Shown here piece after piece: positions 1 to 64,000 of a stretch of DNA of 64,000 bases. The translations under genes were made by a program, and so were the position numbers. Source of the DNA: Eledone cirrhosa (lineage: Eukaryota); contig OZ024742.1 in assembly GCA_964016885.1 (NCBI GenBank), positions 51,956,001 to 52,020,000 on the forward strand, in the 5' to 3' direction. The notes beneath the pieces are model-generated. The model saw only the letters and a list, made by a program, of their open reading frames with translations, was not told where the DNA came from and made no database searches. Numbering within the stretch: the first letter of the stretch is position 1; every line of letters starts with the position of its first letter.

Positions 1-238
1 GAGACGGTTGCTTCTAACAGGACCCACTGGAAGGAGTGTTTGAGGACTTTGCCCCCACGACCCTCTCAGGAATAGGTGGGCGAAAAAGAAGAAGAGGAAT
101 TCCAGTGAAATTATAATTTCATTTTATTCTGTATGCTTTATATGTACAAGGGCATTTACTAAAATGAATTAAAATATAATTTATATCTCTGAAACCCATC
201 TAGAATAGCCCATTTGATTCGTTTGCATTAGAAACACA

Positions 239-830
239 AGAGCAATAATGACGTGTTCATTCTACTGACATGGCTTTAAAAAAGAGGTTGTTTGCATAAT
301 TGCAAACGAATCGAATATTATTATTAATATTCGAAAAACTCAGACTACATGTGTTGTATTCAACCTTGTAGAGCGATGAACTATTGGTTAGCTATTTGAA
401 TATGGCAAAGCCGGCCATTAATCGCTCGTATACATGAAACTGACTGGCCAATCTGCTGATATGCAGGTCTGGCTGATCAGTGGGTCTGCTAATATGCAGA
501 TCTGACTGGTCATGTAGACTGCTAATATGCATGTCAGACCAATCAGACACTGGATATTTTAGAACATATCATATATTTTCACTGGCACTGACAGTTGGCA
601 TGTAAGCATTAAACTCTACTGATGAAAGGTAATCCCCCAGAAACGGTGGTGTCCGTAGTTTTGTTGGCATGCCAATACCAGAGCAAGAATATCGGGGTCA
701 TTCTACTGACATGGCTTAAAGAGGTTGTTTGCATAATTTTAAATGAATTGAATATTATTATTAATATTCGAAAAGTTCAGATTACATTTATACTATTCAG
801 CCATGTAGAGCGATGAACTATTTCTTAGTT
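239..830 (+). repeat. Decayed element: ~150-bp direct repeats (239-390, 680-830) with ~33-bp tandem subrepeats (440-545)
   Basis: Shared ttcattctactgacatggctt...gtagagcgatgaactat in both copies; ctgctaatatgca units repeated three times. Confidence 0.6.
614..659 (+). ncRNA. Degenerate hammerhead-like motif
   Basis: CTGATGA (619-625) ... GAAA (640-643) C-ggtggt-G TC (651-653). Stems I and II are imperfect. Lies between two ~150-bp direct repeats. Confidence 0.4.
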
Positions 831-847
831 ATTACACACACATATAT

Positions 848-1056
848 CTATCTATCTAAGGCGGGTAAAATTCTCAAGATCCATGGACGAGTTCTCTCCA
901 GCGGTCTCTGTCCCTCATTATCGCTGCCATGTCCTGCATCTCCAACAGACCAGTGTCTGTCCTGAGGGCATCAACATACGTTAACCTTGGTCTTCCTCTT
1001 CTAGTGTGTCCATGTAGGGGCTCCCAAAGGAGTACTGAGTGCAATGTCAACTCTGG

Positions 1057-1057
<1 letters not shown>
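848..1057 (-). mobile_element. 3' fragment of RTE-like LINE, same family as 10545-13037
   Basis: Near-identical to 10545-10730 (ctatctaaggcgggtaaaattc...gcaatgtcaactctgga); flanked by (TA)n. Confidence 0.8.
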
Positions 1058-1122
<65 letters not shown>

Positions 1123-1972
1123 TTTATATAATTACATGTGCTTGCGCCAGTTGAAGTAGGCTGCCACATGGATAGACCATTATGTTATGTATTGTATATA
1201 TATATATATATATGTATATGTGTGTGTGCGCGTGTGTGTGTGTGTGTATACCTGTGTGTTTGTGTCCATTCGTACGCATGTGTGTGCCGAAATATAATGA
1301 ACATTTATTATAACTATATATCTTTCAAGTAGCAGAAGCACCTTTCTATAGAGTATGCTTCTTCACAATGCCATTCTTCAAATTTATATTGTTTCTACAT
1401 ATGAAAAATATCGCCGCAGTTGTTTTAATAGATAATTAGAAAAAAGACATCAGCAATATATTCTATTCGGAAATACAATTTATTTTCCGCTTTCGTTTCA
1501 GTATTATATTTCAGTAATTTCATTTTGGAAAGTTTATTTATGTAATAATATTTCGGGGCAGAATAAATGAAAAGGTATACAACAAACCGTCTACAACAGA
1601 AACAAATGGAAAATACATCAATATAATGAAATAGGCAACCTTAAGCAGTTTCAAAGCGAAATACAACATAGTTTAACCGATTATAAGATACAATAATTCA
1701 AGATTACATTTCCTTCTCTCATTTGAGTGGATATACGCAGATATTTGGACAATACTTCAAAATCATATGAAATGTATCATATCTTAAACTAAGAGAATGT
1801 CGTACCACGCCACATGCAAAACAACCATTTTATATATAGTCTATTAATAACAAAGTAAGGAAAGTAATGTGTTATTTGATAGATGTTTTTCATTAAAAAT
1901 CTCACGATAATGTGTGTCTGTTATAATGTAACATATGCTACTATGAACTACTATTCATATTTTCAGGATTAC

Positions 1973-2145
1973 CTCACAATACATCGTTAGGAACATCTGG
2001 TTTGGTGTTCCTGTCTCATATTGTGCTTCACACCATGAGTTTATAGAAATAATAATTTCAACTACCGAAAGTAGTATTAAGTTTAAATCTAATGGAAGGT
2101 CTTGTAACTCATGTTTAGCTTTTTCATCCTCAGACCTAACATCCA
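1973..2145 (-). CDS. Possible isolated host exon with one hydrophobic helix (LNLILLSVVEIIISINSWC)
   Basis: Acceptor ttcatttag| at 2146, donor GAG|GTAATC at 1972, open frame, non-repetitive. Loosely resembles a tetraspan (MS4A-like) TM segment; unverified. Confidence 0.25.
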
Positions 2146-2572
2146 CTAAATGAATAAATGTTAATCTATTAGCTTTGTATGTACATTGAATAGATAGTGG
2201 CCTCTTTCACCAATGCCCCTTGTATTTAATTTACACTACAAATCACGATCCATGACCATCTGCAGTTTCAATTGTTACTAGCATCGATTTATATATATTA
2301 AGAATGTGCAGTACAATTATATCAATGCAAAGCCCGCTGTCCCCAAGAAAAGTCTCGCACTACCATATATATATATATATATATATATACTTGGGGTAAA
2401 CATTGATGCAATTCAAGCACTCAACGTACTTATTCCACATAGGAGTAAATATCGAATAAGGAAAAGCATATACATATATATATAGAGAGAGAGAGAGAGA
2501 GCGAGAGAGATAGAGAGAGAGAGATAGAGATGTATATTCATTGTATTGATTAATCTTTTTTCTCAGCCGTCA

Positions 2573-2669
<97 letters not shown>

Positions 2670-3605
2670 ATATATATACACTAACATGTAAATATGAATA
2701 TATATGGTGGTGGTGGATGTGGATGTGATGTCGGTGGTGTTGTTGGCGATGTTACTGTTTGTTGTTGTTGTTATTGTGGTAATGGAGATGACAACCATGA
2801 TATATTGAACATGATGCAATCAGCAATCAACTGAGTGTGATAATTGAAGATATATCTCGTGTTTGATTCACTGATATGGGCACAATTTGTATTCTTGAAG
2901 AATGAACAATTATTTCACTCTCCCTTACAGCATACTTTAAACAATTTAACTGAGAATGTAACATGTGAATTTGATTAATCCCACATGTCCTTTAATATGC
3001 TATTGCGAATTATTTCTCCACGCAGATGTACAAAAAATACATGGAGTAGAAAGAAGCGGAGATTTGATTCAATTAAAAGTACCATTCAATAAATATCCGT
3101 AAATAATTGACATCCGTAATTAATTTGCATCGTGTTCCGTCTCGGATATTGTTTGGCGAGGCTCATAGAAAATTCTAAATATTAGTTTAAATATTTTATA
3201 GCTTACTCAGCATAATATGTGGCAACCATGACAGGTGTCAGAGCATTTGAAATATGACAATGTAATGGTTAATGTATAATTAATTTAGTTTCCATTGGTA
3301 GGTTGTTCATAGTCTGTTTTGCTATCACAGTTAACTATATCTTGTTTTACTTTTAAATCTTCTAAATTACTATTTTCACTTAATATCTCACAATCCTGCT
3401 GTATGGCAACAGAATTAATTAATTAAGAATTTCTTTGAAAGTAATTATTTTCCCTTGCTGATACCATATGAGTTGGATATTTAAATGGAAGAAATAATTG
3501 AGTAACCATGTCTTCCATCATGTAATTTAAATATTGCAATATACACCCCTACAGGCGCACGCACGCACATATTCATATATATATATGTATATATATGTGC
3601 ATATT

Positions 3606-3686
<81 letters not shown>

Positions 3687-4008
3687 TGTATATATATAAA
3701 TATATATATATATAAAAACAAATAACGAAACGAAATTAAATTTCGTTTCGTTTGTAACTCACTTTTGTATGACTGACGCTTAAACAATTAAGTTAAAAAT
3801 GTACATCCACATATGTATACTGAAATACTAGTATGCATATGAATACACACACGTGTACATATGTAGATGTACCGAGTTTTTCACTGGTCACTTTACTGTG
3901 AGTGTCCAGCTATTCTGTATGTAAACACACAGACAAACCGGTTTTTAGAGTCATACTGGTTTTTGAGGAAACACCTTTCCTCTATTCTCCAGAAAGCCAG
4001 ACAAGGAA

Positions 4009-4049
4009 TATTGGACTAGTTTCGATGCTGTTACATCTCATCAGCAATA
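4009..4049 (-). ncRNA. Minimal type I hammerhead ribozyme
   Basis: Minus strand: tattg CTGATGA gatg-taacag-catc GAAA ctag TC caata. 5-bp stem I, 4-bp stem II, palindromic CTAG stem III, GUC site. Confidence 0.9.
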
Positions 4050-4246
4050 ATAACCTATCTTCCGGCCTTTCTAGAGAATCGTAAAAGCACATATCGTTAT
4101 ATGCTTTTTCTATGAAAATTAGTAGTGGGCAGACTAATTTGCATAGAGCGTGAGTTTTAATCATTTTCTGGGTTAGAAAATGATTAAAACGAAATTATTA
4201 TTCAGAATATTAATAAATGAAGACATTCACATAATCAAAATATATG

Positions 4247-4308
4247 TTTTATTATATATATTTCGAAGGTACTGTGCTGTTTTTTCAGTACGTCCTCGTC
4301 AGATAAAA
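4247..4308 (-). ncRNA. Hammerhead ribozyme (PLE-A pLTR)
   Basis: ttttat CTGACGA ggacgtactg...cagtaccttc GAAA tatata TA ataaaa. Confidence 0.82.
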
Positions 4309-4630
4309 TACATGAATTGATGTATGACATACTTCAACGGTCTTCATGGTTCAATTCCAGTATTGGCAGTGATTTATTACAACAAATCTCAACATTTATA
4401 TACCACAAATAATAACATGATAAACTTAAATTTAAATTTAAAGAAGAAGAGGATGTGGAGCGAGATATTGGTCTAAGGAGGGAGTGAGTATGAGGAAATT
4501 CAAGAAGAAAATAAATAAATACATACATAAATATTTAAATGAGTAAATAGACGTATTATGGAAGAAAAGGGAAAGAGAGAGAGAGATAGAGAGAGAGAGG
4601 GGGAGTGGGGGAGAGAGAGATAGAGAGAGA

Positions 4631-4685
<55 letters not shown>

Positions 4686-5529
4686 AGAAAGAAATAACGG
4701 CAAAAAAGAAAAAGAAATGATGTGTGACCGTTGCTTTCAAATATTAACACAAATAGAGGCGACCAATTAAATACCATGAAATCTTTAATATCTTTTGTAT
4801 TTGGTATGTTTAAGCTAATTATACTAATATATTATATCAAAATGAAACAATATAAACATATTTTCTATAGGAATCAGAACCATAGTTTAATTAGGTGATA
4901 TATTTACTAAATATTTTGTTACAATATTCAAAAACATTTTTATCTTTAAAGCATGTTTAAATACCTATTAAATATGTATAAGGATATTTATTAAAACACA
5001 TGCATATATCACTATCAGTATATATATTTTATATTATGTTAAGAATTATTATCTGAATTATTCTATTTTCATTAAAAATCATTTCAAATCATTGGTTGTC
5101 ATTTCATTACAGGATTAATAAGTAGTTATATTTACACTTAAAAGTATTATAATTTCGATTTTACTTCCGTAATTACATTTTATTATATATAGTTTCCCTT
5201 TAAGGATTTTTCATATATTATTAAATTGTATAAATCATGTTAAATATACATTAGCAAGCAATTTGGACAGAACAAAATTATTTAAGAAGATTGTAAACAA
5301 AGGAAGATAACTCGTTCTTCATATGTGAACATTTAAGATATTTAAGTATTTTGAAAGCCAAAAGATATTTCAAACAAAAAATTCAGAAATTTCTAGTTAA
5401 ACAATGACCTTTCTAAATCCAAACTTAGGATACCGAGACGCATCATGAGATTAATTTACTATATAAAAACAATATACAATGTAAGGCAAAACGTTATATA
5501 TATAATAATATTTCAAGAATTATTAATAG

Positions 5530-6079
5530 TCAATATTTTTTTAGAAATTTGTATAATGCTTGAAAGGTTTTTCCAGACTTATGTAGACAGCTTCCAAATA
5601 ATTCTTTCTTCATATTAATTAAATTACCATAATTTGTAATTATTAATACAGTTTCTAAATTGCAAAGATTGCAATTTGGTGAAATGGAAGCGTTTCGGTA
5701 GGAATCAGAATTCTTTAATTTACTCGAAGAAATTGAGTATTTAATATTTTTCTCTTTCAAAGACCATATTAATTGTGATAGTGATGTTGAAAATTTTTTA
5801 TCTGGATTAGAAAACGAATGTTTATGATTGGAAAAGCAAAACTTAAAGTTCGATGAAGTGGCACCAATGTAGTTATAAGTATTATTATTATTTATTTTAA
5901 TGGTACATTTATAAACTAGATTCTTGTCAAGGCAATTATTTTGTAAAGGGCATTCAGATTTCCTTCTACAGTTACAATTCAATTCAACGTTATTTCTATA
6001 ACCTAAACTATTCGTATTATCATTATTATTTCTAGGTGTTCTATTTAAACTATTGTTATTGTTATTCATATTAACTAAT

Positions 6080-6138
<59 letters not shown>

Positions 6139-7200
6139 GTTATTATCGCTAATTATATGCTGGTTCGAATTAAGAATTTTACTATTAATTTTTGCAATAT
6201 TTTGAGCAATATTCATAGTTGTTGAATAAGAGAGTTTAACTGTGTCTATTGAAGATCGAGTAATACTTATGTTATCTATGGAAACATTTATCCCAGGCTT
6301 TAAAAAATAAATGTGCTACAGGTGTTTTAATAGCTAAGGATGCTGGCGGAGCATACCAAATTATAGATCTAGTCCTTATTTTTTCCTCGATTTATTCCTC
6401 AAGTTGTTGTTTTTACAGTCAGTTCTATTTTTTATTATTATGCATATTGTGTTTATAATTAATATTATTTTTTTTCTACATATTCAATATTATTTTTTAT
6501 ATCCTGCTTTATGTAACGCTTCAATATAATATACAGCCTTACTATTAAATATGGATCTATTAGCAGATAGTCTGGTTATTCGTTGTTGGACACTATTGAC
6601 TATTGCATTTTTAACACTTTTAAGATGATTACAGTAAAAGCTTTAGATTAGAGTAATTTAAGTTTTCATTGAGTTTATGGAAGGGGTAATACAAGCCTGA
6701 GTTTAAATTAAGAGTTACATCTAAAAAATGAACTATTTTATTGTTATTTTCTACTTCTAATATCAGGTCATAATTTTTAAAGAATTCTATAATTACTTTC
6801 TTTACTCTATTTAATTAGCTATTATTATGCCTAACAACAGTAAATAATATGTCGTCTCTATATAAACCACCGGTAATCTCCGGCAGTTTTCTATTTATCA
6901 TATTAAGGATGAAAATTCCCACAAGATCGGTAACTTGCGCCGAATCAGACGAGCCCATTGTAATGTCAAAGTTATTCTGTCTATCAGATCTAGTCCAAAA
7001 TCATTATTAAAATCGATCAAGGTTCCCCTTGCCGTTAAAATAATATTAATCTCGTCACTAGATAGATCCGCGTGTTTATATGCATATGAAAGCGCCTTAT
7101 TTAGTAGGTTAGGAGTTATTGAGGAATAATAACTCGCTATGTCCATTTGGATGAATTTATGATTTTTCATATTTTTAATATTATTGAACCAATTTATGAC
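5530..7200 (-). pseudogene. PLE reverse transcriptase + GIY-YIG endonuclease (frameshifted, 5'-truncated)
   Basis: QMDIASYYSSI (RT motif A), GGLYRDD, YSTTMN, CNCRRKSECPL, LVYKC...YIGAT, CNLC..E, CLH. Confidence 0.9.
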
Positions 7201-7377
7201 TTCACCCTCCTTATACCCATATCTCGCTCCACATCCTCTGCTTCATTAAATTTAAATTTAAGTTTATCATGTTATTATTTGTGGTATATAAATGTTGATA
7301 TTTGTTGTAATAAATCACTGCCAATACTGGAATTTAACCATCAAGACCGGTGAGTATGTCTTACATCACTTAATGTA

Positions 7378-7438
7378 TTTTATCTGACGAGGACGTACTG
7401 AAAAAACAGCACAGTACCTCGAAATATATATAATAAAA
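7378..7438 (+). ncRNA. Hammerhead ribozyme (inverted arm of PLE-A1)
   Basis: ttttat CTGACGA ggacgtactg...cagtacctc GAAA tatata TA ataaaa. Confidence 0.82.
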
Positions 7439-7608
7439 AATATATTTTGATTATGTGAATGTATTCATTTATTAATATTAATATTCTGAATAATATTAAT
7501 AACTCCAGAAAACTTCTTTGTAGAGTGCTTTTAATGTATTGTAAAACTATATTTAATTGAGTAATCAATGAACAATATTAATCTTTAGTTATATATGTTA
7601 TATATATG

Positions 7609-7726
7609 AAGGCGTGTGGCTGAGTGGTTAGAGAACTGGATTCACTATGGTGAGATTGTGAGTTCGATTCCTGGACCGGGCGATGCGTTATGTCCTTGAG
7701 CAAGATACTTTATTTCACGTTGCTCC
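7609..7726 (+). mobile_element. tRNA-derived SINE (CORE-like)
   Basis: A box TGGCTGAGTGG and B box GTTCGATTCC, followed by tgtccttgagcaagatacttt, which resembles a CORE-SINE domain. Confidence 0.75.
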
Positions 7727-7843
7727 TTCTACCTGGAGTTGGGACCGATAGATAGTATTAGCAATTGGAAAGACCAATGGAAACACTCTTTCCTCGGTCC
7801 TATTTGACGAAAGTCGATCGTTAGGAATATATATATATATATA

Positions 7844-8645
7844 TACAAGTTAATATAAATTAATATATGATAAACACCTAAGTGTTTGTATTGTAAAAGA
7901 CAAAATTTAGCTATAATTTTAATGAGTTTGTTTCATTCTAGCTAAATTTTGTCTTTTACAATACAAACACTTAGGTGTTTATCATATATTAATTTGTATT
8001 AACTTGTATTACACGGCTCGGAAATGCTTCTTTCTTTGAGCTAATTAATTGTAAATGACTCTTTGAGTGTATACTCTAAATATAATATATTACTGCTCCC
8101 TCGGTTGAGCTAATCTTTAATCCCATATAAACGGCTGTTATTTCTAACGCCATGAGTATGAGAGACTAGTGAGCTGGAAGAACCGAGTGCAAAACCTCGT
8201 GCGTTTGTGCTCGTAAACCAGACCTTCAGTATTTTTTCGAGGTGAAGTAACTTAATTTTTATGGGTACCTATTGATAAGCACAGAAAATTAATTATTTCG
8301 CTCTTATACCCTCGTTTGCGAAACAGGATTTGGATTTTGAAGTTCAGATTGATCTGCGGAAAAGGTTTGAATTTTGAAATTTAAATTTGTCTAGGTACCA
8401 CAGCTATTTGCCAATATAAGTTTGTGTATATTGATTTATTATTTTTTAAATCGATACAGGCAGGCTATATTAATTTGAATTAGTTTGTTTCATTCTAGCT
8501 AAATTTTGTCTTTTACAATACAAACACTTAGGTGTTTATCATATATTAATTTTTATTAACTTGTATTACACGGCTCGGAGATGCTTCTTTCTTTGAGCTA
8601 ATTAATTGTAAATGACTCTTTGAGTGTATACTCTAAATATAATAT
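7844..8645 (+). mobile_element. Non-coding PLE-type insertion: inverted arm plus tandem pLTRs
   Basis: 7844-7913 is the reverse complement of 7938-8008; 7925-8088 is directly repeated at 8483-8645; flanked by (TA)n. Confidence 0.72.
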
Positions 8646-8711
8646 ATATATATATATAATATAATGAAATGACAGGAAGCTGGACTTGTGTAAATCCTTG
8701 AAAGGTTTATT

Positions 8712-8769
8712 ATACTATGATCATTTCAATGACCGGGTTCCGTATGAATCCGGTGATATCATCAGGTAT
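8712..8769 (-). ncRNA. Hammerhead ribozyme (family B)
   Basis: atac CTGATGA tatcaccgg...ccggtcatt GAAA tgatca TA gtat. Confidence 0.8.
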
Positions 8770-10193
8770 TCGAAATATAATAAGTGAATGTAATAGATAA
8801 AATCCATGGGTCTGAAAATCAAAGACCCGAGGACGACCGCCATCCAGCATCTTCCACCTTTGCCGGTCGCCCTCAAGTGACGTGGCTAAAGCTTACAGTG
8901 TGCTACTACCGGTCAAATAAAGTAAAGCAGAAAGGTATAGGAACATAAGTCAGCGTTAATATCATGCCACAAGAAAAAAAAGAAAGAAAGAAGAGAGAAG
9001 AAGGGGAAGGAAGAAAAGGAAGAAGAGAAGTCAGGGTTAATGTCAGCTATAAGAAGAAAGACAGAAAGAAAGAGGAGGAAAGGTCGGTATTACAGTCAGG
9101 CCAGGAATGTCGCGCAAAAAATTTATTCTAAGGGACTCGTATCTTAACAACTACTACCGGTCAAATATAGGCAAACAAAAAGGAGGAGGAAGATAAGTCA
9201 GCGTTAATATCATGCCACAAGGAGAAAGACAGAAAGAAGAGAGAAGAGAAGGAAGAAAAGGAAGAAAAAGAAAAGTCAGGGGTGATGGCTACAAGAAGAA
9301 AGATAGAAAGAAAGAGGAAGAAAGGTCGATATTAATGTCAGGCCAGGAATAGCGCGAAAAAAATATTTTCAAAGGGACCCGTATCTTAGCAGAGGTAAAT
9401 ATAGTGGTGGTCTGTATGTTATAATGTGTGAGCAGAAGATTGGAACGTTACAATTATAGGATGAAGTTAATAAATTAATATTTAATATTAACATTATAAA
9501 ATTAAAGAAATTAGAAAATTGAAAGTTAAACAGTTTAACATTTTTAAGGTTGCGAGGTTTAAGCAAAGAAAGAGTCTTTTATGAAGACACTTAAATTTTA
9601 TTATAGAGTAAAGATTATGTCTTTGTTTCTATTTTTCTTCTTGTAGCCATCAAACCTGACATTTCATCTTCTTATTTTTCTTCCTTCTCTTATCCCTCCT
9701 TTTTGTCTTTCTCCTTGTGGCATGATATTAACGCTGACTTATCTTCCTCCCCCTTTTTGTTTGCCTATATTTGACCGGTAGTAGTTGTTAAGATAAGAGT
9801 CCCTTAGAATAAATTTGTTTCGCGACATTCCTGGCCTGACTGTCATACCGACCTTTCCCCTTCTTTCTTTCTGTCTTTCTTCTTTTAGCTGACATTAACC
9901 CTGACTTCTCTTCTCCTTCCTTTTCTTCCTCCTTCTTTTTCCTTTTCTTCCTTCCCCCTTCTTCTCTCTTCTTTCATTATTTCTTTTTTCTTGTGGCATG
10001 ATATTAACGCTGACTTGTGTTCCTATTCCTTTCTGTTTTACTTCATTTGACCGGTAGTAGCACACTGTAAGCTTTAGCCACGTCACTTGAGGGCGACCGG
10101 CAAAGGTGGAAGATGCTGGATGGCGGTCGTCCTCGGGTCTTTGACTTTCAGACCCATGGATTTTATCCATTACATTCAATTATTATCTTTCGA

Positions 10194-10251
10194 ATACCTG
10201 ATGATATCACCGGATTCATACGGAACCCGGTCATTGAAATGATCATAGTAT
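10194..10251 (+). ncRNA. Hammerhead ribozyme (family B, other arm)
   Basis: Same motif as 8712-8769; palindromic TGATCA stem III. Confidence 0.8.
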
Positions 10252-10440
10252 AATAAACCTTTCAGGGATTTACACAAGTCCAGCCTCCTGTCATTTCATT
10301 ATAATATTTAACTCCGTACTAGCACCACCAACTACAAAAACAAAGACGGTTGAATTGCTTTACGTTGAGTACTCTCCATATTATTAAGATTGACCATACG
10401 GAATTGACCAGCTCTATCCAGTGGTGAACCTCAAACCTGA

Positions 10441-10514
<74 letters not shown>

Positions 10515-10656
10515 ATATGTTATATATATATATATATATATATTTCTATCTAGGGCGGGTAAAATTCCCGAGATCCATGGACGAGTTCTCTCCAGTGGTC
10601 TCTGTCCCTCATTAACACTGCCATGTCCTGCGTCACCAACAGACCAGTGTCTGTCC

Positions 10657-11945
10657 TTAAGGCATTAACATCTTCAAGTGTGTCCATGTAGGGGCTCCCA
10701 CAGGAGCACTGGGTGCAATGTCAACTCTGGATGTCTGTGAGCATGTCCAGCTAACCTCAGTCTCCTCTGTGTCACATTTGAGCTGACTTTTGGGAGGCTC
10801 CCATGCAGCTCTGAGTTTCATCCTCAGTGTATACTGATTAATGTTCAGAGCCATCCTCAGCATTCTCGTGTAGCACCCATCCACCATCTGAGTGAGTTTC
10901 TTGGTCAGTGTCCAAGTCTCAGACCCGTACAGCAGCACTGACTCCACTACAGCAATGAAGAGGCGGATGTTCAGGTCTTTACGACGGTCTGACTTCCACA
11001 CCTATCTCAAGCTGTGGCACGCCGCCCAGGCTTTGTTCTTCCTCTCAACCACATCATCTTCCGTATTCCCAATCTTTGCTCCCAAATAAAGGAAGTCCTC
11101 AAACAATTCTAACGGCTTCCCGCATTCATTAGTGATCCCCTCTGGCTTCTCAACATTCTCTACCAGGTATTTTGTTTTAATCTCATTCATTCCCAGCCCC
11201 ACACTCATCGACACAGTCTCAACCTCCTGCATCAAATCCTCGGCCTCCTTTACTGTATTTGTCACCAAAACTATGTCGTCGGCAAATTCAGCGCCTGATA
11301 TCTTGTTCGCCTTAACTCTCCTGTTCTCATCCGGTGCTACAGTAAAGCCAGAGTCCTGGTGTTTCTCCAGTGCAAGGCGCATACAATAGTCTACTACGAT
11401 GATAAAAAGGTAGGGAGCCAATGTATCTCCCTGGATTACTCCAGTCAGTATCTCAAAGAACTCTGTCATCCCATCAGGTGTAATGACTTGGACTTTGGTG
11501 TTGGTGTAGAGCAGTGATATCAGGTCCACTGTCTTCTTGGGGATTCCATAAGCCTGTAAGATCTTCATCAGGCAGTGACGGTCCACAGAATCAATGAAAA
11601 CCATGACCGCAGGAAGACACTTTGCTCTAGCTCCCTCTTATATCCTCCTCAGCATCATGATGTGACTGGTGGTTGATCTTCCCTCTCTGAGGCCGTTCTG
11701 GTTGCCCCTGAGCTTCTTCTCCATCTCAGGCTGGATCCTTTTAATAATCATCCTGTTGAGTGTCTATGCCACAAGTGACGTCAGTGAGATCCTCCTGTAG
11801 TTGTTGGCGTTAGCGATATCTCTCTTCTTTGGCACTGGGACGATGTTACTGATCCTCCACTGATTCGGGGCAACTCCATTCTCCAGTGCCTGGTTATAGA
11901 ACCCCAGGATGATATCATCAAAATCACACCTCTTCATCACCTCAG
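10657..11945 (-). pseudogene. LINE reverse transcriptase (disrupted)
   Basis: NYRRISLTS, GVIQGDTLAPYLF, EFADDI, FLYLG, VESVLLYGSETW. Confidence 0.9.
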
Positions 11946-13036
11946 ATGCCACTCCATCTTCTCCATGAGGAGGTGTGTAGAGCTGTCAACACCACACAAG
12001 CACATAACATCGTATTTGTTTTGGGGGACTTCAATGCACATCTGAGTAAGGAGGGCAGTGAAGATCCTTGCTGGTACATCCATAACAACACCAATCGAAA
12101 TGGAAGACTACTGAGATACACCCTGCTGGAGGCGAACTTGATAGCGACCAACCTAAGGTTTAGGAAGAATCCGAGGAATATGTGGACCTACATCCCAGAT
12201 ATGCACCTGTCCAAGTCCCAGATTGATATCATTCTGGTGAGGAAAAAGTGGCGGAATAGTGTTCTGAACACAGAACCATACAACTATTTCTGTACACTGG
12301 GCAGTGACCATCGGCTTGTTATGAGTGAGGTCCGGGTGAGCATAAAAAAGAGCAAGGCTCAGTCCCAGAGAGCAATCTATGACTGGCGAGCTTTCAAGGA
12401 AGATGATAAGCTACATGAGAGGTTCACAGTGGAAGTGAGGAACAGGTTCAGTGCTCTGTGTGGAGAGACAGAAGAGAGAGAGATTGGATGGACTGAGTAG
12501 AGTTGACGAGGAGGTACGGGCACTTCACCGATGCAGTGGCGGAAGCAAGTGAGACCGTGGTGCCGAGGAGAATGAACAAAAGGAAGCACGTCAGCTCTGC
12601 AGATCTAAAGGTGTGTGCAGCCAGAGAACACCTGAAAGCTGCCAAGGACCAATTCTATGCTGATCCTACGGAGGAGAGGATGGATACAGTAGATGTGATG
12701 AGGGAAGAGCTTACACTGAGGCCAGAGAGGAGGCACTGATAGAGAAGATCATGATTGTGGAGAGAGCGGTTCACAGGTTTGGATGTAAGGAGAGCTGGAT
12801 GATTATCAAGATCACAGGGAGGAAGAGAAGGTATTCGAGTCAGATCCAGGGAACAGGGCCCGAGGATAAGAAGAGGAAATGGCTAGACCATTTTAGGACC
12901 CTACTAGGAGAGCCGCCCTTCACAGCCCAGAGCACTGGGGAGATCAGGTGGCTGTTTGAAGAACTGGATATTGAGACAGAGCCCTTCACCAGAGAAGAGC
13001 TTCAGAGAGCCAAGAAGAAGATCAAGGAGGACATGG

Positions 13037-13037
<1 letters not shown>
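11946..13037 (+). pseudogene. LINE apurinic-like endonuclease C-terminal part and linker (disrupted)
   Basis: LGDFNAH, NRNG, SQIDIIL, GSDHRLV, EPFTREEL. Confidence 0.88.
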
Positions 13038-13071
<34 letters not shown>

Positions 13072-26699: not shown

Positions 26700-29156
26700 T
26701 CCTGACTTTTTGCGAGGCTTGGAATGTAGAAGAAGCTTTATGTTGGCAATTTGAGAATAATTCATTTTTTTTTAAATTAAATTTTCATAATTAGTAATTA
26801 TTAATAGGGTCTCCATAGTACAAAAATTGCAGTTAGGTGATATTGAAGAATTCAAGTAGATTCGTCTATTACACAGCTTTGACCTAGAAATCGAGTATTT
26901 TAAATTTTTGTCTTTTAATGACCATATAAGTTGTGATAAAGAAGTCGAAAATTTCCTATTAGGATTCGAAAAGGAACATTTGTGATTCGAAAATCTTAAT
27001 TTACATGTCGATGAAGTTGCACCAATATAGTTGTATGTGATGTTATTTGCTTTTGCTGTGCATTCATAGACCAGATTGCTATCCAGATAATTATTTTGCA
27101 GAGGGCAATTTGATCTATTTCCTCAATTACATTTCGATTTATTGTTATTATTATAAATTGGACAATTTACATTAACATTGCTAGTACTTTGAAGTGTTCT
27201 ATTGATAGTGCTTAAATTAATGTTATTGTTATTCCTAGTGTTAATATTGCTAGTGTTATTATGTTCATTATCCCTAATTGTTTGTTGGTTATGATTTAGA
27301 ATTCTACTATTTATTTTTGCAATGTTCTGGGCCATATTCATAGTTGTAGAATAAGAAAGTTTAATTGTGTGTCTGTTAAATATGGAACGGTATTTATGTT
27401 ATATGGGGAAGCATTTATCTAAAGCTTTGAAGAATAGATTTTCGAGTGGTCTTTTGATTGCCTCAGATGCGGGAGGAGCAAACCATATAACTGATTTAGT
27501 TCTGATTTTTTTCCCCGATTTATTCACTGTATTTTGTGTTTGTATTATAATTTTTAGAATCTCGTTTATTTATGTTAGTCTTATTTTTACCAGGATTATA
27601 ATTCAAATTATTATTATCTATATATTCAATATTATTTTTATAATCTGCCTAACTTTGCCTTTCATCTATACGGGGTCGATAAAATAAAGTACCAGTAATG
27701 AACTGGGTTTTTGCTGGCCTTGTGCCAAAAGTAGAAACAATTATTTTTATAACCTGCCTTACGTAGCCGGTCATTATAATATCCTGCCTTTTCATCAAAT
27801 ATGGATTTATTAGCGGATATTCTAGTTATGCGTTTCTGTACACTATTGACTATTGCATTTTTCAGGGATTTAGAGTTATTAGAGTAATAGCTAACGTAAT
27901 TTAAGTTTTCATTGGACTTATGGAAAGGGTAATAAAATCCTGAGTTTAAGTTAAGGGTAACGTCAAGGAAATTAACTATTTTGGTACTACTTACAACTTC
28001 TAATTTAAGGTCGTAATTTTTAAAGAATTCAATTATAGCCTTCTTAACCCTATTTAGTTCTGTATTGCTATGCTTGACAACCGTAAATAAAATATCGTCC
28101 CTATATAAACCACCGGTAATCTCCGGCAGTTTTCTATTTACCATATTTAAGATAAAAATCCCCAGAAGATCGGTGACTTGCGCAGAGTCCGATGATCCCA
28201 TGGTAATGTCGAAGTTTCTATTCCTATCTGAACGGGTCCAATTCTCATTGTTGAAATTAATTAGAGTTCTTCTCGCAGTTAATATGATATTGATTTCATC
28301 TGCAGTTAGATCTGTATGTTTGTAAGCATAAGACAAAGCTTTATATAATAGGTTAGGTGTAATAGAAGAAGAAGAACTTGCTATGTCCATTTGGATGAAT
28401 TCGTGATTTTTCCTATTTTCTATATTTTTAAACCAGTCGAATACTTCATTAGTGTCCTTCCATAAGCTCAATTTTGACTTCAATTTCAGAGTTGGTAAAG
28501 TTCTATCAATAATATTCTTACTGATTACTCCAATATCCGATTTAGATGGAGCTATCGTTCTAACAAGCACGTCTTTATCAAAGTTTCTCTTGTGATCCTT
28601 AAAATTTATCCTCGGCTGTCTAGGTATAAAAGGCCCGGTTCTTCCTTCAATTCCAAGTTTGGCCATTAATTTAAACGCGTCATTATTGATATCTATAAGA
28701 TCTTCGGCCGGGGCTTTTCTATAACTTTTCCGCAGTTCTTTTAAAATTAAATCATTATATTCAGCTTTATCTATCCCATATAAGTTGTTGGTTTTGTCTG
28801 ACTTCACCAGTATTTTATTAACTTTTTTTATATCCAAGATTTTTCCTTTAGAGTTCTAAGGTATTGGTGACCTTTATATGGGTTTTTCTTGAATTTAATC
28901 TTCTTTAGTATATTAAGCATTTCTGTTTCAAAATCCTCCAGCAGTTTGTTGTATGGAGGATTTTTCTCGATTTAAAAATGGTTTCGAAATAATTGTTGTT
29001 GCTTTCACTTTTAGCTTCATTGTTTTCGAAATGAAATGCACGACATTTCACTCTTCTTATAAATGAGTTTGTTTGCTCAATGAGCTTCCTCGTGTATTCC
29101 TCATTAGATGGTATAAGTATATCCTTGAGAGATGTCGGGGCGGTGAAGAATTCCAT
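26700..29156 (-). pseudogene. PLE RT + GIY-YIG ORF (frameshifts, stop, SINE insertion)
   Basis: SLKDILIPS, KSDKTNN, KDHK, QMDIAS, FDITMGSSDSAQ, GGLYRDD, NFLDVT, YPFHK, then CN*GNRSNCPL and YIGATS. Confidence 0.92.
27651..27739 (+). mobile_element. Truncated SINE inserted in the PLE ORF, ~20-bp TSD
   Basis: aactttgcctttcatc...ggggtcgataaaataaagtaccag, flanked by attatttttataa(t/c)ctgcct at 27631-50 and 27740-59. Confidence 0.88.
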
Positions 29157-29362
29157 TATTTATTAAATGCGTAATCTAGTTTTCAGAAAGCGCTCAACCT
29201 GCTGGGAGCTAGATATATTTAAAGGTTAAACAAGGTTCAATTAATAAATCAAAGAATAAAGTTTTACAATAGATTAGAAGTACTCCACTGCTATGGTTTT
29301 CCGGAGTTATTAATATTAATTCAAAATATTAGCAAAAATAGACATTCGTGTGATCAAGTATA

Positions 29363-29426
29363 TTTTATTATGCATATTTCAGAGGTACTGAGCTATCTTC
29401 AACATATACGTCCTCATCAGATAAAA
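29363..29426 (-). ncRNA. Hammerhead ribozyme in upstream pLTR of A2
   Basis: ttttat CTGATGA ggacgta...gtacctct GAAA tatgca TA ataaaa. Confidence 0.75.
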
Positions 29427-30606
29427 TAAGATGATGCATGACATACCTTGACTAAGTAGATGGTTAAAATTCAGTCATGGCAGTAAATAAGATATGACCA
29501 AACTAAATATTTATATACATTAAGATTGAGACATGAAAGAATTACATATAATACAGAGGGTGCGAGTGAGAAAGCTTATAAAAATACATAATAATAAACA
29601 ACTACTAATATAATAGAAACTTACATAACTGTTACAGATTCAAATAATTTAAATTATTGAAGAAAGAAGAAAGACAGAGAGAGAAACAGATGAGGGAAAA
29701 GATAGTTACTGGAAGTATAGAAATATTTATGCACGAAAGCAAAAGAAAATTGATTAAGGATAGAGAGACAAGGAAGAATAATCTTTATAGTATAAAGAAT
29801 AGGGAGGGAGATTTATATTGTCGTGGATAAGTAGCGTATAATTAGATGATGCAAAAATATATATATAAATAAATAAATAAATATACATTTGGGCGTAGCT
29901 TTATGAATGAATAATTTTGAATCGTTGAATTATCTAGAAATAATCAATCAATCAAAATATTAAATATATCTAGGTGTAGTTATATGAGGGTTTAATTTCG
30001 AGTCCTTAAGTTAATTAGAAATAGACTATTAATCAATTATATATATATCCAAGCGTATCCGGATGACCGTTAAATTTCGAATCATTTATGTTAATTCAAA
30101 ATAGTGAATTAATCTAAAGGTATAATATTTCAGGCTATAAAATGTATAAGTATTTATATTATACTATAATATCATATTTAAAGTATTAGCAAACATGAGA
30201 AAGAAGAGACTTAATATTTTCTTCGTCCCGAAGGTAATCCATATTAGATTATATTAAATAAATTTTATATTAAAGAGATTTTATATTAAAAAATAATCAT
30301 TATATAATTTAGAAAGTAATTACAATTATAACTTTAAAAATTAACAATTAACAATTAGAATGTCCTAAAATATCCAAAGGCTTTATAATTATACTTAAAA
30401 AGGATATTATTAAACTAGATATACGCATTTATACAAAGAGTATATTGTTTAAAGTTTAAGACGATATTAGTCAGTTATATATAATATAATATAATATAAA
30501 AAATAAATTACTGTTAATATTGTTAAAAGTAAGGTTTTACGTCAATTATTATATTAGGATCATGTAATACATATATACTATAAATATATACAAATCGAAC
30601 TTCATT

Positions 30607-31712
<1,106 letters not shown>

Positions 31713-32354
31713 ATACATTTATTCAAAACAATAATATGTGTAAATTTCTAGCTAAGCAACAGAAACCTTTTATTGCACATTAAGGACAATATTACTAAAT
31801 GAATGAAATTCGCCTGAGCTCATAAGTATTTATCAGGTATGAATTCTGACCAACAATGTCTTAAGATATTTCTCTTAATATATATATTAATAGTGATATC
31901 TATACAATCCTCTTGCAATTTACGCAATGGCTGAAGCAATTTACATTCTAAATAACCTATCCTTGAGGGAAATTTTTTAATAGCTTTAATTTTGTTTTCC
32001 CTCCTTAATAGTAGAATGCATTGGAATGGTGTTACATTTTCTGGGTTTAATTAGAAAAGGCTTCGCTTCTTTTATTCAGGATTTATATATAATGGATATG
32101 TGATAAGAAATGTCCATGCCATTTAAGAATCAAGAATAAAGAGCATGAGCGAATAAAGATAAATAATAAATATTACCACTCTCTGAGAAGTCAACAATAT
32201 GTAACAAAATTTATTGAATGAGTTTTCAAAGTGTATTTATTTCAAGTAATTCTAAAATAAAAACAACCAAAATTATTTTGCTGGAAATAGTATAAACCTC
32301 TACTGCTGGTTTTATTCACTGTATAACTCTAAAGGTTCTAACACCCTCTCTCTC

Positions 32355-32442
<88 letters not shown>

Positions 32443-32451
32443 CGTGTGTGC

Positions 32452-32560
<109 letters not shown>

Positions 32561-32571
32561 GTGCGTGTGTG

Positions 32572-32630
<59 letters not shown>

Positions 32631-34838
32631 TGAGAATGTGAGTGAGTGAGAAGTGTGACCTTGTATGACCTTCTTACCATATAATATCTAATTATTGATT
32701 CCAATATTCTAAGCTCATGTACTCTAATAGGCCAGAAACATACCCGTTGCAGTCACTGAAGTTACTCTCGTCAAATATATTGACATTTTGTTTTATTTTT
32801 TACCTTTTAAAATCGGTGAAAATATGTTATCGGATAATCGTAGTTATTTAAAGCCTTTGACTCACTGTATGAAATATGTGAGACCCTATTATATTAGGAT
32901 TTAATATGCAAAATCTACCCTGAGCTGTTTCCCCTTGTTTCTATTATAAACGAAAGGTATCATACATTGATTTTTGTATTCATTCATATATTTTACAATA
33001 TCTGTTCGCCAAATCACATTTAAACATACACCCCTGCCCCGTCGTAATATAGCGGAGATGAATTTCATTCTCTCAATCCCCAAATTTAAGCTGCTACAAT
33101 TTAAATTCCACCGGGATTATGAAGTTGACAGCATTCACTGAAATTATTTATTTATTTTACTGAAGCTAGCAATGTGTGTCTCAATCATGTATGATTTTAT
33201 AATTGAAAAAATATATTGTTATTTGTCACAGTAGATTAATATATTGAGGTTGGCTTTTTACAGATATAGTCGAATGAGAGATTTAACCGAAAAATAAAGT
33301 TATAAACAAAAATATATAAGACAACTTTGTAATAAATGAATGATATATGGTTCACTTTGCTCTTCTTTATATATTTTGTGTTATAAGAGCTTCAAATAAT
33401 TACATGAATTTAACTTAGAAGATAGACTTGAAAAATTGCCAAAGAATGACTTATTTCTTATAGAGTTTTATAATATTTGTAGTTGAGTGTGTGGTTACTG
33501 TTAGACGTGTCTAATAACTATTACATCCAATAAAATCATTGTCTTTTCATTTTAGCTTTTCTAATATTTTAGTTCTCAGAATCACGTGTTTTTTTGTCTC
33601 AGATTGTTCCTCTAAAAACAATGACGATTTATGTTACATGAGGGGTGTAGAGATAGAGAGATCCATAAGCTGAAAAACCAATTTTTCAATCAATATCTCA
33701 ATATTTTCATTTTCAGGCTGCATTCCACTCTTGCTTACATGAAAAGCATATATGCATTTTAGCATTAAAATATCTATTTTACCATATCTCTCATGTTTTA
33801 TATCAGTAAAATTGTGTCAATCTACTGATGACTTTCGCACACATCATTCTTGGGTATTATATGTTTAATGAAATCTATCATGTATAATGTTACTAAAGTT
33901 GTGTCAGTCTACCGAACTCTTTCGCGCGCTTTCCGCCGTCATGTTAAGCTATTATATATTTTGATATTAGTCTTCATAAGCAATAACATCAAACAGAAAT
34001 TATATGCAGTACCACTAACGAGAATTGAAAAATGTGTTTATCGTTTTACATGCCAATTACACTACAGAATATCTAATATAATTTACATAGTAAACTTTCT
34101 GATTAATTAATTACGTATGATTTTAAACTCGTCTTTTTCAGTTGAATTAAACTATAACATATAAATCGTTAGTAAATGAAATGTATTTATGTTGTAAAAC
34201 CAACATTCTTGGATCAATATTTAGAATTTTTAATGTATGTAGTTTTATGTAAGATATTAGAAAATGAGCAATAGATTAAGAGTATGCTATGATTTTCTAT
34301 AAATTGAACATGAATTTATTCAGAAATATTCCTATCCCGTTCACGTGGATAGAAATCTAATGATAAAACACACATATCTGGGAAACATAAAGTGAATTAA
34401 ACTCCCCTAAAGCAAAGACGGTTATACTAGATAACTATCAATCTAACACAAACATCAACTGTAAAATTATTCCATAAAACAGTAAAACAATATTTTTTAA
34501 ATAATTATATATACATATATGTACATGATTATATAAACATACACACACACGCGCGCACATACCACACACTTACACTCACAAACATATGAATATATGAGAA
34601 TTTCGTATATCTAATGTTATGCGGAAAGTTTACGAATAAATATTTGGAAAGCCATTTAGCATTGAAAAGCTGGTGGTTAACGCCGTCTAGCGAAATCCAA
34701 CAGAAGATGCAGGAGACAACTGCCAACGCGGCTCGAAAAAACGTTTCCTGCAGCTATTTTAATTACAGAGGACAACTGTGAGTTTTTAACTCAATATATA
34801 CTTTTCATAATATATATATATATATAGGAGAAAGTATG

Positions 34839-34937
34839 ACCCCGACGGCAGAACTCAAGCCGTTTCGACGGCTATTTCTGGACAATAGCAAGTATATTTT
34901 TAGTCTGGTAAATAAATAGCTGAACTTTTCAAGGGGT
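34839..34937 (-). ncRNA. Hammerhead ribozyme, U3-A8 core variant
   Basis: acccc TTGAAAA gttcagcta...tagccgtc GAAA cggc-ttgagttct-gccg TC ggggt. Confidence 0.72.
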
Positions 34938-35659
34938 ACTTCCTTATAGGGGGAGATTGTAGTTGTCACGAGGATTGGTCAAAATTTGTATCAGACACAG
35001 AAAGTCTATCATGGCAGTGGGTGCGGGGTGTGGATGGCTAACTTGCCTGTAGAACGATAGGGGAGTGGTAGAGTCGGTCAAGCGTAGATGGTGAAATGTA
35101 CACAGCAAATTCTAAGGAATGTGTATGAAAGTAGGTCAGTGGAGGTTGGCGAAAAAATGTTTCTTTAGAAAGTGGAGTAGGGACGTTATAGAAATAGTAA
35201 ATCAAATGCGATTAGGGGACAATGAAAAAATATAATAAAATATGAGACAGATATGTAAGAATTTAAGATTGGAAAGTGAGAAATGAAATAAAACTAAGGA
35301 GTCTAACACAGCTGCTATATTTAGTTGGTGCTGCTATTTCGGCCAAAACCACAGAATGATTTGCGAGATGAGAATTATTGAAAATTTAGAATTAAAATTA
35401 ATACCACATCTCTGGGGTCTAACACAGCCGCTATGAATAGTTAGTAAAGCGTAATCGGCGAATGCTATCTGTAAGTTACTGGGGTGAGGGTACTGAGGCT
35501 AAAGAGGCCCGATTGGCTGCCTCAGGGTAGGCGAAAGGGGGAAAAAAAGAAACGAACGAGGAAGAAATTCGGTGGTGGAAAGAAGTGATAGGAGGAGACA
35601 AAGGGAAAGAGAAAACATAGAGGAAAAGGAAAGAGGTACATTTACCTATATAAGTAGGG

Positions 35660-37200
35660 GTTTTCTCTATCTTATTCGGCAAGTGGGGTGTTTCAGCCCT
35701 AGTCTACCCACTCGGATCGTTAGGGGTTTTGAGGGCGAGGTAACTCTTCCGCAATCTGTGATTGCGTGCAGTTACCATTTCGTCATTTCTGTTTAGTTGA
35801 TCCTTCGTAAACAGCATTTGTAATGTTTCCTCCGAGCATAAGTTACACGGACGGCGTCCTCCCGTGTAAGAGTTGGCTCTGGAAAGTAAGCTCCAAGTAA
35901 GATGGTAAGTTATATTATTATCTTGGAGGTCCCAGATATGGCCCGAAATTGTGGTGGCATGTCGCTGGACCGGGTTTCGGAACGTATGTCGGTGTTGGTA
36001 GAGCCGGGTCTTAAAGACCCAAGCGGTTAATCCTATATAAGCTTTGTTGGAGGTAGATCACGTTACGTTCTCGGCATCTGTTGTTGAGGGGGCACGTATA
36101 TCTATCAGGGCAGTTACACCTCCTAGTCGACTCTCCACTAATTTGTAGGTTGTTTCTTCCATAGGGGTTGAGTCTTTTGTTGTTTGAGAAGACGATGTTT
36201 TGTGCGAAGTTAGGTGTGGTGTTGTAGGATAGCTTGATAGTGTTTTTGTTGATTATGTTGTGGTAGCGGTGTTGTGGTGGAAAGTGTTTTTGAGGAGCCT
36301 AAAGAAGATTTTCCCGATAGGTGTTGCCACCTCGTCATTGTGGGGAGGATTGAACCACGTTACGTGGCGTGAGCGGCGGCGTCGCCTGCTGGTTCAGCTA
36401 GGGGAAGCTGGATAAAAGTATATTTCCACCCGGAAGCCACTCTGCTTGAGGGCCTGGTTGTAGTGAGGCGCATGTTCATCGAATAACTGCTCATTAGCCG
36501 ACAAACGAGATATGCGGAGGGAGATGTTTTTAAACAGATTATTGGTGATGATTCTAGGATCGTTTGAGCGGCGGTGGATGTAGTGCAGGTTGTCGTTTGG
36601 TTTCCTGTATGGGTAGTACAGCTCATTTTCGAGGTTGAGGGTAACTCCAGTGACGTTTGTAGGGTGATTTTAAATCCCGAGTCCCGCAAAAAGTTGATAA
36701 GTTGTTTACGGACCCGGTCTGTACTAATGGGGTTGTACCCTTTGAGGGTAAGGGGTCCATCGTCTCGGTACAATCCACCGCCGAATGCGGGAAACATTTC
36801 GGTGAGTTAAAATAGTAGGAAAAATCCTATAAGACCTCGGCCGAATCAGTCGCGCCCATTCTGACGTCGAAGACTGAGTCCGGGGTTGTCTTTATCCAAT
36901 AAGAGTTGTCGAAAAGTAGAAATGTACTCCTGGCGTGGAGAATGATATTTCTTTCCTGGTCGGTAATGGGCGCGAGTGTTTCGGCAAAGTCCAAGGCGAC
37001 CCTAAGGAGCTGTAAGGTAATAGATGCATAGTAACTCTCTATGTCAAACTGGATGAATTTTGAGTCCCGTTTGTCCTCAATATTCCTGAACCATGAGATT
37101 ACTTCCTGGGTGCTAACCCATAGGCTAAGTCTCGCGTTTTGCTTAACTTTTGGTATAACGCGGTCTAGGATGTTTTTACTTATTCTCCCAATGTCCGACA
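35660..37200 (-). pseudogene. PLE RT + GIY-YIG remnant (family C, more GC-rich)
   Basis: QFDIESYYASI, FDVRMGATDSAE, GGLYRDDG, and a C-terminal CNLCSEE...LN. Confidence 0.88.
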
Positions 37201-38239
37201 TTCGGGCCATATCTAGGACCTCCAAGATAATAATATAACTTACCATCTTACTTGGAGCTTACTGTCCAGAGCCAACTCTTACACAGGAGGACGCCGTCCG
37301 TGTAACTTATGCTCGGAGGAAACATTACAAATGCTGTTTACGAAGGATCAACTTCTAAACAGAAATGACGAAATGGTAACTGCACGCAATCACAGATTGC
37401 GGAAGAGTTACCTCGCCCTCAAACCCCCTAACGATCCGAGTGGGTAGACTAGGGCTGAAACACCCCACTTGCCGAATAAGATAGGGAAAACCCCTACTTA
37501 TATAGGTAAATGTACCTCTTTCCTTTTCCTCTATGTTTTCTCCTTCCCTTTGTCTCCTCCTATCACTTCTTTTCACCACCGAATTTCTTACTCGTTCGTT
37601 TCTTTGTGTTTTTTTCCCTTTCGCCTACCCCGAGGCAGCCAATCGGGCCTCTTTAGCCTCAAAACTCCCACCCCAGAAACTTACAGATAGCATTCGCCGA
37701 TTACACTATACTAATTATTCATAGCAGCTGTGTTAGACCCCAGAGACGTGGTAATAATTTTTAATTCTAAATTTTCAATAATTCTCATCTAGCAACTCAT
37801 TCTATAGCTTTGGCCGAAATGGCGGCACCAACTAAATATAGCAGCTGTGTTAGACTCCTTAGATTTATTTAACTTCTCACTTTCCAATCTTACATTCTGA
37901 TACATCTTTCTCTCATTTTCTTTTATTATATTCTCTTTTATTTTATTTTTCATTGTCCCATAATCGCATTTGATTTACTATTTCTATAACGTCCCTACTC
38001 CACTTTCTAAAGAAACATTTTTTCGCCAACCTCCACTGGCCTACTTTCATACACATTCCTTAGAATTTGCCGTGTAGATTTGACCTTCTACGCTTGACCG
38101 GCTCTACCCACTCCCCTATCGTGCTACAGGCAAGTTCAGCCATCCCCACCCCGCACCCACTGTCATGATAGACTTTTCTGTGTCTGCTCCATATTTTGAC
38201 CAATCCTCTTGACAACTACAATATTCCCATGTAAGGATT

Positions 38240-38337
38240 ACCCCTTGAAAAGTTCGGCTATTTATTTACCAGACTAAAAAACTCTTACTTTATTCGAGAA
38301 CTAGCTGTTGAAACGGCTAGAGCTCTGCCGTCGGGGT
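38240..38337 (+). ncRNA. Hammerhead ribozyme, U3-A8 core variant (other arm)
   Basis: acccc TTGAAAA gttcggcta...tagctgtt GAAA cggc..gccg TC ggggt. Confidence 0.7.
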
Positions 38338-38443
38338 CATACTTTCTCCTATTACCCACTACTATTACCCACACTACCCTAAGTATTGAGTACTTTGGTG
38401 CGTTATGGTCCATCTGGTTCCTTGCCACAACTCATTCGTTATA

Positions 38444-38536
<93 letters not shown>

Positions 38537-38595
38537 TTAAGCTTGGTGGGTCACCACTGGATAGAACTGGTCATTCCGTATAGTCAACCAATTTG

Positions 38596-38735
38596 TCAAA
38601 TCCCGCCGAGGTTAACTTTGCCTTTTATCCTTACGGGGTCGATAAAATAAAGTACCAGTCACGCACTGGGGTCGATTCAATCGACTTTCCCCTCCTCCAA
38701 AATTGCTGGCCTTGTACCTATATAAGAAACCAATA
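38596..38735 (+). mobile_element. SINE (tRNA-related, Meta/MESC-like core inferred)
   Basis: tcaaatcccgccgaggttaactttgccttttatccttacggggtcgataaaataaagtaccag. Confidence 0.8.
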
Positions 38736-38876
38736 TTAGGAAAAGAACTCAACCGTATACAACTCATCTATCTTTGATGTTGAATCTTGTTGGTGGTGCG
38801 AGAACGGAGTTAATTATTATCGAGTAAAATGACAGGAGAGCGGACTGGTGAGATTCCTTCAAAGATTTATTATAGC

Positions 38877-38939
38877 AAACACTATGTACATTTCAGTAGC
38901 CAAGTTCCGTAAGATCCTGGTGACATCATCAGGTTGTTT
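38877..38939 (-). ncRNA. Hammerhead ribozyme (family B relative)
   Basis: aaacaac CTGATGA tgtcaccag...ttggctact GAAA tgtaca TA gtgttt. Confidence 0.78.
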
Positions 38940-39493
38940 ATTGCATAATAGTTATATAATAAAATAATAATGGTAAACACAATCCAAGAGGCTATAAAAA
39001 AGCAGAGAAAATGTTTTTGCCTCGAAGGCGATCAAGAGGTCCAGTTGTTGTCAGTTTGGCTAATCACATTCGAGTGAGGATTCTCATCAATTTTATCTTA
39101 CCGGTTTGGTTAAGGTGTTGTATGTTTAGTATACATACTACTACCACCCTACCGGTTCGGTCAAGAGGTTGTTACGTAGTATGCCTACTACTACCACGCT
39201 GCCATTCATTGCTATTTGGACGCATGTTAGTTGTAAAGGAGATCAGGTTACAGAGAAAAATGTTTAGCTGGGGTCAGTCTAAAGTTCTATAAAAAATATA
39301 GTGGACAGGGGTGAATTCAGAACTAAAATTTGATGATGTGACCAGGATCTTACGGAACTTTGAAGGAATTTCAGCAGTCCGCCCTCCTGTCATTTTACTC
39401 AATAATAATTCACTCCGTTCTCGCGCCACCAACAAGATTCAACATCAAAACTGGATGAGTTGCATAACGTCGAGTGCTTCTTCTGATATTACA

Positions 39494-39538
39494 TAATTGT
39501 TTCTACTTTAGGCACAAGGCCAGCAATTACCCAGTGCA
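39494..39538 (-). mobile_element. SINE 3' tip with 13-bp TSD
   Basis: Flanked by ttctgatattaca at 39481-93 and 39539-51. Confidence 0.78.
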
Positions 39539-41299
39539 TTCTGATATTACACAATGGTTGACTATACGGAATGAAAAGTTCTATCCAATGGTGAACTACC
39601 AAATGTAAATGAATAATGCTCCTTATACTGTTGAGCGCTTTGCGATGTAATGGAGAACATGGGCCCGGTCCCAGCATGTAGCTACTACCATCATGGGACT
39701 AACTACACCCCAGTCTGATATCAACTGCAGTAAATAAGTCTACGGACCACACCTTACTACTCATTTCTATCTGGAACATTCAAACCTCCGTCGGACTTCA
39801 CAAATTCTCTGAACAATCTGCATATTCTACTATACCCTTTATTGTATTGACTGAATTTTGCATTTATATCTTTGTAGTTTTTAGGTATTTACATGGTTAA
39901 AACTCGAACCTACACTACATATCACCTCATACCGCCTCTATTCTTCTATCCTCTTTTACATTTTTAACCGTATTGTTTATTGTTTATTTGTTACATTTTC
40001 ATTTGTATTTATTTTTCATTTCTTCGATATTTTCTTATTTACTTCCATTCTTACTCTGTATATGATTACATTTTATATTCTTTATATACTTATCCTTGGT
40101 TTTTACTCAACTGTTACCTAAACTTATTTCACTACACTAGACTATTACTTTCTATACTGTTTTTTTTTTCCTTTCCTGTATGACCGTATGATATCTTATA
40201 AGATATCACACGTCCCCGCTGCAAGAAACGTTTCTTTTTTTCGTTATTTATATATCTATTTATTTATTTAATTGCTACCCTAAACGACAGGAGGCCGGAC
40301 TGGTGAGATTCCTTCAAATATTTATTATACCAAACAGTATGTACATTTCAGTGGCCAAGTTCCGTAAGATCCTGGTGCAAGTTAAGCTTAAAGTATTTAT
40401 AATGTAAAATTTAAGTTTAAAATTTAAAATTGAAAGATTTAATTAATGAATTAGGAGAAGGATGCATTTATGTAAAAGTTAATATAGTGTTCCAACACTG
40501 TGTGTTTGTGATGTAGAGAAATGAGTGTGGCTTGTCTTTCGTTAGCTACTAAAACAATGGCTTCACATTCACTGCAGGTTCATAAACCCGCGAACACTTC
40601 CGAGTAAAATCTCAAATCGGGAATAGGGAAATTTCTATTATTTCCAAACATCCCAGGCTCATGCCCCTCGTGACCAGAAGATTCAGTACAGTTGGCTGGT
40701 GTGGCAACGTATGAAAGACAGTTATTAGTTATATATATATATATTAGAGAGTTATTAGTTATATATATATATGTGTGTGTGTAAATATGATCATCAGCCT
40801 CATGATATTATCCTTTTCATAGTCCACATCGTTATGGCGATATCATCATCATCATCATCACAATCCCTCTCATCTTCATTGTCAATTATTTACTATTGTA
40901 ATTGATGCACACGTTATGCAATATGATGTATATAGTTTTTATATATTCTGCCAGTTTGTGTGAATATGAAATTAAATTTTTAAATATTATTATTTTTGTT
41001 CTGGTCTTACATATGCCAGGAACAATATTGAAAAATAAATATCCTTCATCGGTTATTTTTTATCGTCAAATATTGCATACACCATCTGCTTACACTTCTC
41101 TCTATTGTTGATACATTTCTTCTTAGTTAATACATCCTGTAACTTCTGGAGGAGTTGTAGGGGTGCTGTATTGTTATACGGCAGTTCTATTGCATTTTAA
41201 ATCTGGACAAGTCCAATCGGAATACAGAAGATTTCTTCCAGAGAAAGAATGAGGGTGATTGAGAGAATGTAAATGAGAAAGAGTTATACAGGAAGAATC

Positions 41300-41460
41300 C
41301 ACCCCAGTACTAAAGTTGTACATTTTTTTAACGACATCGAATGGATGAAACGCAAAGTTTACCTAAGTGCGATTTGAAATTAAAGAGCAGAGAGTTGAAA
41401 CAATCACTTCAAAGTGATCCCCTCAATGTTCTAAGGACTCTGCGAATACGTGCCTTAATA
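41300..41460 (-). mobile_element. Old SINE copy
   Basis: Reverse complement shows tcaaatcgc...aaactttgcgtttcatcc..gtcg core. Confidence 0.55.
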
Positions 41461-42077
41461 TTAATTATATAATGTCAAATAAAGATCAACTACTTGAATG
41501 CCTCAACCCACAGACTTGCCTGAATAGAAAGCCCGCTAGATACAGAGATGTGTAATTCACCTCAACCGTTAAATAATTCGGATGTTGACTGCCAAATATA
41601 TGGAGGTGAAGTTGATTTACATTTGAAAATTCGGTCTTCCGATAATGGACACTTCACACTTAGTATTTTAAAACTCCACCGTTATGGCAGAGTTTTTAAT
41701 CCGTATTTACCAGAGTTCATATGGAATAGTTGTTAAAACTCATTAAAGTTCAATTAAATTTGTTCCAGATGTGTGCACTCTGAGATCAGATGTCATGGAT
41801 GTCTAATTTGTATTTCATCTTTTCAGACACAATAAATAAATTTCGGGAAATTCTTTAAATGTCATTTTTTTTATTTATAATTAATATGTATATATATAAT
41901 GTTGTATGTATTTTAATAGGTAAGCATGTCGCAGCTACATCCGTCAATGTGTGGGAACGCCAAACACTAGTTTTCACTCTTTCTATCCAGAGATATGAAT
42001 GATTATAAATGTTTTGCAAATAATATAATGTCGGAGGCGCATATTATGCGGACGTTACGTGGTATTGTAAGTAAGTA

Positions 42078-42270
42078 GCATGGATTGGCAGTGTCGGTAG
42101 AGCATCAGTCACTATGCTTTGCAGCATAGATCTATGGCCCTTTACGTTCTGATCTCAAATGTCGCCGAAGTTAGATTTGCTTTTCATCCTTACAGGATAG
42201 ATAAAATAAAGCACCAGGCATGCTCTAGGGGTAATTGCTGGCCTTGTGCCAAAAGTAGAAACAATTATTA
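42078..42270 (+). mobile_element. SINE
   Basis: tggcagtgtcggtagagc A-box-like head, tcaaat B-box remnant, same core and aaagtagaaacaattatt tail. Confidence 0.78.
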
Positions 42271-43589
42271 GTTAGCAGCATCAGTAACGCAGCGTTCTGA
42301 CAAGTCTATTGGGGTAGCTCTCGTATGTTTTCTGTACATATATATATTGAGTAGGTATCAGTATGATCCCTCTTCTGTACCTCACTGATTTAGGGCTATT
42401 GCAAATTAATACCAGCCAATCATGCCCGCACTATATACATATGGCCATTTCTAATAACACATCCACATCTCATTTTCTCCGTTCGTATTAATTCTTCATT
42501 TACATACCTCAAACTCAAATGGTAATACGTCTTTCTCGTCATCAGTTTGAAGCAATATATTCAAAACAATTTTGTCATGGAAAAACTGACTAAATTCTTC
42601 TATAAGCGCCACTATATTATTTATAGATAGTTAAGCAGTTGATTATCTTGATTTATATCAAGTCTGTGTTCCAATATTTTATTTGAATACAATGCCTTTA
42701 GAAGTGTTCACCTTTCTTACAGATGTTCTGTGGCTGTGTGTTTACTTCTTAAAACAACTCCCTCGTGAATGACATTATAGTCCTACTCCTATATAAGGTT
42801 TTTACGGAAATCTTTATAATATTGTGCACATCATTGAAGTTGGAAAAAGAATTTATATAAATCAATAAAAAATTAAGATGGGCATTGAAAACATTGAATC
42901 GAATTATCCAATTTAAGATACCAGGAGATCAATTTAACATACCAGGACATTATATATTAAAATGTAACTAGAATATCTTTCTTGTCCAAATATAAATACA
43001 ATTATTTATTAGATCGGGCAATATTTTGATACGCCAAACACTGTGTTGTATTGATTTTCTTTAAATGGAAATAAGGAAAATCTGTTCGTTGTTATAAAAG
43101 AAGATTAAAGCATCATTTCATCGGCAAGGATTTTACACGTGTATAATTATAATCTTCAATTTAATGTTATTTTCGGTTTACCAAGTTATTCCCATTTATG
43201 TCTATTTCAAGAACATTCGTATTTGCCGTCTGAATAAAAAGGTCAATAAAGATTTCAATAAAGGTTTGTCAAGTGCACATTAGGTGAAAGAAAGGCATGT
43301 CTAAAAATAAGGATATTTCATGGCAATCATATAATAAAACAACCGATGTGGAAGCAGGAACCCTTAAATGTGTTTAGATCTATTTATACTGGGGTAAAGC
43401 GAAGTGAGGAAAATAGATTTTAAAAAGAAATGAATTAAATTTGGGAGTGAAAGTCTATCGGTTATTTAAATTTATCTTCTAGAAAGTAAGACAACCAAAT
43501 AACCATATGTGAGGAAACATTTATGGGAAATGTATTACCTACCAACTGACTACTTATGGCAAAACTATTAGTGATATATATCAACTTAC

Positions 43590-43661
43590 CTGAAAGTACA
43601 TCCAAAATAGTTTGGTTCTTCTCCGTAGGAATGCTTTTGCCACTCTTTCCTCGAGATGCAA
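43590..43661 (-). CDS. Possible 72-bp symmetric host exon (ASRGKSGKSIPTEKNQTILDVLS)
   Basis: Strong donor CAG|GTAAGT, weaker acceptor atctcag|, open frame; no recognisable domain. Confidence 0.25.
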
Positions 43662-43717
43662 CTGAGATATACCACAGGTGTAGATTCCACAACTATCTAC
43701 TTCTCTTCATTTTCATT

Positions 43718-43901
43718 ATTAGCAGTATCGGAAGAGGGTCCGACGCCAATCTTTATAGCAAAGAGTTACGACCCTTTATGGTCTGAGTTCAAATCCCGCT
43801 GCGGTTAACTTTGCCTTTCATCCTTACGGGGTCGATAAAATAAAGTACCAGTAATACACTGGGATAATTGCTGGCCTTGTGCCAAAAGTAGAATTTATTA
43901 T
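43718..43901 (+). mobile_element. SINE
   Basis: gagttcaaatcccgc B box plus the same core and tail as other copies. Confidence 0.82.
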
Positions 43902-44270
43902 TTGTTTAATGCAAGAATTATATAAATTAGTTCGAATTTTTTGCATAAATTTTATTACCGACAACTTATGGGTTGGAGAAGAGTATGTATTATACAGTTA
44001 CATGTCAACAGGCTCTATGCCAGCCCTTGTATCGTTAAACTAGAGAAGTTGCCTGTCTTTATCTCTGAATGGTATCTAATGAATTCGGGCCGATGGGTAC
44101 GTGGTGATCACATCATACAATCATGGACCCCGAGAAATATGTATAATAGCTGAATAAATGTATGCACTTCATATGCTCTTCGCTAATATTTACTATATAT
44201 ATATAGTATATATATATATAGTATATATATATATAGTATATATATATATATATAGTATATATATAGAGAG

Positions 44271-44321
44271 AGAATTAGCCGACGAAACGGCTTGAGCTCA
44301 GCTGTCGGGGTCTTACTGGTT

Positions 44322-44362
<41 letters not shown>

Positions 44363-44683
44363 ATAATAATAAATAATAAATAATAAATAATAAATAATAA
44401 ATAAATATATATATAATAATAATAAATAATAATATATATATATAGTAATAATAATAAAATTGAAGACTAAAATCCAAAGAGGGCTCGATATATATATATA
44501 GGAAAAGAGTCAGGAGCACGACGGCTGAGCTCCGGCCATTTCGACGGCTAGATCCGAAAACTAGCTGTCGAAACGGCTGGAGCTCAGCCATCGGGATCCT
44601 GACTCTTTTCCTATTACCCACTCTACTACCCTAAGTATTGGTGCGTTATGGTCCACCTGATTTCTTACCACACCTTCTTCCTT
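44271..44683. mobile_element. Two short family C terminal fragments (44271-44323; mini fold-back 44498-44683)
   Basis: tagccg..GAAAcggct..agccgtcggg half-HHR and attacccactctactaccc tail. Confidence 0.72.
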
Positions 44684-44793
44684 ATATATATATATATATA
44701 AGTATACAAATATTTCCGGGGAAAAGGTAAAGGAAGGAGTGTTCTATGTATAGTACTGAGCTATTTATTTTATGTAATAAACAATATAATTAT

Positions 44794-44863
44794 TCCATTA
44801 CCCGCGGTTTCACGAAGTCAGACGATCCTAACAGAGGCGTCTGAATCTGTTCAATCAGATAGA
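44794..44863 (-). ncRNA. Hammerhead (family D, 1-nt core insertion)
   Basis: tctat CTGATTGA acagattcagacg...cgtctgacttcgt GAAA cc-gcg-gg TA atgga. Confidence 0.6.
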
Positions 44864-45110
44864 CATCTTTATTTTACTTTTTAAAACATTTTATAATGTT
44901 TATATATATATATATATATATTCTTTTTATTTATGACTACGTACGTATGTATATAAGTGATCATCCGTATTTTATGTGTGTGTACATACCTATGACGGTT
45001 TTCAGACACATGCGACCATGTGTCTATATGTATATGGCTTTATTTATGTTTATGAATGTTTGTATGTATGTGTAGATGTACATCTTCATATAAGTGTGCT
45101 TATGTGTGTG

Positions 45111-45141
<31 letters not shown>

Positions 45142-45272
45142 CCCTAATTTTACCTTGTGAGAATCTATGTATATCTGATTCTGAGTGTACAGGAATTTTT
45201 CCAGTTATTTAATTCCATCCTCACTTTCATTTATAATAGATTTTAATTTCATATCATATCCAAATAAAGATG

Positions 45273-45341
45273 TCTATGTGATGAACGGATTCAGACGCCT
45301 CTTTTAGGATCCTCTGACTTCGTGAAACCTTGGGTAATGGA
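45273..45341 (+). ncRNA. Hammerhead (family D, C3G mutation)
   Basis: tctat GTGATGA acggattcagacg...cttcgt GAAA cc-ttg-gg TA atgga. Confidence 0.6.
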
Positions 45342-45384
45342 ATAATTATATTGTGTTGTTTATTACACACACACACACATATAT

Positions 45385-45493
45385 ATATATGTATATATGT
45401 ATATATATGTATGTGTGTATATGTGTTTTATGTGTGTATATGTGTTTTATGTGTGTATATTTATGTATGTATATATGTATGTATATATGTATA

Positions 45494-45556
<63 letters not shown>

Positions 45557-45585
45557 GTGTATGTATGTATGTGTATATGTATATG

Positions 45586-45624
<39 letters not shown>

Positions 45625-45717
45625 ATGTGTGTGTGTGCGTGTGTGTATATATATATGTGTGTGTGTGCAGGTGTGTGTATATATATGTATATATATGTAT
45701 ATGTATATATGTGTATA

Positions 45718-45789
<72 letters not shown>

Positions 45790-45941
45790 CATGAGAGAGA
45801 GTGTGTGTATATATATGTGTGTGTGTGTGTGTGTGTATGTGTGTAGGCGTGTATATATATGTATGTGTGTGTGTGTGTGTATATGTGTATATGTGTGTGT
45901 GTGTATATTTGTGTGTGTATATGTATGTATGTATATGTGTG

Positions 45942-45994
<53 letters not shown>

Positions 45995-46160
45995 ATATAT
46001 GTATATATATTTGTGTATGTATGTATGTATGTGTGTATGTGTGTGTGTGTGTGTGTATATGTATATATTTGTGTATATATATTGTGTGTGTGTGTATATG
46101 TATATATGTGTATATGTATATTTGTATATATATATATGTATATATATATATAAATATATA

Positions 46161-46209
<49 letters not shown>

Positions 46210-46274
46210 GTATGTGTGTATATATATGTGTATGTATGTGTGTATATATGTATGTGTGTGTATATATATATATT

Positions 46275-46305
<31 letters not shown>

Positions 46306-46433
46306 GAATATATGTATGAATGGTGTATCTCTCTATATATATATGTATATGTATATATATTTATATATATATATATATATATATGTGTATGTATGGTGCT
46401 TTTTCCTTATATATGTGTATATGTGTGTGTGTG

Positions 46434-46464
<31 letters not shown>

Positions 46465-46479
46465 TTGTATATATTTTTT

Positions 46480-46542
<63 letters not shown>

Positions 46543-46788
46543 TTGTGTGTATGTGTGTGTATGTGTATATATATGTATATATGTGTGTGTGTATATATAT
46601 GTATTATATTTTATATATATATATATATATCTGTGTGTATATATATATATATATATCTATGTGTATATATATATGTATATGTATACACATGTGTATGTGT
46701 GTGTATGTATGTATGTGTGTGAGTGTATATATATGTGTATATATATGTGCGTGTGTGTGTGTGTATATATATGTATGTGTGTATGTAT

Positions 46789-46820
<32 letters not shown>

Positions 46821-46950
46821 GTATATATATGTGTGTGTACATATATGTATATAAATATATTTATATATGTGTGTATATGTGTATGTGTATGTGTGTTTAT
46901 GGTTGCGCGCGAGTGTGTGAGTGAGTGTGTTTTTTGTGAATGTGTCTGTT
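45385..46950. repeat. ~1.55-kb compound (TA/TG) microsatellite
   Basis: Continuous interleaved TA, TG and TATG repeats. Confidence 0.95.
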
Positions 46951-47400
46951 GATTTTTGGCATATAGTTGATTAGTTTAAGAGAAGTTCGAAGATAATTGT
47001 AAGATATGCACTCAGTATTTTGAATCTGTCTACAGAATTCTCTAAACCTTTGTCACTTAGTAGAACCTTAATGAATTTAGCTTTTAATGAATCTCCCTTT
47101 CCTTTAATTCTATCTACCATGACTGACCCCCCCACTGATCTTATAGACATCTGTTAGCTTAAGAGAAACTTAATGACAAGGAATGGTATGCCATCCGGAA
47201 CCTGTTTATAGAATTCTGTCTGCCTTTGTTACTCTAAAAACAAAAATAAATAAAATTAATAAAAATAAACTATAGCTTTGTAGAATTATCTTTTAATGAA
47301 TTCCCTTTTCTATCAACCAATGACCTACACCCATCCCACTCCCCACCCTCTCCTACCACTTGTAGAGACCTATAAATACCATATTTATTTTTTGATACCC

Positions 47401-47451
47401 AGATTCCTGATGATTTCTAAAGAATGAAACAGTTCTAGTCCTGTAGAATCT
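47401..47451 (+). ncRNA. Type I hammerhead ribozyme (family E)
   Basis: agattc CTGATGA t-ttc-taaa-gaa-t GAAA cag-ttctagtc-ctg TA gaatct. 6-bp stem I, GUA site. Confidence 0.86.
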
Positions 47452-47537
47452 CATCTATATCAAAACTTTTATACTCTGCAATGTATTGAGTACCTTACTT
47501 ACTGTGGTTACCTCCGATTCAACCCGGAATAACGTAC

Positions 47538-47649
<112 letters not shown>

Positions 47650-47713
47650 TATATGTGTGTATGTGTGTGTGTGTGTGCGTGTGTAATAAACAACACAATA
47701 TAATTATTCCATT

Positions 47714-47749
<36 letters not shown>

Positions 47750-47753
<4 letters not shown>

Positions 47754-48678
47754 TGCAAGTTTGAAGAATTATTAGATAAAATCTATACAGTATTTCCTCT
47801 CCGTATTCTGTAGAAATCAACTACATAAATAATCATTTAAACGAGGCTATAAGTTTAAAATGTAATTATGAAGAAATAATAGACAAATGATACAGACTAT
47901 CTCCCGCGAGGGACAGCCAGGTAAAATTTAACTAGTCATTCCTTTTAGCCCGAAGAAATTGACTAGACAAATAATCAACTACACGAAGTTAGGTTTAAAA
48001 TAGAAGTTAGAAGAAAAAATGCATATAAACTTTAACAGAATTCCTCTAGTCTCGACTGCTGGTAGTTTCGTTCCTATTTTGCAGATATATCCGATCCTGG
48101 ATCTATCCACGGAGCTTGAAACTTATCAAGAGACACCCCAAGCCTGGACTAAAATTTCTACCGTGATCCCCGCCAGAAATGAATTCAAAATGGCTAAGAA
48201 TTATCACGTGGTTAGCGGTCAAGGCAGAAAGTTGTGATTGCTTGCCAGGCGGTGAGTAGGCTATTTGCTAGAAAGCGCAGCCAGATACTGCCTAAACTTT
48301 TACTCAACCTTACGGGAGTATATATTTAATTCAAAGGGATATATGTATATAATTAGACATGTCACAGATACATATATCGCTGTCCCTTGCGGAAGATAGT
48401 CTGTATCATTTGTCTATTATTTCTTCATAATTACATTTTAAACTTATAGCCTCGTTTAAATAAGTATTTATGTGGTTGATTTATACGGACTAGGGAGGGG
48501 AAATACTGTATAGATTTTATCTAATGATTCTTCAAAATTGCAATTTTTAATATATAGCTCTGACTAATAATTATTTGCTTAATTAATTCTTCATTGAGCC
48601 ACACTGTGAAAGGTAACCACACTCATATATATATCTGTGACTATGTCTAATTATATATATATATCCCTTTGAATTTAA

Positions 48679-48680
<2 letters not shown>
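47750..48680. mobile_element. Double fold-back non-coding element
   Basis: 47750-47905 is inverted at 48392-48546, and 48325-48378 at 48628-48680; (TA)n flanks. Confidence 0.7.
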
Positions 48681-48758
<78 letters not shown>

Positions 48759-50577
48759 TATATATATATGGGGGTTAAGTGTGTGTGTATGTGTGGATAT
48801 GAATGTGTGTATGTCTGAGTGTGTGTGTGTTTGTATATACTTAAATATTTTCCTAAACAATTTAAAGAGGATATTTCTGATCAAATTCAAATATCATTAA
48901 AAATCTTATAACGCATGTTTTTACTTCAGTTCAAAGGACTACTACAATAACAGCATGTTTTGTTTCAATTCAGTGCTGATTTAATTCCTACCAACACAAA
49001 ACCTTGCTATCCAGCAAATGTTTTCTATCACCTTTACTAAGATCAAATAGGATGGTCGAATTTTAGTATACTACCATTGGTTCTGAGATTTCATTCAAAC
49101 TCAATCTCTAAAATAATGAACTGATCCAATCGTCAAATCGGACCAAGAAAGCTACTTTTCCGTTGGTCTTTCCAGTGTTAATGTTATGTCTGTATCGTCA
49201 TTCAACGCAAAGCCGTCACCATATTTCTGGTGACAGGCGGCTGTATTTGAAGTCAAAACGTACACAGCCATAATAGAGAATGGAAAACATAACGTCATAC
49301 AATTTGAAAATTCTGTTATTCCACGGGATGTCATTTATATCGACTTCACATACATAGAAAACAAAGTTTACATGTGGGGTGGGATTTGACATAAGAGCGT
49401 AGAGAGCAGAACGCATACTGAAACATTTAATCTGACCATCTAACGACTTGGTCAATTCGCTTTTTCTGTAAATGCATATGTAAATATGCATAATTCAAAT
49501 AGCGAAAACGTCTTACTTTATGGGAGTCAATGTTCTTCAACCTAGAATTGAGCAAGTAAAAGCAAAGGCAAATAAAACTGCGGTTCACTTAACAAATGTA
49601 AAATTGAGAAGTGATAAATAATTGATTTTGTTAGATACTTGAACTGATTTAATGGTCTCTAATAGGTTGAATCAAGATTAGAAGTTAACCGTTGTTTCAC
49701 GCACCACTGTACGAGAAAAATGAACTAAGACGTTGAATAAAGTTTCCAAGAACTAACCATTATACTCCATTGTTTCTGCATACATCAATGTAAATTCATC
49801 ACATACTATACGATGTGAATTCCTCTCAGATTAATGGGAGGACAATTAGTTTCTGTAAGACACATGTATACAACACGGATATGAAATTCCATTGATATTG
49901 TATACATATAATATTAATGCGGGTACGATTCTACAAGCATACAAGATTTATTAACATTCGAAATCTGAAAATGTGTTATTGGAACAAAACTAACAATAAC
50001 CGAGCTTAGAAAATATCGGGCAATAATGCCAGTAACTGCTGTAAAATTATGGATGGAAATAAAAACATTGAAAGAGAACAGACAAACATTCAGAACACTA
50101 ATGGAATATTTGATCGTTTAAGCATTTCCTAGAACGTTGGCACACAAATCTTATTGAAATTGAAACATTGCTATCCATAAAAGTGGATTGAGAGAAAGGA
50201 AGGTTCGGAAAGAAAAAAAAGTGACAATGTAATTGCCTAAACAAATATTCTGCCAGTGAAGCAGGTAATTACTGTAAGAATAAGGAGAAGAAAACCTATT
50301 TCCATTTTGTAATAAGCTAATTACTGTCTTTCCAAATCGAAATGAATTCTTCATTTTCATTCGTTTCTATCCTGTCATCTTGAAATTGTATAGAATTGTC
50401 AAATTAATTTTGATACGAAAACAATAGCCTATATATATGCATGTGATTGTGAGTGTGTAACATATGTGTGCAAAATGTTTAATTTGTATAGGTATAGTAA
50501 ATTTTACGCACACATGTATGTATATCTATATGTAGGTCGAAACGGCTTGAGCTCTGCCGTCGGTGTCATACTTTTTC

Positions 50578-50655
<78 letters not shown>

Positions 50656-51323
50656 TAGAGAAATGTATTCGTTTCAGAATGTAAAATGTGAAGATGTGGT
50701 AACATAAAGCGACAAGAGTAATTAATAGTTTAAGAAGAGGAGAAACGAGGCTGTTATTAAACAGAAATAAGTGACATGCAGATACTGGTAAATTGACGTG
50801 TAATGGATAAGGTAAATGTCTGAAGATGACAGATATTATTAGATCATCGAAAGAAGATTATACAGTGTCCAAAGTAAAGCACCAAATATGAGGAATATCA
50901 GAAAAAAGCTGAAAAAATTACGACTGAAAATAATTATAAATAATTAAATAGTTAATAGTAAATACATTTAGAAATCATACTGTATAAATGTAAAAATGTA
51001 AACAACAAAAACGAAATGAAAGATAGAATTCTTTAAACTGGAATAACAACATCAGACCGTAATATTGTATATTTTATATTACAATTTAGATTCAATTTTC
51101 CGGGAATAATGGAAACGGTGACATATATATATATGAATATATATTTCGTTTCTGAATTTGTTTAGCAAGATTCTTTATCTGAAAACGTATAAATAAACAA
51201 ATATAAACACACACAGACACCCGGATGTAACACATGCGCAAACTAAGCACACAACACATACAAAAACAAGATGGCGTAGGACAGAACAAAGGAGAGGCAC
51301 AAAAACAAAGAAAAGAATCCCCA

Positions 51324-51366
51324 GTCACTGAAGAGGTCACAGAATGTGTGACGAAATAACTTTGAC
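51324..51366 (+). ncRNA. Minimal hammerhead-like ribozyme
   Basis: gtca CTGAAGA g gtcaca-gaatg-tgtgac GAAA taac TT tgac; one extra G before stem II. Confidence 0.66.
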
Positions 51367-51523
51367 AATATATGAACAACCGTCCGGTTGTGTAACCAAC
51401 CAACCAACCGGAAATTTATAAATTCTTAAATTTATAAATTTAATTTATAATAAATTGGAGTGAAAGCGTATAGTGCGTGTGTTTCTTATTGGCAACATGA
51501 CCCTCCCAAAGCATAACAATATG

Positions 51524-51605
<82 letters not shown>

Positions 51606-51620
51606 TATACATATATATAT

Positions 51621-51757
51621 ATAGGAAAATGTCCAAGACCCTGACGGCGGAGCTTCTCCGTCGGGGTTTTGAACATTTTCCTATTACCCACTCTACTACC
51701 CGAAGTATTGAGTACTCTTGTGCGTTATGGTCCACCTAGTTCCTTACCACACCTTTT
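51621..51757 (+). mobile_element. Family C terminal mini fold-back (another fragment at 50536-50580)
   Basis: ggaaaatgtccaagaccctgacgg...ccgtcggggttttgaacattttcc hairpin plus family C tail. Confidence 0.7.
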
Positions 51758-52515
51758 ATATATATATATATATATATATATACGTTACGTAATTCAGGAA
51801 AATCAAAGGAAAAAGAGTGTTATATGTATAGAACAGAGCTATTTAATTAAAGAGTGAACAACGCAAAATATAACTACTCCATTACAAAAGCTTTCTGGAT
51901 TATCGTCTGTAATCCAGACACCTTTGGTAATGGATTAATTATATTTTCTGTTGTTCATTTTCTAATTAAATATATATATATATATATTTACAAATCAATG
52001 TGTGTGTGTCTGTGTGTTTTCCAGAAGCTAGTGTTTTATTTCTAGCGAAACCAGATACCACAGTGTTGAGAGATAGATAAATAGATAGATAGGAATACAT
52101 AGATACAGAAAGAGTGTTACATAAATAGATACACCCCAATCTGTGTGTGTGCGTGTGTGTGTGTGGGGGGGGGGTCTACGCGTGCGTTTGTGTGGAGATG
52201 CTAAGGTATTATTTTGCTGCCATTTCTAGCAAGACACGTTGGTTGCCACAACATAACACTGCGTCATGTATGACATACAGGCAGACATCAAATCAATAAA
52301 GGGTCAACCGCAGGTCCTGTCGTTGCTCGGGAATGATAGTGTTCCTTATATATTAAAAGATAAAAGCAAAACATGTATAGAAATGTGTTATTCTAAATTA
52401 TATTTATTCTTCAATTGAGGTACACAATGAAATCAATTCTGAATTCATAATACTGAAATTAATAAAAAATGAAAATACTAAATTTGTCTCTGTTATGAGG
52501 GGGAGATAAATTCTA

Positions 52516-55237
52516 TCACATGTGTTGAAGGAAATTACTTATGAGCTTCTGGTAAACAACATTCTTTGTTTTCTGGTTTGGAGCAGAGATATATAAATCT
52601 TGTAAACTACCTATCCTGCAGAAACAAACAAAGTTGACCATGAGTAAAGAAAGGCTATAATTTAAGTGCAAGCCAGTAGATTTCAAAGTCTGACCTCCTG
52701 CTTTATTGATAGACATTGCGAAGCAAAGTCGGACTGGGAATTGTATTTCAAACGGTATGTCCGTTGGTTTGATAGGAATTTTTGTAATGGAAATATCTTC
52801 CCCAGAGGTACACCAAGTGATGATGGTGGCTTCAATCACATTAGATGATAATGTCTTCCCAATCAACATTGTCCGATTGCATAATGTAGAAGAATCTAAA
52901 TTTCCTAGAAGCATTATTGGGTCTCCAAACTTAAAAAAACTTTCATGTGGAGGAGTTGCAGGTGGCTTAAGAGAATTATGAAAATATGTTGGGTAGTGGA
53001 GAGCTTGACTACGGACTGAATCAACTGATTTGTACTCCTTAATGACAGTCGGAATCTTATTCATTAGATCATGGTTAATCCTTGCTACTGTCTCATTTTT
53101 GTTGTAGTAATAGCCCTTTCACACAACTATTTGTGTGCATTGTAATGATTACTTAAGGTTACAAATACCCAGCTCTTCAATTCAGCTGGTGAATCCACCA
53201 TGATAGCAATATGAGCCAAGTTGATATAACCATGCACATCAATCGGTACTGCCCCATTTCCTAATTGAAGGAACCGGATTGAGAACTGTTCTGGACATTG
53301 GTCCCAGTGAAATAAAGCTCTCATGCTAGCACTGAAGCAGAAATTCCATAGCTGCGAAGACTTAATGAATGCTTTTGTTTCACCAGCTCTTGTTCCTCTC
53401 GGAATGACTAATATTATCTGTCTGACGTGTCCTGATAAAACTAATGTAACTCCTCCCATAGATGTATTGTTGTCTCTAATGTCTTGTAAGGTATGATCTA
53501 GAGCTTCCATAGCTCCTGTATGTGCATTCATCACAAATCATCAGGTGGCATTGGCGCAACACTTTTGCCAAACCTGAGCCTTTGCTTATGTTACAAATTG
53601 GACTGTCATTTGTGACCAAGTTTAGCGGTAATTTAAAAGGAGAATGAGCTGTTCGTCTCCTGGGAGAAGGTTGGCAGCAATGCCAGACGATGCTACAGCA
53701 AGTGCAATTCTTTTTTGCCGCCTTACTTTGGGGAGAAGTAATGTTGTTACAAATACTCTGTAGCATAAATAATGAAAATTCCTCTTGACTGACGAAATGA
53801 TTTCAAAATATTACCAGAGTTGTTCTGGAAGACGTTTAGGTTCACGTTCATTCACAAATGCAACCAACTTTGTGATGTAATAATTTGTCTCATTTGCAAA
53901 CTCTCTTGAAGTAAATCACTTTGAATTTTGGCAGTCCGGAACCAGACTCTTACAAATTCTTGCCTCCCATGACCAAAATTGATTCTCAATTTGATTGAAA
54001 ATTTCTTCAGGCAACTGAATATTGACGCCTAGGTTTGCATGTTGAACTGCATACTTTAAGTCCCCAGCCATATCCACTCGATGTTTCTTTCAAAGTTGTA
54101 GGGGACTGCCAAGTTGAAACATGTTCAGCATAATGACAAAATGGGTGCGGAGTTTCCTTGGAGAATGTGACACTGATGCTTCAGTCAATGCAACGTCCCA
54201 ATGACCATCATTTTCTAACAAACCATGTTGATAGCATGCTGCCCTATATGTTTCACACATTCACTCTCCTCAAACCTTAGAATGATTTGGAACCACGCAC
54301 TTCATGCAAAATGATCAGTTGAATGATGGCTGGATTCCTCTCATGAATGGTACAATTGAAGATATACCAAAACGCCTCATTGCTACTGATATATCTTTCT
54401 CTCTCATACTGTACAACTTCGTCATTTTTGTTTATTTGCTGACTGACATTCTGCAATAGAGTGTATGTTGCAGCATCTAAACATACTTAATAGATTTAAC
54501 AGAGTTGCAGAAATCAACATTGATATGGGCTTTGAAAGTTTTGTAAGATGACAGTAGGGTACAATCCATCGATTGTCAATGAGGAATTCTTGCCCATTTC
54601 TCTTCTTTTTTTTTTCGAAGTGAATCCACCCTGCCCGGGCATTCTTATCCTGTAAATGGAGTAGCCATCGCCTTCAGATTCGGTGTATTGTATAGGAGGA
54701 CGGGGTTATTTCTTGATACAGTTTTTATCTTTCATGTATGGGGATGATGGATTAATTGAACCACAGGGCCCATGAATCATCTGTGACTTGACAATTTCAT
54801 GCAGCAAAGGATATTATGTAACCAAATTAAAATGTGGGCATGAAGCCATCCTCGTCTTTGCCATTCAATTGTGTACATGTCACATTAGACAAGTCCAAAG
54901 ACTTGCCTTTTTTAAGAGATCTATCAGCAAATTATTTCCTTTGCCCTTATAGTAATATTTCTCCTACCACACTCCTTGCCACTAATAATTGCTGCTAATT
55001 CATTTGCGGCATGGGCATTGTATTGACCAACAGGCTTTTTTTCTGTAACAATGACTACCTTGTAGTTGGTGCGTGGCGCAGACTCCAATGCATGTTCTTT
55101 AGTCTTTGATGAGTTTCCCCAAAGCAATGCCTTCAAATGATCTGGTGGTGTAAGTAACAAACGTCGGTAAAACAACCGTTCTTCTTCCACGTACACCTAG
55201 TGAGGGTTTCTCTTTCCCATTTCTCTCCTTTACAACT
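52516..55237 (-). pseudogene. Helitron 1 Rep/PIF1-helicase remnants
   Basis: RTAHSPFKLPL, EALDHTLQDI, QFPVRLCFAMSINKAGGQTL, TKNVVY; Rep remnant near 54840-54880. Confidence 0.88.
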
Positions 55238-55238
55238 A

Positions 55239-55630
55239 CTAGCTCACGTACCCAGCTTCGCCCGGGTAAACAGATGATAAGAGAAGACAGGTGAAAGAAA
55301 AAAATGACTGTATTGGATGTTTGTCTGGTTATAGTATGCGGAAAGTCTGTGGTGCTCTGTGTGATACCAAAAACAGTAAAATAAATCTTCCAGATATACC
55401 AGATTCTTCGTTGTACCGTTTGTGCATAGTATATGAACAATTCTATGTGCTCCCACCTAGAATAGTGACCTCTAGGAGATGGTTTATCTTCTGCCTGACT
55501 GTAAAACGTGTATCATTGCATAGACGTGGTTGTTCCACGTTTCTCAAAAAGATGATGGAAGTTCCAATCTTTTATATTATATGTAGATATAGATATAGAT
55601 AATTAATTTAAAAAAACGTCCCTATTTACT
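55239..55630 (-). mobile_element. Non-autonomous Helitron-like element
   Basis: Minus strand ends tacccgggcgaagctgggta hairpin ... CTAG|T; TCTATATCTATA 5'-type end near 55599; copy of 61361-61750. Confidence 0.8.
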
Positions 55631-55957
55631 TGAAATGGTTTATACAAATGCCAAATTAATATGGATATGGATAACATGCTTATCTATAAGTGGTCAGCTA
55701 TAATAATTTATATGACACAAAAATATATTCAGTAATTTCCAGGCTCTTAGCCACTGAGTAATAGACAGTCAATATTGCCCAGAGTTCACCTCGGGGAGAT
55801 GGCCTGGTTTGACTCCAAATGGCGGATCCTTCTACTTCGAAAATAGAATCGTTTATCAATATTACTCTAGCCCTGGCCGGCCATAGGCACCAAATATTTT
55901 GCCAGACTCAGCATATGATGAGGTTTTATTACCACCGCTATCAGAAGCGATAAATTT

Positions 55958-56310
55958 GAAGGCAATTTTTACCAATACTTGTTGGTTTTTATTGCTCATT
56001 ATCGACAATAAATGATATTGAACAGAAATGATAACTCTGTCAAAGCTCACAATACTTATCAAAGGAGACCAATGTCTGAATCATTTACGTCGAATATTCA
56101 TAGCAGTGAAGGCAATTTCTACCAATACTTTTTGGTATTTATTGCGCAACGTAGCAGTGAAAGCAATTTTTACCAATACTTGTTTGTTTTTATTGCTCAT
56201 AACGACATTAAATGACATTGAACAGAAATGATAACTCTGTCAAAGCTCACAATACTGATCAAAGGACACCAATGTCCGAATCATTTACGTCGCTTATTGA
56301 TAGCATTAAA
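55958..56310. repeat. Tandem duplication in the Helitron 2 3' region
   Basis: gcaatttttaccaatact...ttgaacagaaatgataactctgtcaaagctcacaatact repeated twice, with one partial unit. Confidence 0.8.
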
Positions 56311-56339
56311 GATATGCATACATGAGCTCAAAGCTTCAT

Positions 56340-59300
56340 TATAGACAATATTCAGGGTTGTTCCTCTGTTAGTGGTATCAATTGGAAATTTTACACCATC
56401 AGGATCGCACACTCGAGATGCAGCAACAGTTGCCCAAGGCTGAATGCTGGATCATTCAAGTAGACACCGACTCGCTTGAAAGTCTGTCCCTGTACCTTGT
56501 TGACAGCCATTGAGAAGGCCAAATTGACGGGAAACTGTCTCCTTTGACAAATAAATGGCAGCAGATCTTCACTTCGTCTCAGCATGATCCTCGGAATGAG
56601 AACCGAGTCATCTCTGCCTGGGAGTTTAGCTTCTAAAACTCTTCCGTTAATCAATCTCTCAACAATCAATCTGGTACCATTGCAAAGACCCATTTTATGA
56701 TTGATATTTCTAAGCAATATAATCGGCATACCCTTTTTCAACCTCAAAATACGTGGGGGGGGGGGGGGGTATTTGAAGTGAATTCAGATACTCAGTCGGA
56801 ACATCCATATTGTTCTGCTGATTAGGCTCCATTGCATCCGCACTGATGGTCAACCATTCTTCTCCAGGAAACATTCCGGCTACTTATGAATTTATTTCAT
56901 CGACCGTTGCATTCGTATGAGTTAGAATAAAGCGTTCCGATATCCAGGAGATATTCTGCCAAAAAGTATTCAAATTAAGGATCACCCAGTCAATCAATGC
57001 TTGGCGGTCCAGTGGCATGACCAAATGGTCTGAGATTCTTACAGTCTGATTATCACCAATGTGTGGCAATTCATCGTTTCCCAACTGTATCAACCATCGG
57101 CCGTATGTCTCAGCCTCTTCGTTTTACCCGAACATACCAAGTCGCATATTATCGTGTAATCGCAAAACTCTGAAATGGCGCTACAACGGGGACTTTTTCA
57201 GACATGCATCGACAATTTGCGCTCTTTGAGCATTCCTAACTGTCTGAAATCGCCACCAAGAACGATAGTCTTACCACCGAATGGCAGGTCACTAAAGCAG
57301 ATATCTCTCAAAGTTCTGTCCAATGCCTCCAGCAAATATCTGTGTGCCATTGGAGCCTCGTCCGAAATAATCAGAGAGGTATTGCGTATAAGGCCCGCGA
57401 GTTCACTTTGTCCTGTAATGTTACAGACACTCAACTCGTCCGGAGCCAATGGAGCCTTGAAGCATGAGTGGAAAGTCCTTCCACCACTCAGTAAAATGCC
57501 AGCGATCCCACTGGTGGCCACAGGGAGAGCAATCTTCCTCTGAGCTCTGACTGCTGATAACATAGTGTTGAAACAGAATGTCTTTCCGGTGCCTCCTGGA
57601 GCATCTATGAAAGCACAAAGCTGCTCATTAGTGGAAATCGAGTGGAGAACGCCATCGACCAATTCTCTCTGAGATTGGGTCAATATTGGCATACGTTCAT
57701 CCACAATACGTTGCTGTTCCAGTGAATCAAACTGGAATAGTTCCCTCCGATCGAGTGGCAACCGTCTAAGCTGCAATCTCATGTTCAATGCTAAGACACG
57801 TTGGCGCATTTCTTCATCAGGAATTGCCAAATTTAAATCTGTTAAACATTTGAATATGAACTTCAAGCAGTTGCTCAATATTGAGCAAAACAATAGCTTT
57901 CATCAAATTTTCATCATCGACCTGAAGATGATGCCTAAAATCATCAGATATAATTCCCCAATGACGTTCAAATAACTCTCTTGGATCGGCAAGAATGCAG
58001 AATCCTAGAATCGTGAAAGCCTTATTTGAGCTGGCATCTGTGTTGTTCCTGCAGCTTCCAAGGCGTTATTCCATTCAGCGTCATCCTGAAGGAGTCCCAG
58101 ATACTGACACACAGCCTGGTATGTTTCATATTCCACGCCATTGATTGGTTTCAAATCAGCGAAGCTCTGTTTACCTCTAGAAAAATCATTATGAAACAGA
58201 ATTTGGAGATAAAACACATCACCAGATGCTGGATGGACATTACAAACCCGTCCAATAGTCATGAATCTCAACTTTTGTTTTCTATCATTCCATTTCTTTC
58301 CCTTCTTATCTCACGTATAGTGCGAAGGGAAATCGCAGTAGAGCTGCCTTTGATCCGGGTTCAAAGCATGCTCCCTATTATGCTTGAACCACTCAGTCAA
58401 TTCCGTCTTAGGAGGTGGTGCGTCAGCAATTCTTTCGACACCTCTTCTAGTGTCCTGAAAACAGACCATTTGCCTATTCTCTAAGTGAACCGTCAGTTTC
58501 TGAACGCTGGATTTGCGAGATCAAAATCGAACAATCTCCAGCAAGCTTCGCTAGATCCAATTGAGCGAACATCCTGGAACCTGCCAACTTCATCTCCTTG
58601 GTTCGCTTCCTCATTCCTGACATTGATCATTGCCCGAGCATGACGTTTGTAAACATATTTGAATAGATATTTGCAAGCCTTCACTGAGCTACAAATTTCC
58701 ACATTAATATGACAACGATATTTTATAATCAAATATGGATTGTATGGCACAACCCATTGATTGGTAACCTGTCGACTGTTTACATTTTCGACCAAACCGC
58801 CATCGGCAGGCGACCGTCTTCTGTATGAGGGATGAGCATCCCATCGTTTCAGGAAGTGTTCGTGACAAAAGATCTCGGAAAGTGCTTACTGCATTGGACA
58901 TTTTTCATACAAGGCGCTTTTCGATTTACCACTCCGCATTGGTTGTGCACCATTGACTTTGCCACCAAGTTGCGTAGTGCCTCATTCTCCGGCAGTTCAG
59001 CACACACAATGCTGTTGACATCCTCAGCCCATCTCAATTTGCAATCTCTATGTAAAATGATCAGCAAATGTGCATGTGGCAATCCTCTTTTTTGGAATTC
59101 AATTACGTATGTAAAAGCAACTATACCTCCAAAGATTCTCTCTTTTTCCACATCATCCATTATCTTTTTCAGATATCCTTTGAATACTCTTGCCACAATA
59201 CCAGGACCGTCCTTTGGCTGTTGTCCTGGTAAAAGTGCATCCTTAATATCAGTCCATTCAGGATTGCATGTAACCGTTATAAACAAATCTGGCTTTCCAA

Positions 59301-60891
59301 ACTTTCTGATAATAGCCATTGCATCCTGATAGAGAATGTTCATATATCTTGGGCCGCTGATGAACGACGATGGCAAAATGATGCGTCAACCAATTTGCTT
59401 GAAATTGGCATCACCGGCTGTTATCGCATATATTATTATATAATTCAGCTCTGATATGTTGCTGATGTGTAGCTATAAGATTTAGCCTTTGATTTTCGAT
59501 CTTTGCGAATGCGATACAACAGTATTCCTGGAACAATCTGCTGGCTTGAAATAGCGCATTTCTCTGTTGATTCCTCCAGTTCAAATGGAACGCGTAAAAG
59601 TCGCGAATCGAATTATTGTGTCTATTGCCGCCTCCCTGTTGATGCTGATTCTCATGATCATCTAAATGAACAGACACGTTCCATCCATTTTCACCTTTTG
59701 GGAATAAAAAACATAATGCAATGGATCGTATGCCCTATTTGACTCATTGATAGTCTTGAGAACACCATCACTGCGATTGAGGACGCTATCTCTCGATCCA
59801 GGCTTATCGTCCATCAACACAGCAACTTCACAATATCCTTCAGGGGTATTATACCGCCGTTCGTGTTGATTCCTTGTATCTGCGTCAGCCTTAATCACCA
59901 ATGTTTGCTGCCGAAGATTTTGCGGTTCAGCCACCAACAAGAAATCTATAACATAAGGATTACACTGTCTAAGCCATGATTGCAAATCACGGATCAAATC
60001 ACTTAATCTTTGCCGTTCAAGTTCAGTTATATTTCCCGGCAACTTCATCCAACCGATCCTGATATCCTCCTCCGATTCACTATAATCTGGATCGTTAACG
60101 TAAATTTGAGCGAATCGAGGCCTCCCTCCTGGGGTAACTTCTAAATTACCGAAACAATGATACAAACGGCCTTGAATGACTACATTCGGTTGCCATGCTC
60201 CACTCTCAAACATCTCACTAACTCTCTGCGATGCTAAAGCTAATGAATTGTTAATTTGCCGCGAAATTTTGCGGAGTAATCCACCTCGGTCTCCTTGATC
60301 ACCCCACATACTTAGTATTTTAAACTCCGGTGACTCCTCATCATCCGGCATTCGCAATTGTTCTAGTTGAACTGCTCCTTTATGACAGCACATTGTGGTC
60401 CACGTCTTTCCGTGCCTCCAAAGCAATGCTCCACAATGTGGACACTCTGCTCGTCCACCAATCTGAAAATGACACGGTTGCCATGATCCATTTTTATCAT
60501 TCGTTCGTCTTCTAGCCTCTTTACTGGAAAGAGGACCACTTTGGCGACACATTCTCTGAACTTCTGTATTGCGCTGGCGCTGTTCAGCCGGCTCCTCTTC
60601 ATCCATCGCAGCACGCCGTTGCTGCTGAATTCTGGCCATCTGCTGATGATGCTCAGTCAACTCGTCTTCAACCATCGCAGCACGCCGTCGCTGCTTGGCT
60701 CCAGTGTTTCGTTGGTGTCGTTCAGCCAGCTCCTCTTCATTCATGGCGGCACATCTTCGCCTCTGAAGTTCGGCGTTCCGATGGCGCTGTTCGGCCCGTT
60801 TTTCTTCATTGCTGGCTGCACGCAGTCGCCGCTGTAGTTCACTGTCTGATAAAGTCGAATTGATTTTATTATCAATATTCATTTCGAGCAA
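56340..60891 (-). pseudogene. Helitron 2 RepHel protein, near full length, frameshifted
   Basis: N-terminal Arg/Gln/Glu repeats, CPHCGA..CC Zn finger, FAQIYVND, YDPLHY, FITVTCNPEW, IEFQKRGLPHAH (HUH), KYLFKYVYK, DAPGGTGKT, GGDFRQL, RRQFPV..QGQT. Confidence 0.95.
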
Positions 60892-61360
60892 TTGTCAAAA
60901 AATGACACAATAATAAATATAAAAGATGTCCGTCAATGTAAAGAAGGGTCCCTATTTACTCCCTTCACAACTCTGTGTATGTTAAACTGACAGACAGGCA
61001 CACAGACAGATAAACTGCGTGGTGATTGTGGAACGCCACACACATACACGCATGGAAACGCGCACACGCACGCAAACTTACACACGCACACACTCACACA
61101 TGTTGATAGTTTTTACTTTCTGTGGAACACTGCACGCACACACACATAAACATGCACGCACGTACATACACACGCACACATATTAATAGTTATTGAACAC
61201 AGCGTTCACACTCTCCCCTCTCACTCCCTCATTGGCATTATGCATATTACTTTCAGTTTGGCGTCGTTGAGGTAGGCGGAGTCGTTTGAAACCTATTAAC
61301 CAATGATAATCGAGAATTATGACACACGGAATACTGACGTTCTTCAAATAAATAAATATA

Positions 61361-62234
61361 CTAGCTGACGTACCCAGCTTCGCCCGGGTAAACAGATGAT
61401 AAGAGAACACAGGTAAAAGAGAAAATGACTGTATTGGATGTTTGTCTGGTTACAGTATGAGGCCAGTCCGTAGTGTCTGTGTGTTACAAAAAACAGTAAA
61501 AAAAAATCTTCCAGATATACCAGATTCTTCGTTGTACCGTTTGTGCATAGTATATGAACAATTCTAGGTGCTCCCACCTAGAATAGTGACCTCTAGGAGA
61601 TGGTTCATCTTCTGTCTGACTGTAAAACGAGTATCATTGCATAGACGCGGTTGTCCCACGTTTCTCAAAAGGATGATGGAAGTTCCAATCTGTTATATTA
61701 TATGTAGATATAGATATAGATAATTAATATAAAAGGTGTCCCTATTTACTCCCTTCACAACTCTGTGTATGTTCGACTGGCAGACAGGCATACATACAGA
61801 TAAACTGCGTGGCTATTGTGGGATGCCGCACGTACACACACATACACGCATGGAAACGCGCACACGCACGTAAACTTAAATACACGCACACACTCACACA
61901 TGTTGATCATTTTTATTTTCTGTGGAACGCTGCACGCACGCACACACACATAAACATACGCGCACGAACATACTCACGCACACATGTTAATAGTTATTGC
62001 TTTCCTTCCCCTCTTATTTCCACACACATCACACACACACATGTCTCTACACTGACACATATACATAGTGTTCACTTTGCCTCTCCCTCCCCTCTCACTC
62101 CCCCAGTGGCCTTGTGCATATTAATTTAAGTTTGGCGTCGTTGAGGTGGGTCGAGTCGTTTGAAACCTATGAACCAATGATAATCGAGAATTATGACACA
62201 CGGAATAATGACATTGTTGAAATTAATATATAGA
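61361..62234 (-). mobile_element. Composite non-autonomous Helitron
   Basis: A|TCTATATATT start at 62234; 61737-62215 duplicates the Helitron 2 5' region 60947-61345; 3' module 61361-61720 with hairpin and CTAG|T. Confidence 0.78.
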
Positions 62235-62239
62235 TTACA

Positions 62240-62821
62240 CTCTTTTCACATTGTACCAATAGCAATCAATTTCTCTGTAGAATAATCTTACTTTGGATCA
62301 TAGTTGAAGGCTGATCTTTTCCAGGTCCCTTTGAATGTTGCTGCACTTTTCTCAAACGTATTTTGCCAATCTTGATCAAGACGCTTACATCTCTCCTCTG
62401 ATGATTAGAGAAGTCCTACAGCAACTATTTGCTCCTCATTTTTTCTTTATCTAAACTCTCGCTGACCTATTGTCTCATTGCCAACTCTGGCACCTTGACT
62501 TTGTCTTGCATCCTTTAAACATTTTCTCTTTCCTCTTTTGACTGTTGGATCCTTCGTGTTGCATTTTGTTGAGGTAATCGTTCTGACTGTTTTCCTTTAC
62601 CTCTTGAGACTCATTGGGTCTGCGTACAGCAGCCATCCTTCGATTTTTTTCATGTCTTTGCTGTCGTTGTGCAGGGGATTCTAGTATCCTTGCTCTCGGT
62701 ACCTCTACTTGCATTTGCTGCACTGTAGAATACTGTTCTTCTGCATGGCACCCTCTCTTCTTGCCTCGTTAGCAACGTCTGAAGAGCTTGGGGAGAGTGA
62801 GACCATTTTTCTCCTCGGCAT
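62240..62821 (-). pseudogene. Probable N-terminal remnant of a third Helitron ORF
   Basis: MPRR start and Arg/Gln/Glu-rich repeats (ESPAQRQQRHEKNRR), followed by an AFNYDP-like segment. Confidence 0.55.
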
Positions 62822-63335
62822 CTCTTTGAAAAATTGAAATATGGATTAAATGAAAGTTACATGAATACCTTCACCGGGGGGATATAAATCAATGGCGATT
62901 GTGGAACGTCAACGTATCAGAGTAAGACACGCACACACATACACAAACACACACACACACATGCACACATACACACACACACTCACACACACGTAAGCAA
63001 ACGCAACGACTCTCTTTGTCATTGTCAAACATTTAGAAGTATAAATTCGCGTTCGTTTCTTTTGGAATTACGAAGGCATTTTTCCTGATAGAGAGAGGGA
63101 AAGCGAGAGAGAAGAGGGAGACAAGTAACTCTCTTTCTCTTTTTCTGCCATTACTTACTCTCCTCTCTTACTTCACTTTCATGATCACTGCTACAATAGC
63201 AAAACGTTGTTTATCACACACACACGCACGTACTATCACTTACACAACATACACATACAGCATCTTTCTCTCCCGCTATCTCCCTCTCTTTGTGTGGACA
63301 CTCTTTCAATTTGCTCTACTCCGATACAAACCTGT

Positions 63336-63378
<43 letters not shown>

Positions 63379-63777
63379 ATATTTCTCTCTCTCTCTCTCT
63401 CGTTCTCATTCTGTGTTTCTCTCTCTCACACACACACATTCTCTCACACCCTCTGTAAGTCTTCGACTCTTTTAGTCTCTATGTCTCTTTCTCTCACACT
63501 CACCCTTTCAAACTCATTCCACACTCAATTATACACTCTATCCTACTATTTACATTTTTCTCTCTATCGAAATGCTTCAAAGAGACACCGAAGTTGTAAT
63601 GAAAAAGGAGGAGTGGAGGAGATGTAAGCAGCCACTTTATCATTTTGCCTTTCTGTCTCTTTCTCCCCTTCTCATTCACTCATTGGCATTGTTCAATAGA
63701 CATACATACACAGATATCCGCAAATATCATATAGACTTCTACACACAAAAAATGTGTGTGTGTGGGGGGGGGGGGGG

Positions 63778-63832
<55 letters not shown>

Positions 63833-64000
63833 TGCGTGTGCGTGTGCCTATGTATATAAACAAACTCTTCGCTGGCAGAATGAGTGTATATATATATATA
63901 TATAATTACATATTCTTATATATACAAACATATTGAATATATTACTTACTTTCGAATCGTTATATACACCTGTATTTACAATTGGATTAATATCTTTGTT

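Follow-up and report, generated by a model that had tools for sequence, protein, structure and literature searches.

The locus considered here raises the question of whether a hammerhead whose core has U3-A8 in place of C3-G8 is a fully compensated ribozyme, a weak one, or a motif that no longer cuts, and what it would do for the element that carries it. The window, that is, the whole stretch of DNA analysed (64,000 nt of Eledone cirrhosa; GCA_964016885.1, contig OZ024742.1, forward-strand positions 51,956,001 to 52,020,000), has at positions 34824 to ~38439 a single insertion into (TA)n, made up of a minus-strand PLE copy and, inverted relative to it, a plus-strand arm. Identity between the arms is 91% across ~1,147 nt, and each carries one hammerhead motif.

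In the right arm, the sequence of a type I hammerhead runs from 38240 to 38337 (plus strand): ACCCC (38240-38244), TTGAAAA (38245-38251, with U3 at 38245 and A8 at 38250), the stem II region, GAAA (38310-38313), CGGC/GCCG, TC (38331-38332) and GGGGT (38333-38337), with the predicted cut between 38332 and 38333. The left-arm motif (34839..34937, minus strand), placed by sequence and fold, has TTGAAAA at 34932-34926, GAAA at 34866-34863 and C17 at 34844, with a predicted cut between 34844 and 34843. The preliminary description had given this layout for both arms, and the sequence bears it out; the CTGAGAA core, with A8, that it reported for a relative at 31484 is also there (31489-31495, in a hammerhead at 31484..31579, plus strand, with a private G12A at 31552), and that relative belongs to a sister lineage with a C3·A8 mismatch. 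The expected core is present around three helices (U4 G5 A6 N7, A9, G12 A13 A14, A15.1-U16.1 and H17); the 3-8 pair is a Watson-Crick U-A in the subfamily of the window arms and is absent in the C3·A8 lineage.

Stem II had been described as a helix of about 60 nt. The length is right (58 nt, 38252..38309, plus strand), but the region is composite rather than a single helix: a closing pair is followed by a 2x1 loop, then ~9 bp, an internal loop, ~7 bp and a loop; its 3' strand has the family motif TTAGTC (TTATTC in this copy), and C11.1 of the right arm has changed to T. A stem III sufficient for a monomer holds as to length (5-6 bp, 99% paired), but folding as a dimer is also open, because loop III carries the palindrome GAGCTC. 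In metazoan PLE min-HHRs helix III is absent or of 1-2 bp and dimers are obligate; besides its longer helix III, the present motif departs from them in a second respect, the spacing of 7 nt from stem I to G10.1.

Both window copies are probably inert. Each has private stem II damage and folds poorly into a hammerhead, with a probability for stems I and III of 0.002 (right arm) and 0.16 (left arm), against 0.93 for a near-master copy, L004. In unconstrained folding, the three-way junction is the minimum-energy fold both for L004, a member of subfamily A, to which the window arms belong, and for the youngest copies with intact ORFs (L121/L122); most C3 copies favour a competing fold, and the window arms likewise lack the three-way junction as their minimum-energy fold. 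Neither arm is among the 150 of 159 Rfam hits listed for the window, in line with the earlier suggestion that CUGANGA-type searches miss this family.

Comparison by tblastn and blastn with an intact sister unit (L122), together with the ORFs, shows the minus-strand copy (34824..37200) to be 5'-truncated and frameshifted; it contains RT from about residue 203 of the 717-aa sister ORF, a GIY-YIG endonuclease, 3' UTR and hammerhead, and terminates ~20 nt past the predicted cut, at (TA)n. Its coding region (35707..37198, minus strand) is broken into three frames (aa 203-324, 326-388 and 391-717, RT to endonuclease), with ~82% nucleotide identity to L122. The inverted arm (37201..38439, plus strand) holds the endonuclease C-terminus (aa 628-717), 3' UTR, hammerhead and a ~100-nt tail, followed by (TA)n. 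The original assignment to the PLEs holds; Pfam gave nothing above cut-off for four window frames. A search of the same genome with the endonuclease frame gave 52,912 candidates, 150 of which were scored, and three loci chosen for long open frames (L121-L123) contain tandem units that are intact and 3,542-3,545 nt long; their 717-aa ORF begins ~190 nt past the predicted cut. DKT and RWR are present in these ORFs, in a part where the window copy is truncated, and CNCPDRSIC (the CxCX5C linker), CNLC (CxxC), CKH (CxH) and the C-terminal AYIG of GIY-YIG were read by eye in all three; the family's insertions have (TA)n targets, as in the Hydra clade. By motifs read by eye, rather than by a tree, the host element is a Hydra-type PLE. 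L121 (G000:C1:91473000-91482999) is a tandem array whose 3.54-kb units, at least three in number, are nearly identical (99.8% for two of them) and have open frames of 784-786 aa; it is likely a recently active master.

Other PLE-related sequence is scattered through the window. A diverged remnant lies at 5554-7203, and ~1.5 kb past it, at 3991-4062 (minus strand), Rfam lists a type I hammerhead that has the canonical core CTGATGA and a helix III with the palindrome CTAG. Another PLE RT/endonuclease, diverged and broken, occupies 26766-28855 (minus strand); it shares 43% identity with the L122 ORF, and a scan of the sequence downstream turned up no hammerhead. Stubs of the same family as the window arms, some inverted, lie in (TA)n at 24674-24860, 44271-44326, 44488-44688, 50536-50581 and 51660-51751; these short stubs hold only the hammerhead 3' half and the tail. 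In the list of Rfam hits, two microsatellite-rich stretches, 16685-17510 and 19600-20431, appear as mirror images on opposite strands, which suggests a long inverted duplication.

Is U3-A8 the state of the family, or a peculiarity of these copies? In the 30 best loci for the window arm (44 arms, a query-based set biased toward the query), TTGAAAA is found in 41/44 arms, U3 in 43/44 and A8 in 44/44. Because of that bias, a genome-wide count was made that placed no constraint on the core. It gave 7,147 exact matches to the family pattern, against none for the reversed control, so the motif is not a product of chance. Among the first 100 matches, read by hand, 73 are U3-A8, 25 C3·A8 and 2 U3·G8, with no C3-G8. 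Genome-wide there are 4,367 U3-A8 matches (with four C's in the stem I pattern), 1,475 C3·A8 matches and, with a slightly looser pattern, 71 G8 matches, including 11 canonical ones. U3-A8 is thus fixed in the subfamily of the window arms and is the majority state of the wider family; a canonical CTGANGA consensus, of which these copies would be decayed forms, is ruled out by the same counts at positions 3 and 8. Across subfamilies, N7 takes all four letters while positions 4-6, 8 and 9 are near invariant. This pairing of a free N7 with a fixed core is, in these alignments, a hammerhead signature, and it fixes the normal register for most of the family; a register lacking N7 throughout the family is ruled out by U3 copies with C7 and T7. 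Within 23 chosen copies, the stem pairs hold in 90.4% of 644 cells and covariation is 0.080, vs at most 0.061 when slid, and is also above shuffles, the double changes counting as few events because they come mostly from one distant subfamily.

The proposal that the family had fixed a covariant core holds for subfamily A; a sister lineage is fixed for the mismatch. CTGAGAA is present in 38/38 arms of the 30 best loci for the 31484 copy (G12A, giving AAAA, in 2 of the 38), so that this relative belongs to a lineage of its own, to which the 1,475 C3·A8 matches attach, and lends no support to compensation. A tree built with the core masked, from 47 copies chosen to represent the range of subfamilies, is a ladder that leads from subfamily A (U3) through C3 copies, on several branches with strong support, to further U3 copies. 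Position 3 must have changed twice on it, and the C3 rows as a single group are rejected (p-AU 1.9e-5). Measured against the majority of each group, median divergence is 0.035 in A, 0.033 and 0.023 in the two C3 groups, 0.004 in the intact-ORF group (4 rows) and 0.034 in one U3 group near that end. On our reading the order would be U3 to C3 to U3, with an insecure root: the outgroup is too distant and attaches at different places, so the order of subfamilies rests on tip lengths. The minimum-energy folds given above agree with this order. With a C3·A8 lineage between two U3 lineages, the 3-8 pair would have been broken through many rounds of transposition. One subfamily adjoining the first C3 copies (L103, L113 and L119) has five C's before TTGACAA, and loss of one T in a sequence of this type could have created C3.

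A different kind of evidence comes from where insertions end, with positions numbered from the predicted cut. Downstream of it (38333..38439, plus strand, in the window), tail lengths aligned to L122 have two peaks, with 88 of 245 arms at +20 and 68 at +103; by analogy these are likely start sites of reverse transcription. Short insertions were counted in the B/D tail types, with subfamily A lying outside this set: 18,931 matches keep C17 and 1,032 are without it. Of the matches with C17, the first 100 divide into 66 with an end at -35 to -49 (upstream-end values above ~44 include chance and microhomology), 24 with an end within 30 nt and 10 that extend past the whole motif, with none at -50 to -132; contigs of run X2 have loose ends at -45, -44 and -41. 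The upstream stop sits at TTAGTY inside stem II, a motif kept even in a distant subfamily and one that resembles an initiator element. The insertion ends and the initiator consensus are the basis for reading the stop, at about -41, as a likely internal start site. An apparent excess of cap-derived G before -41 (17/36 vs 20/171) was set aside as confounded by microhomology with the inverted arm.

Among the first 90 of the 1,032 loci without C17, 51 begin exactly at +1, for an estimated 585 in all (95% interval 473-692). In 23 of the 51, the two inverted arms each terminate at +1 and flank 1-6 untemplated letters, mostly A/T; another 5 lie directly on (TA)n, and 23 have other junctions, some of them microhomology-guided. 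Two control positions were counted. At +5, 5 of 30 read from 571 matches were truncations (estimate 95, 32-198), and none of the 5 has a symmetric untemplated junction; at -7, 20 of 30 read from 403 matches were (estimate 269, 190-333), and in our reading 18 of these 20 are explained by a repeated AGCCGT motif, the other 2 being plain. Relative to these two positions, ends at +1 are ~sixfold above +5 and ~twofold above the repeat-guided hot spot at -7. At least two contigs around the cut, both in one run, end at +1, a count that weighs neither for nor against cleavage; one RNA run (share 0.08) gave 0 contigs. In several copies (L241, L242, L251-L253, L263 and L269), helix III is deleted precisely between two AGCCGTC repeats, which suggests template jumps across the hairpin.

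The stubs also bear on the mismatch. The mostly-C3 tail type makes up 15/51 of the +1 stubs, vs 33/100 at baseline (p 0.66), so there is no depletion. If C3·A8 were never cut, its expected share would be roughly 12% (p 0.0007), but against that expectation the cleanest class has 4/23 (p 0.30), and the C3 share of this tail type is only roughly known. The absence of depletion can be read in two ways: the mismatch is tolerated, or the end does not come from catalysis. With ~585 at +1 against ~95 at +5, the +1 stubs in the sister subfamilies likely record cleaved RNA, and the pattern suggests that RNA of the family is likely cut at this site in the animal, even in the C3·A8 sub-lineage.

What, then, would the ribozyme do? 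The reading favoured here, at a probability of about 0.6, is that the motif is a pseudo-LTR type I hammerhead of a Hydra-type PLE, with a fixed U3-A8 pair, and is likely a weak and partly dispensable self-cleaver. Transcription would start inside stem II, at about -41, and for that reason the upstream repeat of the transcript would lack the 5' half of the ribozyme, the downstream repeat having the whole motif. Reverse transcription would begin at +20 or +103, past the cut, and would have to cross an uncut site to copy the gene; fast cleavage would therefore cost the element copies, and selection would act against it. It is this need to start downstream of the cut that makes a weak, partly dispensable ribozyme the best model. 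A fraction of the RNA would still be cut, and reverse transcriptase running off at +1 would leave tiny stubs. Against weak self-cleavage stand the -7 truncations, which are only ~twofold below +1, and the low activity of U3-A8 in one mutagenesis study (PMC9901934); nor was a loop I-II tertiary contact identified. A stronger version, in which hundreds of stubs are marks of cleavage in vivo, thousands of copies mark a promoter start in stem II, and the ribozyme has been tuned down because reverse transcription crosses the uncut site, with C3·A8, long retained, still cutting, is put forward tentatively and seems on balance doubtful. If true, it would provide a naturally occurring hammerhead that is active with no Watson-Crick pair between positions 3 and 8, and it would bear directly on the role of PLE hammerheads.

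Three other explanations have to be set beside weak self-cleavage. The main rival, of rather low probability, is a relic that has no catalytic activity and has been retained because it serves the RT/endonuclease and the internal promoter in folding or recognition, with the +1 ends arising as reverse-transcription stops at the three-way junction or by symmetric trimming of palindromic insertions. The persistence of the C3·A8 mismatch along several strongly supported branches of the ladder and the undepleted +1 stubs of the mostly-C3 tail would both follow, and catalysis is dispensable in vitro for another PLE (PMC11167929). Conservation, however, obeys hammerhead rules (N7 free, core fixed), and the youngest lineage is U3 again, has gained a second stem II pair and folds best. 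Nor do the stubs look like stalls or trimming: a stall at the hairpin should copy C17, which the counted stubs lack, and the symmetric untemplated junction is seen in 0/5 truncations at +5.

The opposite view, that of the preliminary description, takes the hammerhead to be monomeric and fully active, with complete compensation by U3-A8 and a requirement for cleavage. The majority status of U3-A8 and a stem III of 5-6 bp speak for it, as does natural U3-A8 covariation described as compensatory (PMC3088659); in the full pairwise mutagenesis reported in PMC9901934, however, only the G3-C8 swap rescued the 3-8 pair and U3-A8 had low activity, so that rescue appears to depend on context. Full activity is improbable for two further reasons: about a fifth of matches (1,475/7,147) belong to a successful mismatch lineage, and the copying of every insertion that includes the gene passed over a site that was uncut (or re-ligated). 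Improbable too is a shift of register confined to the C3 lineage, in which C3 would pair with G7, giving a CUGA-GA core plus an extra A before G10.1 and a hammerhead without N7. G7 is indeed present in 95 of the first 100 C3 matches, C3 and G7 arise on the same stretch of the tree, and PLE hammerheads, as described in PMC4209133, typically carry one additional base ahead of 10.1. But G7 is the commonest letter in U3 copies too, so that the link may be one of descent alone, and in the rest of the family the normal register is set by the occurrence of U3 together with C7, T7 and A7.

By itself the U3-A8 core is of small consequence, being already published. Natural U3-A8 hammerhead pairs were reported in 2011 (Perreault et al., PMC3088659), and U3-A8 PLE hammerheads of S. 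mansoni, with the UUGAAAA seen here, in 2014, with a dedicated descriptor and ~1,300 hits (Cervera and De la Pena, PMC4209133), a UUGAAAAA core being given in the supplement of the latter; any novelty claimed for the U3-A8 PLE hammerhead as such therefore lapses. The present family is a further example of that variant, unusual in its long stem II and complete helix III within a Hydra-type host; what raises it above this are the lineage with the mismatch and the footprint at +1. The full-text literature consulted, with most subscription papers outside it, contained no fixed C3·A8 lineage and no peak of insertion ends at a PLE hammerhead cut. The role of PLE hammerheads is described as unclear (PMC8557442). 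The family offers a natural allelic series (U3-A8, C3·A8 and a return to U3-A8, along with changes in N7 and the stems), spread over thousands of copies that can be dated. Since it also has tandem masters that are intact and insertion ends from which RNA 5' ends can be mapped, the role of a PLE hammerhead becomes cheap to test.

Among known systems, the hammerheads set out in PMC3088659 have the same core covariation, with no fixed C3·A8 lineage reported there, unlike in the present family. The Cercyon PLEs, as presented in PMC4209133, share the type I form, the location in PLE pseudo-LTRs, U3-A8, a palindromic helix III region and a long helix II; the present motif differs in its helix III of 5-6 bp, its 58-nt stem II region and its Hydra-type host, and in having no extra base between A9 and G10.1, with 7 nt from stem I to G10.1. 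With the Hydra-clade PLEs described by Craig et al. (2021, PMC8557442) the host element has in common DKT, RW-R/K, CxCX5C, CxxC, CxH and GIY-YIG at the C-terminus, as well as (TA)n targets and inverted truncated arms. The unit here is longer (~3.5 kb, vs generally <3 kb), and the Hydra-clade hammerheads in File S2 of that paper are all ctgaNga, with C3-G8 and short stems II and III, where those here are U3-A8. A parallel in mechanism is Poseidon PAc of Anolis (Frangieh et al., 2024, PMC11167929), in which two RT start sites past the cut likewise define the tail. By that account, reverse transcription of PAc starts internally, past the cut, and ribozyme-dead RNA inserted normally in vitro; PAc has C3-G8 and, in the data given there, no RNA reads ending at the cut, whereas in Eledone cirrhosa insertion ends pile up at it.
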